From Alphaproteobacteria bacterium (GTDB taxonomy: Bacteria; Pseudomonadota; Alphaproteobacteria; RF32; CAG-239), in NCBI GenBank assembly GCA_028706255.1, contig JAQWBS010000001.1, positions 23,617 through 87,616 of the forward strand: 64,000 bases of DNA, given 5' to 3'. Position numbers and translations under genes: made by a program. This document shows, one piece after another, positions 1 through 64,000 of this stretch; the stretch's first letter is position 1; the number at the start of each line of letters is the position of its first letter. The notes beneath the pieces are model-generated. The model did no database searches. It was given only the letters and a program-made list of their open reading frames with translations, and was not told where the DNA came from.

Positions 1-1
1 G

Positions 2-1444
2 AAGAAGTCATATTTCATCTTTTTGGGAGCTTTTTTACTTTTTTATTCAAGCTTCATATTAACTAATAATGCCTTCGCTGGCGTTTATTTTATTACTAAA
101 CCCCAAGGAAACAATGATGGAGTCAGTAATAAACCCTGTCAATTGATGGGATATTTTTATAATAGTTCAAATTGTGGAGAGGGAAAATCTCTCTTTCAAA
201 AATGCCCCAATGGAAATACTTATAAGTTTTGTAAATGCGACCTTTCTCTTTATCCTTATACTGTCTCAAACTGTACAGAAACAGGCAAAGTTCTCGGAGG
301 AAAAGTCTGTGACAACACCTATTACGAAACTTGTAAATGTGAAGACAAATATCAATATGACACAACAAACTGTTCTTCACCTAAAACTCTAAGTGGCAAT
401 TCTTGTGGTGGAAAATATGAAAAATGCACGTGTCCTTCCACTTATTCTCAAACTTGTAGCGGAAATCTAATTGGGGTTGGAACAAGTTGTGATGGGAAAT
501 ATCAATCTTGTAAATGTAATAGTAATTTTCAAAAATGTGACAATGGCGGAACGTCTGGTGCTACCTCATGTTATGACTCTGAAGGAACGAAATATTCCAA
601 TTGTAAACAAATAAACTGTAGCGACGGAGGATATGTCTCTTCTGAACCTTATAATCAAAATTGCACCTATGTTTCATATAACGGAATAGATTGTTATAAA
701 AATTGTAAAGATAAAACCTGCTCTGATGGCGGATACCTTACTGCAGTTCCTGCCAATCAAACCTGTTCAACTGTTTCATATTTTGGACTAACTTGTTATC
801 GTAATTGTAAAAATATGAGCTGTTCAGAAGGGGGATATCTATCTTCCGCTCCTTCTAATCAAAAATGTACTTCCTTCACTTACAATGGCACAACTTGTTA
901 TAAAGACTGTGTAAACAAGAATTGTACAGAAGCTGGATATTTGGCCGCAGTTCCAACTGAACAAAACTGCAAGTCAATTTCTTATAATGGATTAACTTGC
1001 TATCAAAATTGTACAAATAAGAGCTGTGCTGAGGGAGGATATCTAGATGCAGCACCAAGTAATGACCATAAATGTAACTCGACCAGTTATGCAGGAAAAA
1101 CTTGCTACAAAGATTGTCAGTATAAAACCTGTGAAGATTATGCAAATACTTATGAATATGAACCTTATGGCGTGGTTTGTATGGGTCCAAATATCGTCCA
1201 AATAGCCAGTGGAAAACATTGCTACCAAAACTGTACAGATTATTGGAGAGAACCATGCACCGTAAGTAGTGACTGTAAAGATTTAAGTGCATCATATCCT
1301 AACAATTACCTACAAACTTGCTGGAATGGTTCTTGTAGATGTATGGAAGGAATCAGTTGGACATGCCTTAATCCTTGGAATGCGAGTAAAAACCCTTGGG
1401 CGCTAAATGCTGAAGAGAGATATAAAAATATCTATGGAGACTAA
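2..1444 (+). CDS. Secreted cysteine-rich modular repeat protein (true start probably just upstream of window)
   Basis: The ORF at 23-1444 stays open in frame back to nt 2, and KKSYFIFLGAFLLFYSSFILTNNAFA looks like a signal peptide. The mature part has ~5 N-terminal modules (C-x9-12-C-x6-7-C-x-C) followed by 6 tandem 34-aa modules of form C-[SE]-[DE]-G-G-Y-x9-N-Q-x-C-x9-10-C-Y-x-[ND]-C. I recognise no enzymatic motif. Confidence 0.6.
   Translation, partial: KKSYFIFLGAFLLFYSSFILTNNAFAGVYFITKPQGNNDGVSNKPCQLMGYFYNSSNCGEGKSLFQKCPNGNTYKFCKCDLSLYPYTVSNCTETGKVLGGKVCDNTYYETCKCEDKYQYDTTNCSSPKTLSGNSCGGKYEKCTCPSTYSQTCSGNLIGVGTSCDGKYQSCKCNSNFQKCDNGGTSGATSCYDSEGTKYSNCKQINCSDGGYVSSEPYNQNCTYVSYNGIDCYKNCKDKTCSDGGYLTAVPANQTCSTVSYFGLTCYRNCKNMSCSEGGYLSSAPSNQKCTSFTYNGTTCYKDCVNKNCTEAGYLAAVPTEQNCKSISYNGLTCYQNCTNKSCAEGGYLDAAPSNDHKCNSTSYAGKTCYKDCQYKTCEDYANTYEYEPYGVVCMGPNIVQIASGKHCYQNCTDYWREPCTVSSDCKDLSASYPNNYLQTCWNGSCRCMEGISWTCLNPWNASKNPWALNAEERYKNIYGD
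617..1234 (+). repeat. Six tandem ~102-nt (34-aa) coding repeats of the Cys-rich module (sixth copy degenerate)
   Basis: The protein-level periodicity CSDGGYVSSEPYNQNCTYVSYNGIDCYKNCKDKT / CSDGGYLTAVPANQTCSTVSYFGLTCYRNCKNMS / CSEGGYLSSAPSNQKCTSFTYNGTTCYKDCVNKN / CTEAGYLAAVPTEQNCKSISYNGLTCYQNCTNKS / CAEGGYLDAAPSNDHKCNSTSYAGKTCYKDCQYKT is visible in the translation. The DNA copies have diverged. Confidence 0.6.
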
Positions 1445-1510
1445 AAAAAAAGCAACCATAGAGAACTTAAGTGATAACTCATAATCTCTAGTAAGCAACA
1501 AAAGTAAAAA

Positions 1511-1542
1511 GCGCTCTGAAATATGCAAACAGAGGGCTTTTT
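1511..1542 (+). terminator. Rho-independent terminator after the Cys-rich protein gene
   Basis: GCGCTCTG ... CAGAGGGC stem (one mismatch) followed by TTTTT. Confidence 0.4.
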
Positions 1543-1612
1543 ACTATTGACTAAACCTTAGAAAATCAATAGTATCTGGTAAAACATAAACATATTATTG
1601 CAAGGGAAAAAA

Positions 1613-2494
1613 ATGAATTTTACGGAAATGGGTTTAAGCGAAAAAACCATCAAAGCAATTAAAGAATTTGGCATTAGAAAACCAACAACTGTGCAAACAG
1701 ATGTCATTCCTTCAATTCTACAAGGCAAAGATGTTTTTACCATCGCCCCACAAAAATGTGGCAAAACCACCTCATATGTTTTCCCTCTCATTGACATCAT
1801 CAGCAAACACGAAAGACAAAACATTTTGATTATCACACCATCTTCAGAAGATTCTGTGACCATTTCAGATCGTTTTGCTGTGTTTAATAAATATCATGAA
1901 ATCAATGAAGCAACCATCACTGAAGGCGATGAAGACATTGACAATGAAGCTAATGTCATTATTGGTTCTCCAGACCTTTTATTGGAACTCATTGAAGAAA
2001 GCAAAGTTGATTTATCAAACATCAATATTTTGGTTGTTGATGACATCAACCTAATCAAAAAACACAAGCAACTTGAAAACTTGGAAAAGATTCTCGACAT
2101 TTTACCAAGTGAAAAACAAAACATTGTTTACACAAATCGCCGTTCAAAAGAAACACAAAGCATTCTTGATAAAATTTTGAAAGCGCCAGAAGAAATTAAA
2201 ATCGACAAGGCAAAAGAACAAGAAGCAGAGATTGCTGAACAAAACATTGAGCAAAAAGCAGACTCAGAACCTGTTGAAGCAAAACAAGAAGAGACACGAG
2301 CTCCAAGAAGAGAAAGAAATAACAACAGAGAAAGACAAGAAAACAAAGACCGCCAAAGACAAAACAATAACAACAATGGCAAAGTCAACAATTTTGACCA
2401 TGAAGCTTTGCACCTTGCCAAAAAGTTCAATGCTTTTTCTGGCAGAGCGCCAAAATTCATTTTGAACAAAGGCATTCTTGTTAGAGATAACTAA
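1613..2494 (+). CDS. Degenerate DEAD-box helicase N-terminal (RecA-like domain 1) protein with a basic R/N/Q-rich tail; lacks helicase C-terminal domain
   Basis: There is a Q-motif-like TTVQ, a motif I-like APQKCGKT (compare AQTGSGKT), a motif Ia-like ITPSSED, and VVDDIN where DEAD would be. No motifs III-VI are present. It ends in a RAPRRERNNNRERQENKDRQRQNNNNN tail. The ATG at 1613 has an AAGGGA Shine-Dalgarno sequence; the tracked start at 1598 is TTG. Confidence 0.6.
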   Translation: MNFTEMGLSEKTIKAIKEFGIRKPTTVQTDVIPSILQGKDVFTIAPQKCGKTTSYVFPLIDIISKHERQNILIITPSSEDSVTISDRFAVFNKYHEINEATITEGDEDIDNEANVIIGSPDLLLELIEESKVDLSNINILVVDDINLIKKHKQLENLEKILDILPSEKQNIVYTNRRSKETQSILDKILKAPEEIKIDKAKEQEAEIAEQNIEQKADSEPVEAKQEETRAPRRERNNNRERQENKDRQRQNNNNNGKVNNFDHEALHLAKKFNAFSGRAPKFILNKGILVRDN

Positions 2495-2517
2495 GAAAAC
2501 CAAATAAAATAAAAAAC

Positions 2518-2546
2518 CCGAAGAATTAAATCTTCGGATTTTTTTT
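2518..2546. terminator. Bidirectional rho-independent terminator (CCGAAGA-loop-TCTTCGG)
   Basis: A 7-bp stem is flanked by an A-run upstream and a T-run downstream. The stop codon of the minus-strand gene 2526-2921 lies in the loop. Confidence 0.6.
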
Positions 2547-2921
2547 GAGCATCTGAAAAGGAACGAAAGCCTTTTCACCATGTTCTTGAAAAACAAGAAC
2601 ATAATCTGCTCTCAATGTAATTTTTTGAAAAACGGGTTTCTTAATCAGCCTCATTCCTCGAGAAATACCATAGAAACCAGATTTACTTATCACAATATTA
2701 TGTTCTTTATCAATTTTTTGAATGAGAACATAATTTCTAAAACGAGCTTTCAAAATCTTCTGATAGCTTTTGCGACCAAGCCAATAGAAAAAGCTCACAA
2801 AACCCCATAAAAACAGGACCACGCCTGAAAAGAGGAACCCAAGAAAAAGAATAAAATTCCAAGACAACGAATTTAACGAATCAAGCTCTGCCTGAGACAA
2901 AGCAATTTCATTTTTTTCCAT
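2526..2921 (-). CDS. Small membrane protein (two N-terminal TM helices, possible bacterial PH-like C-terminal domain)
   Basis: 131-aa ORF with the hydrophobic stretches WNFILFLGFLFSGVVLFLWGFVSFFYWL. It has its own terminator. The family call is uncertain. Confidence 0.5.
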   Translation of the reverse strand: MEKNEIALSQAELDSLNSLSWNFILFLGFLFSGVVLFLWGFVSFFYWLGRKSYQKILKARFRNYVLIQKIDKEHNIVISKSGFYGISRGMRLIKKPVFQKITLRADYVLVFQEHGEKAFVPFQMLKKNPKI

Positions 2922-2982
2922 AATTAAAGTTTTTTAAATTAAACGAATTTTGGTTTCTTAAAATTTTTAAGACAGAACAACT

Positions 2983-3078
2983 CTAAAAAAATGTTCTTAT
3001 AATGAGAACAGAGTTCACGAGAGAGTTTGACATAGAAGCAATTATTTCAGGAATTTTATCTCTGACAAGTTTTTCCAT
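2983..3078 (-). CDS. Candidate small ORF (31 aa, MEKLVRDKIPEIIASMSNSLVNSVLIIRTFF)
   Basis: It is not in the ORF track because it is under 60 aa. A perfect AAGGAG sits 8 nt upstream of the ATG. It lies 60 nt upstream of gene 2526-2921. Confidence 0.25.
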   Translation of the reverse strand: MEKLVRDKIPEIIASMSNSLVNSVLIIRTFF

Positions 3079-3157
3079 TTTCAACTCCTTTCTCTAAAAA
3101 AACTTCTATAAGTTTTAAACAAAATTCATCAATTAGCAAGCTCTTAGTTTTAAACCC

Positions 3158-3186
3158 AAAAAAGCGAACCGATTTCTCGATTCGCT
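3158..3186 (-). terminator. Rho-independent terminator of gene 3204-3902 (AGCGAA CCGATTTCTCGAT TCGCT plus U-run on the minus strand)
   Basis: A hairpin is immediately followed by A6 on the plus strand, which is U6 on the minus strand. Its core CGAACCGATTTCTCGATTCG is identical to the rplQ terminator at 3978-4008. Confidence 0.55.
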
Positions 3187-3203
3187 TTGAAGATAATTAA
3201 CAG

Positions 3204-3902
3204 CTAAGCTTTGTTATGTTTCTCGATAAAAGCAATAACAAGCTCCTGATTAGGAAATTTCTTTGCAGACAAAGAATAGATATCTCCTGCAGATTTCCAA
3301 TTTACAGAGCAATCTTTATACTCAAAACCAAGTTTCTCAATTAAGTCATAAAACGCATTGAAATAATTAGGTCTATTAGCTTTATATTGCTTACGCGCTT
3401 GCAACTGTAAACTTGAAACCAAATCACCAACAAGCGTATAACCCATCTCAGAAAGCCAATTAAAATGGCGAGAAGCAAAAGTGGGAATAAATGTCAGAGG
3501 AATTAATAGCCCTTCATTTATCTCCGACTTTCTAATGTCAAAAACCTTACCCTGCCAAAACAACTCAAAAGCTTTCTCCACACTAATAAACGGTGGAAAA
3601 TATTTTTGGGAAATCTCCATATGGTTATCGGGTAGCCAATCAACATGCTCAAAAGAATGACTAAAAGTTAACTCAAATTTTTTGAGTATTTCCTTAAGTT
3701 CTTTCAAACTTTTTTCACCGATGTTTCTAAACTTTAAAACATCTTCTTCGGAATACATCAATACTTCACCTAAATATGGACAATTCAAGTATCGTAAAAA
3801 ATTCAGGGTTCTTTGAGAAAGTTTTAGTTGCTCAATGGGGACGAAGTAACCAATCTTGCCTTCAAGCAAGGCTTTTTCTTCTGATAAAATCTCTTTTTTC
3901 AT
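3204..3902 (-). CDS. Stand-alone protein with two RNA polymerase alpha-subunit C-terminal-domain (alpha-CTD, HhH)-like domains
   Basis: LKLSQRTLNFLRYLNCPYLGEVLMYSEEDVLKFRNIGEKSLKELKEILKKF aligns at about 40% identity with this genome's own RpoA CTD ([51 protein letters not shown]). A second, weaker copy is NWLSEMGYTLVGDLVSS...LIEKLG. Confidence 0.55.
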   Translation of the reverse strand: MKKEILSEEKALLEGKIGYFVPIEQLKLSQRTLNFLRYLNCPYLGEVLMYSEEDVLKFRNIGEKSLKELKEILKKFELTFSHSFEHVDWLPDNHMEISQKYFPPFISVEKAFELFWQGKVFDIRKSEINEGLLIPLTFIPTFASRHFNWLSEMGYTLVGDLVSSLQLQARKQYKANRPNYFNAFYDLIEKLGFEYKDCSVNWKSAGDIYSLSAKKFPNQELVIAFIEKHNKA

Positions 3903-3977
3903 ATAATTTTATTTTAATAATACATAAATCATAGTAAATGAGATGGCAAATTATCACACTTAACAAAACCTGTCTAC

Positions 3978-4008
3978 ACAAAAAAACGAACCGATTTCTC
4001 GATTCGTT
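3978..4008 (-). terminator. Rho-independent terminator ending the alpha operon after rplQ
   Basis: AACGAA CCGATTTCTCGAT TCGTT hairpin followed by U7 on the minus strand. It is a near-identical copy of the hairpin at 3158-3186. Confidence 0.6.
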
Positions 4009-4034
4009 TCTTTTATATAAAATGTTCTAAAGAA

Positions 4035-4472
4035 CTATTCTGCTTTTGCAGCTTCCGCAGCAGCAACTTTTTCAGCAGCAACTCTAGCCAAGTCTTCAGC
4101 ACCTTTGGCAGCAACATCTCTGTCAACCAATTCAATGATTGCCATATCAGCAGCATCGCCATATCTAAAACCAGCTTTAAGAACACGAGTATAACCACCG
4201 TTACGGTCTTTATATCTTTCACCTAATGTAGAGAAAAGCTTAGACACAACTTCTTTATTACGAAGAAATGAATTTGCTCTTCTGCGACTTGCGAGGTCAC
4301 CTTTTTTTGCCAAAGTGATCATATTGTCAGCGAAAGTTCTGAGTTCTTTTGCTCTTTGCAAAGTAATTTTAATTTGTTCATGGTTCAACAAAGCAGCTGT
4401 CAAGTTTGAGAACAATGCTCTTCTTTGGCTTGTTGTCATGCTGAATTTTCTATGTTTCATTCCGTGTCTCAT
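4035..4472 (-). CDS. rplQ: 50S ribosomal protein L17
   Basis: [10 protein letters not shown]...[27 protein letters not shown] matches L17, with an Ala-rich C-terminal tail. The ATG at 4472 has an AAGGA Shine-Dalgarno sequence. Confidence 0.9.
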
Positions 4473-4612
4473 CATTTTTTCCTTTTCTCTAATGCTTTGC
4501 ATGCAAAGCGGATAATACAGACCGATACTACCCTAAAACACAAAGATATATATCGGCAAATTAAAGGTTAAATACAAAATTTAAATCTAACCTAATTTCT
4601 TAAAATTTTAAT

Positions 4613-4696
4613 AGAGGGCTATGCTACAAAGATATTTTTGAGTGAGGTGTAGAAAAACTACACGAAAGAAAAAAATATCAAGTATGATAACCCTCT
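4613..4696 (-). repeat. Copy A of an ~85-nt imperfect-palindromic intergenic element (rpoA|rplQ spacer)
   Basis: It shares the core ...TTTTTGAgtGAgGTGTAG-aaaaa-CTACACGAaaGAAAAAAA..AAGTATGAtAaCC with copies at 9421-9506 and 21788-21875. The outer stem is AGAGGG/CCCTCT. It begins 9 nt after the rpoA stop. Confidence 0.6.
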
Positions 4697-4705
4697 TGTA
4701 AAATT

Positions 4706-5713
4706 CTAGAAGTGTTCGTCAACGCGACGAATCAAATCTTCAATATTTTCAGGTGGCCAACCAACAACTTCCATGCCGAGGTGGATACCCATTTTTGTAA
4801 GAACTTCTTTGATTTCATTCAAAGATTTTCTACCAAAGTTTGGTGTTCTGAGCATTTCTGCTTCTGTTTTTTGAACCAAATCACCAATATAAACAATGTT
4901 ATCATTCTTCAAGCAATTTGCAGAACGAACAGAAAGTTCAAGCTCTTCAACTTTTTTAAGAAGATTTCTGTTAAATGGAAGTTCTTCTTTTTCTGCTTTT
5001 GTTTCAACTTCAGGTTCATCAAAGTTAATGAAAGGCTTAAGTTGATCTTGCAAAATTCTTGCTGAATATGCAATCGCATCTTCAGGCGTGATAACACCAT
5101 TTGTTTCAATTACGAGTGTGAGTTTGTCATAGTCAGTCACTTGACCAACACGAGTATTCTCAACTTTGTAAGAAACTTTTTTAACTGGAGAATAAATTGC
5201 ATCAACTGCAATCACCCCAATTGGTGCATCAGCGGCTTTGTTTTGATATGCAGGAACATAGCCTTTTCCGGTTCCGACAGTAAATTCAACATTAATTTTT
5301 GCGCCAGCGTCCAATGTGCAAATGAAATGATTAGGATTTTTGATTTCAACATCATGTCCTGTTTGAATCATTGCAGCGGTAACTTCGCATGGACCTTCTG
5401 CTTTAAGGCTCATTGTTTTTGTGCCTTCGCCTTCAACGGCAACAGCCAAACCTTTAATGTTTAAAATAATGTCTGTAACATCTTCTTTAACACCTGGGAT
5501 TACAGTGAACTCATGCAAAACACCGTCAATTTTGACAGCTGTTACAGCGCCACCTTGCAAAGAAGAAAGTAAAACTCTTCTCAATGCATTACCCAAAGTT
5601 AGACCAAAACCTCTCTCAAGAGGCTCGACTACTATTTTAGCTCTGCTTGCACTTTCGTTAACAACGTCTAAATTAGTAGGTTTAATAAGTTCTTGCCAAT
5701 TCTTTTGAATCAC
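4706..5713 (-). CDS. rpoA: DNA-directed RNA polymerase subunit alpha
   Basis: Full-length alpha subunit with NTD and CTD ([20 protein letters not shown]), in its alpha-operon position. Confidence 0.95.
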
Positions 5714-5815
5714 CGGTATGTCCTCTTTATTTTTATATTATGTGCACATAAAATTTCATATTTCAGAAATCAAAAGACGGCGAGGCCTTGAGAGCCTCAC
5801 TATCTAAAAACTCGA

Positions 5816-6205
5816 CTAGACTCTACGTCTCTTCTTCATACGACAACCATTGTGAGGAATAGGTGTAACATCACGAATAGCTGTGATTGTGAAACCTATT
5901 GCTTGCAATGCTCTAATCGCAGACTCACGACCAGATCCAGGTCCTTTAACTTCAACTTCTAAAGTTTTCATACCATGCTCTTGAGCTTTTTTACCAGCTT
6001 CTTCAGCAGAAATTTGTGCAGCATAAGGGGTAGATTTTCTAGAACCCTTAAAGCCTTGAGCACCTGCTGTACACCAAGCAACTGTGTTGCCTTGAGCATC
6101 AGTTATTGTTATTCTTGTGTTGTTGAAAGTAGAATTTACGTGAGCAATCCCAGCCGTAATATTCTTTTTCTCTTTCTTTTTAACACGTTGTGCTACTTTT
6201 GCCAT
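5816..6205 (-). CDS. rpsK: 30S ribosomal protein S11
   Basis: [23 protein letters not shown]...[13 protein letters not shown] is a typical S11. Confidence 0.95.
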
Positions 6206-6218
6206 TTGTTATCCTACC

Positions 6219-6588
6219 TTATTTCTTCTTATTCGCAACAGTTTTACGTTTACCCTTACGTGTTCTAGCATTTTGCTTAGTACTTTGTCCACGAACAGGC
6301 AACCCTTTACGATGTCTTAAACCTCTATAACATCCAAGATCCATCAATCTTTTGATGTTAACGTTAACTTCACGACGAAGCTCACCTTCCACAAGGTAAT
6401 CAGTATCAATTACTTCACGAATTTTTGACACCTCGTCATCAGACAACTGATGAACGCGGCGTTCTGAAGTAATTCCTGATTTCTCACAAATGTCTTGAGC
6501 AGATTTTCTACCAATACCAAAAATATAAGTCAAAGCCACTTCTACTCTTTTGGCGGTTGGAATATTTACACCAGCTATACGAGCCAAA
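6219..6588 (-). CDS. rpsM: 30S ribosomal protein S13
   Basis: [25 protein letters not shown] matches S13. The likely start is TTG at 6588 with a GGAG Shine-Dalgarno sequence. An in-frame ATG at 6647 would add 20 non-conserved residues. Confidence 0.85.
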
Positions 6589-6775
6589 ACCAAATCTCCA
6601 TTTTCTAATATTTTACCATTTTCAAAAAGTTGATCACCACTTCTCAAAATTAAGCCGGATTATAGGCTAATATTTGTTAGTGTCAACTACCCATTTACTA
6701 AAAAAATGATTTTTTTTCATTTTTTTAAATTTTTTTTTACTTTTCCTCAAAACTCAGCATAAGTAATGAAAAACA

Positions 6776-7453
6776 TCACTCAGAACCCAAGCCTAAAACT
6801 TCCCTTACTTTCTTAGCGACAGCTTCAATAGAGCCTGTTCCATCAACAGTTCTAAGGAGTCCTTGTTTTTCAAAAAAAGGAATTGTTGGATAAGTCAAAG
6901 CTCGATAGTTAATCAGACGATTCTGAACGGTTGTTCGGTTGTCATCGATTCGTCTATAAAACTCTGTTCCACCGCAATTGTCGCAAACACCATAAATTTT
7001 CGGTTTCTGAAATTTTTCATGATATCCTTGACCGCATTTCATACAGGCATATCTGCCCAAAATTCGCTCCATAATGATTTCATCAGGAACTTGAATCTCT
7101 ATAACATAATCAAGCTTAATACCTTTTCCTGAGAACATCGCCTGCATTGCTTCAGCCTGAGGCAATGTTCTTGGAAAACCATCAAGAATGAACCCATTTT
7201 TACAATCTGGTTCATCAATACGATTAGAGACCATTTCAATGATCATTTCATCTGTTGCAAAATTTCCCTCATCAAGCATTTTCTTAAGCTCTAGCCCAAG
7301 AGGGGTCGCCTTCGCAGCTTCTGCTCTGAGCATCTCTCCGGTGGAAAGATGTGGAATTTCAAGAGATTCCTTTAGAATTCTTGCCTGAGTTCCTTTACCG
7401 CAACCTGGGGCTCCAGTAAAAACTAAGTGCAATCTTTTATTTCCTAAACTCAT
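6776..7453 (-). CDS. adk: Adenylate kinase
   Basis: P-loop GAPGCGKGTQ and a zinc-lid CMKCGQ...CDNCG. It sits between secY and rpsM, as in many alphaproteobacteria. Confidence 0.9.
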   Translation of the reverse strand: MSLGNKRLHLVFTGAPGCGKGTQARILKESLEIPHLSTGEMLRAEAAKATPLGLELKKMLDEGNFATDEMIIEMVSNRIDEPDCKNGFILDGFPRTLPQAEAMQAMFSGKGIKLDYVIEIQVPDEIIMERILGRYACMKCGQGYHEKFQKPKIYGVCDNCGGTEFYRRIDDNRTTVQNRLINYRALTYPTIPFFEKQGLLRTVDGTGSIEAVAKKVREVLGLGSE

Positions 7454-7465
7454 TGCTTTTCCTGC

Positions 7466-8815
7466 CTATTTCTTTTTCTTTTTTCCAGCAAGTGCTGCTT
7501 TTTTAATCAAACTTTCATACTGGTGAGCAATCAAGTGTGATTGAATTTGAGTGACAAAGTCCATGGTAACTTGAACCACGATGAGGAGCGTTGTTCCACC
7601 CAAAATAAAAGGAACAGAAAATTTAGCAATTAAAATCTCTGGCAAAATACAAAGCAAAGTTAAATATGTTGCCCCTAAAACAGTCAGTCTTGTAATCACA
7701 TAATCTAAATATTCTGCTGTATTTTTACCTGGTCTAATCCCTGCAATAAATCCGCCATGCTTTTTCAAATTATCTGCTGTATCTTCAGGATTGAAAACCA
7801 CAGAAGTATAGAAGAAAGCAAAGAAAATAATTAAGAAGGCATAAAGAGCCAAATATAAAGGCTCACCATGTGCCAACATTCTACCCAAATCAGACAACCA
7901 ACCACTTCCTTTTTCAGCAAGATTAACAATTGTCACTGGAAGCAACAAAAGAGAGCTTGCAAAAATTGGAGGAATAACACCAGTTGGGTTAATTTTAAGT
8001 GGAAGATGTGAGCTTTCACTTGAAGCCATTCTGCCACCAACTTGTCTTTTTGGATATTGAATTGGAATTCTTCTTTGTGCTCTTTCAACAAAGATAATTA
8101 TATAAATCAAACCAGCTGCCATCAACAACAAACCAAAAATAACAGCCATAGACATTGAACCAACTCTACCTAGTTCAAATGTTCTTGCTAAAGCTGTTGG
8201 AATGTTGGCAATAATACCAACTGTGATAATAAGAGAAGAACCATTTCCCACACCACGAGCCGTGATTTGTTCACCTAACCAAACAATAAACATTGTTCCG
8301 CCAACAAGGGAAACAATCGTTGTGAAAACAAAAACAAACCCAGGGTTAACAACAGCAGATGAACCACCTGTGCCGACCATTCCCTGAAGTCCGACAGCAA
8401 TACCATAACCTTGAATAATTGTAATCAAGACAGTTAAGTATCTTGTGTATTTAGTAATTTTTCTTTGTCCAGCTTCACCTTCTTTTTTCATCGCTGCTAA
8501 AGAAGGAACAATTGACTGAGCCAATTGCAAAATAATTGAGGCTGAAATGTATGGCATAATATTAAGCGCAAAAATCGTCATACGCTCCAATGCGCCACCG
8601 GCAAACATATTAAACATTCCCAAAATGCCACCAGAATTTCTTGCGAAAACTTCTTGCAAAACTTTTGGGTCAATTCCCGGAAGCGGAATAAAAGTTCCTA
8701 AACGGAAAACTATCAAAGCTAAAACAGTGAACAAAAGTCTCTTTTTTAACTCTTCAGCCTTACTAAATGCAGACATATCCATATTGCCTGCCATTTTTTC
8801 TGCCAATGATGCCAT
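7466..8815 (-). CDS. secY: Preprotein translocase subunit SecY
   Basis: Ten-TM SecY-like sequence in the spc-operon position. Confidence 0.95.
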   Translation of the reverse strand: MASLAEKMAGNMDMSAFSKAEELKKRLLFTVLALIVFRLGTFIPLPGIDPKVLQEVFARNSGGILGMFNMFAGGALERMTIFALNIMPYISASIILQLAQSIVPSLAAMKKEGEAGQRKITKYTRYLTVLITIIQGYGIAVGLQGMVGTGGSSAVVNPGFVFVFTTIVSLVGGTMFIVWLGEQITARGVGNGSSLIITVGIIANIPTALARTFELGRVGSMSMAVIFGLLLMAAGLIYIIIFVERAQRRIPIQYPKRQVGGRMASSESSHLPLKINPTGVIPPIFASSLLLLPVTIVNLAEKGSGWLSDLGRMLAHGEPLYLALYAFLIIFFAFFYTSVVFNPEDTADNLKKHGGFIAGIRPGKNTAEYLDYVITRLTVLGATYLTLLCILPEILIAKFSVPFILGGTTLLIVVQVTMDFVTQIQSHLIAHQYESLIKKAALAGKKKKK

Positions 8816-8922
8816 CTCTATTTAATCCCTAAATAAATAACATTTCTAATTCAAAAATTTATAGGGCAGAAGCATACAGCTCATTCACTGCATCACAACC
8901 ACCCTACAAAAACACCTAAAAA

Positions 8923-9381
8923 TTAAGCTTGGATAAGATTAACCTTACCACCTGCTTTTTCAATTGCAGCAACAGCTGCTTTTGAAGCAGAATTTACAGA
9001 AATTGTAATGCCAGTTGTGATTGCGCCTCTAGCAAGCAATCTCACACCGTCATATTCTTTGCTGATAATTCCTGACGCCAACAAAGCTTCAATATCAACA
9101 GCTGAAGCAGTCAATTTACCTGCATCAACAGCTTTTTGAAGGGTGTCAAGATTAACCACTGCAAATTCTTTAGCAAAGTAGTTTTTAAATCCACGCTTAG
9201 GAAGTCTACGATAAATCGGCATTTGTCCGCCTTCAAAACCGTTGATAGCAACACCTGAACGTGATTTTTGACCTTTATAACCACGACCACCAGTTTTGCC
9301 TTTACCACTACCGATTCCACGACCAACGCGAATGCGATTCTTTGTAGCTCCTTGGTTATCTTTTAATTCATTAAGTTTCAT
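8923..9381 (-). CDS. rplO: 50S ribosomal protein L15
   Basis: [38 protein letters not shown] matches L15. The ATG at 9381 has an AGGTGA Shine-Dalgarno sequence. The track start at 9390 is GTG. Confidence 0.9.
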
Positions 9382-9420
9382 TTTATTCACCTAATACAAA
9401 CATTTAATCAATGGGTTAGA

Positions 9421-9506
9421 TAAAGTGGCGTGCTACGAAGCAAATTTTTGACGACGTGTATTCTTAACTACACGAGGAAAAAATTTACAAGTATGACACC
9501 ACTTTA
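9421..9506 (-). repeat. Copy B of the ~85-nt imperfect-palindromic element (rpmD|rplO spacer)
   Basis: TAAAGTGGcgtgCTACGaagcaaaTTTTTGACGAcGTGTAttcttaacTACACGAGGAAAAAAtTTacAAGTATGACACCACTTTA. The perfect 8-bp closing stem is TAAAGTGG/CCACTTTA. It ends 14 nt after the rpmD stop. Confidence 0.65.
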
Positions 9507-9520
9507 GCAAATCCCCCAAA

Positions 9521-9706
9521 TTATTCTTCGATACGAACGAGGTGAGATACCTTTTGTACCATACCTCTGATTGAAGGAGTATCCTCAAGAACAGAAACTC
9601 TACCCATCTTGTTAAGACCAAGACCGATAAGAACTGCTCTTTGCTCTTTTGGACGACCAATTGGACTTCCAACTTGAACTAATTTAATAGTTTTTTTCGC
9701 AGCCAT
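9521..9706 (-). CDS. rpmD: 50S ribosomal protein L30
   Basis: [31 protein letters not shown] matches L30. Confidence 0.9.
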
Positions 9707-9709
9707 GGA

Positions 9710-10273
9710 TTAAACCTCCTCTACAATAGCTTTACCGTTTGAGTTTTCACGACGGCTTACAATATCACCAACTTTTTTACCACGCTTTGCAGCAATCATT
9801 CTTGGAGAATTATTACCTTTCAAAGCTTCAAAAGTTGCTTTAATCATATTGTATGGGTTGTTTGAGCCAACAGACTTCGCAACCACGTCTTGAATTCCCA
9901 AAGCTTCAAATACTGCACGCATCGCACCACCCGCGATAACTCCAGTACCGGCAGGAGCAGTTCTAAGGATAACCTTACCTGCACCATAACGACCGAAAAT
10001 ATCGTGGTGAAGAGTTCTACCCTCACGAAGAGGAACTCTAATCATATTTCTTTTTGCTTCGTTTGTTGCTTTAACAATAGCATCAGGAACTTCAGTTGCT
10101 TTTCCTGAACCATAGCCAACGCGACCTTTTTTGTCACCAACAACAACCACAGCAGCAAAAGACATTGTGCGACCACCTTTTACAGTTTTTGCAACTCTAT
10201 TAACGTGAACTAATTTTTCAACTAATTCTTCCGTTTTCTTTTCTGCCTTACGACGATCAATAGCTTGTGCCAT
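9710..10273 (-). CDS. rpsE: 30S ribosomal protein S5
   Basis: [24 protein letters not shown] matches S5. Confidence 0.95.
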
Positions 10274-10285
10274 TTTACTAATCTC

Positions 10286-10648
10286 CTAAAATTTCAAGCC
10301 AGCTGCTCTTGCAGCTTCAGCCAAAGCTTTTACACGACCATGGTAAATGTAGCCACCTCTGTCGAAGACAACTTCACTTAAACCAGACTTCAATGCTTTT
10401 TCAGCTACAAGCTTACCAATAAAACTAGCTGCTTCAATTGTAGATGATTTTTTCACGTTCTCTCTAACTTCTTTATCCAAAGTAGATGCGGAAACGATAG
10501 TAGAACCTTTAGCATCGTCAATAATTTGCGCATAAATATGTTTTCCACTGCGGAACACAGAAAGTCTGCTTTTTCCACCGGAAACTTTTTTCAAATCATA
10601 TCTAACACGCTCTTTTCTCTTGTTAAACAATTCTCTTGGCGTACTCAT
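10286..10648 (-). CDS. rplR: 50S ribosomal protein L18
   Basis: [17 protein letters not shown]...[19 protein letters not shown] matches L18. Confidence 0.95.
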
Positions 10649-10658
10649 TTATTTTTCC

Positions 10659-11195
10659 TTATTTCTTCTTACCTTCTTTACGACGTACATATTCACCAAC
10701 GTAACGAATTCCTTTTCCTTTGTAAGGTTCTGGTTTTCTATATTCGCGAATTTCAGCCGCAGTTTGACCTACTAAATCCTTATCAGCACCAAACACAGTA
10801 ATTTGGGTTGGTGATGTGCAAGTGATTGTAATGCCTTCAGGCGCAGGGAAAATCACATCATGAGAAAAACCAATCGAAAGGATTAATTCACTTCCTTGAA
10901 CACGTGATTTGTAACCAACACCAATAAGTTCTAGCTCTTTCTTAAAGCCTTCATTAACACCCAAAACAAGGTTATTAATTCTCGCCTTAACCGTACCCCA
11001 TAGAGTTCTAGATCTTTTGCTTTCAGATAAAGGAGCAACAACTACTTTACCTTCTTCCAATTTAACGTTGATAAGGCTGTTATCAAAATCATAATGAAGT
11101 TCGCCGAGTTTTCCCTTAGCAGTAACCACATTGTCTTTGATATCAACATTAACACCTTGAGGGACGATAACAGGATATTTACCAATTCTAGACAT
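10659..11195 (-). CDS. rplF: 50S ribosomal protein L6
   Basis: MSRIGKYPVIVPQGVNV...YKGKGIRYVGEYV matches L6. Confidence 0.95.
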   Translation of the reverse strand: MSRIGKYPVIVPQGVNVDIKDNVVTAKGKLGELHYDFDNSLINVKLEEGKVVVAPLSESKRSRTLWGTVKARINNLVLGVNEGFKKELELIGVGYKSRVQGSELILSIGFSHDVIFPAPEGITITCTSPTQITVFGADKDLVGQTAAEIREYRKPEPYKGKGIRYVGEYVRRKEGKKK

Positions 11196-11207
11196 ATCAC
11201 TTCCCCC

Positions 11208-11606
11208 TTAAAATACTTGACAAAGAACTTCACCGCCAACGTTAGATTTTCTAGCATCATGATCGCTCATAACACCCGCAGATGTTGAGATGATAGAAAT
11301 ACCCAAACCGTTGTAAACACGTGGAAGATCGTTTACACTTGCATAAACTCTTCTACCAGGTTTTGAAACACGGTGAATTTCAGTTATTACAGAAGTACCT
11401 TCATGATACTTCAATTGAATGCGAAGTTCGTCAATCCCAGCTTTAACATTGTATCTTTCGAAACCAACAATGTAGCCTTCTTTTTTAAGAACTTCTAAAA
11501 CATTTTCACGCAAACGAGAAGCTGGTGATACCACTTCAGTCTTCTTCGCTCTTTGTGCGTTTCTAATGCGAGTGAGCATATCGCCCAATGGATCAGAAAT
11601 AGACAT
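11208..11606 (-). CDS. rpsH: 30S ribosomal protein S8
   Basis: [18 protein letters not shown] matches S8. Confidence 0.95.
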
Positions 11607-11619
11607 TATTATAATCTCC

Positions 11620-11925
11620 CTACCAGCTTGATTTTACTAAACCAGGGATTTCGCCATATCCAGCCAAATCTCTAAGTTTGATACGTGCTAAACCGAATTT
11701 AGAATAGTAACCACGAGGACGACCCGTCAATTTACAACGATTTCTAAATCTGATTTTTGCAGAGTTGCGTGGCAATTCAGCCAACTTCAACGTTGCTTGA
11801 AATCTTTCTTCAGGAGAAAGAGTTTTGTTCATTACAGTTTCTTTAAGAGTTGCACGACGCTTTGAATATTTCTCAGCTTGTTCGGCTCTCTTCAAGTTTC
11901 TATATACTGCACTTTTCTTTGACAT
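11620..11925 (-). CDS. rpsN: 30S ribosomal protein S14 (long, non-zinc form)
   Basis: [10 protein letters not shown]...[28 protein letters not shown] matches S14. The ATG at 11925 has a GGAG Shine-Dalgarno sequence. The upstream in-frame ATG would overlap rplE. Confidence 0.9.
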
Positions 11926-11939
11926 TTCTTTTTCTCCAA

Positions 11940-12479
11940 TTATTTCTTGCAAGGAACGTTGAAACCAAGAAGAAGTTCTTTTGCTTCTTCGTTGCTCTTT
12001 GCTGTTGTGCAGATCACAATGTCCATTCCTCTGATGTTTTCAACTTTATCATAGTTGATTTCAGGGAAAATGATTTGTTCTTTAATACCAAACGCAAAGT
12101 TGCCTCTTCCATCAAAATTCTTACCTTGAATTCCGTGGAAGTCTCTAATACGAGGCAATGCAATGTTCACTAATCTTTCCAAAAATTCATACATTTTTTC
12201 AGAACGAAGTGTTACTTTGCAACCAATTGGCATTTCTTCTCTAAGTTTGAAGGTAGCAATTGATTTGCGAGCCTTAGTAATAATAGGCTTTTGTCCGGCA
12301 ATAAGAGCAAGTTCATCAACAGCTGTGTTAAGTTTTTTCTTATCAACAACCGCTTCACCTACACCCATATTCAAAACGATTTTAGTCAGTTTTGGAATCT
12401 CATGTGGATTATTGTAACCGAATTTCTCCACAAGAGATTTTTTTATGACTTCGTCGTATAGTTTTTTGTAATTTGTCAT
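11940..12479 (-). CDS. rplE: 50S ribosomal protein L5
   Basis: [20 protein letters not shown] plus the L5 N-terminal consensus. Confidence 0.95.
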
Positions 12480-12490
12480 AAATTTTTCTC

Positions 12491-12811
12491 CTACTTCTCG
12501 ATTACTTCACCAGATTTGCGAGCAAAACGAACTTTTTTGCCGTCAACATCTTTATATCCAACTTTTGTTGCTTTTCCAGATTTTGGATCAACCAACGCAA
12601 CGTTAGAAACACTGATTGGGGCTTCTTTAGTCACGATGCCACCAGGATTAGTCTGACTTGGTTTTTGGTGTCTTTTAACCAAATTAACACCTTGAACCAA
12701 AACTTTACCATCTTTTGGCATTGCTCTTAGAATTTCACCAACTTTTCCTTTATCTTCACCTGAGATAACGATAACTTGGTCACCTTTTTTAATTTTTAAC
12801 TTAATAGGCAT
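12491..12811 (-). CDS. rplX: 50S ribosomal protein L24
   Basis: [23 protein letters not shown] (KOW motif) matches L24. Confidence 0.95.
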
Positions 12812-12812
12812 C

Positions 12813-13181
12813 TTATAACACCTCCGGTGCTAATGAAATTATTTTCATAAATTTTTTCGCACGCAATTCTCTTGTAACTGGTCCAAAGATACGAGTTCCA
12901 ATAGGTTCTCCATCTTTGTTGATAAGAACTGCAGCATTTGTGTCAAAACGGATAACTGAACCATCTTTACGACGGACATCACTTGCTGTTCTAACAATAA
13001 CAGCTTTGTGAACATCACCCTTCTTCACACGACCTTTAGGCAACGCTTCTTTAATAGAAACGACAATAACGTCACCAACGCTTGCATGCATTCTCTTAGA
13101 ACCACCGAGAACTTTTATGCACTGCACCTGACGAGCTCCGGAATTGTCCGCAACTTCTAGGTTGGTTTGCATTTGAATCAT
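12813..13181 (-). CDS. rplN: 50S ribosomal protein L14
   Basis: [17 protein letters not shown]...[11 protein letters not shown] matches L14. Confidence 0.95.
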
Positions 13182-13201
13182 TTTTCAATTCCTTCTATAT
13201 A

Positions 13202-13438
13202 CTAGGCGTTATCAACTAATACAGTCCAAGTTTTTGTTTTTGATATTGGACGAGATTCAACGATTCTCACAACATCTCCAACTTTGAACTGATTATTTTC
13301 ATCGTGAGCAGCATATTTCTTGCTTCTCTTGATAAATTTTTTGTAAACAGGGTGCAAAACTTGACGCTCTACGCTGACCACGACAGTCTTGTCACCTTTA
13401 TCACTTACAACTACTCCTTGAAGAATTCTTCTAGGCAT
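13202..13438 (-). CDS. rpsQ: 30S ribosomal protein S17
   Basis: [25 protein letters not shown] matches S17. The ATG at 13438 has an AGGAG Shine-Dalgarno sequence. The longer track ORF would overlap rpmC. Confidence 0.9.
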
Positions 13439-13448
13439 ATTTTTTCTC

Positions 13449-13646
13449 CTAATTCTTCTTCTTAAGCTCAGCAATGAGCGAATTAATTTTTGCAATTTCG
13501 CGACGGACTTTTCTTACCACAGCTGTGTTAGAAAGTTGTCCAGTTGCTTGTTGAACACGAAGATTGAATTGCTCTTTTTTATTAGCAAGCAATTTTGCTT
13601 CAAGTTCATCTAAACTCATAGCGCGAAGATCTTTAGTTTTTACCAT
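13449..13646 (-). CDS. rpmC: 50S ribosomal protein L29
   Basis: [32 protein letters not shown] matches L29. Confidence 0.9.
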
Positions 13647-14074
13647 TATTCTTCCCCTAAATCAGAATTCAAACGTTGAACAAACTTAGTCTTCACTGGC
13701 AATTTTGCTGCACCAAGTGCAAATGCTTCACGAGCCATTTCTTCGCTAACATCTGCAAGTTCAAACAAAATACGACCAGGTTTAACTCTAGCTGCCCAAT
13801 ATTCTACGGATCCTTTACCTTTACCCATACGAACTTCGGCTGGTTTGTCGGAAACAGGAACATCAGGGAAAATTCTGATCCAAAGCTTACCGGCTCTTTT
13901 CATTTGACGACTGATTGCACGACGAGCTGCTTCAATTTGACGAGCTGTCACACGTTCAGGGGTAAGAGCTTTCAAGCCAAACTGACCAAAACTCAAGCTC
14001 GAACCGCCTTTTGCATCACCGTGAATACGGCCTTTATGCATTTTGCGGAACTTTAATCTTTTCGGACTTAACAT
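13646..14074 (-). CDS. rplP: 50S ribosomal protein L16
   Basis: [16 protein letters not shown] matches L16. Confidence 0.95.
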
Positions 14075-14090
14075 TTTACTTTAACCTCAA

Positions 14091-14759
14091 TTACTTTTGT
14101 TCAGCCAACTTCTTGTCTTGTGCCATTGGATCATGAGACATGATTTCACCTTTGTAAATCCAAGTCTTAATTCCAATTGCACCATAAGTCGTACGAGCTG
14201 TTGAAGTTGCATAATCAATGTCCGCACGAAGTGTGTGCAACGGAACACGACCTTCACGGTAGTATTCTGTTCTAGCGATTTCAGCACCGCCCAAACGTCC
14301 GGAACAACTAACTTTGATACCTTCTGCGCCAAGGCGAAGAGCAGACTGCATAACTCTTTTCATTGCACGACGGAAAGAAACACGTCTTTCAAGTTGTTGT
14401 GCAACAGAGTCAGCAACCAACTGAGCATCAATTTCAGGTTTTCTAACTTCAACAATATTAAGTTGTACTTCGCTGTCAGTCATTTTTTGAATTTCTTTTC
14501 TAAGTCCTTCAATGTCTTGACCTTTTTTACCAATTACAACACCAGGTCTTGCAGAATGAATTGTTACTCTTGCTTTCTTAGCAGGGCGTTCAATCACAAC
14601 CTTGCTCACACCAGCTTGAGCCAATTTTTCTTTCAAGAATTCCTTAATCTTCAAATCTTCATGAAGGTAGTCAGAATAAGCACCATCTGCATACCAACGA
14701 GAATCCCAAGTACGGTTAATACCTAAACGAAGACCTGTAGGATTTACTTTTTGTCCCAT
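14091..14759 (-). CDS. rpsC: 30S ribosomal protein S3
   Basis: [24 protein letters not shown] with KH domain and S3-C matches S3. Confidence 0.95.
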
Positions 14760-14763
14760 TTAC

Positions 14764-15138
14764 TTACTCCCCACGCTCGGTTAAAACGATAGTTAAATTT
14801 GAGAAAGGTTTCAATACTCTTGCAGCTCTTCCGCGACCACGGGCATGCATGCGTTTCATAACCAAACCTTTACCAACATAAGCTTCACTAACATACAATT
14901 TGTCAATATTCAAATTGTTATTATTTTCTGCATTCGCAACTGCTGAATTAAGAACATTCAACACAACATTTGCAATTCTCTTCTTTGAGAAGCTAAGTTC
15001 AGCCACAGCCTTTTCGACATTAAGACCACGAACAGATTGTGCAACCAAGTTAAGCTTTCTTGGGGAAGTACGAATTGAGTGACAAATCGCCATAGCTTGA
15101 TTTGCTTCAATTCTTTTTTTATTACTTGCTTGTCCCAT
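14764..15138 (-). CDS. rplV: 50S ribosomal protein L22
   Basis: AICHSIRTSPRKLNLVAQSVRG matches L22. Confidence 0.95.
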   Translation of the reverse strand: MGQASNKKRIEANQAMAICHSIRTSPRKLNLVAQSVRGLNVEKAVAELSFSKKRIANVVLNVLNSAVANAENNNNLNIDKLYVSEAYVGKGLVMKRMHARGRGRAARVLKPFSNLTIVLTERGE

Positions 15139-15419
15139 TATTTACCTCTCTTAGCTTTTTTATCTGCAGCGTGACCGTAATATGTACGAGTAGGCGCAAA
15201 TTCACCAAACTTATGTCCAACCATATCTTCTGAAACCAAAACTGGAATAAATTTGTGACCATTATGCACACCAAAAGTAAGTCCAACGAACATTGGAAGA
15301 ACAGTTGATCTACGAGACCACATTTTAATCACTTCATTACGGCTAGAAGCTTTGGACTTGTCTGCTTTCTTTAGAAGATAGCCATCAACAAACGGCCCTT
15401 TCCATACGGAACGTGTCAT
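15138..15419 (-). CDS. rpsS: 30S ribosomal protein S19
   Basis: [18 protein letters not shown]...[13 protein letters not shown] matches S19. Confidence 0.95.
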
Positions 15420-15431
15420 CAGCGTTTCTCC

Positions 15432-16268
15432 CTATTTCTTCTTGTTATCACGACGGCTTCTCATAATGAACTTATCCGTCTTTTTGTTTGAACGAGTTTT
15501 TCCACCCTTAGTTGGTTTACCCCAAGGAGTAACCGGATGACGACCACCAGATGTACGGCCCTCACCACCACCCATTGGGTGATCAACTGGGTTCATTGCA
15601 ACACCACGAGATACTGGTCTCATACCCAACCAACGAGAACGACCTGCTTTACCAAGTGATTTGTTTTGGTTGTCATGATTAGATACAGCACCAACTGTTG
15701 CTAAGCATTCTTCACGAACTACTCTGAGTTCACCAGAGCTTAATTTAATTTGAGCATAACCAGCATCTTTACCAACAAGTTGTGCATAACAACCTGCAGA
15801 TCTTGCCAATTGTCCACCTTTACCGCTTCTCATTTCCACGTTGTGAACGATTGTACCAACTGGCATATTCTTAAGAGGCATTGCATTACCTGGTTTAATA
15901 TCAGCTTTTGCAGATGCAATCACTTTGTCACCAGCTTTTAATCTCTGAGGAGCCAAAATATAAGCCTGTTCGCCATCAGCATAGCTAATTAAAGCAATAA
16001 AAGATGTACGGTTAGGGTCATATTCAATTCTCTCAACTGTTGCCTCAACATCGAACTTATTACGCTTAAAATCAATGATACGGTACTTTTGTTTGTGTCC
16101 GCCACCAATTCTACGACTTGTAACATGTCCAAAATTATCGCGCCCACCAGTCTTAGTAAGACCGATTGTCAAAGACTTCACAGGAGCTCCTTTATAAAGC
16201 TCTGATCTATCAACTATAACAAGTTGACGAAGTCCTGGCGATGTAGGCTTAAATGTTTTTAACGCCAT
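15432..16268 (-). CDS. rplB: 50S ribosomal protein L2
   Basis: [15 protein letters not shown]...[21 protein letters not shown] matches L2. Confidence 0.95.
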
Positions 16269-16271
16269 TTT

Positions 16272-16589
16272 CTATATTCCTGTTGTAATATCAATATTTT
16301 GACCATCAGCTAAAGTAACAATCGCTTTCTTATAGTCAGATCTTTGACCGATACGACCTTTGAAAACTTTTTCCTTACCAAACTGACGAACTGTATTAAC
16401 TTTAACAACCTTAGTGTTAAAAATGCTTTCAACAGCAGATTTAACTTCACCCTTAGTTGCGTCCAATGGAACCATAAAAGTTACTTTTCCAGCTTCTGAA
16501 GAAATCATTGACTTTTCAGTAATTACCGGACGAACCAATGTATCATACATTTTTGCAGTTACATCATTTGTCTTTTTTGACTTAGCCAT
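16272..16589 (-). CDS. rplW: 50S ribosomal protein L23
   Basis: Matches the L23 family, in its S10-operon position. Confidence 0.9.
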   Translation of the reverse strand: MAKSKKTNDVTAKMYDTLVRPVITEKSMISSEAGKVTFMVPLDATKGEVKSAVESIFNTKVVKVNTVRQFGKEKVFKGRIGQRSDYKKAIVTLADGQNIDITTGI

Positions 16590-17205
16590 TTAATCTCTCC
16601 TCTAAGCAAGCAATAGCATCTTTAGTCAAAACAAGTTTGTTTTTTCTCAAGATGTCATATACGTTTGCACCCACAGCCGGAAGAACATCAACATTAACAA
16701 TATTTCTACTTGCCAATGCGAAGTTCATATCAACTTCCTTACCATCGATGATTAAACAATTATTCAAACCACAAGTGTCCAACTTAACGAGCAAGTCTTT
16801 TGTTTTTGGAGTTGAAATTTTTGTGCTTTCAACGATAACAAGGTTTCCTTCTTTTGCTTTCGCAGACAAAGCTGTCTTCAAACCCAAAGCACGGAATTTT
16901 TTAGTCAAGTCATGAGAATGATCTCTTACAACTGGACCAAACACAATTCCACCCTTTCTGAATTGAGCAGTCTTACGAGAACCTTGACGAGCGCGACCAG
17001 TTCCTTTTTGCTTGAAAGGTTTTGCACCTGTCATAGCAACTTCTGATCTACCCTTCGTTTTGTGATTACCAGATTGCATTCTGGCAAGTTGCCATCTCAC
17101 AACTCTTTGCAAGATGTCTGCACGAACTTCAAGACCGAAAATAGATTCGTTCAAAGAAATTGTGCCAACTTTTTCATTATCTAAATTTAAGATGTCCTGT
17201 TTCAT
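16582..17205 (-). CDS. rplD: 50S ribosomal protein L4
   Basis: Matches the L4 family (ARQGSRKTAQFRKGGIVFGP). Confidence 0.95.
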   Translation of the reverse strand: MKQDILNLDNEKVGTISLNESIFGLEVRADILQRVVRWQLARMQSGNHKTKGRSEVAMTGAKPFKQKGTGRARQGSRKTAQFRKGGIVFGPVVRDHSHDLTKKFRALGLKTALSAKAKEGNLVIVESTKISTPKTKDLLVKLDTCGLNNCLIIDGKEVDMNFALASRNIVNVDVLPAVGANVYDILRKNKLVLTKDAIACLEERLNG

Positions 17206-17224
17206 TTTTATCCATCCTTAAAAG

Positions 17225-17950
17225 TTATGCATTATCAGCTGAAGTTTGTTCAGCTTTAACTGCAACAGGTTCATCAACTTTCTTAAGCCCTGCAGGCATA
17301 GGAAGCTCCACTTTAGATTGTTTTTTGATTGCGTCTGTAATACGAACCCAAGCGTTTTCACCACCAGGAACCGCACCTTTAACCAAAACTAAACCTCTAG
17401 CAGAATCAACAGCTACAACACGCAAGTTTTGAACAGTTTTACGTTCATCACCCATGTGACCAGCCATCTTCTTATTCTTAAATACCTTACCAGGATCTTG
17501 TCTTTGACCCGTAGATCCGTGAGCTCTGTGTGTAACAGACACACCGTGAGAAGCTTCCATACCAGCAAAGTTATGACGCTTCATTACACCGGCAAAACCT
17601 TTACCGATTGAAGTAGAACAAACGTCAACATATTGACCAGCAACGAAGTGTTCAACGCTCAAAGTGTCACCCACATTCAACAAGCACTCTTCAGAAACTC
17701 TGAATTCACCAAGTTTCTTCTTAGGCTCTACATTAGCTTTTGCGAAATGCCCTTTCATAGGCTTAGATACGTTCTTCGCTTTCACAGCACCAGTACCCAA
17801 CTGAACAGCAGTATAACCATCTCTGTCAGCAGTTCTAACGTCAACAACAGTTAAGTCTTCAACTTGTAGAACAGTCACAGGAACATGAGCACCACCGGCT
17901 TCAAAAACGCGAGACATTCCAAGCTTTTTAGCAATTAGACCCGTACGCAT
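17225..17950 (-). CDS. rplC: 50S ribosomal protein L3
   Basis: [16 protein letters not shown]...[13 protein letters not shown] matches L3. Confidence 0.95.
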
Positions 17951-18012
17951 TATATTTTACCCTTTTCAATAGGTTGATTTTTACTTTTTCAAAAAACCAA
18001 CTTTGTTATAAA

Positions 18013-18324
18013 TTAAAGTTTAATTTCGACATTCACACCAGCTGCCAAGTCTAATTTCATTAGTGCATCAACAGTTTGTGGTGTTGGGTCTACGATATCA
18101 AGAAGTCTCTTATGTGTACGAATTTCGAACTGTTCACGAGATTTTTTATCAACGTGAGGAGAACGGTTAACAGTAAACTTCTCAATTTGTGTTGGAAGAG
18201 GAATTGGTCCTCTTACATTTGCCCCAGTTCTTTTGGCAGTATGAACGATTTCTTTAGTAGAAAGGTCCAATAATCTGTGATCAAAAGCCTTAAGGCGAAT
18301 TCTTATATTTTGTGCATCCATCAT
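18013..18324 (-). CDS. rpsJ: 30S ribosomal protein S10
   Basis: [16 protein letters not shown]...[12 protein letters not shown] matches S10. The start may be the second Met. Confidence 0.95.
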
Positions 18325-18726
18325 TTTAAATACTTTTCCAAATATTTATTAATATAACTAGACGACAAAAATCTAGCCTTAGCCAAACATTGCCATCTAA
18401 ACTAAAAACAAGCGAACCATTGATTCAAGAGGGTTTGCCCTATGTTCTATACCCTATGAGATATCCCATAAAATAAAAATCTGAAGACGTTGTAACATAA
18501 GCCCACTGAATATGCAAGCGCTTTTTTCAAAAATTTTCCACTTTTTTCATTTTTTATTTTCAACGCAATCAAAGACTCTGATTCGCAGAGAATCTGATAG
18601 ACAAATTTGCTTTTGAGTCTATCGAGTCAATAATTCATCTTTTATTAACCTTGTTGTATTTCACTAAAAAACAAAATTATTAAAAGTTTTTTTCAACTTT
18701 TAATAACGGATTATATAGTTTATCAT

Positions 18727-18756
18727 TTTATACACAAAATCGTACAAATTTGTCAA
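18727..18756 (-). promoter_or_regulatory. Candidate sigma70 promoter for the S10 operon (TTGACA-18-TATAAA on the minus strand)
   Basis: Hexamers read directly on the reverse strand. It would give a leader of about 400 nt. There is no transcript evidence. Confidence 0.25.
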
Positions 18757-18857
18757 AAATACTATTGATTTATCACTAAATATTATTTAATTACGATATA
18801 TGGATGGTTACAGTTCATATTGTTATAATCAATAAATATTTGGTCTTTGAAACAACT

Positions 18858-19133
18858 ATGGTTAATCTAGTAAATAAAATTATTTGCTTAAGCTCTCATA
18901 ACACATGCATCAGACTTTGCGAAAAAGAATGGGAAGCATTTGATGAGATTTGTCTTAACAAAAAAATTAAAAGAAAAGCTCTAATTGAGAAAATCAAAGA
19001 AAAGAAGAGTGCTTGTATGGGACTAACCCCCGCAATCAGACTCTTTACTTTGCTCTATTATAAAGCTTTATACAATGAACCGGCTGGCGATGTTGAAAAC
19101 ATCTCCCTTGATGATCTCTTAAACTACATCTAA
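18858..19133 (+). CDS. Ribbon-helix-helix (RHH_4-like) domain protein
   Basis: SSHNTCIRLCEKEWEAFDEIC....KRKALIEKI followed by LTPAIRLFTLLYY resembles the alphaproteobacterial RHH_4 family (TSIRLEPEFWDALEEIA...LSSAIRLFVL). There is no convincing Shine-Dalgarno sequence, and the start (18804 or 18858) is ambiguous. Confidence 0.5.
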   Translation: MVNLVNKIICLSSHNTCIRLCEKEWEAFDEICLNKKIKRKALIEKIKEKKSACMGLTPAIRLFTLLYYKALYNEPAGDVENISLDDLLNYI

Positions 19134-19140
19134 TTTTTTG

Positions 19141-19935
19141 TTAAGGGGTTTTATGGCATTTTACCATACTCGGCATTTGCTGTCTCTTGAAAAACATTTT
19201 GCGGTATGTCTTCTCTATCAAACCGACGACGCTATTACTATGACCTCTTGCAACAATTTCTTTCACAGACAAGTTTTTATCGATTAACAACATCAAGATT
19301 TCATCTAACACGTCATATACTGGTAAACTATCTTCATCTTTTTGCCCCGCTTTTAGCTCTGCACTTGGTGCTCTTGAGATAACCGCTTCTGGCAAAACAC
19401 TTGCATAATGCCCATTAAGCCATTTAGCAAGAGCAAAAATTTGCGTTTTATACAAATCACCAATTGGCATTAACCCTCCGCAAGTGTCGCCATATAGCGT
19501 ACAATAACCCATAGCTGCTTCAGACTTATTGCCACATGCCAAAACCAAATAGCCAAACTGATTTGAAAGTGCCATCAAAATCTGTCCGCGAATTCTTGAT
19601 TGAACATTTTGCATCACCAAGTCTTTCGGGGTTTCTGCAAAAACCTGAGCGAATTTACGTTCATAATACTCAACCTCTGGCTGAATATCAATTACTTGAT
19701 AGTGGATTTTATTCCGCTTTGCAATTTCTTGAGCAATCTGCAAACTCAACATTGAAGTATATTTTGTTTTCATCATATAAGCATAAACATTATCTGCACC
19801 CAAAGCTTCTTTAGCAATAATTGAACAGACTGCAGAATCAAGCCCACCTGAGAGCCCTAAACAAACTTGCTTAAACCCATTTTGCTCACAATAATCCCTC
19901 ATTCCAACAACAAGTGCCTTCCAAATTTTTTCCAT
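19141..19935 (-). CDS. nadE: NH3-dependent NAD+ synthetase, single-domain form
   Basis: PP-loop LGLSGGLDSAV, size ~264 aa, no glutaminase domain. Starting at MEKIWKAL avoids an 88-nt overlap with nadM. Confidence 0.9.
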   Translation of the reverse strand: MEKIWKALVVGMRDYCEQNGFKQVCLGLSGGLDSAVCSIIAKEALGADNVYAYMMKTKYTSMLSLQIAQEIAKRNKIHYQVIDIQPEVEYYERKFAQVFAETPKDLVMQNVQSRIRGQILMALSNQFGYLVLACGNKSEAAMGYCTLYGDTCGGLMPIGDLYKTQIFALAKWLNGHYASVLPEAVISRAPSAELKAGQKDEDSLPVYDVLDEILMLLIDKNLSVKEIVARGHSNSVVGLIEKTYRKMFFKRQQMPSMVKCHKTP

Positions 19936-19951
19936 CTCATTTCTCCCAACC

Positions 19952-20494
19952 TTAAATAACCGCTTTTTTATTGAAGAAGCTCTCTTCAATAAGTTTATAA
20001 TTTTCAGGATTAATAAAGTTCTTCCATCGAACATCGCCAAATTTTATCATATCCCTCACCATTGTTCCGGTGACAAAGGGAAAATCTTGTGCCGTTCTAT
20101 CAATGAGTTCTATTTGCGTAAAAGCATGTCTAAACCAGTGTGCATCATAATTACTCCCTGCATAATAAACATCTGGCTTTGGCAAATCTGGAAAGCTTTC
20201 CAACATAAAATCCATTACATATTCCGCCCATTCTGCTGGATTATTAATATCAAACAATCCGATAATCTTCAGACGAGGATAATCAGGTGAATGACGATAG
20301 AGATTTTGAATCATTTTTTTTCGTGTGGTATAGTTAAGCGGATTACGCTCTGTGCCATGTTCTTGAATTGAACCAAGAACAATTGTCACTAATTCACACT
20401 CTTTTAACATCTTTTCAACAATGCGATGATGCCCAATGTGAAAAGGTTGAGCACGCATAATGGATAACCCATGTTTATATTTAAAATCAGACAT
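19952..20494 (-). CDS. nadM: Nicotinamide/nicotinate mononucleotide adenylyltransferase, archaeal NadM-type
   Basis: GLSIMRAQPFHIGHHRIVEKM carries the (H/T)xGH nucleotidyltransferase motif in a NadM-like N-terminus, at about 180 aa. The ATG at 20494 has a GGGAG Shine-Dalgarno sequence 7 nt upstream. Confidence 0.75.
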   Translation of the reverse strand: MSDFKYKHGLSIMRAQPFHIGHHRIVEKMLKECELVTIVLGSIQEHGTERNPLNYTTRKKMIQNLYRHSPDYPRLKIIGLFDINNPAEWAEYVMDFMLESFPDLPKPDVYYAGSNYDAHWFRHAFTQIELIDRTAQDFPFVTGTMVRDMIKFGDVRWKNFINPENYKLIEESFFNKKAVI

Positions 20495-20646
20495 AAAAAA
20501 ACTCCCATAAAATAGGAGCACAATTTGAGATGAGAAATCTATTCTCATATATCAATCAACATCAAACCGGCTCAGTTATATAAGTTCTTCACCCATTAGC
20601 CCTTCGGATGACGAGAACATGTTCAGTTTGATAGATTATCATCCCT

Positions 20647-20673
20647 TTGTCAAGAAAAAATCTAACTTGACAA
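20647..20673. promoter_or_regulatory. Perfect inverted repeat TTGTCAAG-N11-CTTGACAA in the divergent nadM / ORF20728 intergenic region
   Basis: An 8-bp perfect inverted repeat. Each half-site contains TTGACA reading outward. It is either an operator or face-to-face -35 elements. Confidence 0.4.
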
Positions 20674-20727
20674 AAAACTTTCAGGGGATAGACTAAACCC
20701 ATAAATCAATTTTTAGATTATATAATT

Positions 20728-20997
20728 ATGAAACCGACTCAAAACACCGCAACGTCTTCATTAGATGAAACCCTTGCGAACTTAGTGATTAAAAACGAAA
20801 GTGAAGCTCAGCAAATATGTAAAAGCGCTCAACCTTTTTATCTAGCAGAAATATCTGTTAAAGAACCAGATGAAAACAAAGCGCCTGAAACAATAATTGG
20901 TTGGATATCAAATGATGAATATCTAGTTGTTGACGCACTCACCGAAAAAAGATACTCCGCTTTGAACGCCGAATTTCAAGTTCTTAACTATCTATAA
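20728..20997 (+). CDS. Hypothetical small acidic protein (89 aa)
   Basis: ORF with non-repetitive composition. Its own terminator follows immediately. Confidence 0.45.
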   Translation: MKPTQNTATSSLDETLANLVIKNESEAQQICKSAQPFYLAEISVKEPDENKAPETIIGWISNDEYLVVDALTEKRYSALNAEFQVLNYL

Positions 20998-21002
20998 AGA
21001 AA

Positions 21003-21044
21003 AGCCCCTTAAACTCTAAAAAGTTTTAAGGGGCTTTTCTAAAA
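21003..21044 (+). terminator. Rho-independent terminator (AAAGCCCCTT-loop-AAGGGGCTTTT)
   Basis: A 9-10-bp GC-rich stem followed by TTTT. Confidence 0.6.
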
Positions 21045-21063
21045 TAGATTTCGAGAGCATTTA

Positions 21064-21285
21064 CTAAAGAGAAAACTTTCCTCTTCCGTCCGCTAGCACA
21101 CAATCCCGACCAGAAAACCAAACATCACAAAGCTGATTTCCAAGAGAAGGAATTCTTTTTCTTCCCGCCATCAATCTTGACTTATCAATACTAAGTTGAG
21201 TGGCTGCAGTGTCAACATTAACTTTCCAGTGAAAGGTCTTGTGTTTACAGTTGATATCAGTTGAACATCCAAAAGTTTTTTCCAT
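21064..21285 (-). CDS. Hypothetical small protein (73 aa, 4 Cys)
   Basis: ORF only. No Shine-Dalgarno sequence is recognisable. Confidence 0.3.
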   Translation of the reverse strand: MEKTFGCSTDINCKHKTFHWKVNVDTAATQLSIDKSRLMAGRKRIPSLGNQLCDVWFSGRDCVLADGRGKFSL

Positions 21286-21310
21286 AATATTTTTTATCTA
21301 ATATATTCTT

Positions 21311-21349
21311 AAAAAAAACCTATTAGGGCTCAAGGCGCTAATAGGTTTT
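21311..21349 (-). terminator. Rho-independent terminator (CCTATTAG-11nt loop-CTAATAGG), strong on the minus strand (U8)
   Basis: An 8-bp stem preceded by A8 on the plus strand, which is U8 on the minus strand. No annotated minus-strand gene ends here other than the candidate ORF at 21446-21619. Confidence 0.5.
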
Positions 21350-21445
21350 ATCACGTATCAATTAAGATGGGAACAATTCCGAGACCACAAAAAAATTACT
21401 CATCAATTTCTTGAACTTTCATAATGTCTAATTTTAAACGTTTAA

Positions 21446-21619
21446 CATCTAATGATAATCTCCAACCTGTTCTGACAAATCTGGACCTTTCCTTGTTTGT
21501 CGAGTATTTTGTCTTTTCTCACGTGAAAGGTGATTATTGTGAACAACATCAATTTCTCTTTGATCGCCCCATTCAGAACTTATTCCATAAACACTTTGTC
21601 GATTGTTTCTTGTTTCCAT
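21446..21619 (-). CDS. Candidate small ORF (57 aa, METRNNRQSVYGISSEWGDQREIDVVHNNHLSREKRQNTRQTRKGPDLSEQVGDYH) or small RNA unit
   Basis: It is not in the ORF track because it is under 60 aa. It lies between the tuf terminator and the strong minus-strand terminator at 21311-21349. A plus-strand 65-aa ORF at 21424-21621 overlaps it and is equally unsupported. Confidence 0.25.
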
Positions 21620-21733
21620 AATATGATTTGTTTTAGATTAATAATTGAAAAATAGTAGTTTTATGAAAAAATCTTAACAGTTTAATTCACAAAGTCAACC
21701 ATTAAAAAATCACCAATTATTATCCATTATTAC

Positions 21734-21763
21734 AAAAAAAGAGCTCTTCAAAAGAAGGGCTCT
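21734..21763 (-). terminator. Rho-independent terminator of the str operon downstream of tuf
   Basis: AGAGCTCTTC-aaaa-GAAGgGCTCT hairpin followed by U7 on the minus strand. Confidence 0.6.
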
Positions 21764-21787
21764 TTCCTTTAACTAATTAAAGTTATA

Positions 21788-21875
21788 TAAATTGTGTGGG
21801 CTACGCCTTAAGTTTTTGACGAAGTGTACACAGAAAGTACACGAGGAAAAAACTTAAAAGTATGACACCAATTTA
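21788..21875 (-). repeat. Copy C of the ~85-nt imperfect-palindromic element, abutting the tuf stop codon
   Basis: TAAATTGtGTGggCTACGccttaagTTTTTGACGAaGTGTACacagaaaGTACACGAGGAAAAAAcTTaaAAGTATGACACCAATTTA. The closing stem is TAAATTG(t)GTG/CACCAATTTA. It ends 2 nt from the tuf stop. Confidence 0.65.
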
Positions 21876-21877
21876 GA

Positions 21878-23068
21878 TTACTTTAGAATCTTAGATACCA
21901 CACCGGCACCCACAGTTCTACCACCTTCACGGATTGCAAAACGAAGACCTTCGTCCATAGCAATTGGGTGAATGAGGTTTACTGTAATTGTTACGTTGTC
22001 TCCAGGCATTACCATTTCTGTTCCTGCTGGAAGTTCAATCGCTCCTGTTACGTCTGTTGTTCTGAAATAGAACTGTGGACGATAGTTACCGAAGAATGGC
22101 GTATGACGTCCACCTTCATCTTTGTTCAAGATATAGCATTCGCCATTGAAGCTTGTGTGTGGTGTGATTGAACCAGGAGCCGCTAATACTTGTCCACGTT
22201 CAACATCTTCTCTCTTCGTTCCACGAAGCAATACACCTACGTTATCACCTGCTTGACCACTATCCAACAATTTACGGAACATTTCAACGCCTGTACATGT
22301 TGTCTTAGCTGTTGGTTTAATGCCCACGATTTCCATTTCGTCACCAACTTTAATAACACCACGTTCTACACGACCTGTTACCACTGTTCCACGGCCTGAA
22401 ATTGAAAATACGTCTTCAATTGGCATCAAGAATGGTTTGTCAACTGCTCTTTCTGGTTGTGGAATATAAGCATCTACTGCATCCATCAAAGCAATAATTG
22501 CTTTCTTACCGATTTCTTCGTTGCTGTCTTCCAATGCTGCCAAAGCTGAACCTTTTACAATCGGAATTTCATCGCCAGGGAATTCGTATGAACTTAACAA
22601 ATCTCTGATTTCCATTTCAACGAGTTCCAACAATTCTTCATCATCAACTTGGTCTACTTTGTTCATAAATACTACCAAAGCTGGTACGCCTACTTGACGT
22701 GCCAACAAAATGTGTTCACGTGTTTGTGGCATTGGACCATCTGCTGATGATACCACCAAAATTGCACCATCCATTTGTGCCGCACCTGTAATCATATTCT
22801 TTACATAGTCAGCGTGGCCTGGGCAGTCTACGTGTGCATAGTGACGAGCCTTTGTTTCATATTCTACGTGTGACGTTGAAATCGTGATACCACGTGCTCT
22901 TTCTTCTGGTGCTTTATCAATATTTGCATAGTCTACAAATGCACCGCCGCCTTGTTCCGCCATAATCTTTGTAATTGCCGCTGTCAATGTCGTCTTACCA
23001 TGATCAACGTGACCAATCGTGCCAATGTTACAGTGCGGTTTATTACGCTCAAATTTCTCTTTTGCCAT
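21878..23068 (-). CDS. tuf: Elongation factor Tu
   Basis: [28 protein letters not shown] is the canonical EF-Tu N-terminus. Confidence 0.97.
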
Positions 23069-23101
23069 TTTAATTTTCTCCAAAAGCAAATTGTTACATG
23101 T

Positions 23102-23122
23102 GGGGTGAGAAGTTCTCACCCC
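23102..23122 (-). other. GC-rich hairpin (GGGGTGAG-loop-CTCACCCC) in the fusA|tuf spacer
   Basis: An 8-10-bp G+C stem in an AT-rich genome with no U-run after it. It is a possible processing or stability element or a weak attenuator. Confidence 0.35.
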
Positions 23123-23133
23123 GATGAAATTAA

Positions 23134-25212
23134 TTATTTTCCGTGTTTAGCTTTAATTGCCTCAGCAACGTCTCTTGGAACTTCCGCATAGTGATGGAAT
23201 TCCATTGTGAACTGAGCACGACCTTGAGAAAGTGAACGAAGAGAGTTAACATAACCAAACATATTTGCCAAAGGCACATGTGCGTTAACAACTTTCGCAT
23301 TTCCTCTTTGATCCATTCCGTTCACCAAACCACGACGAGAGTTCAAGTCACCGATTACATCACCCATATATTCTTCAGGCGTAACCACTTCAACTTTCAT
23401 AATTGGTTCAAGAAGTCTTGGATCTGCTTCACGCATACCTTCTCTGAAGGCCGCACGAGCAGCAATTTCAAAACACATTACGTTAGAGTCAACATCATGG
23501 TAAGCACCATCGTAAAGTGTTGCTTTAACACCAGTCACAGGATATCCAGCAATAACACCAGTATCCATAGCAGTACGCAATCCTTTTTCAACACCAGGGA
23601 TGTATTCTTTAGGAACGTTACCACCAACAACCGTGTTAGCAAATTCAAAACCAGTATAACCTTCAATTGGCTCAAATTTGATTTTAACTTTCGCAAATTG
23701 ACCAGCACCACCAGATTGTTTCTTGTGTGTATAGTCAATATCAGCCATTTTTGTAATTGTTTCACGGTAAGCCACTTGTGGTTCACCAATATTAGCTTCA
23801 ACTTTGAATTCACGACGAAGTCTATCAACCAAAATTTCAAGGTGAAGTTCACCCATACCTTTAATGATTGTTTGACCACTATCTTGGTCAGTTGAAACGC
23901 GGAAAGATGGATCTTCCATTGCCAAACGAGACAATGCTAAGCCCATTTTTTCAACGTCAGCTTTAGTTTTTGGTTCAACAGCAAGTTCAATCACTGGATC
24001 TGGGAATTCCATTCTTTCCAAAATGATTGGCTTAGATGAATCACAAAGCGTGTCACCAGTTGTTGTATCTTTCAAACCAGCCAAGGCAACGATATCACCA
24101 GCGTGTGCTTCTTTCAATTCTTCACGTTTGTTTGCGTGCATCAAAAGCATACGACCAACTCTTTCTTTTTTGTCTTTAACTGAGTTATAGATATATGAAC
24201 CAGCTTCCAAAGTACCAGAATAAATACGAGTAAATGTCAAAGAGCCAACGAATGGGTCATTCATAATTTTGAATGCCAAAGCAGATAATGGTTCATTATC
24301 AGCAGGGTGTCTTTCTTCTTCTTTTTCTGTATTTGGATTGATACCATCAATTGCAGGAATATCCATTGGAGAAGGAAGATAATCAATTACAGCATCAAGC
24401 AAAGGTTGAACACCTTTGTTTTTGAACGCTGTTCCACAAAGAACAGGAACGAAATCTTGAGCCAAAGTTCCTTTACGGATACATTTTTTCAATCTTTCGA
24501 GAGTAATTTCTTTTCCTTCCAAATAATCTTCCATAGCTGCGTCATCTTGTTCAACAGCCATTTCAATTAATTCTGAACGATATTTTGCTGCATCTGCTGC
24601 AAATTCAGCAGGAATTTCTTTAACTTCAATTGGAGAATCAGGTGTATCACCTGTGTAAATAATTGCATTATTATTTACCAAGTCAATCACACCTCTGAAT
24701 TCTGCTTCAGCACCAATAGGAAGTTGGATAGGCATTGCTCTTGCACCAAGACGATCATGAATCATATCGATACAACGATAGAAGTTCGCACCGATTCTGT
24801 CCATTTTGTTGCAGAAGCAAATACGAGGAACATTATATTTATCAGCTTGTCTCCAAACTGTTTCAGATTGTGGTTCAACACCAGCAACTGAGTCAAACAC
24901 AGTTACAGCACCATCAAGCACACGAAGGGAACGTTCAACTTCAATTGTGAAGTCAACGTGTCCTGGCGTATCAATGATGTTAACGCGGTGATTTTTCCAG
25001 TAGCAAGTTGTTGCCGCAGAAGTAATTGTAATACCTCTTTCTTGCTCTTGTTCCATCCAGTCCATTGTAGCAGCACCATCGTGCGTTTCACCAACTTTAT
25101 GAGAACGACCAGTATAGAACAAAATTCGTTCAGTTGTAGTTGTCTTACCAGCATCAATGTGCGCCATGATTCCGATGTTTCTATACATTTCCAATTTATG
25201 CGTACGAGCCAT
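23134..25212 (-). CDS. fusA: Elongation factor G
   Basis: [15 protein letters not shown], 692 aa, in its str-operon position. Confidence 0.97.
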
Positions 25213-25290
25213 TGTTTTGTTTTCCTAATTTTGTATTCTTAATATATATAACAAAACTTGTTATGTGAGGATTATAATAAGAAATAAGAG

Positions 25291-25365
25291 GCGAGAAAAA
25301 TTAGTGTATAAAAAAATACATGGATTTTCTCGCTCTCGAAATTTCTGCATTAGAAACCCGCAGAA
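25291..25365 (-). other. Nested palindrome GCGAGAAAA...GTGTAT-A7-ATACAT...TTTTCTCGC plus a second hairpin TTCTGC-N11-GCAGAA in an expanded rpsG|fusA spacer
   Basis: The 163-nt spacer sits between genes that are normally adjacent. A 9-bp outer stem encloses a 5-bp inner hairpin. Confidence 0.4.
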
Positions 25366-25375
25366 CGAGTTTTTG

Positions 25376-25858
<483 letters not shown>

Positions 25859-26230
25859 CTATTTAGGTCTTTTAGCGCCGTATAGCGAACGACGTTGACG
25901 ACGTTTAGCAATACCTTGAGTATCCAAAGTACCGCGAATAATATGATAGCGAACACCAGGTAAGTCTTTTACACGGCCTCCTCTAATCAGCACCACTGAG
26001 TGTTCTTGCAAGTTATGACCTTCACCAGGGATATAGCTGATTACTTCAAAGCCGTTTGTTAGACGAACGCGAGCCACTTTACGCAACGCTGAGTTTGGTT
26101 TCTTAGGGGTTGTTGTATAAACCCTAGTACAAACACCGCGTTTTTGTGGACAAGCTTTCAAAGCCGGAACTTTGTTTCTTGTAGTTTTTGGTGTTCGTGA
26201 TTTACGAATTAACTGATTAATTGTAGGCAT
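25859..26230 (-). CDS. rpsL: 30S ribosomal protein S12
   Basis: [12 protein letters not shown]...[11 protein letters not shown] matches S12. Confidence 0.95.
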
Positions 26231-26601
26231 CACTTTTTCCTTAAATATTACATTTTTTAATCAACATATAACAGATTCGCAAAACGCCAACCGCTTTGCC
26301 CAACCCGTTATAAACTTTAACATTATCAATAGATTAACTCTCTGATAAGACTCATTCAAAGGACGGATTCCGCCCCTTTTGAGTCGTCGCAATATAGACT
26401 CAAGCTTTTGAATAGTCAACAGTTTTTTCAGAAATAATTTATAATGTTTTTACCTTCTTTCAAAAAGCTAAAACATTGACACATCACTCGTCGCGTCAAA
26501 AACTGTGCCAAGTTTTGTATAAGTGTAAAAATTCCTTGCAAAAATCTCAAGAAAAGACTAATTTCGTGCTATTAATAAAAACAATTTTAAAGGAATATAC
26601 T

Positions 26602-27561
26602 ATGCCTGACAATAAAGATATCCAATCTGCAAAAAGAACGATTGATAAAGAAATTGAAGCCTTAAGAGTAATGGAAAATGATTTTGATGAATCTCTCTCT
26701 CAAGCCCTTGATATTTTGGAAAAAACAACTGGTAAAATCATCGTAACAGGAATGGGTAAATCTGGACATATCGGAAAGAAAATTGCCGCTACCCTTGCCT
26801 CAACTGGTGCGCCTTCTTTCTTTGTTCACCCTGCTGAAGCAAGCCATGGCGACCTTGGAATGTTAGACAAAGGCGATGTGATTATTGCCATTTCAAACGG
26901 CGGGGAATCAAAAGAGCTTTCAGACATCCTCATCTTTTCAAAAAGATTCGGATTTCCAATAATTGCCATTACTAAAGACCCAGACAGCACCCTTGGTAAA
27001 GCAGGAAATATTGTTCTCAAGCTTCCAAATAATGGAGAAGCTTGTCCACTCGGGCTTGCCCCAACTTCTTCCACAACAGCAACCTTGGTTTTAGGAGATG
27101 TCCTTGCTGTGGCTCTTTTAGAAAGAAAAGGATTCTCCAAAACAGACTACAAACAAAGACATCCTGGCGGAAAACTTGGTGCGATTCTCCAAAAAGTTTC
27201 TGATCTTATGCACAAAGGTGATGAACTTCCACTTATTTCTGAAACCGCAAACATGCAGCAAGCGCTCCTTGTTATGACTTCAAAAATGCTGGGGTGTGTG
27301 GGAATTGTTGACAAAGAAAATAATCTTCTTGGAATCATCACCGATGGTGACTTAAGAAGAATTATTAATTCTAATATGCTCACCCAAAGCCCTGTTGATG
27401 TTATGACGAAAAATCCTAAAGTTATCACCTCAGATGCCTTAGTCGCTGAAGCTGTTGCCTTGATGAATGAGAAAAAAATTACGCAACTCTTTGCAATGAA
27501 AGACAACAAACCCGTTGGTGTCATTCACTTGCATGATTGCTTGAAAGCTGGAGTAGCATAA
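26602..27561 (+). CDS. kdsD: Arabinose-5-phosphate isomerase (SIS + tandem CBS)
   Basis: GKIIVTGMGKSGHIGKKIAATLASTGAPSFFVHPAEASHGDLGM. The ATG at 26602 has an AAGGA Shine-Dalgarno sequence. The upstream track extension is not conserved. Confidence 0.9.
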   Translation: MPDNKDIQSAKRTIDKEIEALRVMENDFDESLSQALDILEKTTGKIIVTGMGKSGHIGKKIAATLASTGAPSFFVHPAEASHGDLGMLDKGDVIIAISNGGESKELSDILIFSKRFGFPIIAITKDPDSTLGKAGNIVLKLPNNGEACPLGLAPTSSTTATLVLGDVLAVALLERKGFSKTDYKQRHPGGKLGAILQKVSDLMHKGDELPLISETANMQQALLVMTSKMLGCVGIVDKENNLLGIITDGDLRRIINSNMLTQSPVDVMTKNPKVITSDALVAEAVALMNEKKITQLFAMKDNKPVGVIHLHDCLKAGVA

Positions 27562-28238
27562 ACTTGTTTGATAAGAAAAAGCTAGATTCTTTTTTCGATG
27601 CCTCAGAAGCACAGCAAGAACAGGAAAAATCTCAAATTAACCGCCACACACAATATGTGAGACGTGTTAAAATTTTCCTACCAGTCATTGCTGTCTTTCT
27701 CATTGGGCTCTTATTAATTATTCCTTCATTAAAAGACAATATTGACGAGTTAAAGTTAGATATTACACAACCTAAAAAAGGTGAACTGGAAAAGCTTCAT
27801 GTGGAAAACACGGTTTTTTACATCACAGACGCAAACAATAAAGTCTCTAATTTTAATACAATTCATATTGATGAGCTTGAACCAAAATCAAAAATCGTCA
27901 AGCTCACACAACCAGAGGGAACAATCAACACCAAGAGTGGTAGTTGGATTAATATTAAATCATCAGAAGGCTTTTTCAACCAAGCAACAAATCAACTTGA
28001 TTTCAAAGAGAAAATTTATCTTTTCTTCAGCGACGGGATGAACATTGAAACTTCTAAAGCAACAGCCGATTTCAAGAAATCTCTCACCTATGGGAATGAA
28101 AAAATCACTGGAAATGGATATTTAGGAGAAATTGATGCCGAAAAAGGATTCGAATATCAAAGCAATAAAAAAGTTCTCATCCTCAAAGGAAAGACACGCA
28201 TTCAGCTGGATGAAAACAGTTTTAAAGGAAAGAAATAA
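27537..28238 (+). CDS. lptC: LPS export system protein LptC
   Basis: A single N-terminal TM segment (IFLPVIAVFLIGLLLIIP) plus an LptC-like beta-jellyroll region, upstream of lptA. The start is ambiguous: TTG at 27537, TTG at about 27565 after GGAG, or a GTG further in. Confidence 0.7.
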   Translation: MLESWSSINLFDKKKLDSFFDASEAQQEQEKSQINRHTQYVRRVKIFLPVIAVFLIGLLLIIPSLKDNIDELKLDITQPKKGELEKLHVENTVFYITDANNKVSNFNTIHIDELEPKSKIVKLTQPEGTINTKSGSWINIKSSEGFFNQATNQLDFKEKIYLFFSDGMNIETSKATADFKKSLTYGNEKITGNGYLGEIDAEKGFEYQSNKKVLILKGKTRIQLDENSFKGKK

Positions 28239-29017
28239 TGAATAAAACTTCTCTTGTTTATAGCCTTACTCTTGCATTTATACTGTTGCTTCAGAGTTCC
28301 TCTGCTTTGGCAAACATTACCTTAACTGCTGACGACAGAGTTGAGCTTCATCAAAATGACCAAAAGATTATAGCTGTCGGCAATGCACAAGCTCAAAAAG
28401 ATGACACGAAAATTAAGGCAGAAAAAATGACTGGAACTTATATTAAAGATGCCAAGAACAAGATGCAAATTGAAAGAGTGGTTGCTGAGAAAAATGTCAG
28501 AATAAATTCCGACACAATGTCTGCCTCAGGAAGTTTTCTAGATTATGATCTCAACAAAGATGAAATGATTTTAAAAGGCAACCCAGCCATCATTAAAACA
28601 GAAAATGGCACGATTGAAGCTCAGGAAGGAATTAAATATTTTCCTTCAAAAAATGTTGCTGTTTCCGTTGGCAAAGTCAAAGCAACTGAGAATGGCAACG
28701 ATATTTACGCTGACGAAATGATTAGTTATTTTGCTGATAATAATGGTAAACTAGAAATTAAAAAAATTGAAATTATGAAAAATGTCAGAATCATTTCCAA
28801 AGATGTTGTTGTCTTGGCGGATAAGGGAGAATATATCCCCAAGGAAAACAAAATAAGACTTCACAACAATGTCACAATCAATCAAAATGGCAACATCTTA
28901 AAGGGTGACTATGCCGAAACAGATTTGGAAACAGGCATAAGCAAACTCATCGCGAATAAAAACAAAAAAGGCCGAGTTTCTGGCGTATTTATTGAAAAAA
29001 AGAAAGAAAACAAATAA
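28238..29017 (+). CDS. lptA: LPS transport periplasmic protein LptA (OstA-like)
   Basis: Signal peptide and OstA-like repeats, in the lptC-lptA-lptB order. Confidence 0.85.
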   Translation: MNKTSLVYSLTLAFILLLQSSSALANITLTADDRVELHQNDQKIIAVGNAQAQKDDTKIKAEKMTGTYIKDAKNKMQIERVVAEKNVRINSDTMSASGSFLDYDLNKDEMILKGNPAIIKTENGTIEAQEGIKYFPSKNVAVSVGKVKATENGNDIYADEMISYFADNNGKLEIKKIEIMKNVRIISKDVVVLADKGEYIPKENKIRLHNNVTINQNGNILKGDYAETDLETGISKLIANKNKKGRVSGVFIEKKKENK

Positions 29018-29763
29018 TGACAAATAATCTTGAATATAGCAACTCGACGTTAGAAGTTTTTAATATTGGTAAAAAATATAAAAAACGCCCTGTGCTCCGC
29101 AATGTTTCCCTTAATGTCAAAAGAGGTGAAGCAGTTGGCTTGCTCGGACCAAACGGTGCAGGAAAAACCACTTGTTTCTATTGCATCACTGGGTTGATTA
29201 TGCCCGATTATGGCGACGTCCATATCAATGGTCAAGATATTACCAATTTACCAATGTATCAGCGTGCTCGCATGGGCATTGGCTATTTGCCTCAAGAAGC
29301 TTCCATTTTCCGTTCGTTGAGTGTGGAAGATAACATTAAAGCCATTTTGCAATTAACAACAAATGACGAAACTGAACAAGAAAATATGTTAGAAGAACTC
29401 CTTTCTGAGTTTTCAATTTCTCACCTCAGAAGCTCTCCTGCAATCGCCTTATCTGGTGGTGAAAGAAGACGTTTAGAAATTGCAAGAGCCCTTGCCAGCA
29501 AACCAAATTTCATTTTACTTGATGAACCCCTTGCCGGCATCGACCCAATCGCCGTTGGTGAAATCAGAGCCTTAGTTTCTCAACTTAAACACCGTGGACT
29601 TGGCGTGCTGATTACAGACCATAATGTTCGTGAAACATTAGACATCATCGACAGAGCATATATTTTGCATGGAGGCACAGTTCTTATGGAAGGAACGCCA
29701 GAGAAGATTGTTGCCAGCAAAGAAGTTAGAAAAGTCTATCTGGGCGAAAACTTTTCCCTATAA
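29017..29763 (+). CDS. lptB: LPS export ABC transporter ATP-binding protein LptB
   Basis: Walker A GPNGAGKTT, signature LSGGERRRLEIARAL, Walker B ILLDEP. Confidence 0.95.
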   Translation: MTNNLEYSNSTLEVFNIGKKYKKRPVLRNVSLNVKRGEAVGLLGPNGAGKTTCFYCITGLIMPDYGDVHINGQDITNLPMYQRARMGIGYLPQEASIFRSLSVEDNIKAILQLTTNDETEQENMLEELLSEFSISHLRSSPAIALSGGERRRLEIARALASKPNFILLDEPLAGIDPIAVGEIRALVSQLKHRGLGVLITDHNVRETLDIIDRAYILHGGTVLMEGTPEKIVASKEVRKVYLGENFSL

Positions 29764-29780
29764 AATGAGGGGTTGTTGAG

Positions 29781-31262
29781 ATGGCAATTACACCACGTTT
29801 AGAGATTAAACAGACGCAGTCATTATTAATGACTCCGCAACTGCGTCAAGCCATTCAACTCCTTCAAATGTCTAATCTTGAATTAAATGAATTGGTCACA
29901 CAGGAACTTGAAAACAATCCTTTTTTAGAAAGAGAAGATGATCTCATTGAAAGTTATGATGACCGTGAACAATCCATTGATGATTATAAAGATGAAAATC
30001 CGCAAGATAAAGAAATTGAAAATTATGAAATAGACACGGATTATGACAACCAAACTGACGACTTCGGCAGCGACAGAGAAGGTTATGGCGAAAATAGTGA
30101 TTATGATTGGGACAATTACGCTCACTCAAAAAATGCCACAAATGATGGCGATTTTGACTTTTTTGAAAAAAAACTAAGTGATGAGAAAACCCTTCTTGAA
30201 CGCTTGCAAGAACAGATTCAAATGAATTTTTATAAGCCTTATGAAAAAATAATTGCTTCTAATTTAATTGAGCATTTAGATGATGCGGGCTATTTCGTTG
30301 GCAACCTTCAAGAAATTTCACAAAGAATGAATGTGAACCAAGAAATTTTGGACGACATTTTATATGTTTTAAAAACATTTGAACCATCTGGCATTTTTGC
30401 ACAAAGCCTCGCCGAATGCTTAACCATTCAACTCAAAGACAAAGCGCTTTTAACCAAAGAGATGAATATGCTCTTACAAAATCTTGAACTTTTAGGGCAA
30501 GGAAAGGCCAAAGAGCTAATGGACATCTGCCAAGTTGATGAGAAAACACTTCACACAATGGTTAAGGAAATCAGAGCCTTAAACCCCAAACCAACAGCCG
30601 ATTATGTTTCTGAAAAAGCAGATTATATCATTCCTGATGTTTTTGTAAAACGTGGCAAATATGGTGAATATAACATTGAACTTAATCATATGTCTTTACC
30701 AAAAGTTTTGATAAACCAAAACTATAAAACCTTTGTGTCAGACAAAGACAAAGAAACCAATAAGTACATCAAGACACAAATTAACAGTGCCAATTTCTTA
30801 GTCAAAGCACTTCACCAAAGAGCAACAACAATTTTGAGTGTTTGTGAAGAAATTGTCAAAAATCAATATGATTTTTTTGAAAAAGGTGTTCAGTTCCTCC
30901 GCCCAATGCAATTGAAAGATATTGCAGAAGCAGCAGAAATTCATGAAAGCACTGTCAGTCGTGTCACAAATAATAAATATATGCACACCCCTCGTGGTCT
31001 CTTTGAACTGAAATATTTTTTCTCTGGAGCAGCCGGTTCTTTCTCAGGAGATGACAGCACCTCAACAACCGCCATCAAACACAAAATTAAAACATTAATT
31101 GACCAAGAAGAAAGCACAAATATTCTCTCTGATGATAATATTGTTGAACTCCTCGCCCAACAAAGCATCAAGATTGCTCGCAGAACCATTGCAAAATATA
31201 GAGAAAGTATGAACATTCCAACTTCTGCAGCGAGAAAACGAATTAAACGCAAAGTGCTATAA
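29781..31262 (+). CDS. rpoN: RNA polymerase sigma-54 factor
   Basis: N-terminal LLMTPQLRQAIQLLQMS and the C-terminal RpoN box ARRTIAKYRE. Confidence 0.95.
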   Translation: MAITPRLEIKQTQSLLMTPQLRQAIQLLQMSNLELNELVTQELENNPFLEREDDLIESYDDREQSIDDYKDENPQDKEIENYEIDTDYDNQTDDFGSDREGYGENSDYDWDNYAHSKNATNDGDFDFFEKKLSDEKTLLERLQEQIQMNFYKPYEKIIASNLIEHLDDAGYFVGNLQEISQRMNVNQEILDDILYVLKTFEPSGIFAQSLAECLTIQLKDKALLTKEMNMLLQNLELLGQGKAKELMDICQVDEKTLHTMVKEIRALNPKPTADYVSEKADYIIPDVFVKRGKYGEYNIELNHMSLPKVLINQNYKTFVSDKDKETNKYIKTQINSANFLVKALHQRATTILSVCEEIVKNQYDFFEKGVQFLRPMQLKDIAEAAEIHESTVSRVTNNKYMHTPRGLFELKYFFSGAAGSFSGDDSTSTTAIKHKIKTLIDQEESTNILSDDNIVELLAQQSIKIARRTIAKYRESMNIPTSAARKRIKRKVL

Positions 31263-31387
31263 CTTAGTTTTTTATATTGACATTTTCTGAAACTATGTTT
31301 ATCTGTCTGACAAGATTTATATAGAAATTAAGAATAAATTGCTATATAATTATAACGTTTAAACAACAACAATATTAAGGAAAAATT

Positions 31388-31945
31388 ATGCAAGTTACAT
31401 TAACAGGAAAACAAGTCGATATTGGTGACAGACTTCGTAAACATGTTGAAGAAAACACTCTTAACACTGTTAGCAAATATTTCAATTCACCAATCAGCTG
31501 CGCTGTTAGCTTCTACAAAGAAGGTGAAGACTTCATCGCTGAAGTAACAGTTCATCCAACTAAAAATATGCTCCTTAAAGGAACTGGAACAGCTGTTGAC
31601 CCATATTCTGCATTTGACAATGCCAATGCTCACATTGCAACACGTCTTCGCAAATATAAGAACAAACTCAGCGACCACAAAAAAACTGGTTTGGCTGAAC
31701 TTGCTTCTGAATCTGTTTTCCCATATTCATTTGAAGAAGAAGTTGAAGTTGCCGAAGAAGCTCCGCTCACAATCGCAGAAACAGATGCAAACATTCCGCT
31801 TTGCTCTGTAAGTGACGCTGTAATGTATATGGACTTGAACAACGAAGTTGCTTTAATGTTCAGAAACGTTGCAAATAATAGAATCAGCATGGTATATCGC
31901 CGTAAAGACGGAAATATCGGTTGGGTTGAGCCAAAAGGCGAATAA
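31388..31945 (+). CDS. hpf: Ribosome hibernation promoting factor (long form)
   Basis: MQVTLTGKQVDIGDRLRKHVEE at about 185 aa, downstream of rpoN. Confidence 0.9.
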   Translation: MQVTLTGKQVDIGDRLRKHVEENTLNTVSKYFNSPISCAVSFYKEGEDFIAEVTVHPTKNMLLKGTGTAVDPYSAFDNANAHIATRLRKYKNKLSDHKKTGLAELASESVFPYSFEEEVEVAEEAPLTIAETDANIPLCSVSDAVMYMDLNNEVALMFRNVANNRISMVYRRKDGNIGWVEPKGE

Positions 31946-31961
31946 TTCTTTAGGTGATTTT

Positions 31962-32411
31962 ATGAAAATTTCTAACATAATGAATAAGCATTGCGTTCTC
32001 TTAAACCTCAAAAGCAACAACAAAAGACAGTTTTTGCAAGAAACATCTAAGAAAATTGCCGATATCATCAAAATTGATGAACGTTCTGTTTTTGATGCGT
32101 TGCTTGAAAGAGAAAACTTAGGTTCAACCGGATTTGGCGAAGGAACTGCAATTCCTCACGCCAGAATTGAAAGCGTTGACAAAGTTTGGGCTTTCTTAAC
32201 AAAATTACAAAGTCCAATCGACTTTGATTCTGTTGATGGAAAACCGGTAGACCTCGCTTTCTTCCTCATTTCTCCGGAAAATAATGGGGCCGACCATTTG
32301 ACAGCTTTGGCAAAAATTTCTCGCCTTTTGAAAGATGAAAACATCTGTAAAAAGATTCGCTCTGAAACAGATGCCGAAACAGTCTATGCTTTGCTTAGCA
32401 ACATTGATTAA
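31962..32411 (+). CDS. ptsN: PTS IIA-like nitrogen regulatory protein PtsN
   Basis: EIIA-Fru fold with the phospho-His context GEGTAIPHAR, after hpf. Confidence 0.85.
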   Translation: MKISNIMNKHCVLLNLKSNNKRQFLQETSKKIADIIKIDERSVFDALLERENLGSTGFGEGTAIPHARIESVDKVWAFLTKLQSPIDFDSVDGKPVDLAFFLISPENNGADHLTALAKISRLLKDENICKKIRSETDAETVYALLSNID

Positions 32412-32426
32412 ACACAAAAATCAATT

Positions 32427-32461
32427 AAAAAAAGCTCCCTTGTTTGGGAGCTTTTTTTTTG
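32427..32461. terminator. Bidirectional rho-independent terminator (AGCTCCC-ttgttt-GGGAGCT + T9)
   Basis: A perfect 7-bp stem flanked by A6 and T9. It serves ptsN on the plus strand and ORF 32488-32700 on the minus strand. Confidence 0.7.
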
Positions 32462-32487
32462 TCTTTTTCAAATTCTTTTTCAACTTA

Positions 32488-32700
32488 TTAATGTGCACTA
32501 CAAGGGTCAAAGTCATTTTGCCTTGCCAAGATAAAAGCAATTTCTCGACTATCTGTTTCAGCAATTTTAGTGCCATCCGCAGAACAAACAAACCATTTAT
32601 TATCTTCTTCTTTTCCCGCAAACTTCACAAAAGCCACATCTTCTTCATTTTGTTCAAACAAAACAGAGTTCTCACCTTGTTTCAAAGTTCTTTTTTTCAT
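32488..32700 (-). CDS. Hypothetical small protein (70 aa)
   Basis: The composition is protein-like. It is flanked by the bidirectional terminator. The overlapping plus-strand ORF 32335-32745 is an F-rich low-complexity shadow. Confidence 0.45.
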   Translation of the reverse strand: MKKRTLKQGENSVLFEQNEEDVAFVKFAGKEEDNKWFVCSADGTKIAETDSREIAFILARQNDFDPCSAH

Positions 32701-32795
32701 AAAATACAACCCTTTACTATTGTCAGTATAGCCAATTCTTCATAATAATTGATACTTATTAAGGAATTACTAAAGTTAACGATTGAAAGAAAAAT

Positions 32796-34448
32796 ATGTT
32801 TTTAAGCATCAATAAAAAAATCATATACAGCATATTGATATTTTTTATCCTGATTGGATCCATATTCATGTATAGTTTTTATAAATTATACATTCAACAA
32901 TCTATATATAATCAAAGATCGGTTTACACAAAAAACAATCAATATATTTCAACGCTTTACGAAAACATCATCTTAAAGAACGAAATTAGAATTCTTTTTC
33001 AAGAACACAGTGAAATCAAAGGGACTCCCGTAATTGAAGCAATTTTAAGCCCCAAAAACACAGGGAATGATGAAGATAGATTTATTGCCGAAAAAGAAAA
33101 AATCAATAAACTCCTCACCACTTATAATGAGCATTACTCAACGCTACAAGAAGCGCTTAAATTTCTGATTTTTTCAGCAATCATTCTTACACTAGCCACA
33201 ATTATGCTGTGGTTTTTAATGAGAAAATGGGTCATTAGTCCCATCCAGAAGCTATCAAGCGTCAGCAAACTCATTTCAGAACAAAATATCTCTGTGAGAA
33301 TTCAGCCAGAACGAAGAGGAATTTTCTTAGATGAATTTCACAACCTTTATAAAACGTATAATCAAATGCTTGATAGCATTGAAAATAATATTGTTGAAAT
33401 TAAAGAAAAAGAACGCTTTTTACAACGTTTAATCAATGCTATTCCTGACGGCATTCGAGTGATTGATAAAAACCATAACATTATCATCGCCAATGAAGAA
33501 TATTACAAAAGCTTTGAAAAGAACCACACCACGAACAAGTGTTACCACTCTTTGTTTGACCATAATGCTCCATGCGTACATTCTCATTACAAATGTCCTG
33601 TCAAAGAGATTTTGAATAAGAAAAACAAAGCAAATAATGTTAAGCTTTTCAGCAAAAACGACAAGAAATACATCTCCATTCACGCGGCTGCTTTGAAAGC
33701 TTCAAAGGATGAGTTATATGTTGTGGAATCTCTCAGAGATTTAAGCGATGACATCAAGTTTTCTTACAATCAAAAACTTTCTTCCATGGGTTTTCTTTCA
33801 ACTTCTATTGCTCACGAAATGAAAAACAATCTGGGTGCAATCAGAATGATTATTGAAAGCATCATCGCTCGCACCCAGAAAGGTGAATTTACGGGAGAAG
33901 AAACCATAAAATATATGGAAATGCTCCATGAACAAATTATCGGAAGCATTGAAGTTCCTGTTCGCCTCCTTAAACTCTCTTCAACAGAAAATGATGAAAC
34001 AGAACGAGTGAACTGCATTGAAATTTTAAAAGATATTGTTGCCCTCTTAGACTATGAGGCAAAATCACGTGGAGCAATTTTACAATTTAAACATTTTCAA
34101 GATGAAGTTTATGCCAATCTTTTGAGTAATGAATTTAAAATTGCCATTATCAATCTCATTCAAAATTCTCTTGCTGCCATTAAAAATCAAGGCTATGTCA
34201 TTATTGAATGTTTTGAAGTCAAAAACAAAGTAACAATCAAAATCAAAGACAGTGGTGCTGGCATAAGCAAAGAAGATTTAGCGTTCATCTTTTATCCTTT
34301 TTTCTCTCAGGGAAAAGACTATAAAGCCACGGGCAATGGACTAGGATTGCCAATTGTTAAATCAATCATCGATAAATTTGATGGAAAAATAAAGGTATAT
34401 AGCAAAAAAAATCTAGGCACAACTTTTGCAATAACCTTTGAGAAATAA
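32796..34448 (+). CDS. Sensor histidine kinase (2 TM - HAMP - PAS - HisKA - HATPase_c), no adjacent response regulator
   Basis: TM helices lie near residues 9-31 and 135-157. The H-box is STSIAHEMKNNLGAI, the N box is IINLIQNSLAAI, and the G boxes are DSGAGI...GNGLGLPIV. The PAS segment carries KCYHSLFDHNAPCVHSHYKCP. Confidence 0.85.
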   Translation: MFLSINKKIIYSILIFFILIGSIFMYSFYKLYIQQSIYNQRSVYTKNNQYISTLYENIILKNEIRILFQEHSEIKGTPVIEAILSPKNTGNDEDRFIAEKEKINKLLTTYNEHYSTLQEALKFLIFSAIILTLATIMLWFLMRKWVISPIQKLSSVSKLISEQNISVRIQPERRGIFLDEFHNLYKTYNQMLDSIENNIVEIKEKERFLQRLINAIPDGIRVIDKNHNIIIANEEYYKSFEKNHTTNKCYHSLFDHNAPCVHSHYKCPVKEILNKKNKANNVKLFSKNDKKYISIHAAALKASKDELYVVESLRDLSDDIKFSYNQKLSSMGFLSTSIAHEMKNNLGAIRMIIESIIARTQKGEFTGEETIKYMEMLHEQIIGSIEVPVRLLKLSSTENDETERVNCIEILKDIVALLDYEAKSRGAILQFKHFQDEVYANLLSNEFKIAIINLIQNSLAAIKNQGYVIIECFEVKNKVTIKIKDSGAGISKEDLAFIFYPFFSQGKDYKATGNGLGLPIVKSIIDKFDGKIKVYSKKNLGTTFAITFEK

Positions 34449-34457
34449 AAAAAAGAT

Positions 34458-34486
34458 TTGCATAAATATTTTTTGTGGTTTATACA
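34458..34486 (+). promoter_or_regulatory. Candidate sigma70 promoter of infA (TTGCAT-17-TATACA)
   Basis: Hexamers with 17-nt spacing lie 38 nt upstream of the infA ATG. Confidence 0.35.
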
Positions 34487-34523
34487 GTAAACAATCATAA
34501 ATCAAACAATAAGGAAGAATTTT

Positions 34524-34745
34524 ATGAGTAAAGAAGAATTACTTGAATTTACAGGCGAAGTAATCGAAAATTTACCAAACGCAATGTTCAGAGTTAAACT
34601 TGAAAACGGCCACGAAATTTTGGCACACACTGCTGGAAAAATGAGAAAATTTAGAATTAGAGTTATGGTCGGCGACAAAGTAGATATTGAAATGACACCA
34701 TATGACTTAACTAAGGGAAGAATTACATTCCGCCATAAAGATTAA
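34524..34745 (+). CDS. infA: Translation initiation factor IF-1
   Basis: [46 protein letters not shown] matches IF-1. Confidence 0.95.
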
Positions 34746-34773
34746 GAAAAAACTCCTTAACGGAGTTTTTTTA
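34745..34773. terminator. Bidirectional rho-independent terminator (AACTCC-ttaac-GGAGTT + T7)
   Basis: A 6-bp stem between A5 and T7. It serves infA on the plus strand and the DedA gene on the minus strand. Confidence 0.6.
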
Positions 34774-34776
34774 TAT

Positions 34777-35382
34777 TTAAAGATAAGGAAAAAGAGCAAT
34801 TGTCAAAACAATTAAAAAGACAAAGGCAAGAGAAATTTTTTGTAAATTTCTCGCAACATACCCCCTCATCTCTTCACCATATTTCAAAAGTAGCCAAGCC
34901 ACGAGATAAAATCGAATTGCTCGAGCAATTAATGAAACAAAACCAAATTCAAACAAATTAAGCTTGAACAAGCCACAAAGCATTGCCGTAATTTTAAAAG
35001 GAACAGGCGTTAACCCTCCAATCAAAATTAGCCCTGAACCAAAATCATTGAAAGAAGTTTTAATGCTCTCAAACTGATCCATATACCCATAAAAGCTTAA
35101 AATGGGCAAAGCCACAACATCAAACATAAAATAGCCGATAGCATACCCCAAATAGCCCCCTAGAACACTAGAGACAGTTGCTACACCAGCAATTTTCCAA
35201 GCTTGATCAGGACGTGCCAAAACCATTGGAACAATCATTACATAAGGCGGAATAGGAAAGAAAGAACTTTCAATGAAAGAAAAAATTGCCAAATAAACAA
35301 TTGCATCTTTCCTTGCCGATACAATCATTGTAACTTCATAAAAAGATTTCAAAAAACTTTCGATTTTTGACATCCCAAACAT
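34777..35382 (-). CDS. DedA/YqaA-family inner membrane protein
   Basis: ESSFFPIPPYVMIVPMVL and a multi-TM profile typical of YqaA-type DedA proteins. Confidence 0.75.
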   Translation of the reverse strand: MFGMSKIESFLKSFYEVTMIVSARKDAIVYLAIFSFIESSFFPIPPYVMIVPMVLARPDQAWKIAGVATVSSVLGGYLGYAIGYFMFDVVALPILSFYGYMDQFESIKTSFNDFGSGLILIGGLTPVPFKITAMLCGLFKLNLFEFGFVSLIARAIRFYLVAWLLLKYGEEMRGYVARNLQKISLAFVFLIVLTIALFPYL

Positions 35383-36225
35383 CTATTTTCCCTTTTGTGA
35401 TAAATAAGCAAGATAAGTGTTTTCCATCAACATCATCACGGTCATTGGACCAACGCCACCAGGGACAGGAGAAAGATAGCCTGCGACCTCTGAAACATCA
35501 TCAAAATCAACATCCCCACACAACTTGCCGTCCAAACGATTAATGCCTACATCAATCACCACCGCACCAGCCTTAATCCATTCTTTTTTAACAAGCTTTG
35601 CCTGTCCGCAAGCTGCAATCACGATATCAGCCGTCTTAACAATTTCAACAAGATTTTGGGTTTTAGAGTGCGCAGTTGTCACGGTGCAATCACAATTCAA
35701 AAGCAATGAAGACATTGGACGACCGACAATATTCGAACGACCAATCACCACCGCATGCTTTCCGCTTAAAACAACACCCGTTGACTTCAACATTTTCAAA
35801 ATACCTTTAGGCGTTGCAGCAACAAGTGCTTTTTCACTTCCCATTTGTAACAAGCCAGCATTACAAGCCCCCAACCCATCAACATCTTTTTGTGGAGAAA
35901 TTAACGAGATAACTTCTCTAAAGTCTAGCCCTGAAGGCAAAGGGAGTTGAACCATCACCCCATGAACGGACTCATCATCATTCAACCCTTTGACCAGAGC
36001 TTGAACTTCAGACAAAGTTGACTTGGCAGAAAGATGAAACAAACGACAATCAATGCCAATTGCATCAGCCATCTTCTTTTTTGTGTTCACATAAATTTTG
36101 CTTGCTTCATTATCCCCCACAAGCACAACAGCAAGCACAGGTTTTTCAGAAAGAGCCGCAACTTTTTCAATTAATTCCCCTTTATTTTCTTCTGCTAATG
36201 CTTTGCCATTAATGATTTCTACCAT
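35383..36225 (-). CDS. folD: Bifunctional methylenetetrahydrofolate dehydrogenase/cyclohydrolase
   Basis: MVEIINGKALAEENKGELIEKVAALSEKPVLAVVLVGDNEASKIYV...GGVGPMTV matches FolD. Confidence 0.95.
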   Translation of the reverse strand: MVEIINGKALAEENKGELIEKVAALSEKPVLAVVLVGDNEASKIYVNTKKKMADAIGIDCRLFHLSAKSTLSEVQALVKGLNDDESVHGVMVQLPLPSGLDFREVISLISPQKDVDGLGACNAGLLQMGSEKALVAATPKGILKMLKSTGVVLSGKHAVVIGRSNIVGRPMSSLLLNCDCTVTTAHSKTQNLVEIVKTADIVIAACGQAKLVKKEWIKAGAVVIDVGINRLDGKLCGDVDFDDVSEVAGYLSPVPGGVGPMTVMMLMENTYLAYLSQKGK

Positions 36226-36231
36226 AGCTTT

Positions 36232-36537
36232 TTAATTCCCTTCTACCAATTTCTCAATTTCTTCAATTAATACATCTGTTTTAATTAAAATTTTCTTATA
36301 CCTATCTGTTTCTCCTGAAATAATTTCAAAATTAGATTTCGCAATTTTCAATTTTTTTGCCAGAAACGTAATTAATTCACGATTCGCCTTGCCTCTTTCT
36401 GGAACAGAAATCACATTCACTTTTAAGAAATCCTCCCCATCTGCGGAAGTAAAAATTCCCTTTACAGAACAAGAAGAAGAGTTAGGAGAAATCCTAACTC
36501 TTATCAGAAGACCATTTTCTTGTTTTTGATAAATCAA
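36232..36537 (-). CDS. yggU: DUF167/YggU-family protein
   Basis: LLIRVRISPNSS...LKVNVISVPERGKANRELITFLAKKLKIAKSNFEIISGETDRYKKI matches the YggU consensus. Confidence 0.8.
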   Translation of the reverse strand: MIYQKQENGLLIRVRISPNSSSCSVKGIFTSADGEDFLKVNVISVPERGKANRELITFLAKKLKIAKSNFEIISGETDRYKKILIKTDVLIEEIEKLVEGN

Positions 36538-36540
36538 TCT

Positions 36541-36849
36541 TTAAAGCACCATTGCACTGAGTCTATCCATAAAACGGGAAATGAATAGCAAAGCCAAAAG
36601 CAAAACAAATGGAGAAAAATCTAACCCATTAAAAGGTGGAATTCTTTCGCCAATTTTTTTGTAAACAGGCTTTGTTACAGCATCCAAAAAATCCATCGTT
36701 TTTTGAGTATAGACATTGTTCACCTGCAAAATTTTGAAATGGACTAACCAAAACAAAACCACTTGAACCACTACCACATTAAAATAAATATCTACGATTA
36801 AGCCGATGATGTAAAAGAAAGGTTCAAAAAGTCCCATAAATTCCTCCAA
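36541..36849 (-). CDS. yggT: YggT-family membrane protein
   Basis: About 100 aa with two TM segments and ...ERIPPFNGLDFSPFV..., adjacent to yggU. Confidence 0.7.
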   Translation of the reverse strand: MEEFMGLFEPFFYIIGLIVDIYFNVVVVQVVLFWLVHFKILQVNNVYTQKTMDFLDAVTKPVYKKIGERIPPFNGLDFSPFVLLLALLFISRFMDRLSAMVL

Positions 36850-36857
36850 AAATATAA

Positions 36858-37901
36858 TTAAGCTCTTAAGCGTTCTTCTTCATAACGATTGAAAATAGCA
36901 TTAAAACGAGAACGGTCAAACTCTTGATGACGTCTTTCAACAGGTTTTTCAAGATTACCATATTTCGCCAAACGCACCCCACTCAAAGAAAGCAAGTGAA
37001 GTTCAATAGACTCACGCTCCTGATGTTTAGCCATCATTCGACCTTCAAGCATTGTTTGCCCTCTAGACTGATTAACGAGCCAATCATAACATTTTTCAGG
37101 CGCAAGCTTTTGCTCTAAGTCACCATGATAAATGCCTGCTTCTTTCTTTCTCTCAGGAACAAGTTTATCATAGTTCATCAAGGTAAAGACCATTGCTGCG
37201 GCTAAAGCTTTATCAGCCTTTGATGGATTAACCTTCACATTTTCTTGCTCTCTTCTTTTTTGTTCTTCAGAGAGCTTTTTCTCATTTTCAATTCTTTTAT
37301 TCTCTTCTTCAAACTTATCAGCAGTGCTTTTCGTTGAAGAAAGAATTGCACTACGAACTTCACGAATTTTTTGCAATCTTGTATAGAGCTCTTTATATTT
37401 TTCTTGCGCTCCTTCAAACTTAGACGCACGATATAACCCTAAACAAGTCAAGATTTCATTTTCTCTTTGAATGGTATCATCAATGAACGCATTGCGTTCT
37501 GTAAGTTCATCAGGTATAACCCCATCTGTGTTCATATCACGAATAATTTTTGACGCATCATCAATATATTCATGATATTCATATTTTCTAGAAGTTCCTG
37601 CATTATAGATATCAATAGATTCTGCAATACGATATTGCAAATCTTCAACATTAATAACCTCTCCACCAATTTTAACTTTTCTGCCATGAGGCATTGTAAC
37701 TAGTTCACGAGCAACATCTCTTTTTGCCCCTTCACCAATTTGCTTAAACTCTCTCTCAAGCGCATTTTCGATAATTTTTTGTGGAGAAGAAGCTTCTTGA
37801 CGTGTTTGAGCATGCAAGAGATATGGAACGCTTGCTTTTGCCAATTGTCTAACTTCTAAACTTCTTTCTTTTAATTCATTAATTTTAAGTTGTGCTGACA
37901 T
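36858..37901 (-). CDS. Hypothetical charged / coiled-coil protein (347 aa), no family recognised
   Basis: Long intact ORF that is K/E/R-rich with predicted helices (EENKRIENEKKLSEEQKRREQEN). No TM segment or signal peptide. Confidence 0.55.
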   Translation of the reverse strand: MSAQLKINELKERSLEVRQLAKASVPYLLHAQTRQEASSPQKIIENALEREFKQIGEGAKRDVARELVTMPHGRKVKIGGEVINVEDLQYRIAESIDIYNAGTSRKYEYHEYIDDASKIIRDMNTDGVIPDELTERNAFIDDTIQRENEILTCLGLYRASKFEGAQEKYKELYTRLQKIREVRSAILSSTKSTADKFEEENKRIENEKKLSEEQKRREQENVKVNPSKADKALAAAMVFTLMNYDKLVPERKKEAGIYHGDLEQKLAPEKCYDWLVNQSRGQTMLEGRMMAKHQERESIELHLLSLSGVRLAKYGNLEKPVERRHQEFDRSRFNAIFNRYEEERLRA

Positions 37902-37922
37902 AACAGCCTCCTGTGGTTGAAA

Positions 37923-38372
37923 TTAATTTTCTTCGAAAATAATTTTTGACTCTTCCAACCAAATAATTCTATCAATAATCCAACGGCTAATTTGCTCAAT
38001 TTTATCTAAGCTCACATTCATAGCCTCGCCGATTTGACCAATATACAAAACTTCTTCATCGCTCAAAACGTCGTCTTGATGTGCGAGCAAACACATATCT
38101 TTAATAAGCTCAAGAGCAGCACGGCGATCGTCAATTTTTTTAACCGCATTAAAAACTTTTTCAATGTCTTCATTGGCTGAAATCTCACTCAATCTATCAG
38201 TTGAAACCCCATGAAAAACTGCCATTTCAGATAGAAATTCTTTTTCGCTTTCATCAACATGGCCATCAACTTTTGCCAAATAAGACAAAGCTTTCATATA
38301 AGCCACTTGTTGATCTTCATTCAATGCTGATAAACACTCCATGCTTCCCCCCAGTAATGTATCTTTAATCAT
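37923..38372 (-). CDS. TerB-like (tellurite-resistance TerB / DjlA N-domain fold) protein
   Basis: Two TerB-type half repeats, LAKVDGHVDESEKEFLSEMAVFHGVS and LLAHQDDVLSDEEVLYIGQIGEAMNVS. Confidence 0.5.
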   Translation of the reverse strand: MIKDTLLGGSMECLSALNEDQQVAYMKALSYLAKVDGHVDESEKEFLSEMAVFHGVSTDRLSEISANEDIEKVFNAVKKIDDRRAALELIKDMCLLAHQDDVLSDEEVLYIGQIGEAMNVSLDKIEQISRWIIDRIIWLEESKIIFEEN

Positions 38373-38558
38373 ATTACAACCTCTTGTTACAATATTGTTT
38401 TTGCAATTGAATGATATCAGAAACACCCCCTGCTTAGCAAGGGAAAAACGACAAATTTAAAAATTATTTGTCAAAAAAATAAAAACATTTGAAAACTTGA
38501 GTTAAATTGACTATTATTTCATAAATTTATAACAGATAGACTTTGAAAATAGGAAAGA

Positions 38559-39899
38559 ATGAAATATTTTATTAAAACTTTTGGCTGCCAGATGAACGTT
38601 TATGATTCAAAACGCATCGCTGATATCCTACATAACATTGGTTATACAGAAGCCCACACACCGAAAGATGCTGACCTCATCATCTTCAACACTTGCCATA
38701 TCAGAGAAAAAGCTGCTGAAAAAGTTTTTTCAGATTTAGGACGAACAAAACTCATCAAAGACGAAAGAACTGAGAAAGACTTAGATACAGTTATTGGATT
38801 GGTAGGCTGTGTCGTTCAAGCAGAAGATGGTGAAATTGCAAAAAGAGCACCATATGTTGACTTTGCAATTGGACCATTAACTTATCACCGCTTGCCTGAA
38901 ATTTTAACCAAAATCGGTCGTGAACGTGGCACAACAATTATTGACACCGATTTTCCGGCAGAAGCAAAATTCGATTTTCTTCCTGAAAATGTGTCCCAAG
39001 GTGGTTGTTCTTTCTTGGCAATTCAAGAAGGTTGCGACAATTTTTGCACTTATTGCGTTGTTCCATACACACGAGGGGCAGAATATTCTCGCCCAATTAA
39101 AGATATTGTTGAAGAAGCAAGAAGACTTGTTGCCACTGGAAGCTTAGAAATTAATCTGCTTGGTCAAAACGTCAATTCATTCCATGGCGAAGATGAAAAT
39201 GGCAAAGACAGAAACTTGGCATATCTCCTACGTCAGTTAGCTGAAATTGATGGACTTAAGAGAATTAGATATACCACTTCATATCCATCAGACGTTGATG
39301 ATGACCTCATTGCTTGCCACAGAGATTTGGAAATGCTTATGCCATATCTTCACTTGCCGATCCAATCTGGTTCAGACAAAGTCTTGAAAGCAATGAACAG
39401 AGAATATACCTCAAAAGATTATTTGACCCTGATTGAAAAGCTGAGAAAGGCAAATCCGAAAATCGGCATGTCTTCAGACTTCATTGTTGGCTTCCCAGGG
39501 GAAACAGATGAAGACTTCCAAGCAACTTTAGACATTGTCAATGAAGTGAAATATATTCAGGCTTACTCTTTCAAATATAGTAAGCGTGCAGGAACGCCTG
39601 CGGCTGTTTATAAAAACCAAGTGATTGAAAAAATCAAAGAAGAAAGATTGCAAATTCTGCAAGACCTTCTTTTTTCATATCAGTTAAAGTTTAATAAAGA
39701 AAGTGTTGGTAAAATAATGCCAGTTCTATTTGACATGAAAGGACGCCATAAAGGACAATTCCTCGGAAGAACTCCTTATATGCAAAATGTTCACGCCAAT
39801 TTAGATGACACATATTTTAACAAAATTGTCGATGTTAAACTCATCGACGCCACAACAAACTCTTTGAGTGGTGAAATTGTAGCAGGAAAGGCAAAATAA
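38559..39899 (+). CDS. miaB: tRNA-i6A37 methylthiotransferase
   Basis: The UPF0004 domain has FGCQMN..CHIREKA. The radical-SAM cluster is CDNFCTYCVVP. A TRAM domain follows. Confidence 0.95.
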   Translation: MKYFIKTFGCQMNVYDSKRIADILHNIGYTEAHTPKDADLIIFNTCHIREKAAEKVFSDLGRTKLIKDERTEKDLDTVIGLVGCVVQAEDGEIAKRAPYVDFAIGPLTYHRLPEILTKIGRERGTTIIDTDFPAEAKFDFLPENVSQGGCSFLAIQEGCDNFCTYCVVPYTRGAEYSRPIKDIVEEARRLVATGSLEINLLGQNVNSFHGEDENGKDRNLAYLLRQLAEIDGLKRIRYTTSYPSDVDDDLIACHRDLEMLMPYLHLPIQSGSDKVLKAMNREYTSKDYLTLIEKLRKANPKIGMSSDFIVGFPGETDEDFQATLDIVNEVKYIQAYSFKYSKRAGTPAAVYKNQVIEKIKEERLQILQDLLFSYQLKFNKESVGKIMPVLFDMKGRHKGQFLGRTPYMQNVHANLDDTYFNKIVDVKLIDATTNSLSGEIVAGKAK

Positions 39900-39901
39900 A
39901 T

Positions 39902-40864
39902 ATGTCCGAAATTAGTTTTGAACTTTTTAGTAATCAGCTTGTCCAAAAATTAGTCGGTCCTTCAGACGGCAATTTGAGGCTGATTGAAAAAACGCTCAAT
40001 GTTGAAATTGGTTCTTTTGGAAATCAAATGACCATTTCAGGAAGCAAAAATGCAATTGAACAAGCCAAAACGACAATTGATGTTTTATATCATAAAGTCA
40101 GCAAAGGCATTGAAATTAACGAACAAGAAGTAAAGGCGGCAATGAGAATGACAAACGGTGGATTAGATAAAGACACAGCAAAAAACTTGAGTGACATTGT
40201 TTTAAAAACCAAGAAAAGACACATTTACCCACGCTCTGCAACCCAAGCAGAATATATCCAAACCATGATGGACAACGAACTTGTCTTTGGCTTAGGACCA
40301 GCTGGAACAGGTAAGACATATCTTGCCGTTGCCTTGGCTGTTTCCATGATGTTGGAGGGCAAAATTGATAAAATCATTCTTTCACGTCCTGCTGTTGAAG
40401 CCGGTGAAAACCTCGGATTCCTCCCTGGAGACTTGAAAGAAAAAGTAGATCCATATCTTCGCCCGCTTTATGATGCACTCTATGAAATGTTGCCGGCAGA
40501 ACAAGTCGATAAGAAATTGGCAATTGGCGAAATTGAAATTGCTCCGCTTGCCTTCATGAGAGGTAGAACTTTGGCAAATGCCTTCATCATTCTTGATGAA
40601 GCTCAAAACACAACGCCAATGCAAATGAAAATGTTCTTAACTCGTTTGGGTGAAAATTCTCGCATGGTCGTTAATGGTGACTTAAGCCAAGTTGACCTTC
40701 CAAAGGGTGTTGATTCTGGTTTGAAAGAAGCAATCGGCATTCTTAAAAAAGTCGACGGCATTGGTTCAATCACTTTCACTGCGGCAGACGTTGTTAGACA
40801 TGGATTAGTTGCCAAAATCGTGAAAGCTTATGAAGATAAAAACAAAAAAGACAGAAATGACTGA
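39902..40864 (+). CDS. ybeZ: PhoH-like ATPase
   Basis: Walker A GPAGTGKTYLAV, with a KH-like N-terminus. Confidence 0.9.
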   Translation: MSEISFELFSNQLVQKLVGPSDGNLRLIEKTLNVEIGSFGNQMTISGSKNAIEQAKTTIDVLYHKVSKGIEINEQEVKAAMRMTNGGLDKDTAKNLSDIVLKTKKRHIYPRSATQAEYIQTMMDNELVFGLGPAGTGKTYLAVALAVSMMLEGKIDKIILSRPAVEAGENLGFLPGDLKEKVDPYLRPLYDALYEMLPAEQVDKKLAIGEIEIAPLAFMRGRTLANAFIILDEAQNTTPMQMKMFLTRLGENSRMVVNGDLSQVDLPKGVDSGLKEAIGILKKVDGIGSITFTAADVVRHGLVAKIVKAYEDKNKKDRND

Positions 40865-41381
40865 TATCAACTTAAGCATTGAAATTTCAGATACCCGTTG
40901 GGAAGAGAAACTTTCAAATTTAAATGAACTTTCAAATCAAATCATCGTCAAAACCTTTGACTATGTTCAAAAGAACGAAGACATTGATTTTTTGAACCTA
41001 AAAAAAGGCATTAATATTAACTTGTGCCTTAGCAATGATGATGAAGTCAGAAAGCTCAATCATCAATATCGTGACAAAGACAAAGCAACAAATGTTTTGT
41101 CTTTTGCCAACATCGATGACGAAACGTTTGAAGATGAACTTAAGCTCTTTCCTGATATTGAATTGGGTGACATCATTATTGCCCTTGAAACACTAGAAAG
41201 AGAAGCTGAGGAAAAGAAAATTTCTCTGCAAGACCACTATTCCCACCTCTTCATTCATGGCATTTTGCACCTTTTGGGCTTCGACCACATAGAAGACGAT
41301 GAGGCGGAATATATGGAAGCGTTTGAAATTCAAATTCTTCAAGAACTCAACATTAAAAACCCATATTTGGATATGAAATAA
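40857..41381 (+). CDS. ybeY: Endoribonuclease YbeY
   Basis: HGILHLLGFDHIEDDEAEYMEAFE is the H3xH5xH zinc motif. The ATGA overlap with ybeZ supports the start at 40857. Confidence 0.9.
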   Translation: MTDINLSIEISDTRWEEKLSNLNELSNQIIVKTFDYVQKNEDIDFLNLKKGININLCLSNDDEVRKLNHQYRDKDKATNVLSFANIDDETFEDELKLFPDIELGDIIIALETLEREAEEKKISLQDHYSHLFIHGILHLLGFDHIEDDEAEYMEAFEIQILQELNIKNPYLDMK

Positions 41382-41383
41382 TC

Positions 41384-42274
41384 ATGAGTGAAGATAACTC
41401 GAAAACAGAAAGCTTAATGGATAAATTTAGAAAGTTTTGTAACTTTAAGCCAAAGGAAACTGTCAGAGAAGCCATTGAAGACTTGCTCGATGATTCAAAT
41501 GGAAACGAGCTTAAAACAATTAGTGACCATGAAAAACTATTGTTGAATAACGTCCTTTATTTGCACAATAAAAAGTGCCACCAAGTGATGACCTCTCGTG
41601 CAAATATCATTGCTTTTCAAAAAAATGGGAAAATCATAGACCTTGCAGAAATGATGATTAATAAAGGACACTCCCGCCTGCCAATTTATGGTGAAAACCT
41701 TGATGACATCGTCGGCATTGTACATATTATTGACTTGGCAAAATTCCTCATTGCTGGTGACAAAGAAGCTCCTGTGGAAAGCATCATCAAAAACGGTGTA
41801 AAATTTGTTTCTCCTTCAATCAGAGTTCCAGACTTACTTCTTGAGATGCAAAGTGAAAAAGTGCATATGGCAATTGTGGTTGATGAATATGGTGGCATTG
41901 ACGGGCTTGTGACTATTGAAGATTTGCTTGAAGAAATTGTTGGTGACATTGAAGATGAATATGATATTGATGAAACTTCTATTACCATTCAAAAAGATGA
42001 CAATAAGGTTATTGCTGATGCAAAAGCGACTTTGGAAGAAATTGAAGAAGTTGTTGGCTCGACGCTTTTTGCTGACCTAGATTTGGAGGAATTAGAAATT
42101 GAAACCCTTGGTGGATTGATTCTCCACTACACACAAAGAATTCCAAATCTTGGAGAAGTCATTAAAGCTGAAAATGAAATTGAATATCGCATTTTAGATG
42201 TTGACCCAAGAAAAGTTAAAAAAGTGATGATTATTTTACCACAGAAAGAAAGCAATGCTAAAAAAACTATTTGA
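41384..42274 (+). CDS. corC: CorC/HlyC-family protein (tandem CBS + CorC_HlyC transporter-associated domain)
   Basis: The domain architecture and its position after ybeY. Confidence 0.85.
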   Translation: MSEDNSKTESLMDKFRKFCNFKPKETVREAIEDLLDDSNGNELKTISDHEKLLLNNVLYLHNKKCHQVMTSRANIIAFQKNGKIIDLAEMMINKGHSRLPIYGENLDDIVGIVHIIDLAKFLIAGDKEAPVESIIKNGVKFVSPSIRVPDLLLEMQSEKVHMAIVVDEYGGIDGLVTIEDLLEEIVGDIEDEYDIDETSITIQKDDNKVIADAKATLEEIEEVVGSTLFADLDLEELEIETLGGLILHYTQRIPNLGEVIKAENEIEYRILDVDPRKVKKVMIILPQKESNAKKTI

Positions 42275-43793
42275 CCATAAAAAATCGATTTCTTTTATTT
42301 TAGGACTATTGGCCGTTGGAGCACTTCCGCCATATTATCATTTATATCTTTTGTTCATTAGTTTTACAGGCTTCTTTTTCCTTTTAAACCAAGCGCAAAC
42401 CTCTAGAAAAGCATTCACATATGGCTATTGGTTTGGGTTCTCTTTCTTCGCTTTCGGTTTTTCATGGGTAGGCAATGCCTTATTGATTGATGCTGCAAAC
42501 TTTGGTTGGCTCTATCCAATAAGCCTGCTCGGCTCAGGGTTGTTTTTTGGGTTCTTTACTGCTTTTCCTGCTTATTTCACCCATAAATTTTTCAAAAACA
42601 TTTACTGTCGTTTTTTGGCCTTAGCAATTTTTTGGACTCTGTTCGAGTGGCTCAGAAGCTTCATTCTAACAGGGTTCCCTTGGAATCTTTTAGGCTCCAT
42701 TCTTGCTTTTGATATCACATTTATTCAACTCTCTGACATCTTCGGCACTTATGGACTTTCTCTGCTTGTCGTTTTACTTTGTAGTGTTCCAGCTGTGTTT
42801 TTACTCGAGAGAAACTCAAAGAACTTAATCCTTATGATAACCTTGCTCTTATTCATTCCTTTGGGGCTTTATACCTATGGAAGTTTTAAACTAAAATCTA
42901 ATCAAACCATTGAAAAATCAGACATAACAATTAGAATTGTTCAGCCAAGTATTCCACAAAAAATAAAATGGGATGAAAAGGCTTTAAAAAATAATTTAGA
43001 TGAGTATATTAGTATAAGTAAAACTAAAAGCTTGAAAGATATTGACTTTACAATCTGGGGGGAGACGGCAAGTCCTTTTCCGTTAGATATGGATCTTCAA
43101 TATTTGGAAAAAGTTACTGATGCCGTTTCAGATAGTGGCTATTTGGTAACTGGCAGTATTAGATATGTGTATAATTCAACAGAGAGAATGTATCAACCAG
43201 CGAATGCATTGATGGTGATTGATAAACAAGGAAATATCAAAGATATTTATGATAAATCTCACCTCGTACCTTTTGGTGAATATATTCCTCTCAAGAAATT
43301 TTTGCCTCCTTGGATAAGACCAATAACAAATGTTGTTGCAAATTTTAAACAAGGAAGTGGCAATAAAACAATTAAACTCAATAACTATCCTTCTTTTGGC
43401 GGTTTGATTTGCTATGAAATTATTTTTCCATCGCAGATAACTGATAAAAAGAATCGTCCACAATGGTTAGTCAATGTCACGAATGACGGTTGGTATGGAG
43501 AGAGTAGCGGACCATATCAACATCTTGTCACTACCCAACTAAGAGCGGTCGAAGAAGGGTTAACTATTGTTAGGGTTGCGAACTCAGGAATTAGTGCTGT
43601 AATATCCAAAAATGGCGAAATTCTAGGGGAAATTCCTCTAAATGCCAAAGGCTTTTTAGATATTAATCTACCTAGAAACCTTGAGACCGAAACCTTATAT
43701 TCTATATGTGGAAATTATTTGATTGTCATTTTATGCTTAGCTTGTGCTTTTCTCCTGTTTTTTGGTGAAAAAAGCACTTTCAGAAAGACATAA
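42255..43793 (+). CDS. lnt: Apolipoprotein N-acyltransferase
   Basis: An N-terminal multi-TM region plus a CN-hydrolase domain (ICYEIIFP). Confidence 0.9.
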   Translation: MLKKLFDHKKSISFILGLLAVGALPPYYHLYLLFISFTGFFFLLNQAQTSRKAFTYGYWFGFSFFAFGFSWVGNALLIDAANFGWLYPISLLGSGLFFGFFTAFPAYFTHKFFKNIYCRFLALAIFWTLFEWLRSFILTGFPWNLLGSILAFDITFIQLSDIFGTYGLSLLVVLLCSVPAVFLLERNSKNLILMITLLLFIPLGLYTYGSFKLKSNQTIEKSDITIRIVQPSIPQKIKWDEKALKNNLDEYISISKTKSLKDIDFTIWGETASPFPLDMDLQYLEKVTDAVSDSGYLVTGSIRYVYNSTERMYQPANALMVIDKQGNIKDIYDKSHLVPFGEYIPLKKFLPPWIRPITNVVANFKQGSGNKTIKLNNYPSFGGLICYEIIFPSQITDKKNRPQWLVNVTNDGWYGESSGPYQHLVTTQLRAVEEGLTIVRVANSGISAVISKNGEILGEIPLNAKGFLDINLPRNLETETLYSICGNYLIVILCLACAFLLFFGEKSTFRKT

Positions 43794-43851
43794 AAAGATT
43801 TTCAATGGTAAATTATTTTGATATAAAATCTTATGGATTCTATCATATAAG

Positions 43852-43880
43852 TTGACGAAAAAGATATAAAAGCATATATA
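43852..43880 (+). promoter_or_regulatory. Candidate sigma70 promoter of the XRE regulator gene (TTGACG-17-TATATA)
   Basis: Hexamers 30 nt upstream of the ATG at 43911. Confidence 0.35.
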
Positions 43881-43910
43881 TACAAAGACAAAATATTTAA
43901 GGAACTATAC

Positions 43911-44408
43911 ATGAAAACAAAAATTAAAAGATCTAGCAGAGGAAGAACACCAAGCGGTCAACCAAACCCTATTGATGTCCATGTTGGAAACAGAATCAGA
44001 TTAAGACGTACTTTGCTTAACTTAAGTCAAGAAAAGTTAGCATCTCTCTTAGGTTTGACGTTTCAACAAGTTCAAAAGTATGAACGAGGAACCAACAGAG
44101 TTGGTGCAAGCAGACTTTGGGACATTGGAAAAGTTTTAGAAGTTCCAATCAACTTCTTTTATGATGATATGGACAATGAAGTCGCCAGCCAAAGCCCAAG
44201 AATGTTCAGCATCCCTGATGCAACACCTCTTGCCTTCGCTGAAGATGAAGAAGTGTTCAATGATGATCCAATGCACCGACAAGAAACTTTGGAACTTGTA
44301 AAAGCATATTACAAAATTCCAAATAGAACCGCTGCTAAAAATTTGTTTGATTTGGCTGTTTCGATGTCTAAGACAAACTACCAAAAAGAAAAAGACACTG
44401 AAGAATAA
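43911..44408 (+). CDS. HTH XRE-family transcriptional regulator
   Basis: VGNRIRLRRTLLNLSQEKLASLLGLTFQQVQKYERGTNRVGASRL is an HTH_3 helix-turn-helix. Confidence 0.85.
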   Translation: MKTKIKRSSRGRTPSGQPNPIDVHVGNRIRLRRTLLNLSQEKLASLLGLTFQQVQKYERGTNRVGASRLWDIGKVLEVPINFFYDDMDNEVASQSPRMFSIPDATPLAFAEDEEVFNDDPMHRQETLELVKAYYKIPNRTAAKNLFDLAVSMSKTNYQKEKDTEE

Positions 44409-44426
44409 AAATCAAATAATTCTCAC

Positions 44427-44456
44427 AAAAAGCTGGTAATTTGCCAGCTTTTTTTG
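44427..44456 (+). terminator. Rho-independent terminator (AGCTGG-taatttg-CCAGCT + T7)
   Basis: A perfect 6-bp stem plus a T-run after the XRE gene. Confidence 0.6.
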
Positions 44457-44489
44457 TATGACTAAAAAAAACAGAACACTGAGGATAAA

Positions 44490-45206
44490 ATGATAAACGA
44501 GAAACCAAAGTTTTATGGAAGAAGACAAGGTAGAAAAATCAGAAAAGCAAAAGGCAATCTTTTAGATGTTTTTCTCCCTCAAATCAAGATTGATACGCAA
44601 AAAAACTTCCAAGAAACTTTCAACCAATCTTTTGCTAAAACCTGTCTTGAAATTGGATTCGGAGATGGCACACATCTTGCCGGCATTGCGAAAAATAATC
44701 CTGAGATAGGCTTTATCGGGGTTGAAGTTTTCAAAAATGGAGTCGCCAATCTCCTAACTTTGCTCACAGGCATCAAAGAAGGCCATGAACTTCCACAAGA
44801 AATTAACCTAGCGGATGGCAGAAATGATAACATTAGGGTTTTCGATGATGATGTTAGAATCTTATTTAATTACATTCCAGATGCCTCTCTTGATAAGGTT
44901 TTTGTTCTGTTTCCAGACCCTTGGCCAAAGAAACGCCATGCACATCGCAGACTAATTAATCAAGAAAATTTACAAGTTATTTCTCGCATTTTGAAAAAAG
45001 ATGGTATTTTAGTTATTGCCACGGACCACCGTGTTTACAAGGGCTGGGCGTTAAGACAAACACTTGAGAGCAATCTCTTTGACTGGACAGCAAAAACCTC
45101 TAATGACTGGCGAAATGAACCAGAAGGCTGGGTACAAACGAAGTATCAAAAGAAAGCAATCAGAGAAGGAAGAAAACCTGTTTTTCTCATTTTCAAAAAG
45201 AAATAA
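44490..45206 (+). CDS. trmB: tRNA (guanine46-N7)-methyltransferase
   Basis: VLFPDPWPKKRHAHRRL is the TrmB signature. Confidence 0.9.
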   Translation: MINEKPKFYGRRQGRKIRKAKGNLLDVFLPQIKIDTQKNFQETFNQSFAKTCLEIGFGDGTHLAGIAKNNPEIGFIGVEVFKNGVANLLTLLTGIKEGHELPQEINLADGRNDNIRVFDDDVRILFNYIPDASLDKVFVLFPDPWPKKRHAHRRLINQENLQVISRILKKDGILVIATDHRVYKGWALRQTLESNLFDWTAKTSNDWRNEPEGWVQTKYQKKAIREGRKPVFLIFKKK

Positions 45207-45223
45207 TTCCTTTCAGATACCTT

Positions 45224-45260
45224 AAAAAAGGAGAATGTCTTTTTCACATTCTCCTTTTTT
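45224..45260. terminator. Bidirectional rho-independent terminator (AGGAGAATGT-loop-ACATTCTCCT)
   Basis: A perfect 10-bp stem flanked by A5 and T5. It serves trmB on the plus strand and the autotransporter on the minus strand. Confidence 0.7.
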
Positions 45261-45277
45261 ACATAAATGACCCTGAT

Positions 45278-48200
45278 CTAAAAATTATATCTAATCGTCA
45301 AATAAAGTTGATCATCGGAATACCCTGAACGGCTATCTCTTGCATAACCAAAGTTTAACGCAAAAGGTGTATAAATGTTATTAATTTTCAAATTCATCTT
45401 ACCACGAATACTATCTCGACTATCTGGTGTTCCACTCACCGCCCATGGGCTTTCAGGACTTCCAACAAAATATGAATTAACACTCACATTTCTATCTCCA
45501 ACATTTCGTGCATATGCTAATTCAATGGCAGGCGAGAGAATAAAAGTATCAAAGACCATATTTTGAGAAAGTCTTAACCCAATTGGAAGCTCAACTGTAT
45601 TATAACTTGTTTTCTCAAAGTGACGGGCCCCGACACCTTTTTCATCATAAGCCTCAGTAAACATATAAGAATAATCAACACCGACAAAAGGCTCAATAAC
45701 ATAACGACTATTTCCCAAATCATAACCAAACTCAACATTTGAGAACAACACGCCTATATCATACTCTCCTCGGGCATTGAGACTGCTTGTTGTTAATTTC
45801 GTTTTATTGAGAATAATACCTCCACCAACGCTTCCCGTTGTATAAAGTCTTTTTGGTTTATATTTCCAATAACCTGACAATAAATATTCATCAACATCAG
45901 AGTGGCTATAAACATCACTTGCTCCTGTCCCTTCCACTTCTCCAAAAGCATAGCTAAAGGCAAGTCCTAAGGTTAAGGCATTTGGAATAATGTCATGATC
46001 ATATCCCCAAGCCAAGCTTGTTGGACGATATTCATAACCTAAACTATCCCAACGTCCTTTTTTCTCAACCCAATTTTTGCCGACATTAAACCATAAATGT
46101 TGGTCAGAAAAACCATTTAACATCCCACAACTCTGGCAATCTTTATTCTGAATGCGGGAATATATCTGACGATTAAATTGTCTAATCGTTGCTTTATGAA
46201 GCTCTTGATAAGATTTCGTATCCTCACCACCAACTGTTGCCAACTCTGATTTATATGCACTACTAACAGCCCCTGTATAATAAATATTTTCATAAACATC
46301 CCTATCTTTTTGGCTCAAATCATCACGTTTACGATAAATATCTGCAAAAGAAGACAACCCCTCATACCCTTCCAAATCTTTAACTTCAATTGAGGTTACA
46401 CCACCTTGACTTTCAACTTTAAGCAAATTATTTTCAAATCCTTCAAATTTACTATAATCCACATTGTATATATGTTGTTCTTCACCCGTTAAAGAAGAAA
46501 CATTATAAGGACGAAGCAAGGAAACGCCATTCACTGTTATGTCATTCCCAATATTCGCAATTTGACCATTTGTCACTTTTGGTTTAAAAACAGTTCCACC
46601 ATTAAAACTGATTGTTGCATTGCTTAAATCAAAAGAAAGTCTCTGTCCCAGAGGATCGTTCAAAACATCTTGCTTATTGTCAAACATGGCATAGAACGTT
46701 CCCTCTTCAATGTTTAATTCTCCACCGTATGCACTATTATCTCCCCAAAGAGATAAAGTTCCCTCTCCTATCTTATTAATTTCTCCATAAGCGCCAAAAG
46801 ACCCATCATCATTTCCACTTCTTAATGGATCCCAAATATTGATTGAAGATTGAGCGATTGAATTCAGGTTAACAACTCCCCCATTCCCCAAAAAGATTGA
46901 TTCCAATTTCTTCTCTTCTTGTGCAGTATCAGCATTCGTGATGATATAATTATTTGCAATGAAAATATTCTTCTTAGATTCTGTTGTTGCAATCGTGACA
47001 GCACCAGAATATGCATTATAAATCGCACCTCCTAAAGCAACATCATTGGCAGATTTTGCATAATTTCCAACAATATCCCCTGATAAGATGATTATACCAC
47101 CAAATGCGTTATAAATCGCTCCACCATAAGCACCTGTTTCCCCAAAAACATAATTTTGTACAAAATCTCCAGAAAGAGATGAGAATTGAGAACCACCTAT
47201 ATTATAGATTCCTCCGCCGGATGACGTAGCCATGATGGATTTTGCATAATTTTCAGTAACATCTCCAGATAAAGTAATTATACTACCAGATGCATTATAA
47301 ATCGCTCCACCATAAACACTTGTTTGACCCCAAACATAATTACGCACGAAATCCCCAGAAAGGGATGAGAATTGAGAACCAGATGCATTATAGACTGCTC
47401 CGCCATACGACGTAGCAGTAGCAGATTTTGCATAATTTTCTACCATATTTCCAGATATAGTTATTATACCGCTATTATCATTATAAATTGCCCCTCCACT
47501 AGCATCTGTCTGAGCAGAAGCATAGTTTCTATAAAAATAGCCTACATTATTCATTCTAGATGAAGAAGTGACGTAAATCGCCCCACCCCTCGCCCAATCA
47601 GAACTTGAAAAAGCATAATTTTCAATAAAACTACTTTCTAAACTATTCAAAATAGATGTATTCTCAGCATAAATTGCCCCTCCAGAAGCTTGTTCATAAG
47701 CAAAAACATAATTACCCTTGAAATCTCCAGAAAGGGAATCAATTTTCCCAGCATCCACATAGATTGCCCCACCCTGCGCATTATCTGAGCTTGAAATGGC
47801 ATAATTTTCAAAAAAAGCTCCATTCAGCTGAGTAATTCTCGTACTATTATACATTCCAATTGCCCCACCAGCAACCTCTTCAACTCCAGAAACATAATTT
47901 TGAATAAAATTGCTTTTAACGCTATCTAAAAGCGTGCCGTTCCCAAGAACTTGAATAGCCCCTGAATAAGCACTATCGGAAGAAGATGTCGCAGAGTTTC
48001 CAATAAAATCTCCCTCAATCTCAGAAATAGTTGAGTCATAACCTTGAAAGATTGCCCCACCATATGCTTTTCCATAAGCTTCCACATTATTTTTTATAAA
48101 ATTTCCTTTAATAGATTTAATTTTTCCATATTGATTATAAATCGCCCCGCCTTGACCAACACCAGAGAAAGAAATTGCGGAATTTCCAATAAAATCGCCG

Positions 48201-49072
48201 CTAAGATCCATAATATTATATGCTTCAAGTCCTAAATGGTTATTATAAATTGCGCCACCAAGAGCATTACTAGATGCCTTTACATAGTTTCCGATAAAAC
48301 TTCCTTGAATATCTCCAAAATAACTATAAGTACCAAACAAAGCTCCTCCGAGAGCCTCACTTGATGTTGAAACAACATAATTTCCAATAAAATCACCTGT
48401 TATTGACCCAAGATTATGATTTGCATAACCACTGTAAATTGCACCACCCCTCCCTGAATTAACACCATCTACGTAATTTCCGATAAAATTTCCAGTAATA
48501 CTCTCAATCTTATGTCCTCCGGTTGCAATGTTATTCGAAACATAAATTGCACCACCAAACCCAGATACATGATTACCTATAAAATCTCCAATAATATTAC
48601 CTATTTCCGTTACTGATGTAGAAGGATAACCAACAAAAATAGCACCCCCATCTTCATCATAATTTCCTAAAAAATCAGAAGTAATATTACCAACATCACC
48701 ACCGAGAGTGTTTGTAATGGCTCTTCCACCGGCATAACTTTCAGAGGTATAAGCCTCAACAAAATGACCATCAACGGAATTTACATTTCCCGCACTATTA
48801 GTAATTGGAGCTTGACTAACCACGTCAGGCTTAATTGAGACTGTATATTTATAGAATTTTTTTTGGTATTCCCCATTTGAATCTTTTTCAAAAGTGGAGA
48901 AATCTGCATTACTTTCATCTGTTGCTTCATAGATTAAAACATAGGCACTCTCAGCACTTAGGTGATCTAATGTGGGGGTATAGGTGCTGAAATCAACAAC
49001 AGCATAGGCTCTTGATGAAGACACAAAAGCTATGAGAGGGAGGAGGAGGAGAAATCTAAACTTACTGTTCAT
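45278..49072 (-). CDS. Pmp-like (polymorphic-membrane-protein-type) autotransporter, 1264 aa
   Basis: The signal peptide is MNSKFRFLLLLPLIAFVSSSRAYA. The passenger has about 18 GGA[IV] and about 15 F/V-x-x-N-[YH] motifs in 25-30-aa repeats. The C-terminal ~290 aa form a beta-barrel domain ending ...LYLTIRYNF (terminal aromatic). The start is the ATG at 49072. Confidence 0.85.
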   Translation of the reverse strand: MNSKFRFLLLLPLIAFVSSSRAYAVVDFSTYTPTLDHLSAESAYVLIYEATDESNADFSTFEKDSNGEYQKKFYKYTVSIKPDVVSQAPITNSAGNVNSVDGHFVEAYTSESYAGGRAITNTLGGDVGNITSDFLGNYDEDGGAIFVGYPSTSVTEIGNIIGDFIGNHVSGFGGAIYVSNNIATGGHKIESITGNFIGNYVDGVNSGRGGAIYSGYANHNLGSITGDFIGNYVVSTSSEALGGALFGTYSYFGDIQGSFIGNYVKASSNALGGAIYNNHLGLEAYNIMDLSGDFIGNSAISFSGVGQGGAIYNQYGKIKSIKGNFIKNNVEAYGKAYGGAIFQGYDSTISEIEGDFIGNSATSSSDSAYSGAIQVLGNGTLLDSVKSNFIQNYVSGVEEVAGGAIGMYNSTRITQLNGAFFENYAISSSDNAQGGAIYVDAGKIDSLSGDFKGNYVFAYEQASGGAIYAENTSILNSLESSFIENYAFSSSDWARGGAIYVTSSSRMNNVGYFYRNYASAQTDASGGAIYNDNSGIITISGNMVENYAKSATATSYGGAVYNASGSQFSSLSGDFVRNYVWGQTSVYGGAIYNASGSIITLSGDVTENYAKSIMATSSGGGIYNIGGSQFSSLSGDFVQNYVFGETGAYGGAIYNAFGGIIILSGDIVGNYAKSANDVALGGAIYNAYSGAVTIATTESKKNIFIANNYIITNADTAQEEKKLESIFLGNGGVVNLNSIAQSSINIWDPLRSGNDDGSFGAYGEINKIGEGTLSLWGDNSAYGGELNIEEGTFYAMFDNKQDVLNDPLGQRLSFDLSNATISFNGGTVFKPKVTNGQIANIGNDITVNGVSLLRPYNVSSLTGEEQHIYNVDYSKFEGFENNLLKVESQGGVTSIEVKDLEGYEGLSSFADIYRKRDDLSQKDRDVYENIYYTGAVSSAYKSELATVGGEDTKSYQELHKATIRQFNRQIYSRIQNKDCQSCGMLNGFSDQHLWFNVGKNWVEKKGRWDSLGYEYRPTSLAWGYDHDIIPNALTLGLAFSYAFGEVEGTGASDVYSHSDVDEYLLSGYWKYKPKRLYTTGSVGGGIILNKTKLTTSSLNARGEYDIGVLFSNVEFGYDLGNSRYVIEPFVGVDYSYMFTEAYDEKGVGARHFEKTSYNTVELPIGLRLSQNMVFDTFILSPAIELAYARNVGDRNVSVNSYFVGSPESPWAVSGTPDSRDSIRGKMNLKINNIYTPFALNFGYARDSRSGYSDDQLYLTIRYNF
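47008..48673 (-). repeat. Coding repeat region of the autotransporter passenger (GDFIGNY...GGAIY units)
   Basis: A regular alternation of FxxN and GGAI motifs is seen in the translation. The coordinates are approximate. Confidence 0.6.
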
Positions 49073-49188
49073 AAGACAACATCCTGTATTAATAATTTGA
49101 AAGAATATAACATTATTATCACATAAATTTAATAAATATTCAATTAATAATCTTTCTCTCTCCACTAAGAATGTATAATATAGTATAC

Positions 49189-49213
49189 AAAAAAAAGCGA
49201 CCTTTAAGGCCGC
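49189..49213 (-). terminator. Rho-independent terminator after ackA (GCGACC-tttaa-GGCCGC + U8 on the minus strand)
   Basis: A hairpin with one mismatch, followed by A8 on the plus strand. Confidence 0.5.
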
Positions 49214-49234
49214 TTCTCTTGTAAAATAAGCAAC

Positions 49235-50410
49235 TTAAGCTAATCTAACTGTTTCCATAGCAATTACTAATTCTTCATCTGTCGGAATGACAAAGGCACG
49301 AACTTTCGACCCTACTTTTGAAATTTCATTCACGAATCCACGTTGTGAATTTTTCTCATTGTCAATTTCAATACCAAGATAAGCCAATTTTTCTAAAACG
49401 AGTTTACGAACAAGTGAAGAATTTTCACCAACCCCTGCCGTGAACACGAGTGCATCCAGCCCACCCATTGCTGCTGTGTATGAGCCGATATATTTAACGA
49501 TATTATAAATATAAACTTGCATTGCCTTAACCACTTTTTCTTCGCCACGTTCATAAGCTGCTTCAAAATCTCTGGAATCACTATATCCAGTTAAACCAGA
49601 TTTACCACTTTGCTTATTCATCAAGTCGTTAATTTCATCAGCAGAATAGCCTTCCATTTTCATCAAATAAACTGGAATATATGGATCAATATCACCACAA
49701 CGAGTGTCCATTACAATACCAGCAAGAGGGGTCATGCCCATTGAGGTATCAACACATTGACCATCTTTAACCGCTGTAATTGAAGCCCCGCTTCCGATAT
49801 GACAAGTGATAACTTTGCTCTTTTCACCAACAAGTTTACAAGCTTGTTGAGAAACATACATATGAGAAGTTCCGTGGAAGCCATAACGACGAATTTGATG
49901 TTTTTCAATCAATTCTTCTGGTAAAGCATAAGTATAAGCTTCATAAGGCATTGTTTGGTGGAAGGAAGTGTCAAAAACCAAAACTTGGCGAATTTGTGGC
50001 AAAACTTCCTTAACCGCACGAATTACAAGGGCTGCCGGACCATTATGTAAAGGGGCGAGAACAGCTAAGTCTTCAACTTTTTTAATATTTTCTTCTGTTG
50101 CCAAAGCTGAAGATTTGAAATATGCTCCACCTTGCACAATTCTTTGACCAATTGCGGAAATCTCGTCCAAATTTCCAATAATTCCATCAAGAAGAATTTT
50201 CAAAATTGCTTCCAAAGCATCTTTATGAGACTTTAATTCCACTGAAACATCTTTGCTGTTGCCATTGAACTTAACACTTACAAAAGAAGCATCACGATTA
50301 ATACGTTCCGCATTTCCCTTTGCAACAACATTATATTTTTCACCCTCAACTTGAAAAAGTTGATATTTCAACGTAGATGAACCAGAGTTCAGAACAAGAA
50401 TTTTTTTCAT
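49235..50410 (-). CDS. ackA: Acetate kinase
   Basis: MKKILVLNSGSSTLKYQLF is the acetate/propionate kinase N-terminus. Confidence 0.95.
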   Translation of the reverse strand: MKKILVLNSGSSTLKYQLFQVEGEKYNVVAKGNAERINRDASFVSVKFNGNSKDVSVELKSHKDALEAILKILLDGIIGNLDEISAIGQRIVQGGAYFKSSALATEENIKKVEDLAVLAPLHNGPAALVIRAVKEVLPQIRQVLVFDTSFHQTMPYEAYTYALPEELIEKHQIRRYGFHGTSHMYVSQQACKLVGEKSKVITCHIGSGASITAVKDGQCVDTSMGMTPLAGIVMDTRCGDIDPYIPVYLMKMEGYSADEINDLMNKQSGKSGLTGYSDSRDFEAAYERGEEKVVKAMQVYIYNIVKYIGSYTAAMGGLDALVFTAGVGENSSLVRKLVLEKLAYLGIEIDNEKNSQRGFVNEISKVGSKVRAFVIPTDEELVIAMETVRLA

Positions 50411-50563
50411 TTTTATATTTTTCCTATTTTTTATTTTTTTACTATCTAACGAGATAAACAACCAAATAACTTATTATGTGAGAAGAGAACGAAGAGCGTT
50501 TTGAACGACGCTTACAATTAGCTAAGCGAGAAAAAACGCTCAAGTTATATTCCACAGAATGAG

Positions 50564-51568
50564 TTATTTTACGGCTTGAAGAGCAGTAATCGCAATAACC
50601 CCCACAATGTCTTCTGCAAAAGCACCACGTGACAAGTCGTTGATTGGTGCGTTTAAACCTTGAAGCATTGGACCATAAGCTTCGCAATTACCTAAACGTT
50701 GCAAAAGTTTGTAACCAATATTTCCGGCATTTAAGTCTGGGAAAATGAGCGTATTTGCACGTCCGCCAACTTTGCTTTGTGGAGCTTTCTTGGTTGCAAC
50801 AACAACATCCAAAGCTGTGTCTGCCTGCATTTCACCATCAAGCAAAATATTTTTGCTTTTAAATTCGTCTGCTTCTAGCATTTCTTTAGCAATTTTAGCT
50901 GCTTCACGCACTTTATCAACCCCTTCCCCAACACCTGAGCCGAAAGAAGAATATGAAAGCATTGCAATTCTTGGATCAATGCCAAATTGCATCACACTTT
51001 CTGCCGTTGAAATGGCGATGTCAGCCAGTTCTTGTGAAGTTGGATTAATATTAATTGCACAATCAGAGAAGAAATATTGCTTTCCACCTGAAATCATAAT
51101 CAAGAAAGAAGAAACTGTTCTGCCTTTTTTTGCAGATTTAATAATTTGTAAAGCAGGACGAACGGTGTCAGCTGTTGAGTGATTCGCACCACTGACCATT
51201 CCGTCAGCATCGCCAGCTTTCACCATCAATGTTCCGAAATAGTTATATTTCAAAGCTGTTTGCTTGGCTTGTTCTTCAGTCATACCTTTCTCTTTACGAA
51301 GGTCATAAAGTAACTTTGTATATTCTTCCAACTTTTCGGATTCTTCAGGCTTAATAATGGTAATTCCATCTAGATTCCAATTATTATCATCAAAATAGTG
51401 CTTAATTTCTTTATAATCACCTAAAACAATAATTTTAGCTGCTTTTTCCTTATTAATAATGTTTGCTGCACGCAAAACACGGGGATCTTCTCCCTCAGGA
51501 AGAACAATGGTTTTATAGTGAGGTCTGGCTTTATCAACCAACCCCTTCAAATATTGACTTTCAATCAT
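50564..51568 (-). CDS. pta: Phosphate acetyltransferase (short, PTA_PTB-domain-only form)
   Basis: 334-aa Pta-type sequence (VSGANHSTADTVRPALQII) upstream of ackA. Confidence 0.9.
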   Translation of the reverse strand: MIESQYLKGLVDKARPHYKTIVLPEGEDPRVLRAANIINKEKAAKIIVLGDYKEIKHYFDDNNWNLDGITIIKPEESEKLEEYTKLLYDLRKEKGMTEEQAKQTALKYNYFGTLMVKAGDADGMVSGANHSTADTVRPALQIIKSAKKGRTVSSFLIMISGGKQYFFSDCAININPTSQELADIAISTAESVMQFGIDPRIAMLSYSSFGSGVGEGVDKVREAAKIAKEMLEADEFKSKNILLDGEMQADTALDVVVATKKAPQSKVGGRANTLIFPDLNAGNIGYKLLQRLGNCEAYGPMLQGLNAPINDLSRGAFAEDIVGVIAITALQAVK

Positions 51569-51742
51569 ATCCGCCCTCTTTTTTATGAAATTACAAATTG
51601 TTTAGTGTAAATAAACACTATATTCCTCAAAAGTCTATATAAAATTGCAAAAAGATGCTAATTTTTGTATAAAACATTTTGATTTTTAGATTCAAGTATA
51701 ATATATTCCAAATAGATTGTAGATTTAAGAGGAAAAAAAACG

Positions 51743-52159
51743 ATGGAAAGAACTTTATCGATTATAAAGCCAGATGCAACAGCTAGAAACATCACTGGCA
51801 AAATCAATGCAATGATTGAAAATGCAGGATTGAGAATCGTTGCACAAAAAAGAATCAGATTAAGCCCAGAAAAGGTGGAAGAATTTTATGCTGAGCATAA
51901 GGGCAAACCTTTCTTTCCTAATCTCGTTGAATTTATGACGTCAGCACCTGTTGTGGTACAAGTCTTGGAAGGACCAGATGCTATTCAAAACTATCGTAAA
52001 TTGATGGGGGCAACTAACCCTGATGTTGCTGAAGCTGGAACAATCAGAAAGACTCTTGCACTTTCTATTGATAAAAATTCTGTCCATGGCTCCGATTCTC
52101 TTGCCAGCGCCGACAGAGAAATTAAATTTTATTTTAATGAAATTGAAATTGTCGGTTAG
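51743..52159 (+). CDS. ndk: Nucleoside diphosphate kinase
   Basis: [12 protein letters not shown]...[20 protein letters not shown] matches Ndk (active His in NSVHGSDS). Confidence 0.95.
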
Positions 52160-52169
52160 GAGTGGAATT

Positions 52170-53225
52170 TTGAAAAAAACATATTGTCTTTTCCTCAGCC
52201 TTTTTGTCCTTGTTGCCATGCCACAAAATGCCATTGCACAAGACTCTCTTTATAATGTTGAGGTTTATGTTGATGTCACTGCCGATAGTGCGGCAGAAGC
52301 TAAAGAACAAGCAATGACACAAGCTAATCGAACAGCTTTCAACACCGTTGCCAGAAAAATCACCACAGATGAAACATTCCCAATGCTTTCTGAATTAAGC
52401 GATGATCAGATTTTGAACTTTGTTAAAGAAGTTTCCATAAAATCTGAAAAATCATCTAATGTGCGTTATATGGCAAACTTGAAAGTGGCAATTAATGACG
52501 ACCTTTTGAAGCAATATATGGCAGAAAAAAATATCACGCCTGCCATTCTCACTGCTTCAGACATTCTCATTATTCCAACGTTCAGAGAATTTAAAACAGA
52601 CACCCCAATGCTTTGGGAAGCAGATAATATCTGGAGAAAAGCTTGGGAAGAAGAAGCTGGTGAAGCTGATATTGTTAAGTTTTCAAGCATTGTGCCAAAC
52701 GGTTCTAACTATGCTAGTTTGGATGTTAAAAAAGCCCTCAACTTGAACAAATCTGCAATGGAACAAGTAGCTTTTAATAACAACACCTCTGACATTTTTG
52801 TTGCTGATGCCGTCTATAACGGGATTGAAGGCTTAACAGTAAACATTCTATCTTACCAAGATGGGGGCACAGAAGTTGTTGAAATTTATGGGGAACGTTC
52901 TCCACAACTTCTTTTGAATGCAATTAGCGAAGTAAAGAAAGCAATCATTAACAAGCTCAAGAACCAAAGCATTATTGAAAATACGCAGAAGAATAAAATC
53001 GTGGCAATTTATGACTATCAAAGTATGTCTGAATGGGTAAAAGTTGAAAAATCTCTCCGTGAAATTGGGGGCATTAATGATATCAAAATCATTGCTATGA
53101 CAAGCGGAAAAGTCCAATTTGAAGTTGACTACACAGGCTCTTTCAGCAAATTTGAAAGAAAATTGCAAAGTAACAATTTCTCATTAGTTGAGAATGGTGA
53201 AATCTTCTTCTTGAAAAAACAATAA
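52170..53225 (+). CDS. Hypothetical secreted/periplasmic protein (351 aa)
   Basis: TTG start after AGGAG. The signal peptide is MKKTYCLFLSLFVLVAMPQNAIA followed by QD. No family is recognised. Confidence 0.5.
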   Translation: MKKTYCLFLSLFVLVAMPQNAIAQDSLYNVEVYVDVTADSAAEAKEQAMTQANRTAFNTVARKITTDETFPMLSELSDDQILNFVKEVSIKSEKSSNVRYMANLKVAINDDLLKQYMAEKNITPAILTASDILIIPTFREFKTDTPMLWEADNIWRKAWEEEAGEADIVKFSSIVPNGSNYASLDVKKALNLNKSAMEQVAFNNNTSDIFVADAVYNGIEGLTVNILSYQDGGTEVVEIYGERSPQLLLNAISEVKKAIINKLKNQSIIENTQKNKIVAIYDYQSMSEWVKVEKSLREIGGINDIKIIAMTSGKVQFEVDYTGSFSKFERKLQSNNFSLVENGEIFFLKKQ

Positions 53226-53251
53226 ATAGTAAGAAAATAAAGGAAAGAATA

Positions 53252-54310
53252 ATGGCTAAAAAATCAGGAAACAATTGGTTCTTTTGGTTGTCTGTTTTTA
53301 CACTTTTTTGCATTTTTGTTTATGCAACAAGATCTGTCATTATGCCTTTTGTTGCAGGTATTTTGATTGGTTATTTGTTTGACCCATTGGTTTTAAAACT
53401 TCAAAAATTTAAGCTTAATCGCACCTTAGCAACTTGCTTGATTATTGTGCTAATTGTCACAATTCTTGTGCCATCCTTGATTATTCTCATCAAAATCATC
53501 AATGAACAAATTATCAAATTCATCCATAGCTTACCCCACTTGGTTACCTCTTTGAAAGTTAAAGTTGACCCAATCTTAGCCAATGCAAATCAGACCTTTC
53601 CTTTTCTCACCACAAGTGATGTCGTTGAATATGTGAACAATAACGTAGCAAATTCCGTAAAGTTCTTAGGCTCAATTCTGAAAAAAATTATTAGCGGTGG
53701 CTTTGCATTTGTGAACATCATCTCTCTTTTAATTATCACCCCTGTTGTCGCTTTTTATATGCTCCGTGACTGGACTCTTTTTTCAAAAAAAATTGATGAC
53801 TTGCTTCCTGTCAAATCAAGAAATGAGATTCGTACCGTTGCCAAACAAATTGACAATGCCATTGCTGGGTTCATCAGAGGACAATTGAGTGTTTGTGTCA
53901 TCTTAGGACTTTTCTATTCCACAGGCTTATATTTCATTGGTCTACAACTGGGTGTTTTGGTCGGCTTTGTTGCTGGTTTAATTTCCTTCATCCCATACAT
54001 TGGCACAATTTCAGGTTTTGTCACGTCTATCATCATTGCGCTCATTCAATTTGATAGCGTCATTCCAACTGTTCAAGTCATTTGCTTATTTGCATTTGGG
54101 CAAATTTTAGAAGGCAGTTTCCTAACGCCAAAACTCGTTGGAGATTCTGTTGGGCTTCACCCTGTTTGGATAATGTTCTCCCTTTTGGCTGGTGGTGTTT
54201 TATTGGGCTTTTTAGGCATTATGATTGCTGTTCCAATTGCTGCAATCATCGGGGTTTTGACCCGCCATTTCATCACAAAATATAAAGCAAGCCAAATTTA
54301 TAAGGGCTAG
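53252..54310 (+). CDS. AI-2E (PerM/UPF0118) family transporter
   Basis: A multi-TM profile with ...RGQLSVCVILGLFYSTGLYFIGL... typical of AI-2E-family transporters. Confidence 0.8.
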   Translation: MAKKSGNNWFFWLSVFTLFCIFVYATRSVIMPFVAGILIGYLFDPLVLKLQKFKLNRTLATCLIIVLIVTILVPSLIILIKIINEQIIKFIHSLPHLVTSLKVKVDPILANANQTFPFLTTSDVVEYVNNNVANSVKFLGSILKKIISGGFAFVNIISLLIITPVVAFYMLRDWTLFSKKIDDLLPVKSRNEIRTVAKQIDNAIAGFIRGQLSVCVILGLFYSTGLYFIGLQLGVLVGFVAGLISFIPYIGTISGFVTSIIIALIQFDSVIPTVQVICLFAFGQILEGSFLTPKLVGDSVGLHPVWIMFSLLAGGVLLGFLGIMIAVPIAAIIGVLTRHFITKYKASQIYKG

Positions 54311-54385
54311 TGTTAATCATTATTTTATCATTTACTCGTATCCTAGCAGAAACGTTATTGTGATTCATGCTTAGGAAGATTTCAT

Positions 54386-55435
54386 ATGATAAATTACCTC
54401 ATGTCAAACCTCGACATTTATGTCTTTAGCTCTCTCATTCTCAGAATTGTTCTTGCTTTTCTGACAACCTTCATTCTTTCAATTGTTTTCGGAAACAAAG
54501 TGATAAGTTTTATGAGAAACAGACAAGGTAAAGGACAACCTATTCGTCAAGATGGTCCACAAAGTCACTTACTCACCAAAAAAGGCACCCCAACCATGGG
54601 TGGTGTGATGATTATTGGAACGGTACTTCTCAGCTGTATGCTTTGGGCAAAGTGGACAAATATTTTCGTTTTGACCTCCCTTGCTGTACTTGTCATTTAT
54701 GCTATCGTCGGCTTTTTTGACGACTATGAAAAAGTGACGAAACAAACTTCAAATGCAATGAGTGCAAAGATGAAACTTTTTCTTCAATTCTCTGTTTCTT
54801 TTATTTGCGTTTTAATTGTCACTTATGCAACCCCAACTGAATTTCAACATAATGTAAAATTCCCATCAATTTATCCATTCATTAGCAACTTCACCCTCAA
54901 TCTTTCTTGGTTTTACATTCCATTTGCAATGGTAGTGATTGCGGGTGCATCTAATGCCGTTAACCTCACTGATGGACTAGACGGATTGGCAGCCGGACTT
55001 CTAACCACAATCTTTATCTTTTTCATCATCACTTGCCTAGAAACAAGCTTTACCATTTCAGGCACACAAGAAGTTGCCATCATTTGTTCGGCAGTTGCAG
55101 GTGCTTGTTTAGGTTTTTTATGGTTCAATGCCTCGCCTGCAAAAATCTTTATGGGGGACACAGGTTCTCTAGCTCTTGGTGCATTGCTCGGTACAATTTC
55201 TGTCATCACCAAAAGCGAACTCATCTTGGCAATTGTTGGAGCAATTTTTGTTGTTGAAGCCTTATCCGTTATGATTCAAATTTTCTGGTTCAAAAAAACA
55301 GGCAAGAGATTCTTCAAAATGGCTCCAATTCATCACCACTTTGAACAAATGGGCATTCCAGAAAATACCATCGTTATCAGATTTTGGATTATTGGAATTC
55401 TTCTCGCTGCCTTCGGACTTGTTGCTGTTTACTAA
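54386..55435 (+). CDS. mraY: Phospho-N-acetylmuramoyl-pentapeptide transferase
   Basis: NAVNLTDGLDGLA and HHHFE motifs. Confidence 0.95.
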   Translation: MINYLMSNLDIYVFSSLILRIVLAFLTTFILSIVFGNKVISFMRNRQGKGQPIRQDGPQSHLLTKKGTPTMGGVMIIGTVLLSCMLWAKWTNIFVLTSLAVLVIYAIVGFFDDYEKVTKQTSNAMSAKMKLFLQFSVSFICVLIVTYATPTEFQHNVKFPSIYPFISNFTLNLSWFYIPFAMVVIAGASNAVNLTDGLDGLAAGLLTTIFIFFIITCLETSFTISGTQEVAIICSAVAGACLGFLWFNASPAKIFMGDTGSLALGALLGTISVITKSELILAIVGAIFVVEALSVMIQIFWFKKTGKRFFKMAPIHHHFEQMGIPENTIVIRFWIIGILLAAFGLVAVY

Positions 55436-55447
55436 GGAGAAAAAAAG

Positions 55448-56578
55448 ATGTTTTCCTTTTCCAGAAACAGCAGAGGCATCATTGCCAATTGGTGGTGGAC
55501 GATTGATAAAACACTTCTCCTCTGTTTGAGCCTGCTTATTATCATTGGGGCATTTTTAAACTTCACAGCTAGTCCCGCTGTTGCAAACCGTATCGGATTC
55601 GGAAGCTATCACTTCATCAAAAGGCAACTCCTTTTCTTGCCAATTGCTTACCTCTTTATGACCCTCCTTTCTATGCAACGTTTAAAGACCATTCGACGCA
55701 TTGCCATTGTTGGCTATGTCATTGCCATTGTACTTCTGCTTTGCACCATTTTCACAGGCTATGAAACAAAAGGGGCTTCTCGTTGGATTAAGATTTTAGG
55801 CTTTTCACTTCAACCGTCAGAATTTGTTAAACCAACGTTTATTGTGGTTTCGGCATGGCTTTTTGATGGGCAACTTAAAAACAAAAATTTTCCTGGAAAC
55901 ATCATTTCTGCCATTCTCTTTGTCTTCACTGCTTTTCTTTTGATTAAGCAACCAGACTTTGGTATGACGATTATTATCTCCCTCATCTGGGGCTTTCAAC
56001 TTTTTCTTTCAGGACTTTCGCTGACTCTGGTGAGCATTTTAGCAAGTGTTTTCATCGTTGGTGGTGTGTTGGCATATTTCACGCTTGACCATGTTCACAC
56101 GCGTGTTCAACAATTTTTAGAAAGTGAAAATAATTTAAGTTTTCAGGTGAAAAAATCTTTAGAAGCCTTTCAAAGTGGTAATATCTTTGGCAAAGGCCCA
56201 GGGGAAGGCATTGTTAAAGCACATATTCCAGATGCCCACACTGACTTCATTTTTGCCGTTGCTGCTGAAGAATTTGGCATAATTCTTTGCCTCATCATCA
56301 TCGCTTTATTTACAATTATTGTCATTCGTTCAATGTATCTCTCAATGAAAGATAATAATTTCTTCATCATTCTTGCTGGTTCAGGACTGGCCGCATCTTT
56401 TGGATTGCAAGCCTTTATCAATATGGCTTCAACGGTTCATCTCATTCCAACAAAAGGAATGACACTCCCTTTCATCTCTTACGGGGGGTCATCTCTTTTA
56501 GCGACTGCTTTATCTATGGGCATTTTACTTGCCATCACTCGAAAGAATGTCCATGCTGAAGATAGTGACGATAAATAA
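55448..56578 (+). CDS. ftsW: Cell-division lipid II flippase/peptidoglycan polymerase (SEDS family)
   Basis: FtsW/RodA-like TM profile in the dcw position after mraY. Confidence 0.85.
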   Translation: MFSFSRNSRGIIANWWWTIDKTLLLCLSLLIIIGAFLNFTASPAVANRIGFGSYHFIKRQLLFLPIAYLFMTLLSMQRLKTIRRIAIVGYVIAIVLLLCTIFTGYETKGASRWIKILGFSLQPSEFVKPTFIVVSAWLFDGQLKNKNFPGNIISAILFVFTAFLLIKQPDFGMTIIISLIWGFQLFLSGLSLTLVSILASVFIVGGVLAYFTLDHVHTRVQQFLESENNLSFQVKKSLEAFQSGNIFGKGPGEGIVKAHIPDAHTDFIFAVAAEEFGIILCLIIIALFTIIVIRSMYLSMKDNNFFIILAGSGLAASFGLQAFINMASTVHLIPTKGMTLPFISYGGSSLLATALSMGILLAITRKNVHAEDSDDK

Positions 56579-56603
56579 ACTTTCATAAATTCGAGGAAAT
56601 AAA

Positions 56604-57539
56604 ATGTTAAAACGATTTTTCAACAAGATTTTCAAAAAAAGCTTAGTCGATATCCTTCCTGAAGTTAAAGGAAAATATATTGAAAATGCGCCTTTAAGCC
56701 GCCACACTTGGTTTGCGGTTGGAGGTCCTGCCGAAGTTTTATTTGTGCCAAAAGATGAAGAAGATTTGAAGTTTTTCCTTAAAAACAAACCATATAATGT
56801 GCCAGTAACTCTCATCGGTGGCGGTTCAAATTTGCTCGTTCGTGATGGCGGAATCCCTGGGGTTGTCATCAAACTTGACAGCCCATATTTCCGCAAACAT
56901 TATGTTAACCAAGACCGTACCATCACTTGCTTTTCAGGCAAAAGAAATGTTGAGCTTAAAAAAGTGATTTTAGAATGTGAATTGGCTGGCATTGAATTTC
57001 TTTGCTCCATTCCTGGGGCGATTGGGGGTTGCATCAAAACCAACGCTGGTTGCTATGGCACAGAAGTAAAAGATATTATTCAAAGTGCAAAAATCATTGA
57101 CGGCATGGGCAATGAAAAAATTATTGGCGTTGAAGACTTAAAACTTTCTTATCGCAATAGCCTGTTTCCAGACGATTGGATTATTATTTCCATCACCTTT
57201 AAAACAAAAAAGGACAGTCGAGAAAACATTCAAAAAACACTTGATGAACACCGCAAGCATCGCACAGAGAAACAACCATATAACAAAAAAACAGCGGGCT
57301 CAACCTTTAAAAATCCAGCTGGGGTAAGAGCTTGGGAACTTATCAAAAAATCTGGAGCTGACAAATTTTCTGTTGGCGGAGCTAGTGTTTCAGACAAACA
57401 TTGCAATTTTCTCATCAACAATGGTACAGCAACAGCAAAAGACATTGAAACACTTGGTGAAAAAATCATTCAACAAGTTGAAAAAGAAACGTCCATTACC
57501 TTAGAATGGGAAATTAAACGTGTGGGTGTAAATAAATAA
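56604..57539 (+). CDS. murB: UDP-N-acetylenolpyruvoylglucosamine reductase
   Basis: An FAD-binding domain (WFAVGGPAEVLFVP..GGGSNLLV) and a MurB C-terminal domain. Confidence 0.9.
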   Translation: MLKRFFNKIFKKSLVDILPEVKGKYIENAPLSRHTWFAVGGPAEVLFVPKDEEDLKFFLKNKPYNVPVTLIGGGSNLLVRDGGIPGVVIKLDSPYFRKHYVNQDRTITCFSGKRNVELKKVILECELAGIEFLCSIPGAIGGCIKTNAGCYGTEVKDIIQSAKIIDGMGNEKIIGVEDLKLSYRNSLFPDDWIIISITFKTKKDSRENIQKTLDEHRKHRTEKQPYNKKTAGSTFKNPAGVRAWELIKKSGADKFSVGGASVSDKHCNFLINNGTATAKDIETLGEKIIQQVEKETSITLEWEIKRVGVNK

Positions 57540-58400
57540 ATGTTTTTTAAAGCAAAAGACAAAAAAGATGATTCTAAAAAGGTGAGTTTGCCAAAAGACT
57601 GGCCATATCGCCTCATTGGAAATTTATTTTTGCTTTCAACAATCTTTTGCCTCTCTCTCGTCACCATCACCATTCGAGATGAACTCATTTCTAAAAAGCT
57701 CTTCGACTTAGAACAAAGTTTTTACGCAAAAACAACCAAGCTTGGTTTCACAATTGATGACATCATCATTGAAAATCGTCAACGAACATCCCTAAAAGAA
57801 ATCGAAAGAAAACTTGAACTCAATCGTGAGCATAATATCTTAAGCAGCAATCCAAGAACCATTAAGGAAAAACTTAAGGAATTGCCATGGATTAAGGATG
57901 TCACCGTTCGCAGAAATTTTTTCCCGAATGTCATTCAGGTTTCGCTCAAAGAAAAAAATGTGAAAGCCATTTGGCAACTTAACAACAAATTTCATCCCAT
58001 TGATGAAGATGGCAACATCATTGAGGCAGAATATATCCCCCATAAGCCAACTTTACTCATTGTAGGGAAAGGTGCACCAGAAAACTTTAAAAACTTAATT
58101 GAAGTGGCGCAGAAAAACCCAGAAATCTATGACCGAATCAAGGTTGCAAACTACATTTCTAATCGCCGCTGGAATTTAATTTTAGACAGCATTGACCATG
58201 GCATAACCATCAAACTTCCTGAAGAAGAAGTGGAAAAAGCATGGGCAAAATTGATAAAAATAGACAAGTCAGAAGGCATTCTTAAACGTAAATTAACTAT
58301 CATAGATTTAAGATTACCCAATAAAGTTATTGTAAAAATCGGCAAGATTTCAGACAAAGAAAAAGAAACTATAAAAAACAGCAAAGAATCAAAAACTTAA
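57540..58400 (+). CDS. ftsQ: Cell division protein FtsQ
   Basis: An N-terminal TM segment plus a POTRA/FtsQ-type domain, between murB and ftsA. Confidence 0.8.
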   Translation: MFFKAKDKKDDSKKVSLPKDWPYRLIGNLFLLSTIFCLSLVTITIRDELISKKLFDLEQSFYAKTTKLGFTIDDIIIENRQRTSLKEIERKLELNREHNILSSNPRTIKEKLKELPWIKDVTVRRNFFPNVIQVSLKEKNVKAIWQLNNKFHPIDEDGNIIEAEYIPHKPTLLIVGKGAPENFKNLIEVAQKNPEIYDRIKVANYISNRRWNLILDSIDHGITIKLPEEEVEKAWAKLIKIDKSEGILKRKLTIIDLRLPNKVIVKIGKISDKEKETIKNSKESKT

Positions 58401-58415
58401 AAAAGAGGGATACCA

Positions 58416-59669
58416 GTGACAAATACGTTCAACCGACTAACAACAATTGCAGCTTTAGATATCGGTTCATCTAAAGTGTGTTGCATTATTGCAAAAATTA
58501 GTCGTGACAAGAAAGTATCAATCGCTGGCTATGGTTATAAAGCCTCTAAGGGAATAAAAAACGGCGTCATTACAGACATTAATCAAGCAACTTTTGCCGT
58601 TTGCAACGCCATTGAAGACGCTGAACAAATGGCAAATGAACGCATCAATCGAATCATTGTCAACATTTCAGGCGACAAAATTGAAAGTGTCATTAAAAAT
58701 GCCCTCATTCAAATCAATAAAAATCGTCCAATAACAGAAGCAGACATCAACAAAGTTGTTGATAAGGGCATTAGTAAGGTAAATGTTGGCAACAACGAAC
58801 TTGTCCACTGCATTCCAACAAAGTTTAGAGTAAACAATGGGGAAGAAACAAAAGACCCTCGTAACATCTTTAGCGAAACGCTTTCTGTTGATATTTTGCT
58901 TGGACTTGTGCCAGAAATTAATTATCTCAATTTAGCAACCGTCATTGAAAACTCTCACTTAGAAATTGCGGGCAAAGCTTTTTCTGCTTATGCCTCTTCT
59001 CTTTCCTGCCTTGTTGATGATGAGAAAAAAATTGGAGCAACATTAATTGACATTGGTGGCGGAACAACAAGCATTGCCACCTTCCAAAATGACTATCCTG
59101 TTTATTTTGATTCAATTGGGGTTGGTGGAAACAACATCACAAATGACATTGCTTGGGGATTAACCACCTCTTTCACACATGCAGAAAAGTTAAAGAACTT
59201 ACATGGTTGTGCATTTCTCACGACACAAGATCAAGAAGAAACTTTAAACATCTATCCTGTTGGTGAAGAAGATGATAGCTCAATCCGTCAAGTTCCAAAA
59301 TCTGACCTCATCAATATCATCACGCCTCGTGTTGAAGAAATCTTTGAATTAATCAATAAAAAGCTAGACGAAATAGGCTTAAAAGATGTATCAAGTCACC
59401 GTGTCGTTTTAACTGGGGGCACAAGTCAACTCCCTGGGATTAGAGAAATTGCCAGCATGGTCTTGGATAAGCAAGTGAGACTAGGACGTCCACGCAACAT
59501 CGTTAACTTGCCAGACACGCTTTGTAATCCTTCTTTTGCAACAGCTCTTGGTTTGATTTCTTTTGCCCTTAATTATACCGAAAAAAAACCGGCAAAAATT
59601 ATTAGTAAATCCACATCAAGCAATGGATTCTTCAGTGGAATCTTCGGTTGGGTTAAACAAAATTTTTAA
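58416..59669 (+). CDS. ftsA: Cell division protein FtsA
   Basis: Actin-fold motifs ALDIGSSKV and DIGGGTT. The start is GTG. Confidence 0.9.
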   Translation: MTNTFNRLTTIAALDIGSSKVCCIIAKISRDKKVSIAGYGYKASKGIKNGVITDINQATFAVCNAIEDAEQMANERINRIIVNISGDKIESVIKNALIQINKNRPITEADINKVVDKGISKVNVGNNELVHCIPTKFRVNNGEETKDPRNIFSETLSVDILLGLVPEINYLNLATVIENSHLEIAGKAFSAYASSLSCLVDDEKKIGATLIDIGGGTTSIATFQNDYPVYFDSIGVGGNNITNDIAWGLTTSFTHAEKLKNLHGCAFLTTQDQEETLNIYPVGEEDDSSIRQVPKSDLINIITPRVEEIFELINKKLDEIGLKDVSSHRVVLTGGTSQLPGIREIASMVLDKQVRLGRPRNIVNLPDTLCNPSFATALGLISFALNYTEKKPAKIISKSTSSNGFFSGIFGWVKQNF

Positions 59670-59776
59670 GATTATTCTCAAAAAACAGGAAAAAATAAAT
59701 CTTAGTAACTAAAACTTAAATTTTTAAGCTTATCCTAGGGAATATGTTATGAAGAATTCAATGGAGTAATGAATAA

Positions 59777-61471
59777 ATGTCAATTAAACTTACAGTACCG
59801 GAAAAGACTGTGATGCACCTCAAACCAAGAATTTCGGTTATAGGTGTTGGCGGCGGAGGCGGCAATGCAGTGAACAACATGATTTCTCAAAACCTTGAAG
59901 GGGTAGATTTCATTGTTGCCAACACAGACTCTCAAGCGCTTGCTAACTCTAAAGCTGGCAGAAAAATTCAACTTGGTTTAGAAACAACCAGAGGGCTCGG
60001 CGCTGGTGCAAATCCTGACATTGGTAAAATTTCTGCAGAAGAAGCCATTGAAGAAATCGAAAGAGAACTAGACGGCGTAAATATGGTTTTCATTACCGCT
60101 GGTATGGGTGGTGGAACTGGCTCTGGTGCTGCACCTGTTATCGCCAGAATGGCTCGTGAAAAAGGCATTTTAACCGTTGGTGTTGTAACCAAACCTTTCC
60201 AGTTTGAAGGCCGTAAACGTTCAGAAATCGCAGATAGATCCATTGAAGAATTTGCTGGTAATGTTGACAGCATCATTATCATTCCAAACCAAAATCTTTT
60301 CAGAATTGCTGATAAGAACACAACCCTTGCTGATGCATTTGTGATGGCAGATAATGTGCTTTATGCAGGCATTCGCTCCATTACAGATTTGATGATTATG
60401 CCAGGGCTTATCAACCTAGACTTTGCCGATGTAAAATGTATTATGGAAGGCAAAGGCAAAGCCATTATGGGAACAGGCGAAGCAGAAGGCGAAGATCGTG
60501 CCGTTAAAGCTGCCGAACAAGCCTTGTCAAACCCACTTCTTGACGACTGCTCTGTGATTGGGGCACAAGGGGTGCTCATCAATATCACAGGTGGTTCAGA
60601 TATCACTTTGTTTGAAATTGACGAAGCGGCTAATCGCATTAAAGAAGAAATTGCCGAAGATGCAAACATCATCTTTGGATCCAGCTACGATGAAACACTT
60701 GACGGAAAAATTCGAGTTTCTATCGTTGCAACAGGAATTGCTGCAGCAACAAGAGAAATCAAAAAACCTGTTGTGATTGAACAAAAAGCTGTCATTGCAA
60801 ACGAAATTAATATTCCAAAAGAAACACTTTCTGCAAATCTTGAAAAATTCTCTGCAACAAAGATTGAAGTTGAAGAAGATTTTGAAGAAGAAGATATTAT
60901 TCCTGATGTCATTAAAGAATTCGAAAACATTGAAAATAGCATCATCGAGCATGAACTTGAGAGTATTTCTGAAAATAACGTCTTAGAAGAAATGACACAA
61001 AAACCAATTAGAATTGAAGACTTTGAAACATATGATGATTTAGAAAAATCTATCATTATGGATGAAATGCCAAAAGCATCTTCTCTCTTCAAGGCAATTG
61101 TAAACAAACCTGAAAAACAATCTGTTGAAAGCCAACTTGAAATTGCTTTAGCTGCAAGCCAAAATACATTTGCACCAAAAGCAACTATCAAGATTTCTGA
61201 AGACGAACCAGAGCTCTTCCCAGACCACAATCCAAATGCTTTCTCTGGCCACAGACACGAAGCTCAAGAAGAATTGATTGTGAACAATGAAGATGAGTAT
61301 ACTCCAACTCTAATTGAGCGTGTAACTGGCTTCTCAATTGCAAAAAGAAATAAAAAGAAAAAAGAAGAAGAACAATTTCAACAACCAATTTCTCCTTCTT
61401 TCATTAGAGAAGACAATTATTCAGACAATAAACTGAACTTGGAAATCCCTTCTTTTTTACGTCGTAAATAG
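59777..61471 (+). CDS. ftsZ: Cell division protein FtsZ (long C-terminal linker)
   Basis: [14 protein letters not shown] and the T7 loop. A C-terminal linker of about 240 aa ends with the conserved EIPSFLRRK peptide. Confidence 0.95.
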
Positions 61472-61484
61472 TTGTTATAAACCG

Positions 61485-61519
61485 AAAAAAGAGCAAGAAT
61501 TTCTTGCTCTTTTTTTTAT
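61485..61519. terminator. Bidirectional rho-independent terminator (AGAGCAAG-loop-CTTGCTCT + T8)
   Basis: An 8-bp stem flanked by A5 and T8. Confidence 0.7.
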
Positions 61520-61528
61520 TCCTAAAAA

Positions 61529-61852
61529 CTACTTTTCTTCTCTTTTTTTGATTTCCTCGTTCACCTCATCCAAGTAATAACCCGCCATGGTTTTTGAATA
61601 TTTTGGACTAGTCAAACTGTTTCCGAGGACTGGAACATAAGGAACATGAGACGAAAAATATTCCTTTAATTCTTTTAGTTCGTCATCTGTTGCTGCACTT
61701 GGATTCTCCTTAAAATGATGATAAAGATTATCTATCCGAGTTTGTTTAGGAGAAGATGTGTAAATTTTTTTAATGATAATCGGCAATAGATATACAAAGA
61801 AAAAAATAACAACAACAGCAACAATAAAAACAACAATAATAAATGTTTTCAT
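61529..61852 (-). CDS. Small N-terminally anchored protein, paralog 1
   Basis: An N-terminal TM segment (FIIVVFIVAVVVIFFFVYLLPIII) and a soluble part containing PSAATDDELKELKEYFSS. Confidence 0.5.
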   Translation of the reverse strand: MKTFIIVVFIVAVVVIFFFVYLLPIIIKKIYTSSPKQTRIDNLYHHFKENPSAATDDELKELKEYFSSHVPYVPVLGNSLTSPKYSKTMAGYYLDEVNEEIKKREEK

Positions 61853-61978
61853 AACTTTGTTTTTTAATAGTTAGTAAATAATTTTGAATATGTAAAAAGG
61901 CTAGCATTAAAATCAAAATTTTGCAACTAAAAACAAAAAAGGAACTCATAAGAGCTCCTTTTTATTTGGAAAACAGGT

Positions 61979-62314
61979 TTATGCCTGTTGATGCCTTTTT
62001 GAAATTTCTTCCAAAATCTTGCTCGCTTTATAGCCTAAAAACGTCTCCAAATTAACAACCGTTCTCCCACATTCAGAATCAACCGTAGAAGTAAGAAAAG
62101 CTGAATTAGAAAAATAGTCGAACATATTAGAAAGTTCCTTATCCGACACATCTGATGCATTACTTTCAAAACGAGAAAAAAGAGTGTTCATTCTCAGTTC
62201 TTTGATATTTAAATATCTGAAATAAACCTCAAAAAAATCTCTAATTCTCGAAATGTTGATAAGCAAAAGAGGCAAGCCAACTAAAACAAAAACAAGTAAT
62301 AATGTCTTTCCCAT
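61979..62314 (-). CDS. Small N-terminally anchored protein, paralog 2
   Basis: An N-terminal TM segment (LLLVFVLVGLPLLLINI) and a soluble part with ASDVSDKELSNMFDYFSNS, homologous to the segment in 61529-61852. Confidence 0.5.
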   Translation of the reverse strand: MGKTLLLVFVLVGLPLLLINISRIRDFFEVYFRYLNIKELRMNTLFSRFESNASDVSDKELSNMFDYFSNSAFLTSTVDSECGRTVVNLETFLGYKASKILEEISKRHQQA

Positions 62315-62386
62315 GGCAAAATAATTTTAAGGTGAATAAATAATTTGTGTATCCCTTAAGTTTGCCACAAATATTTTTGTTTGCAA

Positions 62387-62424
62387 CAAAAAAAGAGATG
62401 GCAATTTCTTGCCATCTCTTTTTC
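62387..62424. terminator. Bidirectional rho-independent terminator after rpoC (AGAGATGGCAA-tttc-TTGCCATCTCT)
   Basis: A perfect 11-bp stem flanked by A7 and T5. Confidence 0.75.
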
Positions 62425-62439
62425 TTTAGTTCAAATCAA

Positions 62440-64000
62440 TTATGCATTTTCGGCAGCTTCGATAACAACATCAGCTGTTACTTCAGCATTTTTCAATGCA
62501 GCAATTTCTTTGTCATTTTGTGCAGCAACGCGACGTAGGGCACGAAGAACACTACCTGTTCCGGCAGGGATCAAACGACCAACGATTACGTTTTCTTTCA
62601 AACCAATCAACTTATCTGTCTTACCAGAAACAGCAGCTTCTGTGAGGACTCTAGTTGTTTCTTGGAATGACGCAGCAGAAATGAATGACTTCGTTTGAAG
62701 TGATGCTTTAGTGATACCAAGCAAGATAGAATCTGCTTCAGCAGGTACACCGTTTTCAGCAAGAGCTTTAGCATTTTCAGCTTCAAATTCGTCTCTATCT
62801 ACTTGTTCGCCGATCAAGAATGTTGTGTCACCAGGAGCTGTGATTTCAACTTTTCTAAGCATTTGAGAAACGATTGTTTCAATGTGCTTATCGTTGATTT
62901 TCACACCTTGGAGACGGTAAACGTCTTGAACTTCTTTAACCAAGTATTCAGCCAATTTTTCAACACCGAGAACACGCAAGATATCGTGTGGAGCAGGAGT
63001 TCCGTCTACGAGCAAATCTCCCTTCTTAACAATATCACCATCGTGAACAACAAGGTGACGGCCTTTTGGCACGAGATATTCAATAGGTTCGCCTTTCTTA
63101 GGAATGACACGAATTCTTTGTTTTGTCTTATAGTCTTTTCCATATTCAACCATACCATCAATATCAGAGATGATAGCTTGATCTTTTGGACGACGAGCTT
63201 CAAAGAGTTCAGCCACACGTGGAAGACCACCGGTAATATCTTTTGTTTTAGAGCTTTCACGAGGAATTCTTGCTAAAACATCACCAACTTTCACTTCTGC
63301 ACCATTCTCAACGCTCAAGATTGCATCAACTGCCAAATAGTAACGAACTTCCTTACCATTGTCATAGTTCACAACATGACCTTTAGAGTCTTTGAGCATA
63401 ATGCTTGGTTTCAAGCCTTGTGTTCCAGTTTTTCCATTTCTCCAGTCAGTAACCACCTTAGAAACAATACCAGTTGTTTCATCGATAGTTTCTCTAACAG
63501 AAACGTTATTAATCAAGTCAACAAGTTCAATCTTACCTGCTTTTTCAGTGATAACTGGGATAGTAAATGGATCCCATTCAGCCACTTTTTGACCTTTCTT
63601 AACTTTGCTTTCTTCTTTAACAAGAACTTTAGCACCGTAAGGAATGTGGTGACGAGATTTTTCACGACCTTTTTCGTCTTCAATAACGATATCGCAGTTA
63701 CGAGCAAGGATAATGATGTTGCCATCAGAATCAGTGATTGTACGTTTGTTATCAAGTTTCAAAACACCAGCGAATGGAACTTCAACAGCAGATTGTTCAG
63801 CACCTTTTTGTGCCGCACCACCGATGTGGAAGGTTCTCATTGTCAACTGTGTACCAGGTTCACCGATAGATTGAGCGGCAATAACACCAACTGCTTCACC
63901 GATAGAAACAGCCAAACCTCTTGCCAAGTCACGACCATAACAAGCAGCACAAACGCCATTTTGACATTCACAAGTGAGAACAGAACGAATTTTAACTTGT
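62440..64000 (-). CDS. rpoC: DNA-directed RNA polymerase subunit beta', C-terminal part (gene continues beyond window end)
   Basis: The conserved beta' C-terminal region is present ([38 protein letters not shown]...). The reading frame is open to nt 64000. Confidence 0.9.

What the first reader, a model, noticed from the sequence alone, without database searches (positions are those of the whole stretch)
4613..4696. Copy A of the palindromic element separates rpoA from rplQ by 233 nt
rpoA and rplQ are usually almost contiguous. Here an element copy with a perfect inner hairpin (GTGTAG-aaaaa-CTACAC) and outer stem AGAGGG/CCCTCT sits 9 nt after the rpoA stop. It could decouple rplQ expression or mark a processing site.
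Basis: seen in the sequence. Interest (0 to 1): 0.6.

Follow-up and report, generated by a model that had tools for sequence, protein, structure and literature searches.

The report
Stop-codon-hugging hairpin repeat in gut Alphaproteobacteria
The sequence between rpoA and rplQ is one of four copies in this window of an uncatalogued ~100-nt hairpin repeat that sits just after the stop codons of many genes, several of them translation or central-metabolism genes, in uncultured gut Alphaproteobacteria; it most likely acts in the mRNA like the REP/ERIC repeats of enterobacteria.

Summary
The stems, the coordinates, the 9-nt distance from the rpoA stop and the ~230-nt spacer are all as described. 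The element is larger than reported: a 97-nt core (4606-4702, minus strand) and a 115-nt imperfect hairpin (4597-4711) whose basal helix pairs the rpoA stop codon.

The window holds four copies, all in gene sense: after rpoA, rpmD, tuf and pta. A covariance model finds 89 distinct versions, all in gut or rumen Alphaproteobacteria contigs. None turned up in phage or plasmid records, no viral pattern hit passed the model, and Rfam 15 has no match. Of 30 modelled base pairs, 23 show compensatory changes, while the internal loops are conserved.

About 28 upstream gene families carry the element in sense orientation, usually within 0-13 nt of the stop codon. Two loci carry it antisense. Arrays of 2-3 copies in the same orientation occur.

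Relatives with 85-89% identical RpoA lack copy A, yet their rpoA-rplQ spacers are still 174-465 nt and contain terminator-like hairpins. The element therefore does not create the gap.

Best reading: a new family of transcribed palindromic repeats that protects the upstream mRNA 3' end or attenuates read-through. The function is inferred, not shown.

The parts
4597..4711 (-). Copy A, full extended hairpin (115 nt). Its basal helix pairs the last rpoA codon and the stop codon UAG (4706-4708) with sequence 3' of the core.
   Evidence: Fold -37.6 kcal/mol, z -9.4. The helix base lies upstream of the stop codon.
4606..4702 (-). Copy A, 97-nt conserved core as matched by the covariance model (helices P2-P5 and the conserved internal loops).
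   Evidence: 89.2 bits (R1) and 80.7 bits (R2); the opposite strand scores only 25-27 bits.
4647..4663 (-).
4706..5713 (-). rpoA, the gene upstream of copy A.
   Evidence: Translation; exact protein on a public contig with RNA_pol_A Pfam domains.
4035..4475 (-). rplQ (L17), the gene downstream of copy A.
   Evidence: Pfam Ribosomal_L17, 132 bits.
4565..4593 (-). Small AT-rich hairpin with a T-rich tail just 3' of copy A, a possible weak terminator or attenuator. L002 differs here on both arms and by an 8-nt deletion, yet its version still reads as a hairpin.
   Evidence: z -2.3, weak.
4494..4509 (-). Small hairpin GCUUUGC-NN-GCAAAGC just upstream of the rplQ ribosome-binding region. It is conserved in relatives that lack copy A and is not part of the element.
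   Evidence: L134 and L136, and L137 with changes on both arms. No Rfam match.
9415..9511 (-). Copy B, between rpmD (L30, 9521-9706) and rplO (L15, 8923-9390).
   Evidence: 96.7 bits; Pfam for both neighbours; fold with flanks z -5.5.
21782..21880 (-). Copy C. Its first 3 nt are the tuf stop codon (tuf is 21878-23119). An intrinsic terminator follows at about 21733-21768.
   Evidence: 82.3 bits; Pfam EF-Tu; terminator hairpin plus U7, -18.9 kcal/mol, z -3.95.
50468..50564 (-). Copy D, a diverged copy between pta (50564-51568) and ackA (ORF 49235-50461, likely ATG near 50409). Its terminal stem is GCUUA/UAAGC instead of GUGUA/UACAC, changed on both sides.
   Evidence: 45.7 bits (R1) and 59.2 bits (R2); Pfam PTA_PTB and Acetate_kinase; fold z -6.2.

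Best explanation
Copy A belongs to a previously uncatalogued family of dispersed, transcribed, imperfect-palindrome repeats. The core is about 97 nt and the full hairpin about 113 nt. The family is confined, as far as sampled, to a clade of uncultured gut and rumen Alphaproteobacteria.

Shown: the element is almost always in the same orientation as the upstream gene and starts within a few nucleotides of its stop codon. It folds into a rod-like hairpin of five stacked helices separated by small, sequence-conserved, pyrimidine-rich internal loops. The basal helix usually includes the stop codon.

Inferred: it works in the mRNA as a 3'-UTR or intercistronic hairpin, as REP, ERIC and Correia repeats do. 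The terminating ribosome opens the base of the helix, which then refolds. The hairpin blocks 3'-to-5' exonucleases, and perhaps serves as an RNase III or RNase E processing site, so the upstream cistron is stabilised. Read-through into the downstream gene may be attenuated.

At rpoA-rplQ, copy A would reinforce a decoupling that already exists in this clade through a terminator-like hairpin and an rplQ-proximal hairpin. It is an add-on acquired in the lineage of the window and L002, not the cause of the gap.

The family spreads occasionally, by transposition or gene conversion. Old copies are kept in place with compensatory substitutions, which argues for selection on the fold.
For: Structure:
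- All three high-scoring copies fold as long hairpins with z from -5.4 to -9.3.
- On 81 distinct sequences, 93% of cells pair and 23 of 30 pairs have changes on both sides. None of 500 shuffles reach this, and slid controls give 33-57% pairing (smaller set).
- Unpaired positions such as CAUACUUG, UUUUU, GUGUA/UACAC, CG.UCAAAA and CG(U/C)AGC are conserved.

Strand:
- Model scores are 80-105 bits on the gene-sense strand and 20-37 bits on the other.
- Inner helices contain 94 G.U pairs against 31 A.C mismatches.

Position:
- 101 against 10 nearest upstream ORFs are co-oriented.
- In most of the 51 distinct contexts a long co-oriented ORF ends -8 to +13 nt from the core.
- About 28 upstream gene families are in sense and 2 loci are antisense.
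- The stop codon lies inside the predicted helix in 48 of 54 contexts. Pairing between the upstream and downstream flanks averages 9.4 pairs against 5.8 with swapped flanks (p = 4e-6).
- Distance to the downstream gene is variable, from about 0 to 983 nt.

Context:
- The element sits between adjacent same-strand genes: rpmD-rplO, rplA-rplJ, rplJ-rplL, pta-ackA and rpoA-rplQ.
- It also lies in front of canonical terminators, as at tuf, so it is not the operon's own terminator.

Evolution:
- Copies at rplA, rplJ, rpmD and ychF cluster by locus across contigs and differ by compensatory changes.
- Presence varies among relatives.
- Near-identical copies occur at different loci of one MAG: 98% between the adhE and tuf copies.

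Precedent:
- REPs lie less than 20 bp from the 3' end of the upstream ORF, at variable distance from the downstream ORF, and can supply its stop codon (PMC3733652).
- REP325 both stabilises the upstream mRNA and attenuates read-through (bioRxiv 10.64898/2026.03.23.713779).
- ERIC can create an RNase E site (PMC3184786).
Against: - No expression, end-mapping or nuclease data exist for these uncultured organisms, so the RNA-level role is inferred only.
- Two loci carry the element antisense to both neighbours (L003/L049 upstream of typA; L008/L067 after yidD). There it would not be in the mRNA.
- GC skew indicates that the minus strand of the window is the leading strand. In this window, sense orientation cannot be separated from orientation relative to replication.
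- A plain exonuclease barrier does not explain why the internal-loop sequences are conserved.
- A hairpin this close to a stop codon reduces expression in E. coli (Liang, Rudd and Deutscher 2015; cited from memory). That sits oddly with genes expected to be highly expressed.
- The G.U to A.C ratio of 3:1 was counted on an alignment fitted to the sense-strand model and leans that way.
Confidence: 0.55

Rival explanations
1. It is selfish mobile DNA: a MITE-like or foldback element with no host function. It would be moved in trans by an unidentified transposase or spread by recombination. Copies would survive only where they are harmless, just after stop codons and in the orientation whose transcript folds neatly.
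For: - It has an imperfect-palindrome body with conserved ends (TTTGCTAAAG ... CTTTATCAAA).
- Presence and absence differ among close relatives, including an empty 3-nt rpmD-rplO junction in L135 and a copy at rplO-secY instead.
- The adhE and tuf copies within one MAG are 98% identical.
- Copy number varies in tandem arrays.
- Rare antisense copies exist.
- One copy looks recombinant (L075) and one has a perfectly self-complementary outer arm (L086).
Against: - No target-site duplication was seen at the ends.
- Part of the outer stem (the middle of P2 and the basal extension) varies between copies, although the extreme ends are conserved.
- Copies at the same locus in different lineages have diverged by compensatory changes with 93% pairing retained. 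Decaying junk would not do this.
- No transposase was found, but only fragments of these genomes are held.
Confidence: 0.2
2. It is a specific protein-binding RNA site: a dedicated cis-regulator recognised through its conserved internal loops. The partner could be an RNA chaperone, a ProQ/FinO-like protein, a ribosomal protein or a termination factor. It would coordinate expression of translation and central-metabolism genes, or control termination and ribosome recycling at the clamped stop codon.
For: - Internal-loop sequences are conserved across host species while the stems covary.
- Translation and glycolysis genes are prominent upstream, though no enrichment test was run: rpoA, tuf, L1, L10, L15, L19, L25, L30, YchF, AspRS, Pyk, Pfk, PpdK, Pta and AdhE.
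- The stop codon is systematically included in the basal helix.
Against: - The element is also found after mutL, recR, ruvC, dnaA, rlmH, membrane proteins and transporters.
- No candidate partner gene is linked to it.
- Tandem arrays and antisense copies are unusual for a dedicated regulator.
- Conservation could reflect shared descent plus gene conversion.
Confidence: 0.12
3. It is a terminator-like repeat, comparable to pneumococcal SPRITE. The GC-rich outer stem, flanked by AAA on the 5' side and UUUAUC on the 3' side, would act as a weak intrinsic terminator or attenuator whose loop has been expanded by the conserved core.
For: - In relatives, the same positions hold canonical intrinsic terminators: after rpoA in L134, L136 and L137, and after rplO in L134 and L136.
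- The outer stem of the main subtype reads A-tract / GC stem / UUUAUC.
- Tandem copies would add up.
Against: - The U-tract is short (3-5 U in 8), and the terminator scan does not call any copy.
- The rplJ-rplL subtype has the opposite polarity, U-rich on the 5' side and A-rich on the 3' side.
- It lies between genes that are co-transcribed in well-studied bacteria (rplJ-rplL).
- Copy C is followed 14 nt later by a canonical terminator. The rplA copies are followed by a GC-rich hairpin.
Confidence: 0.08
4. It is a DNA-level element: a cruciform or protein-binding site, for example for gyrase, IHF or another nucleoid protein, placed downstream of heavily transcribed genes. Its orientation would be set by replication.
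For: REP/BIME elements have been reported to bind several proteins, including IHF (PMC2817692, PMC3479197); gyrase binding is recalled from memory. All four window copies are on the inferred leading strand. Two antisense loci exist.
Against: - G.U pairs outnumber A.C mismatches 3:1 on the sense strand.
- The tight, one-sided link to the upstream stop codon and the pairing with the end of the coding sequence have no obvious DNA-level rationale.
Confidence: 0.05

Closest known systems
REP / BIME elements (GTAG- and CGTC-tagged repetitive extragenic palindromes; PMC3733652, PMC2817692)
   Same: It is an intergenic, transcribed palindromic repeat. It lies close to the 3' end of the upstream ORF and at variable distance from the downstream ORF, and it sometimes supplies the stop codon. 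Families are lineage-specific and copies cluster locally. The proposed role as mRNA stabiliser and attenuator is the same (10.64898/2026.03.23.713779).
   Different: It is three to four times longer (97-115 nt against 20-40 bp). It is one long multi-helix hairpin, not a short GC-rich stem-loop, and its halves do not fold on their own. GTAG and CGTC tetranucleotides occur only inside the hairpin, not as an unpaired end tag. Arrays are head-to-tail in one orientation rather than alternating or head-to-head. Orientation relative to the gene is nearly fixed. No RAYT gene is known for it.
ERIC (IRU) sequences of Enterobacteriaceae and Vibrio
   Same: It is a palindrome of about 100-130 nt that folds into a long hairpin RNA. 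It lies in transcribed intergenic regions, often inside operons. Copies are kept at orthologous sites with variable occupancy. ERIC is reported to affect upstream mRNA stability through RNase E (PMC3184786).
   Different: There is no evident sequence similarity (ERIC consensus recalled from memory, no alignment made; ERIC is probably not an Rfam family, so searches do not bear on it). ERIC occurs in both orientations and has TA-flanked terminal repeats with target duplications. Here orientation is about 28:2 in sense, no duplication was seen, and the stop codon is in the helix.
Correia / NEMIS elements of Neisseria, RUP and BOX of pneumococcus (MITE class)
   Same: The size is similar (100-160 nt). 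These elements also form long hairpins, are co-transcribed with neighbouring genes, and differ in presence between strains. Correia hairpins are cut by RNase III (from memory: De Gregorio et al. 2002-2003).
   Different: Those elements have conserved terminal inverted repeats, TA target duplications, an IHF site and promoters, and they insert in both orientations. This element shows no target duplication or known transposase, and part of its outer stem varies between copies while the core is the best-conserved part.
RNase III processing hairpins between phage T7 early genes (R1-R5)
   Same: They are intercistronic hairpins with conserved internal loops, repeated along a transcript, in sense orientation only. 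After cleavage they leave a protective 3' hairpin on the upstream message (established knowledge, from memory).
   Different: That system is a phage one, with shorter hairpins of about 50-60 nt and no homology to this element. Cleavage has not been tested here.
[quoted passage not shown]
   Same: It is a repeat family that looks like, and may replace, transcription terminators at gene ends.
   Different: No convincing U-tract is present here. Canonical terminators follow some copies, and other copies lie between genes that are co-transcribed in well-studied bacteria.

Membership tests
REP (GTAG/CGTC-tagged) / REPIN | The unit is a 20-40 bp palindrome forming one short stem-loop; REPINs and dimers are two such units in inverted orientation. 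| tested here: not met
   The core is 97 nt. The 5' and 3' halves fold no better than shuffles (-5.1 against -4.8 and -3.6 against -4.05 kcal/mol), while the whole folds at -30.5 against -15.6.
REP (GTAG/CGTC-tagged) / REPIN | An unpaired GTAG or CGTC tag at one end of the palindrome. | tested here: not met
   CG(U/C)AGC and CGUCG motifs are conserved but lie inside the long hairpin, partly paired in P3 and at the P5 base. They are not at an end.
REP (GTAG/CGTC-tagged) / REPIN | [quoted passage not shown] | tested here: met
   Gaps are -8 to +13 nt in most contexts. In several contexts the ORF stops inside the element's 5' arm (L043, L061, L064, L069, L106 and window C).
REP (GTAG/CGTC-tagged) / REPIN | A RAYT (tyrosine HUH transposase) in the same genome. 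| not testable with these tools
   Only a 64-kb window and loci of up to 21 kb are held; no whole genome of the clade can be scanned.
MITE (ERIC, Correia, RUP type) | Short (under about 400 bp), non-coding, and able to fold into a long hairpin. | tested here: met
   No ORF spans the element beyond the last few codons of the upstream gene.
MITE (ERIC, Correia, RUP type) | Conserved terminal inverted repeats flanked by a direct target-site duplication. | tested here: inconclusive
   The ends TTTGCTAAAG / CTTTATCAAA are conserved in the main subtype, but pairing continues into locus-specific flanks. No direct duplication is visible at 83 copies or at the two near-identical copies in L011 and L012. 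No clean filled-versus-empty pair with alignable flanks was available.
MITE (ERIC, Correia, RUP type) | Presence/absence polymorphism between related genomes. | tested here: met
   Copy A occurs only in the window and L002. rpmD-rplO is filled in the window, L136, L005, L017 and L092 and empty in L135. rplO-secY is filled only in L135.
MITE (ERIC, Correia, RUP type) | A parent IS or transposase with matching ends. | not tested
   No transposase gene was looked for. No similar DNA was found in the plasmid or phage collections.
Intrinsic (Rho-independent) terminator | A GC-rich stem followed directly by a U-tract. | tested here: inconclusive
   The outer stem ends in CUUUAUC (3-5 U in 8). The scan calls none of the copies. 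Canonical terminators exist elsewhere in the window (3161-3188, about 3976-4009, about 21733-21768) and one follows copy C.
Any Rfam 15 family | A match at or near the curated gathering score. | tested here: not met
   No hit in the window at gathering threshold. No hit with E<=1 in L011 and L012, which hold six copies. Only chance-level hits with E>=0.4 in the spacer.
Ribosomal-protein leader (r-leader) | Lies in the 5' UTR of the regulated r-protein gene at a fixed distance from its start, and is specific to one operon. | tested here: not met
   The element is anchored to the upstream stop codon, not the downstream start (about 0-983 nt away). It also follows many non-ribosomal genes.

The most novel reading that the evidence does not exclude
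The element is not just another REP-like repeat. It would be a distinct class of structured 3'-UTR RNA that clamps the stop codon of many housekeeping genes, several of them expected to be highly expressed, in a basal helix. A dedicated factor would read it through its conserved pyrimidine-rich internal loops. The cell would gain a shared post-transcriptional or termination-coupled handle on translation and central-metabolism operons, for example by controlling ribosome release or recycling, operon polarity, or site-specific RNase III processing.
Probability: 0.12. Interest if true: 0.8.

Novelty: new variant of a known kind. Interest (0 to 1): 0.45.

Why it matters
Dispersed palindromic repeats are common, but their functions are still debated even in E. 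coli. This family has an unusually clean signature. It shows strong covariation, conserved loops, a nearly fixed sense orientation, a helix that swallows the stop codon, and natural variation between strains (0, 1, 2 or 3 copies at the same site).

That variation makes it a good natural experiment. Public gut metatranscriptomes could show whether such hairpins stabilise the upstream message, attenuate the downstream one, or are processed.

It also matters for annotation. Intergenic gaps in the ribosomal-protein operons of these poorly known gut Alphaproteobacteria are not empty. The repeats may also cause chimeric joins in assemblies or real rearrangements; one copy (L075) looks recombinant, but this was not tested.

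Tried and rejected
- Rfam (four searches): no family matched. tRNA/tmRNA scan: nothing in the window.
- Promoter reading: the consensus scan gives one weak 9-of-12 match that overlaps the element, no more than shuffles give. Its -10 position falls in non-conserved sequence. Rejected.
- Canonical terminator: not called by the scan.
- First genome pattern: it required a 5-nt gap before TCAAAA and so missed the window's own copies B and C. It was corrected for the metagenome scan.
- Pattern hits outside the clade: the Chitinophagaceae and Alteromonas hits were judged chance matches by eye, since their flanks do not form the hairpin. The model found nothing convincing in the freshwater, marine and viral hits: none in the viral contigs, and only weak partial matches of 24-37 bits in four other contigs.
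- Phage or plasmid origin: no blastn hits.
- REP-dimer / REPIN idea: the halves do not fold alone.
- Integron attC idea (structure-defined hairpin after each ORF): rejected on context, since these are core housekeeping operons with no cassette array, and the ends do not resemble R''/R' boxes by eye.
- Idea that the core inserted into the loops of pre-existing terminator hairpins: attractive because relatives have terminators at the same sites. It could not be tested because the outer stems of copy A and the relatives' hairpins are not alignable.
- Target-site duplication: none found.
- Window versus L002 spacer alignment: too similar to compare constraint on the element with constraint on the rest of the spacer.
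- L17 r-leader: the small rplQ-proximal hairpin was not matched by any Rfam model.

Full report
**Observation**

All genes around the finding are on the minus strand. rpoA is 4706-5713. The identical protein is on a public Logan contig with the same gene order, and the same protein is also recorded from an NCBI MAG labelled Alphaproteobacteria bacterium. rplQ is 4035-4475 (Pfam Ribosomal_L17).

On the coding strand the outer stem begins 9 nt after the rpoA stop codon, and the spacer is 230-233 nt. The 17-nt inner hairpin alone is not beyond chance, since 22 of 100 shuffles give a match with up to 3 mismatches. The whole element is: it folds at -30.3 kcal/mol with z = -9.3.

The element is bigger than reported. 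With its flanks it forms a 115-nt hairpin (4597-4711, -37.6 kcal/mol, z = -9.4) whose basal helix pairs the last rpoA codon and the UAG stop with sequence beyond the core.

**Copies in the window**

The repeat search and a hand alignment found two further copies. A covariance model built from 13 sequences (R1), run with filters off, finds exactly four copies in 64 kb. A broader model (R2) confirms them.

| Copy | Coordinates (minus strand) | Position |
|---|---|---|
| A | 4606-4702 | rpoA to rplQ |
| B | 9415-9511 | rpmD to rplO |
| C | 21782-21880 | first 3 nt are the tuf stop codon; an intrinsic terminator follows |
| D | 50468-50564 | pta to ackA; terminal stem changed on both sides to GCUUA/UAAGC |

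Neighbour identities come from Pfam. All four copies are in gene sense. The reverse strand scores 17-37 bits against 46-97 bits, so the element is asymmetric and its orientation is well defined.

**Family and distribution**

A pattern scan of one genome per species gave 12 hits. Ten were in MAGs labelled uncultured Alphaproteobacteria from human, mouse, roe deer and reindeer gut. The other two, Chitinophagaceae and Alteromonas, do not form the hairpin and were judged chance matches by eye.

The model confirms 133 hits, which are 89 distinct sequences, mostly on contigs labelled human gut plus JGI and ENA contigs I take to be gut or rumen.

The model finds nothing convincing in the freshwater, marine or viral pattern hits. 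None of the viral contigs passes, and four other contigs give only weak partial matches of 24-37 bits. blastn finds nothing in the plasmid or phage collections. Rfam 15 has no matching family.

Three subtypes are visible. All share the inner core: CUUG-NNN-UUUUUUC-NCU-YGUGUA-loop-UACACG-NCG-YUCAAAA.

**Structure**

On 81 distinct sequences the modelled structure pairs 93.1% of cells. Of 30 pairs, 23 have changes on both sides, in 392 cells. None of 500 column shuffles reaches any of the measures, and sliding the partners by 1-3 columns drops pairing to 33-57%. The hand-aligned 13-sequence set gives the same picture.

Small internal loops separate five helices, and their sequences are conserved. 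The two halves have no structure of their own. The element is therefore one long rod, not a dimer of small REP hairpins.

G.U pairs outnumber A.C mismatches by 94 to 31 in the inner helices. This favours folding of the gene-sense strand as RNA, with the caveat that the alignment was fitted to that strand.

**Genomic position**

The nearest upstream ORF is co-oriented in 101 cases against 10, and several of the 10 are spurious antisense ORFs. In most of the 51 distinct upstream contexts a long co-oriented ORF stops between -8 and +13 nt of the core. Most of the rest are second or third copies of arrays, copies behind the 60-aa rpmD, or copies behind a terminator.

Upstream genes fall into three groups (some were identified from their sequence only):
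- Translation and transcription: rpoA, tuf, rplA, rplJ, rpmD, rplO, rplS, rplY, ychF and aspS.
- Central metabolism: pyk, pfk, ppdK, pta and adhE.
- Other functions: mutL, recR, ruvC, dnaA, rlmH, transporters and membrane proteins.

By locus family this is about 28 in sense and 2 antisense. The antisense loci are upstream of typA in L003/L049 and after yidD in L008/L067.

With 30-nt flanks the predicted helix encloses the stop codon in 48 of 54 contexts, and the median hairpin spans 113 nt. Pairing between the 20 nt upstream and the 20 nt downstream of the core averages 9.4 pairs against 5.8 when upstream flanks are swapped between loci (p = 4e-6). In several loci the ORF ends at a TAA or TAG inside the element's own 5' arm.

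Distance to the downstream gene varies widely. Arrays of two or three copies in the same orientation occur, for example L124, L037, L052, L011, L012 and L003.

**Relatives and the rpoA-rplQ spacer**

RpoA is 85-95% identical across many members of this clade. L002 (95% RpoA identity) has copy A at the same place, and the element is 96% identical.

Four other relatives (85-89% RpoA identity) have no copy after rpoA. Their spacers are nevertheless long:

| Locus | rpoA-rplQ spacer | Hairpin directly after rpoA |
|---|---|---|
| L134 | 465 nt | canonical terminator, GGGGAAGCC...GGUUUCCCC plus a run of U |
| L135 | 174 nt | long hairpin followed by a T-rich stretch |
| L136 | 229 nt | terminator-like hairpin |
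| L137 | 195 nt | terminator-like hairpin |

Three of them, and the window, share a small hairpin just upstream of the rplQ ribosome-binding region. An L17 leader upstream of rplQ has been predicted for Alphaproteobacteria (PMC7247131), although no Rfam model matches here.

The gap between rpoA and rplQ is therefore a property of the clade. Copy A adds about 100 nt to it and is followed by its own small hairpin with a T-rich tail.

Occupancy differs at other sites too. L136 has a copy at rpmD-rplO. L135 has only 3 nt there and carries a copy at rplO-secY instead. L134 and L136 have canonical terminators at rplO-secY.

**Evolutionary pattern**

Copies at rplA, rplJ, rpmD and ychF cluster by locus across contigs and differ by compensatory changes. 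This indicates long residence under selection for the fold. Some copies at different loci of one MAG are nearly identical (adhE.1 against tuf.1, 98%), and the window's copies B and C are among each other's closest matches (77%, with B equally close to L006's rplA copy). This indicates occasional spread or gene conversion.

**Mechanism**

Shown:
- A conserved, covarying, sense-oriented hairpin anchored at stop codons, often between adjacent same-strand genes or in front of canonical terminators.

Inferred:
- The element acts in the mRNA as a 3'-UTR or intercistronic hairpin. It would protect the upstream cistron from 3' exonucleases, may be cut by RNase III or RNase E, and may attenuate read-through.

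This is the behaviour documented or proposed for REP (PMC3733652; 10.64898/2026.03.23.713779) and ERIC (PMC3184786). REPs are likewise close to the upstream ORF and can supply its stop codon.

Points that do not fit neatly:
- The conserved loop sequences.
- The two antisense loci.
- The window's GC skew, which puts all four copies on the leading strand, so replication orientation cannot be excluded here.

Rivals are a selfish MITE-like element, a specific protein-binding regulator, a terminator-like repeat and a DNA-level site. They are listed with their tests in the rival explanations.

**Membership and novelty**

The element fails the defining features of REP/REPIN: unit size, self-folding halves and an end tag. 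It lacks the target duplication and fixed terminal repeats expected of ERIC- or Correia-type MITEs, and it matches no Rfam family.

It works like those elements but is not a member of any of them. Its strict polarity, stop-codon clamp and conserved internal loops set it apart. I therefore rate it a new variant of a known kind, of moderate interest.

Noticed in passing
window 3204-3902 (-): A 232-aa ORF directly downstream of rplQ and its terminator carries an N-terminal RNA polymerase alpha C-terminal domain (Pfam PF03118, 62.7 bits). It is a stand-alone alpha-CTD paralogue next to rpoA-rplQ. The relatives L134-L137 have unrelated genes at this position.
   Followed up: partly
window 4494-4509 (-); also L134, L136, L137 just upstream of rplQ: A small hairpin (GCUUUGC-NN-GCAAAGC) followed by AGAGAAAAGGA lies about 20 nt before the rplQ start. 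L137 keeps it with changes on both arms. It may be an rplQ (L17) leader, but no Rfam model matches it.
   Followed up: partly
window 3154-3187 and 3976-4009 (-): Two 91%-identical intrinsic terminators (CGAAUCGAGAAAUCGGUUCG plus a run of U) follow rplQ and the alpha-CTD ORF. This looks like a duplicated terminator.
   Followed up: no
L134 11008-11060 and 6690-6750; L136 6770-6830: Relatives have canonical intrinsic terminators directly after rpoA and between rplO and secY. Both positions lie inside these operons as they are organised in E. coli (from memory).
   Followed up: partly
L137 4852-4990; L135 11023-11112: Other long hairpins with a similar build (a U-run/A-run stem around a 6-bp terminal hairpin) follow tuf and rpoA in relatives. 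They score only 18-19 bits with the model and may be distant or decayed relatives of the element.
   Followed up: no
L086 1823-1918 and L075 3559-3655: In one copy the outer 3' arm is the perfect complement of the 5' arm. Another copy is a chimera of the pyk-type 5' half and the ychF-type 3' half, joining pyk to the gene that normally follows ychF. These are either recombination at the repeats or assembly chimeras.
   Followed up: no
window 47009-48400, inside ORF 45278-49165 (-): Tandem 186-nt repeats at 62-83% identity lie inside a 1295-aa ORF, giving a repetitive protein.
   Followed up: no
window 6659-6686 (-): A perfect sigma-70 consensus promoter (TTGACA-16-TATAAT) lies upstream of rpsM and is likely the promoter of the rpsM-rpsK-rpoA unit.
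   Followed up: no
window 1-64000: No tRNA gene occurs in 64 kb. GC skew is negative on the plus strand almost throughout, so the minus strand, which carries the ribosomal-protein operons and all four element copies, is probably the leading strand.
   Followed up: no
L138, L143-L146, L022, L028, L035 and others: The core search pattern also hits a 42-nt stretch that recurs in freshwater metagenome contigs and in large viral contigs. The model does not match it, so it is a separate conserved sequence of unknown nature.
   Followed up: no

What the first reader, a model, noticed from the sequence alone, without database searches (positions are those of the whole stretch)
9421..9506. Novel ~85-nt imperfect-palindromic element family placed right after stop codons inside the ribosomal-protein/tuf operons, with compensatory base changes in its closing stem
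Three copies (4613-4696, 9421-9506, 21788-21875) share a conserved plus-strand core: CTACG-N6-TTTTTGACGA-GTGTA(N6-9)TACAC-GAGGAAAAAA-N2-4-AAGTATGACACC. Each has a central 5-6-bp hairpin and T-run/A-run arms. The outermost arms differ between copies yet always pair: A has AGAGGG/CCCTCT, B has TAAAGTGG/CCACTTTA, C has TAAATTG/CAATTTA. Between B and C a G-to-T change on the 5' arm is matched by a C-to-A change on the 3' arm. That covariation points to selection on a folded structure, whether an RNA or a DNA cruciform. All three copies lie in the same orientation relative to minus-strand transcription. They start 2-14 nt after the stop codons of tuf, rpmD and rpoA. They inflate spacers that are normally a few nt to 139 nt (rpmD|rplO) and 233 nt (rpoA|rplQ). 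They are not terminators, because no U-run follows on either strand. The layout is like REP/RPE/MITE-type palindromic repeats. I do not recognise the sequence as any described family.
Basis: seen in the sequence. Interest (0 to 1): 0.85.

Follow-up and report, generated by a model that had tools for sequence, protein, structure and literature searches.

The report
Palindromic repeat family hugging stop codons
A previously undescribed hairpin-forming DNA repeat of about 108 bases is scattered through uncultured gut Alphaproteobacteria and sits directly on the stop codons of housekeeping genes in one orientation; it is a new family of a well-known kind of bacterial repeat (REP/ERIC/Correia-like), not a new kind of system.

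Summary
The three copies exist and match a motif that no shuffle of the window reproduces. They are longer than reported (about 108 nt, four helices P1-P4 plus a 3-bp helix). A fourth, diverged copy lies between pta and ackA.

The family is not specific to ribosomal-protein operons. The same element occurs in 13 uncultured gut or rumen Alphaproteobacteria MAGs and in about 58 metagenome contigs. There it follows pgk, pyk, pfk, pnp, ychF, glmM, a kdsB-like gene, fabG and a tRNA.

In 32 of 51 distinct loci it starts within 12 nt of the upstream gene's stop codon (or tRNA end), always in the same orientation. The stop codon is usually paired inside the outermost helix.

Covariation is strong: 35 of 38 pairs show double changes, and 87% of cells are paired against 37-50% in slid controls. 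G·U and A·C mismatches are equally common, so there is no RNA-strand signature.

Copies can be identical at different loci of one genome. They form tandem arrays, chimeras and "corrected" palindromes, and they are gained, decayed or lost at orthologous spacers.

There is no match in Rfam, phages or plasmids. It is not a canonical terminator.

Verdict: a new family of interspersed palindromic repeats, most likely a co-transcribed 3'-UTR or intercistronic hairpin of selfish origin. Interest is moderate.

The parts
9411..9518 (-). Copy B, the reported one. It lies in the rpmD|rplO spacer. Read on the minus (transcribed) strand it begins 3 nt after the rpmD stop codon. The covariance model was built in the opposite ('F') orientation, so it hits the + strand.
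   Evidence: CM R1 97.9 bits; fold z -7.1; gene calls.
9432..9437 (+). Conserved unpaired/3-bp-helix motif GCTACG of copy B (GCTRCG in the family). Its TAC pairs with the GTA of AAGTATGA.
   Evidence: Nearly invariant columns in A6; pair 26-87 covaries A-T 22 / G-C 16 / G·T 3.
9455..9476 (+). Apical hairpin P4 of copy B (C-GTGTA ... TACAC-G) with its flanking GACGAC / GAG loop residues. This is the most conserved module of the family.
   Evidence: Diverged copies keep the pairing with other sequences: GCTTA/TAAGC in copy D, GCGTAC/GTACGC in L007:1184.
9489..9496 (+). Conserved motif AAGTATGA of copy B (AAGYATGA in the family).
9521..9523 (-). rpmD (L30) stop codon TAA.
4602..4709 (-). Copy A, in the rpoA|rplQ spacer. 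The rpoA stop codon TAG (4706-4708) lies inside the outer helix P1.
   Evidence: CM 90.5 bits; folds; offset +1. An orthologous copy is in relative L001.
21778..21887 (-). Copy C, directly after tuf. The stop codon TAA (21878-21880) and the last Leu-Lys codons pair with the distal arm.
   Evidence: CM 91.2 bits; Pfam EF-Tu; fold.
21727..21769 (-). Canonical intrinsic terminator (GC-containing stem, UUUU loop, U7 tail) about 10 nt downstream of copy C. It shows that the element itself is not the tuf terminator.
   Evidence: -18.9 kcal/mol, z -4.1; sequence.
50466..50569 (-). Copy D, a diverged member in the pta|ackA spacer. The pta stop codon TAA (50564-50566) lies inside P1. The apical stem has changed to GCTTA/TAAGC with pairing kept.
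   Evidence: CM 52.4 bits; fold z -6.2; Pfam PTA_PTB and Acetate_kinase.

Best explanation
The finding is one member of a lineage-specific family of interspersed, hairpin-forming palindromic repeats. Each copy is about 108 nt and forms a rod of helices P1-P2-(3 bp)-P3-P4, separated by three conserved asymmetric internal loops. The family lives in uncultured gut and rumen Alphaproteobacteria.

Shown:
- The family is multi-copy and dynamic. Copies can be identical at different loci of one genome. There are tandem arrays, chimeras, and mosaics with other repeat units, and copies are gained, decayed or lost at orthologous spacers.
- Individual insertions can nevertheless persist across genera with compensatory stem changes.
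- The element is almost always oriented the same way relative to the upstream gene. It starts on or within about 12 nt of that gene's stop codon, or of a tRNA 3' end.

Inferred:
- It is co-transcribed with the upstream gene and folds in the mRNA as a very stable 3'-UTR or intercistronic hairpin whose base encloses the stop codon.
- Like REP, ERIC and Correia elements, it most likely acts as a barrier to 3'->5' exonucleases and/or as a double-strand RNase processing site. That would set the 3' end and stability of the upstream cistron, and differential expression within operons such as rpmD|rplO, rpoA|rplQ and pta|ackA. A hairpin this close to the stop codon might also affect translation termination.
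- It originated and spread as a non-autonomous mobile or recombining DNA element.
- Stem complementarity is kept at least partly by DNA-level palindrome correction, not only by selection on RNA.
For: Family and structure:
- Motif count is 3 observed vs 0 expected in the window.
- There are 18 true hits in 13 Alphaproteobacteria MAGs out of 185,579 species genomes, and 58 forward CM hits in metagenome contigs.
- On 41 distinct sequences, 87.4% of cells are paired vs 37-50% when partners are slid. 35 of 38 pairs have double changes. The covariation score is 0.537 vs <=0.17.

Orientation and stop codon:
- Of 51 distinct loci, 31 have an ORF stop at -12..+12 and 1 has a tRNA end, all in the same orientation. 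Only one locus shows the opposite arrangement.
- The stop codon is paired in 24 of 31 loci, and at least 3 coding nt are paired in 26 of 31.
- Each locus's own outer arms fit each other better than arms from other loci (-8.8 vs -4.4 kcal/mol).

Not the terminator:
- A canonical terminator follows copy C.
- Copies A, B and D sit inside operons.

Dynamics:
- L002 and L013 are 108/108 identical at the pgk and kdsB-like loci of one MAG.
- Tandem arrays in L020, L022, L007, L039, L040, L046, L060, L097 and L109 are always co-oriented.
- Chimeras L074 and L077 and 'corrected' palindromes L079 and L109:321 exist.
- At rpmD|rplO the element is present in the window and in L029 with a homologous flank, absent in the sister taxon L027, and decayed in L028.

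Precedent: REPs lie <20 bp from upstream ORF ends, can supply stop codons, and are thought to act as RNA (PMC3733652). REP-containing mRNAs are structured targets that need RNase R and PNPase (PMC12320835).
Against: - No transcript data exist, so co-transcription and any RNA role are inferred.
- There is no RNA-strand signature. G·U on the F strand numbers 52, against 53 A·C (which equal G·U on the transcribed strand).
- At the two best-conserved covarying pairs the intermediates are G·T on the non-transcribed F strand only (7:0).
- The F strand folds on average 3.5 kcal/mol better than the transcribed strand (32 of 41 sequences).
- A few copies lie downstream of a T-tract terminator, possibly outside the transcript (L051, L098, L036:716).
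- No transposase or clear target-site duplication was found.
- The element is lost without obvious harm in L027, so any function is dispensable.
Confidence: 0.55

Rival explanations
1. It is a purely DNA-level selfish element. The hairpin would be recognised as single-stranded or cruciform DNA by a transposase or recombinase, for example an HUH/Y1 RAYT-like enzyme or a TA/TAA-targeting IS630- or IS5-type enzyme acting in trans. The fixed orientation and stop-codon position would reflect insertion polarity and target preference plus purifying selection elsewhere. The RNA hairpin would be a by-product.
For: - G·U and A·C mismatches are symmetric.
- Palindrome-corrected variants, chimeras and identical copies at different loci exist.
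- Orthologous sites show presence and absence.
- The youngest copies read TAA|AAAG...CTTT|TAA/TAG, compatible with a TA or TAA duplication.
- The F-strand hairpin is more stable.
- Conserved asymmetric loops contain GTAG and GTCG-type motifs reminiscent of REP tags.
Against: - No transposase lies next to any copy, and there is no IS200-like ORF in 885 kb of loci (a weak test).
- There are no inverted (REPIN-like) pairs; all arrays are direct.
- The upstream gene is co-oriented in 32 of 33 informative loci. That is tighter than ordinary leading-strand gene bias would give.
- Position varies over -12..+12 rather than sitting in one register.
- Two tuf-linked copies in different genera pair with different gene-specific coding sequence.
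- Insertions have persisted across genera with compensatory changes.
Confidence: 0.27
2. It is a dedicated cis-regulatory element of highly expressed housekeeping genes. The conserved internal loops (GCURCG / CAAGYAUGA, CGACGAC / GAG, or their complements) would be bound by a specific protein. That protein would control translation termination, ribosome recycling or mRNA decay at a stop codon held inside the helix.
For: - Loop sequences are nearly invariant while all helices covary.
- The stop codon is paired in 24 of 31 loci, and outer arms are adapted to each gene's 3' end.
- Upstream genes are mostly translation, glycolysis or acetate genes: tuf, rpoA, rpmD, rplO, pnp, ychF, pgk, pyk, pfk, pta.
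- The element is conserved at tuf and rpmD across genera.
Against: - There is no G·U excess on the transcribed strand.
- The element is dispensable and variable at orthologous sites.
- Identical copies, tandem arrays and chimeras are typical of repeats, not of regulators.
- Loop invariance is partly an artefact of how the sequences were collected, because the search pattern required GTGTA, TACACGA and AAGYATGA.
- No partner protein has been identified.
- The set of upstream genes may be biased toward conserved, well-assembled loci.
Confidence: 0.12
3. It is an unusual, possibly bidirectional, intrinsic transcription terminator or attenuator family. On both strands the 5' arm is A-rich and the 3' arm is U-rich.
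For: - The outer arms read AAAAGTTTG...CAAACTTTTT or AAATCCAAAG...CTTTGGATTT.
- Relatives carry canonical terminator-like hairpins at the same place after rpoA and rplO.
Against: - The consensus scan flags none of the copies.
- In the window the P2 stem is followed by only about 3 U and then A/C.
- Copies A, B and D precede essential co-transcribed genes.
- Copy C is followed by a separate canonical terminator, and some copies follow a terminator.
Confidence: 0.05

Closest known systems
REP / BIME elements of Enterobacteria and the GTAG- and CGTC-tagged REP super-families (Di Nocera et al. 2013, PMC3733652)
   Same: - Multi-copy, extragenic and hairpin-forming.
- Lie mostly after unidirectional or convergent genes, within <20 bp of the upstream ORF end.
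- Sometimes supply the stop codon.
- Form clusters and mosaics with other repeats.
- CGTC-type REPs are typical of Alphaproteobacteria and have no linked transposase.
- REP dimers can be nested in long palindromes.
   Different: - About 108 nt with four helices, not a 20-40 nt single stem-loop.
- The tag next to the apical stem is CGAC (or CCTC...GTCG on the other strand), not 5'-CGTC or 5'-GTAG.
- The apical stem is 6-7 bp starting with GT, the loop is 5-9 nt, and there is no CCA tail.
- Arrays are head-to-tail, never head-to-head.
- No RAYT was found.
ERIC/IRU (about 127 bp) and Correia/CREE (about 100-155 bp) elements, i.e. MITE-like whole-element palindromes
   Same: - Similar size, with the whole element folding as one long imperfect hairpin.
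- Co-transcribed with neighbouring genes, with orientation-dependent effects on mRNA.
- Long terminal pairing could serve RNase III, as shown for Correia elements (abstract of PMC2649163).
- Presence/absence polymorphism between relatives.
   Different: - No sequence similarity.
- Different host lineage.
- Near-absolute orientation rule and stop-codon embedding.
- Conserved asymmetric internal loops with freely covarying stems, rather than overall sequence conservation.
- TA target duplication not demonstrated.
Rickettsia palindromic elements (RPE) and Rhizobium RIME mosaics (from my own knowledge; RPE-4 and RPE-6 are equated with CGTC REPs)
   Same: Alphaproteobacterial palindromic repeats that are lineage-specific and form mosaics. 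Some extend or enter ORFs; here glmM-type copies add the tail EKSK*.
   Different: - RPEs are often inserted in-frame inside genes. This family is extragenic and anchored at gene 3' ends.
- No sequence relationship was tested (no RPE or RIME sequences were available in the tools).
Integron attC / VCR sites
   Same: Imperfect palindromes of 60-140 nt placed directly after an ORF, all in one orientation. Structure is conserved more than sequence, with extrahelical or unpaired conserved positions.
   Different: - No RYYYAAC / GTTRRRY core sites.
- The neighbours are scattered core housekeeping genes and a tRNA, not promoterless cassettes in an array.
- No integrase context.

Membership tests
REP (RAYT-associated, GTAG type) | 20-40 nt single stem-loop with an unpaired 5' GTAG/GTGG tag | tested here: not met
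   The element is about 108 nt with four helices. GTAG occurs only as CGTAGC on the transcribed strand, 3' of the P3/P4 hairpin, and is partly paired.
REP (RAYT-associated, GTAG type) | Inverted pairs (REPINs) and copies flanking a RAYT (Y1/HUH) gene | tested here: not met
   All multi-copy loci are head-to-tail. phmmer with a recalled IS200 TnpA found nothing in 3,898 ORFs from 885 kb. This is a weak test, because whole genomes were not available.
CGTC-tagged REPs of Alphaproteobacteria (PMC3733652) | Terminal CGTC (or TGTC/CCTC) tag, 8-9 bp stem starting with complementary A/T, 4-5 nt loop, CCA tail, head-to-head dimers | tested here: not met
   The apical unit is CGAC-GTGTAC-N5-9-GTACAC-GAG. 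The stem is 6-7 bp starting with G-C/T-A, the loop is 5-9 nt, there is no CCA tail, and there are no head-to-head dimers (against the criteria). CCTC precedes the stem on the other strand in some copies, which is a resemblance only.
MITE (non-autonomous transposon) | Terminal inverted repeats | tested here: met
   P1+P2 form an imperfect inverted repeat of about 20 bp at the two ends, e.g. TAAAAAGTTTGCAAAGAGCTTG / CAAGCTCTTATCAAACTTTTTA.
MITE (non-autonomous transposon) | Target-site duplication and a cognate autonomous IS with the same ends | tested here: inconclusive
   The youngest copies are flanked by TAA...TAA/TAG/TGG, compatible with a TA or TAA duplication. The A/T-run termini and adjoining repeat units make the boundary ambiguous. 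No full-length IS with these ends was seen in the loci.
MITE / mobile repeat in general | Presence/absence at orthologous sites and near-identical copies at unrelated sites | tested here: met
   The rpmD|rplO spacer is filled in the window and L029, empty (3 nt) in L027 and decayed in L028. The rpoA|rplQ spacer is filled only in the window and L001. L002 and L013 are 108/108 identical at different genes of one MAG.
Intrinsic (Rho-independent) terminator | Short GC-rich stem-loop immediately followed by a U-tract | tested here: not met
   The consensus scan does not flag any copy. The tails are UUUAUC-type. A separate canonical terminator follows copy C.
Any curated RNA family (Rfam 15) | Covariance-model match | tested here: not met
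   No hit at gathering thresholds in the window. No hit on the element at E<=1 in three loci that carry it.
Structured functional RNA (generic) | Compensatory covariation, with G·U tolerated far more than A·C on the functional strand | tested here: inconclusive
   Covariation is strong, but G·U vs A·C is 52:53, so no strand can be nominated. Phylogeny-aware statistics (R-scape) are not available here.
Integron attC | R''/R' core sites (RYYYAAC...GTTRRRY) and cassette/integrase context | tested here: not met
   No such conserved termini appear in the alignment. The neighbours are core genes.

The most novel reading that the evidence does not exclude
The element may be more than a passive repeat. 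It could be a stop-codon-clamping device: a mobile hairpin whose outer arm becomes complementary to each host gene's last codons and stop codon, with conserved asymmetric loops read by a dedicated, still unknown protein. It would tune translation termination or ribosome release and the 3'-end decay of highly expressed genes in a genome-reduced gut alphaproteobacterial lineage. A DNA-level variant of this reading is a new class of long REP-like substrate for an unrecognised single-strand transposase that targets gene 3' ends.
Probability: 0.15. Interest if true: 0.75.

Novelty: new member of a known kind. Interest (0 to 1): 0.45.

Why it matters
It adds a well-defined, structurally supported repeat family to an uncultured and barely studied group of gut Alphaproteobacteria. 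The covariance model built here can be used to annotate these MAGs, to explain inflated spacers inside otherwise compact ribosomal-protein operons, and as a strain or lineage marker.

Several features make it a clean natural system for two old questions about REP-like elements: whether they work as RNA or as DNA, and whether stem covariation reflects selection or palindrome correction. Those features are:
- the near-absolute orientation rule;
- the embedding of the stop codon in the helix;
- persistence of single insertions across genera with compensatory changes;
- the complete lack of a G·U bias.

If the hairpin does modulate termination or decay of tuf, rpoA, glycolytic and acetate-pathway mRNAs, it would be a lineage-wide layer of post-transcriptional control.

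Tried and rejected
- **Rfam.** Gathering thresholds on the window and E<=1 on three loci that carry the element gave only tRNAs and noise.
- **Phage, plasmid and viral origin.** No blastn hits in phages or plasmids. One chance pattern hit in viral contigs was not confirmed by the CM.
- **Terminator reading.** Rejected for the window copies.
- **Ribozyme or riboswitch ideas** (hairpin-ribozyme-like loops, K-turn, loop E). Considered from the loop sequences. The registers do not fit and Rfam models do not match, so they were dropped.
- **attC, parS, dif or DnaA/IHF-site readings.** Considered from sequence only. There are no defining core motifs, and the variable loop length in P4 argues against a dsDNA dimer operator.
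- **RAYT/IS200 partner.** phmmer with a recalled IS200 TnpA against all ORFs of the fetched loci found nothing. The query came from memory and the sample is not whole genomes.
- **Target-site duplication.** Inspection of the flanks of the youngest copies was ambiguous.
- **Strand assignment.** Not resolved by G·U vs A·C counts. MFE favours the non-transcribed strand, which I could not explain beyond the purine-rich loops.
- **Replication versus transcription.** Separating the two as the cause of the orientation rule was not possible with loci of 8-20 kb.
- **Chance hits discarded from the scans.** L009 (27.6 bits, CM E about 0.004), L016, L019, L021, L024 and L025. L015, from a 'Clostridia' MAG, matches the 3' half well but scores only 21.8 bits and was left out.

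Full report
**Observation.** The three reported copies are present and alignable. A core pattern (GTGTA-N5-9-TACACGA-N12-16-AAGTATGA) occurs three times in the window and never in 100 dinucleotide-preserving shuffles. Each copy folds as a long imperfect hairpin far more stable than shuffles, as RNA (z -5 to -8) and as DNA, on both strands.

**Anatomy.** Aligning the window copies with relatives shows that the unit is about 108 nt, not 85. I call F the orientation that reads GCTRCG...GTGTAC...GTACACGAG...AAGYATGA (the + strand of the window), and R its reverse complement, which is the strand of the flanking genes.

The F-strand consensus (on alignment A6) runs as follows:
- P1, about 9 bp;
- GATAA;
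- P2, about 9 bp;
- gtGCTrCGccG, whose TRC pairs with the GYA of the 3' motif;
- P3, about 10 bp, T-run/A-run in the window but GC-rich elsewhere;
- cGAcGAC;
- P4, (C)GTGTAC, a 5-9 nt loop, GTACAC(G);
- GAG, then the return arm of P3;
- CAAGYATGAc, then the return arm of P2;
- TTTGC, then the return arm of P1.

A covariance model (R1) finds exactly four copies in the window even with filters off: 4602-4709, 9411-9518, 21778-21887, and a diverged one at 50466-50569. The fourth copy lies between pta and ackA (Pfam). Its apical stem has become GCTTA/TAAGC with pairing kept.

**Distribution.** A scan of one genome per species (185,579 species) with the strict pattern returned 25 loci. Eighteen are true members, and all come from 13 uncultured Alphaproteobacteria or 'proteobacterium' MAGs from human, mouse, deer and rumen gut. 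The window's own RpoA is 100% identical to a protein named 'MAG: Alphaproteobacteria bacterium'. A metagenome scan gave 83 loci, and the model confirmed 58 forward hits. In all there are 72 distinct element sequences. Nothing similar is in Rfam, phages, plasmids or viral contigs.

**Context.**
- Across 51 distinct upstream flanks, 31 have an ORF of at least 50 codons whose stop codon starts between -12 and +12 of the R-oriented element.
- One copy follows a tRNA-Val by 0-1 nt.
- Five follow another copy in tandem.
- About four follow a T-tract terminator.
- Only one (L011) is in the opposite orientation. There it abuts the yidC start codon with the Shine-Dalgarno sequence inside P1.

The upstream genes are varied: EF-Tu, RpoA, L30, L15, Pta, PGK, pyruvate kinase, ADP-dependent PFK, PNPase, YchF, GlmM, a KdsB-like cytidylyltransferase and FabG. 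The element is therefore not a ribosomal-operon feature.

In the predicted fold of the transcript, at least 2 nt of the stop codon are paired in 24 of 31 loci, and at least 3 coding nt pair with the distal arm in 26 of 31. The outer arms of a locus fit each other better than arms from other loci (-8.8 vs -4.4 kcal/mol). Two tuf-linked copies in different genera pair different coding sequences (CUAAAGUAA in the window, AAAAUAGUG in L023) with matching distal arms. In GlmM-type copies the ORF runs 12 nt into the element and ends at an internal TAA, giving the tail EKSK*.

**Structure tests.** I counted pairs on 41 distinct sequences and 38 pairs.
- 87.4% of cells form standard pairs, against 37-50% when partners are slid and 65.7% in column shuffles.
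- 35 pairs show changes on both sides.
- The covariation score is 0.537 against <=0.17 (RNAalifold agrees).
- Mismatches are symmetric: 52 G·U on F against 53 A·C on F, which equal G·U on R. A single functional RNA strand should tolerate G·U far better than A·C.
- At the two best-conserved covarying pairs the intermediates are G·T on F only (7:0).
- F folds 3.5 kcal/mol better than R on average (32 of 41 sequences). I cannot explain this beyond the purine-rich loops.

The sequences were collected with a pattern that fixes GTGTA, TACACGA and AAGYATGA, so invariance there is partly by construction. Copies found only by the model show that P4 itself covaries.

**Dynamics.**
- Two copies at different genes of one MAG are 108/108 identical (L002 after pgk, L013 after the kdsB-like gene).
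- Others in one genome share P1/P2 but differ in P3 (L005 and L014).
- Tandem arrays of 2-3 copies are common and always head-to-tail.
- There are chimeras (L074, L077).
- In some copies the 5' loop GCTGCG has been overwritten by the exact complement of CAAGCATGA (L079, L109:321). That is the signature of one arm templating the other.
- The element is often followed by other repeat units, including a shorter related hairpin (AGCCGAATAATAAGATTTTAGGGTGGAGAAAGCGGAGTGTAC...). The result is BIME/RIME-like mosaics.

I compared orthologous spacers in four relatives (RpoA 85-89% identical; tree (window, L027)|(L028, L029, L030)).
- At rpmD|rplO the element is present in the window and L029 with a homologous flank (GGGGAYTTTGC) and compensated stems. 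It is reduced to a different hairpin in L028 and absent (3-nt spacer) in L027.
- L027 instead has a copy at rplO|secY.
- At rpoA|rplQ only the window and L001 have it. The others carry ordinary terminator-like hairpins there.

So insertions can be ancient and maintained, and they can also be lost.

**What it is not.** It is not a canonical terminator. The consensus scan ignores it. Copies A, B and D precede co-transcribed genes. Copy C is followed about 10 nt later by a textbook terminator. It fails the defining features of GTAG-REP/RAYT, CGTC-REP and attC (see the membership table; criteria from PMC3733652). No IS200-like transposase lies in 885 kb of fetched loci (a weak test).

**Mechanism.** What is shown is a dispersed, dynamic palindromic repeat family with a strict polarity relative to the upstream gene and a base that encloses the stop codon. 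What I infer, by analogy with REP, ERIC and Correia elements, is as follows.
- It is co-transcribed and forms a very stable 3'-UTR or intercistronic hairpin.
- That hairpin blocks 3'->5' exonucleases and/or is processed by a double-strand RNase. This would fix the 3' end and stability of the upstream cistron and uncouple it from the downstream one.
- From my own knowledge, a 2015 study by Liang, Rudd and Deutscher reported that REPs within 15 nt of a stop codon can stall terminating ribosomes and lower expression of the upstream gene. I did not retrieve that paper here.

The analogy rests on these sources: REP mRNAs as structured targets needing RNase R and PNPase (PMC12320835); REPs lying <20 bp from ORF ends, supplying stop codons and probably acting as RNA (PMC3733652); and Correia elements binding RNase III (PMC2649163 abstract).

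The symmetric mismatch spectrum and the corrected palindromes indicate that much of the 'covariation' is produced or assisted at the DNA level, by template switching or gene conversion between arms and between copies. I put 0.55 on this combined reading.

The rivals are:
- a purely DNA-level element whose polarity comes from the insertion mechanism (0.27);
- a dedicated protein-bound regulatory element of highly expressed genes (0.12);
- a weak or bidirectional terminator (0.05).

**Novelty and value.** It is a new family of a known kind. Several properties are unusually clean: the orientation rule, stop-codon embedding, conserved asymmetric loops with freely covarying stems, cross-genus persistence, and no G·U bias. 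The lineage is unstudied, so the family is a useful annotation tool and a good test case for the RNA-versus-DNA question about REP-like repeats. It does not by itself reveal a new mechanism.

Noticed in passing
window 4494-4511 (minus strand), just upstream of rplQ; also L028 about 11425-11450, L029 about 11195-11220, L030 about 11160-11185: A small conserved hairpin, CCGCTTTGC-N-GCAAAGC followed by AGAGAAAAGGA and the start codon, lies in the rplQ (L17) 5' region of the window and three relatives. L030 has two compensatory changes (GACTTGCC...GTCAAGTC). It could be an L17 leader or processing signal. It is independent of the repeat family.
   Followed up: partly
L002:6817-6917, L010:147-241, L013:2022-2116, L017:1256-1350: A second, shorter hairpin repeat (AGCCGAATAATAAGATTTTAGGGTGGAGAAAGCGGAGTGTAC-N6-GTACATGAGC...CTAAATCTGTATTAGTCGGCC). 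It shares the GTGTAC/GTACA(Y)GAG apical module but lacks the GCTRCG/AAGYATGA loop. It usually sits about 13 nt downstream of a main copy. On the gene strand its start contains a perfect TATAAT. A third unit (GYGCTCTGTGGTCAC) also recurs after main copies (L008, L017, L020, L006).
   Followed up: partly
L079:1816-1922 and L109:321-427: These are variants in which the 5' loop GCTGCG is replaced by TCATGCTTG, the exact complement of the 3' loop CAAGCATGA. The imperfect palindrome becomes a perfect one, which looks like arm-to-arm template switching. L079 consequently scores on both strands with the model.
   Followed up: partly
alignment A6 (41 family members): The non-transcribed F strand folds more stably as RNA than the transcribed R strand in 32 of 41 sequences (mean -42.1 vs -38.6 kcal/mol, p = 2e-4), although G·U counts are equal. 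This is unexplained; it is possibly an effect of the purine-rich internal loops.
   Followed up: partly
window 45278-49165 (minus strand): A 1,295-aa autotransporter (Pfam Autotransporter beta-domain, 1.9e-36). Its passenger domain is built of repeats of about 62 aa (186 nt) carrying GGAI(Y) and F-x-x-N motifs reminiscent of chlamydial polymorphic membrane proteins.
   Followed up: partly
window 8816-8922 (rplO|secY spacer, minus strand): An unrelated stable hairpin (GUAGGGUGG...CUGCCCUAU, about -31 kcal/mol for the spacer) fills this spacer. Relatives have canonical terminator-like hairpins (L028, L029) or a copy of the repeat (L027) at the same place. Hairpins of different origin seem interchangeable at these intercistronic positions.
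   Followed up: partly
L011:6558-6665 (also L071): This is the only copy in the opposite orientation. It ends exactly at the yidC start codon, and the Shine-Dalgarno sequence (GGAAAG) lies inside the outer helix.
   Followed up: no
L015:1603-1706 ('Clostridia bacterium' MAG) and L009:2875-2974 ('Nanoarchaeota' MAG): These are weak model hits outside Alphaproteobacteria bins. L015 matches the 3' half well (GTACACGAGCAAG...CAAGTATGAC) right after a 226-codon ORF, which suggests a mis-binned contig or a diverged member. L009 looks like chance.
   Followed up: no
L028:6131-6234 (rpmD|rplO spacer): The hairpin here begins with the same flank as the element in the window and L029 (TAGGGAGATTGCC...) and contains GCATGAC before its 3' arm, but it has lost the interior. 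It is probably a decayed remnant of the same ancient insertion.
   Followed up: no

What the first reader, a model, noticed from the sequence alone, without database searches (positions are those of the whole stretch)
19141..20494. Adjacent single-domain NadE and archaeal-type NadM: candidate Francisella-like NaMN -> NMN -> NAD route
An NH3-dependent NadE without a glutaminase domain is convergent with and adjacent to a NadM-type NMN adenylyltransferase (FHIGHH motif, about 180 aa). In established work on Francisella, this pairing supports amidation of NaMN to NMN by NadE followed by adenylation by NadM. If nadD is absent from this genome, the pair would be its sole NAD route.
Basis: partly seen in the sequence, partly recalled or inferred. 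Interest (0 to 1): 0.5.

Follow-up and report, generated by a model that had tools for sequence, protein, structure and literature searches.

The report
Riboswitch-like leader controlling nadM-nadE operon
The two genes are a real, co-transcribed NAD-making pair left over from a four-gene vitamin-B3 salvage operon of uncultured gut Alphaproteobacteria, and they sit behind a conserved folded RNA leader that looks like a previously undescribed NAD-related riboswitch.

Summary
Both genes exist at the stated coordinates, but they are tandem on the minus strand, 16 nt apart, not convergent. They are nadM-like (19952-20494, 180 aa) followed by single-domain nadE (19141-19935, 264 aa).

NadM-like has the NadM fold and motifs but scores below the curated NadM cut-offs. 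NadE is closest to the synthetase half of two-domain NAD synthetases, not to Francisella NMN synthetase.

In about 80 related gut-Alphaproteobacteria genomes the usual operon is nadM-pncA-pncB-nadE. The window is one of several independent pncA-pncB deletion variants. Two diverged NadM-NadE fusion proteins also exist. So NadM-like probably replaces NadD in nicotinamide salvage.

The order of the last two steps is not resolved. I favour NaMN to NaAD to NAD over the Francisella order. Whether nadD is absent from the genome could not be tested.

Unexpected result: every close relative carries a conserved 5' leader upstream of nadM. It has a covarying hairpin, an invariant 11-nt loop that can form a pseudoknot, and competing antiterminator and terminator/SD-sequestering helices. 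A second copy precedes pncA in relatives. It matches no Rfam family and differs from NAD+-I and NAD+-II. It is a strong candidate for a new riboswitch class.

The parts
20648..20653 (-). -35 box TTGACA of the nadM promoter
   Evidence: TTGAC(A/T) lies at a fixed distance (about 30 nt) upstream of the first helix in the window and in nearly all related loci. The -10 element in the window is weak (CAAACT, 17-nt spacer). The promoter assignment is inferred, not shown.
20584..20618 (-). Leader hairpin. P1: 20618-20614 with 20588-20584. 2-nt bulge: 20613-20612. P2: 20611-20606 with 20594-20589. Conserved 11-nt loop GAAGGGCUAAU: 20605-20595.
   Evidence: Alignment A2 holds 71 distinct sequences. 98.6% of cells are paired, and 10 of 11 pairs show compensatory changes. 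0 of 500 shuffles reach the observed score, and slid controls give 29-47% paired. RNAalifold predicts the same hairpin independently. Model R1 scores the window copy at 66 bits, E 2e-14.
20569..20577 (-). Conserved 3' tail of the aptamer: the remnant of the AAAC element (AAC in the window) followed by UGAGCC. AGCC (20572-20569) can pair with loop GGCU (20601-20598) to form an H-type pseudoknot.
   Evidence: GAGCC and the loop bases AGGGCU.AU are invariant in all 71 sequences. In the second copy found in relatives, the tail is AUAAGCC and pairs with loop GGCUUAU over 7 bp. The pairing is inferred. Because the bases are invariant, there is no covariation to test it.
20516..20573 (-). Antiterminator alternative. 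GAGCCGGUUUG (20573-20563) pairs with CAAAUUGUGCUC (20527-20516) and encloses a variable hairpin.
   Evidence: In 83 leaders the minimum-free-energy fold is, or is within a median 0 kcal/mol of, the structure that pairs GAGC with the GCUC of the terminator's 5' arm. In the window the terminator form is -30.1 and the antiterminator form -29.2 kcal/mol.
20495..20519 (-). Terminator and Shine-Dalgarno-sequestering hairpin GCUCCUAU-UUU-AUGGGAGU followed by a U-run. The SD GGGAG is at 20506-20502, and the nadM AUG follows directly at 20494.
   Evidence: The terminator scan finds it: 8 pairs followed by a U-run. The element GGCUCCU...AGGAGUUUUUUU(A)AUG is present in every related leader.
19952..20494 (-). 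nadM-like gene: stand-alone NadM-type pyridine-mononucleotide adenylyltransferase, 180 aa
   Evidence: - Motifs: PFHIGH at residues 17-22 and VTGTMVR at 141-147. D82, I83 and W89 are invariant in the family.
- NCBIfam: best hits are NadM models, but below cut-off.
- Structure: AlphaFold2 pLDDT 92.3.
- Foldseek: top hits are archaeal NMNAT 1M8K, 1F9A and 1HYB (TM 0.7-0.8), then NadM-Nudix, NadR and PPAT.
19141..19935 (-). nadE gene: single-domain NAD synthetase, presumably NH3-dependent, 264 aa
   Evidence: - PF02540: 232 bits. TIGR00552: 210 bits (cut-off 63.65).
- Best NCBIfam model is the C-terminal half (positions 266-526 of 546) of two-domain PRK13981, 345.8 bits.
- PDB: 5KHA 222 bits, 4F4H 221 bits, 3FIU (Francisella NadE*) 82.6 bits.
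- 100% identical to MDD4555750.1.
- It keeps 80 of the 85 columns that are at least 95% conserved in its clade.

Best explanation
Window 19141-20653 (minus strand) is one transcription unit: promoter, structured leader RNA, nadM-like, nadE.

**What it is.** It is the trimmed form of a four-gene nicotinamide-salvage (Preiss-Handler-type) operon, nadM-pncA-pncB-nadE, that is typical of a clade of uncultured animal-gut Alphaproteobacteria. This lineage has deleted pncA-pncB cleanly.

**The enzymes.**
- NadM-like is a stand-alone NadM-fold adenylyltransferase. It takes the place that NadD holds in the classical pathway (inferred from operon structure and from the fusions).
- NadE is a NAD synthetase that descends from the synthetase half of two-domain glutamine-dependent enzymes. 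It has lost the glutaminase domain, so it presumably uses free ammonia (inferred).
- Most likely order (inferred, not shown): NaMN is adenylated to NaAD by NadM-like, which probably also converts NMN to NAD, and NaAD is then amidated to NAD by NadE. This is the order used in Archaea and Acinetobacter.

**The leader.** Expression is set by the leader RNA.
- It is a covarying two-part hairpin whose invariant 11-nt loop can pair with an invariant downstream AGCC to form a pseudoknot.
- When the pseudoknot forms (proposed: stabilised by NAD+ or a close nicotinamide/nicotinate nucleotide), the GAGCC tail is withheld from the antiterminator. The terminator hairpin, which also buries the Shine-Dalgarno sequence, then forms directly in front of the nadM start codon and the operon is switched off.
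- Without ligand, GAGCC pairs with the terminator's 5' arm and the operon is read.
For: **Gene identity and co-transcription**
-.

**Operon context**
- Among the loci whose sequence reaches far enough downstream of nadM, 53 are nadM-pncA-pncB-nadE, 9 nadM-pncA-nadE, 9 nadM-nadE and 2 nadM only.
- The window's sister lineage L003 (NadM 88% identical) has the full operon in the same tuf-to-rpsJ position.
- nadM-nadE states are scattered over the NadM tree, each beside a full-operon sister.
- The nadM-(pncB)-nadE module recurs in more distant genomes in other neighbourhoods.

**Functional coupling**
- Two NadM-NadE fusion proteins exist that are only 66% identical to each other.

**NadE still under constraint**
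- NadE in nadM-nadE genomes is no more diverged from outgroups than in full-operon sisters.

**Canonical order is plausible**
- NadE scores 222 bits to bona fide NAD synthetases against 82.6 bits to Francisella NadE*.
- NadM works with NaAD-specific NADS in Archaea and Acinetobacter (PMC3376133).

**Leader RNA**
- Present in the window and in all 81 close loci with upstream sequence.
- Covariation. A second copy precedes pncA, with 65 distinct sequences, 99.2% paired and 9 of 11 pairs compensatory.
- Bistable terminator/antiterminator.
- No Rfam 15 match even at E<=10.
- Chance pattern matches in metagenomes and viral contigs do not score with the model.
Against: - No biochemical data exist. 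The substrate preferences of both enzymes and the RNA's ligand are all inferred.
- NadM-like fails the curated NadM cut-offs and is only 23-25% identical to solved NMNATs.
- The window lacks pncA-pncB, and no pncB could be tied to its MAG. The source of NaMN for NadE in this organism is therefore unknown. If there is none, NadE has no obvious substrate in either order.
- A canonical nadD elsewhere in the genome is not excluded.
- The pseudoknot bases are invariant, so the pseudoknot itself has no covariation support.
- Folding the window leader alone gives a weak z-score of -1.04.
- The RNA is confined to one clade. It is absent from the fusion-bearing lineage L083 and from the more distant L232-L234.
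Confidence: 0.6

Rival explanations
1. Francisella-like route. NadE amidates NaMN to NMN (NMN synthetase), and NadM-like then adenylates NMN to NAD. NadD is absent.
For: - NadM-family enzymes generally handle NMN well, and this route is established in F. tularensis (PMC3376133).
- nadM-only loci (L045, L065) imply that NadM-like can make NAD from NMN without NadE in the operon.
- The operon and the fusions fit either order.
Against: - NadE is not related to Francisella NadE* more than to ordinary NAD synthetases: 82.6 bits against 211-222 bits.
- It is about 50% identical to the NaAD-using synthetase domains of Acinetobacter and Burkholderia enzymes.
- The archaeal NadM partner NadE has no detectable NMN synthetase activity (PMC3376133).
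- The specificity residues of NadE* could not be compared, because Sorci 2009 is not held.
Confidence: 0.22
2. Ordinary pathway with an accessory enzyme. A canonical NadD elsewhere in the genome makes NaAD for NadE. NadM-like serves only NMN or nicotinamide-riboside salvage or recycling.
For: - nadD could not be searched for genome-wide.
- Many bacteria carry both NadD and an NMN-salvage adenylyltransferase (established knowledge of NadR and NadM).
- nadM-only loci fit a pure NMN-salvage role.
Against: - nadM-like is the first gene of an operon that otherwise holds exactly the NadD-less remainder of the Preiss-Handler pathway.
- It is fused to NadE in two diverged proteins.
- Both nadM and pncA-pncB-nadE carry the same regulatory RNA.
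- No NadD-type motif occurs in the 1.26 Mb of related sequence held. That sample is biased to this locus, so this is weak evidence.
Confidence: 0.13
3. The leader is not a metabolite riboswitch. It is instead a protein-dependent or purely structural attenuator, for example bound by a regulatory protein or responding to transcription/translation coupling.
For: - No ligand has been tested.
- The motif is limited to one clade.
- A small ribbon-helix-helix ORF often lies next to the cluster.
- The single-sequence fold is not exceptional.
Against: - The architecture is that of known riboswitches: an invariant loop and tail flanked by covarying helices, with mutually exclusive antiterminator and terminator/SD helices.
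- Two copies with different expression platforms (terminator type before nadM, SD-adjacent type before pncA) keep the same loop.
- RHH_4 is a DNA-binding fold, and its position is not constant.
Confidence: 0.25

Closest known systems
Francisella tularensis NadE* (NMN synthetase, PDB 3FIU) plus NadM route
   Same: A NadM-type adenylyltransferase is paired with a single-domain NadE, and NadD may have been replaced.
   Different: - This NadE scores 82.6 bits to 3FIU against 222 bits to two-domain NAD synthetases.
- NadM here is a 180-aa stand-alone protein, not a 340-aa NadM-Nudix fusion.
- In relatives the genes form one operon with pncA-pncB.
- Substrate order is untested.
Archaeal NadM (M. jannaschii 1F9A, M. 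thermautotrophicum 1HYB) with single-domain NH3-dependent NadE
   Same: - Stand-alone NadM fold of about 170-180 aa, TM 0.7-0.8.
- HxGH and SxTxxR-type motifs, and the Trp aligned with the archaeal nicotinamide-stacking Trp (the role of that Trp is recalled from the literature).
- NadD-less pathway that runs NaMN to NaAD to NAD (PMC3376133).
   Different: - The host is bacterial.
- Identity is only 23-25%, and scores are below the TIGR01527 and PRK01153 cut-offs.
- NadE belongs to the two-domain-type branch, not the archaeal PRK13980 type: 345.8 against 211.1 bits.
Acinetobacter NAD network: bifunctional NadM acting with a two-domain (type F) NAD synthetase
   Same: NadM substitutes for NadD together with a conventional NaAD-specific synthetase (PMC3376133). 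The closest solved relative of this NadE is the A. baumannii enzyme 5KHA.
   Different: - Here the glutaminase domain is gone. About 20 C-terminal residues of the two-domain enzymes also have no counterpart.
- NadM lacks the Nudix domain.
Classical Preiss-Handler salvage (PncA, PncB, NadD, NadE)
   Same: The relatives' operon encodes PncA (isochorismatase family), PncB (NAPRTase) and NadE.
   Different: The adenylyltransferase in the operon is NadM-like rather than NadD. The window itself has lost pncA and pncB.
NAD+-II riboswitch (pnuC motif, Streptococcus) and NAD+-I riboswitch (nadA motif, Acidobacteria)
   Same: A cis-acting leader RNA in front of NAD-metabolism genes, with predicted OFF logic. 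Like class II, it uses a pseudoknot between the aptamer and a 3' tail next to the ribosome-binding site (PMC7749635, PMC9841397).
   Different: - No match to either Rfam model, or to any of the 4227 families.
- Here the pseudoknot is made by a conserved terminal loop. In class II it is made by an internal loop beneath a variable terminal loop.
- It lacks class I's tandem bulged stem-loops.
- Host clade and gene association (nadM, pncA-pncB-nadE) differ.
- The ligand is unknown.

Membership tests
NAD synthetase (NadE; PF02540 / TIGR00552) | Profile match above the curated cut-off over the whole synthetase domain | tested here: met
   PF02540 scores 232 bits (cut-off 21), covering residues 5-253. 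TIGR00552 scores 210.2 bits (cut-off 63.65).
NAD synthetase (NadE; PF02540 / TIGR00552) | N-type ATP pyrophosphatase P-loop SGGxDS | tested here: met
   The translation contains LSGGLDSAV. It aligns with LSGGIDSAL of 5KHA.
Single-domain, ammonia-dependent NadE (type N of De Ingeniis et al. 2012) | No fused glutaminase domain and no clustered glutaminase subunit | tested here: met
   The protein is 264 aa with no CN_hydrolase hit. No Nit-like gene lies in the operon of the window or of its relatives. The only CN_hydrolase in the window is Lnt. A remote subunit elsewhere in the genome is not excluded.
Single-domain, ammonia-dependent NadE (type N of De Ingeniis et al. 2012) | [quoted passage not shown] | tested here: inconclusive
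   The alignments end at 521 of 549 (5KHA), 542 of 565 (4F4H) and model position 526 of 546, with only 5-11 query residues left. About 20 C-terminal residues therefore have no counterpart. The exact structural element was not mapped.
NMN synthetase (Francisella NadE*-type) | Closest relationship to characterised NMN synthetases | tested here: not met
   3FIU scores 82.6 bits and ranks seventh, behind three two-domain NAD synthetases (211-222 bits) and three single-domain NAD synthetases.
NMN synthetase (Francisella NadE*-type) | Preference for NaMN over NaAD, and the active-site residues that close the adenylate subsite | not testable with these tools
   This needs kinetics. The paper defining the residues (Sorci 2009, PMC2651253) is not held.
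NadM-type NMN/NaMN adenylyltransferase | Curated family models (TIGR01527, PRK01153) above cut-off | tested here: not met
   Scores are 56.7 bits (cut-off 181.2) and 60.9 bits (cut-off 127). These are nevertheless the best-scoring families. Nine stand-alone relatives and one NadM-NadE fusion sampled from the wider family behave the same way.
NadM-type NMN/NaMN adenylyltransferase | (H/T)xGH and SxTxxR nucleotidyltransferase motifs | tested here: met
   PFHIGH lies at residues 17-22 and V[TS]x[TS]M[VI]R at 141-147. G21, H22, M145 and R147 are invariant in 41 sequences.
NadM-type NMN/NaMN adenylyltransferase | NadM fold closer than other nucleotidyltransferase folds | tested here: met
   The AlphaFold2 model has pLDDT 92.3. 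In Foldseek, ranks 1-13 are archaeal NMNAT (E about 1e-10, TM 0.68-0.82), ranks 14-20 are NadM-Nudix and NadR, and PPAT appears only from rank 21.
NadM-type NMN/NaMN adenylyltransferase | Adenylylation of NMN and/or NaMN | not testable with these tools
   This needs an enzyme assay. Context supports it indirectly: the operon with pncA-pncB-nadE, the fusion to NadE and the shared regulatory RNA.
Riboswitch (metabolite-sensing cis-regulatory RNA) | Conserved structure supported by covariation, with conserved unpaired nucleotides | tested here: met
   10 of 11 pairs (copy 1) and 9 of 11 pairs (copy 2) show compensatory changes. 98.6% and 99.2% of cells are paired, and slid controls give 29-53%. 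The loop AGGGCU.AU and the tail AGCC are invariant.
Riboswitch (metabolite-sensing cis-regulatory RNA) | Expression platform with mutually exclusive structures | tested here: met
   A terminator/SD hairpin lies at the start codon. An antiterminator that uses the aptamer's GAGCC tail is the MFE fold, or close to it, in 83 leaders.
Riboswitch (metabolite-sensing cis-regulatory RNA) | Consistent association with genes of one pathway | tested here: met
   The motif is found only upstream of nadM and upstream of pncA, plus one weak hit upstream of a nadM paralogue. This holds across 1.1 Mb of related loci, the window and the true metagenome hits.
Riboswitch (metabolite-sensing cis-regulatory RNA) | Direct, selective ligand binding that changes gene expression | not testable with these tools
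   This needs in-line probing or ITC, plus termination or reporter assays.
NAD+-I (nadA motif) / NAD+-II (pnuC motif) riboswitch families | Match to the family covariance model | tested here: not met
   Neither family is hit at gathering threshold, at E<=1 over 3.6 kb, at E<=10 over 181 nt, or at E<=5 over both copies in L034.

The most novel reading that the evidence does not exclude
The leader (window 20495-20622, minus strand) and its sister copy in front of pncA in related genomes are a third, structurally distinct class of riboswitch for NAD+ or a close nicotinamide/nicotinate nucleotide. It would use an H-type pseudoknot formed by an invariant 11-nt hairpin loop. It would control a NadD-less salvage operon in which a divergent NadM-type enzyme, fused to NadE in some lineages, supplies the adenylyltransferase step.
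Probability: 0.5. Interest if true: 0.8.

Novelty: new variant of a known kind. Interest (0 to 1): 0.66.

Why it matters
**RNA**
- Only two NAD+ riboswitch classes are known, and both are rare and taxonomically narrow (PMC7749635). A third aptamer with a different fold, tied to nicotinamide salvage in gut bacteria, would widen the picture of how cells sense this cofactor.
- It would give structural biologists a new small pseudoknot to solve.
- It would also be a compact sensor part for NAD-pathway engineering.

**Enzymes**
- A widespread bacterial subfamily of stand-alone NadM-like proteins is currently annotated only as 'adenylyltransferase/cytidyltransferase family protein'. The profile search finds 4683 cluster representatives at E<=1e-3.
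- Its operon context and the NadM-NadE fusions allow a specific annotation. They also point to NadD-independent NAD synthesis in an uncultured gut lineage.
- That bears on predictions of niacin dependence in microbiomes.
- The graded loss series (four genes, three, two, one) is a clean example of ongoing pathway erosion.

Tried and rejected
- **'Convergent' arrangement:** rejected. Both genes are on the minus strand.
- **NadM-like as CoaD/PPAT, citrate-lyase ligase or a generic cytidylyltransferase:** rejected by the NCBIfam ranking and the Foldseek ranking.
- **Reading the primary papers:** Sorci 2009, Sorci 2010 and Huang 2008 are not held. NMN-synthetase specificity residues therefore could not be compared.
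- **Locating the source contig through the exact NadE sequence:** not on record. The NadM look-up gave only a 6-kb Logan contig identical to the window.
- **Genome-wide nadD test:** not possible with these tools.
  - A motif scan of the 1.26 Mb held found no NadD-type signature, but the sample is all one locus, so it says little.
  - The window has no nadD, nadC, pncB, nadV or pnuC.
- **Linking a pncB to the window's MAG:**
  - The best non-self hit to the sister lineage's PncB is 64% identical.
  - None of the best 120 hits lies on a 488,686-bp contig.
  - None of the 10 NCBI-sourced clusters examined carries an MDD455... accession.
  - This is a weak negative only.
- **Known RNA families:** four Rfam searches found nothing relevant. 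The sub-threshold hits (PrrF, 6A, SmY and others) are chance.
- **Widening the RNA's gene contexts:**
  - The metagenome pattern scan gave 80 loci, of which only 6 were true, and all of those were nadM/pncA contexts.
  - The viral scan gave 28 chance matches and no true hit.
  - More distant nadM-nadE loci and the fusion locus lack the motif.
- **Single-sequence folding of the window leader:** z = -1.04, not informative on its own.
- **Literature searches for a described third NAD riboswitch or a nadM/pncA motif:** none found.
Full report
**1. The observation**

The window has two intact ORFs on the minus strand.
- The first runs 19952-20548. Its conserved start is the ATG at 20494, giving 180 aa.
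- The second runs 19141-20040. Its in-frame ATG is at 19935, giving 264 aa. That is the exact length and sequence of NCBI protein MDD4555750.1.
- They are separated by 16 nt containing GGGAGA.
The gene that converges on nadE is a small RHH_4 ORF at 18804-19133.
- The pair lies between tuf (21878-23119) and rpsJ (18013-18324), inside an otherwise standard str/S10/spc ribosomal-protein region.

**2. NadE**

- It matches PF02540 at 232 bits and TIGR00552 at 210 bits (cut-off 63.65). It carries the SGGLDS P-loop.
- It has no glutaminase domain.
- Its best NCBIfam model is not a single-domain family. It is positions 266-526 of the 546-position two-domain enzyme PRK13981 (345.8 bits), against 211.1 bits for the archaeal-type single-domain PRK13980.
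- Among solved structures it scores 222, 221 and 211 bits to the synthetase domains of the two-domain enzymes of Acinetobacter, Burkholderia and Streptomyces. It scores only 82.6 bits to Francisella NadE* (3FIU).
- About 20 C-terminal residues of the two-domain enzymes have no counterpart. This fits loss of the glutaminase partner as described by De Ingeniis et al. (PMC3376133), but I did not map the structural element.
- All 120 best database relatives are single-domain proteins of about 260 aa from the same clade.

**3. NadM-like**

- The protein has PFHIGH (residues 17-22) and a V[TS]x[TS]M[VI]R motif (141-147). D82, I83 and W89 are invariant in the family. W89 aligns with the Trp of the archaeal enzymes. 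From memory of the M. thermautotrophicum structure papers, that Trp stacks on the nicotinamide ring.
- Its best NCBIfam hits are all NadM or NadR models, but far below cut-off: 60.9 against 127, and 56.7 against 181.2. NCBI's pipeline calls it only an 'adenylyltransferase/cytidyltransferase family protein'.
- An AlphaFold2 model (pLDDT 92.3) is closest to archaeal NMN adenylyltransferases (TM 0.7-0.8, 23-25% identity). Next come NadM-Nudix and NadR, and PPAT appears only after those.
- A profile search finds 4683 cluster representatives at E<=1e-3. Nine stand-alone relatives and one NadM-NadE fusion sampled from these show the same sub-threshold NadM signature.
- It is therefore a divergent, stand-alone bacterial branch of the NadM fold family. 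It is not a certified member of the curated NadM equivalogs.

**4. Context in relatives**

Close homologues occur only in uncultured Alphaproteobacteria MAGs from human, chicken, ruminant and other animal guts.

Among the loci whose sequence reaches far enough downstream of nadM, the gene orders are:

| Gene order | Loci |
|---|---|
| nadM-pncA-pncB-nadE | 53 |
| nadM-pncA-nadE | 9 |
| nadM-nadE (includes the window) | 9 |
| nadM alone, next to rpsJ | 2 |

- The window's closest relative, L003 (NadM 88% identical), has the full four genes in the same tuf-to-rpsJ slot.
- On a NadM tree the two-gene state is scattered, each time beside a four-gene sister. pncA-pncB has therefore been deleted repeatedly and independently.
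- NadE in two-gene genomes is no more diverged than in four-gene sisters. The window's NadE keeps 80 of 85 highly conserved columns, so it is probably still functional.
- More distant lineages carry nadM-pncB-nadE or nadM-nadE with overlapping stop and start codons in unrelated neighbourhoods.
- Two natural NadM-NadE fusion proteins, 66% identical to each other, exist.
- Together these show that NadM-like and NadE act in one pathway with PncA and PncB. NadM-like occupies the place of NadD.

**5. Which order of steps?**

- The literature does not allow that inference. Archaea pair NadM with a NadE that has robust NaAD activity and no detectable NMN synthetase activity. Acinetobacter pairs a bifunctional NadM with a conventional synthetase. 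Only Francisella adapted NadE to NaMN (PMC3376133).
- This NadE is much closer to conventional synthetases than to NadE*, so I favour NaMN to NaAD to NAD.
- This remains an inference. The specificity residues could not be compared because the defining paper is not held.
- Whether nadD is absent from the genome could not be tested. The window has none, and no other NAD gene.
- I could not tie any pncB to the window's MAG. The source of NaMN in this particular organism is therefore open.

**6. The leader RNA**

*How it was found.* A terminator-like hairpin followed by a U-run ends directly at the nadM start codon and contains its Shine-Dalgarno sequence. Comparing the regions upstream of nadM showed a conserved leader in the window and in all 81 close loci.

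*Layout of the leader, 5' to 3':*
- TTGAC(A/T), about 30 nt upstream of the first helix.
- A 5-bp helix, a YG bulge and a 6-bp helix, closed by the loop G-M-AGGGCUUAU.
- A short linker.
- AAAC-Y-GAGCC.
- A variable hairpin.
- GGCUCCU...AGGAGUUUUUUU(A)AUG.

*Support for the hairpin.*
- On 71 distinct sequences, 98.6% of cells pair and 10 of 11 pairs show compensatory changes.
- No shuffle reaches the observed score, and slid controls give 29-47% paired.
- RNAalifold predicts the same hairpin on its own.

*The pseudoknot.* Loop GGCU can pair with tail AGCC. Both are invariant, so this pairing is proposed rather than demonstrated.

*The switch.* In 83 leaders, the minimum-free-energy fold, or one within a median 0 kcal/mol of it, pairs the GAGCC tail with the GGCUC of the terminator's 5' arm. 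That is an antiterminator. In the window the terminator form is -30.1 and the antiterminator form -29.2 kcal/mol. This is the classical design of an OFF riboswitch: pseudoknot formation frees the terminator/SD-sequestering hairpin.

**7. A second copy**

- A covariance model of the motif finds one strong hit per locus (58-80 bits). In loci that have pncA it also finds a second, weaker hit in the nadM-pncA spacer.
- This copy has 65 distinct sequences. It keeps the same bulged hairpin (99.2% paired, 9 of 11 pairs compensatory) and the identical loop.
- Its tail is AUAAGCC, which extends the possible pseudoknot to 7 bp (GGCUUAU:AUAAGCC). The tail abuts the pncA Shine-Dalgarno sequence.
- So the same aptamer appears with two expression platforms, one transcriptional and one translational.
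- The window has lost this copy along with pncA-pncB.
- The motif is absent from the fusion-bearing lineage and from more distant nadM-nadE loci.
- Pattern matches elsewhere in metagenomes and viral contigs do not score with the model.

**8. Comparison with known RNAs**

- Rfam 15 gives no match at any threshold tried.
- The two known NAD+ riboswitch classes differ in architecture and host. Class I has tandem bulged stem-loops and occurs in Acidobacteria upstream of nadA. Class II has two stems joined by a large internal loop that forms the pseudoknot with the RBS, a variable terminal loop, and occurs in Streptococcus upstream of pnuC (PMC7749635, PMC9841397).
- Literature searches found no third class and no nadM- or pncA-associated motif.
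- I therefore regard the leader as a strong candidate for a new riboswitch class. The regulated genes point to NAD+ or a near precursor as ligand. The ligand and the binding itself are untested.

**9. Verdict**

- The Francisella-type interpretation is possible, but it is not the best-supported reading.
- The locus is more interesting than proposed. It holds a NadD-less salvage module built around an unannotated NadM-like subfamily, with recurrent gene loss and natural fusions. It is controlled by an apparently undescribed, well-covarying pseudoknot RNA.

Noticed in passing
window 20495-20653 (- strand): Conserved structured leader upstream of nadM. It has a covarying bulged hairpin with an invariant 11-nt loop, a GAGCC tail, competing antiterminator and terminator/SD hairpins, and a TTGACA -35 box. 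It matches no Rfam family.
   Followed up: yes
L003:10552-10620, L034:10556-10627 and 63 further loci (nadM-pncA spacer): Second copy of the same RNA motif in front of pncA. The possible pseudoknot extends to 7 bp (GGCUUAU:AUAAGCC) and lies directly next to the pncA ribosome-binding site. The window lacks this copy because pncA-pncB are deleted.
   Followed up: yes
L083:431-1774 (P0171) and P0241: Natural NadM-NadE fusion proteins (447 and 444 aa), 66% identical to each other. The L083 locus lacks the RNA motif. It instead has a palindrome (TGTACGTTGTACGTACAGCGTACAA) about 110 nt upstream of the gene, which may be a protein operator.
   Followed up: partly
L002:4916-5446; L079:5005-5541; L038:2924-3430 (- strand): A second nadM-like paralogue, about 50% identical to the first, occurs in some genomes. 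In L038 a weak hit of the RNA model (21 bits) lies upstream of it. The two copies may have split NaMN and NMN specificity.
   Followed up: partly
related loci L003-L082 (gene orders): Graded erosion of the operon: nadM-pncA-pncB-nadE, then nadM-pncA-nadE, then nadM-nadE, then nadM alone. The losses are scattered across the NadM tree, so they are repeated and independent. nadM is never the gene lost.
   Followed up: yes
window 18804-19133 (+ strand); L002:690-968, L011:380-589 and L015:307-516 (- strand): A small ribbon-helix-helix (PF13467, RHH_4) ORF lies next to the NAD cluster in several genomes. It is downstream and convergent in the window and L003, and upstream and divergent in L002, L011 and L015. 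Whether it regulates the cluster is unknown.
   Followed up: no
window 20646-20674: Inverted repeat TTTGTCAAG-N11-CTTGACAAA spans the nadM -35 box. It places a second TTGACA on the opposite strand, facing the divergent 89-aa ORF at 20728-20997. This looks like back-to-back promoters or an operator.
   Followed up: no
window 3204-3902 (- strand): A 232-aa ORF downstream of rpoA-rplQ whose only Pfam match is the RNA polymerase alpha C-terminal domain (PF03118, 62.7 bits). It appears to be a stand-alone alpha-CTD-like protein.
   Followed up: no
window 20728-20997 (+ strand) and 21064-21285 (- strand): Two small ORFs (89 and 73 aa) between tuf and the nadM promoter have no family match. The 89-aa ORF is conserved at 63% identity in L003.
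   Followed up: no
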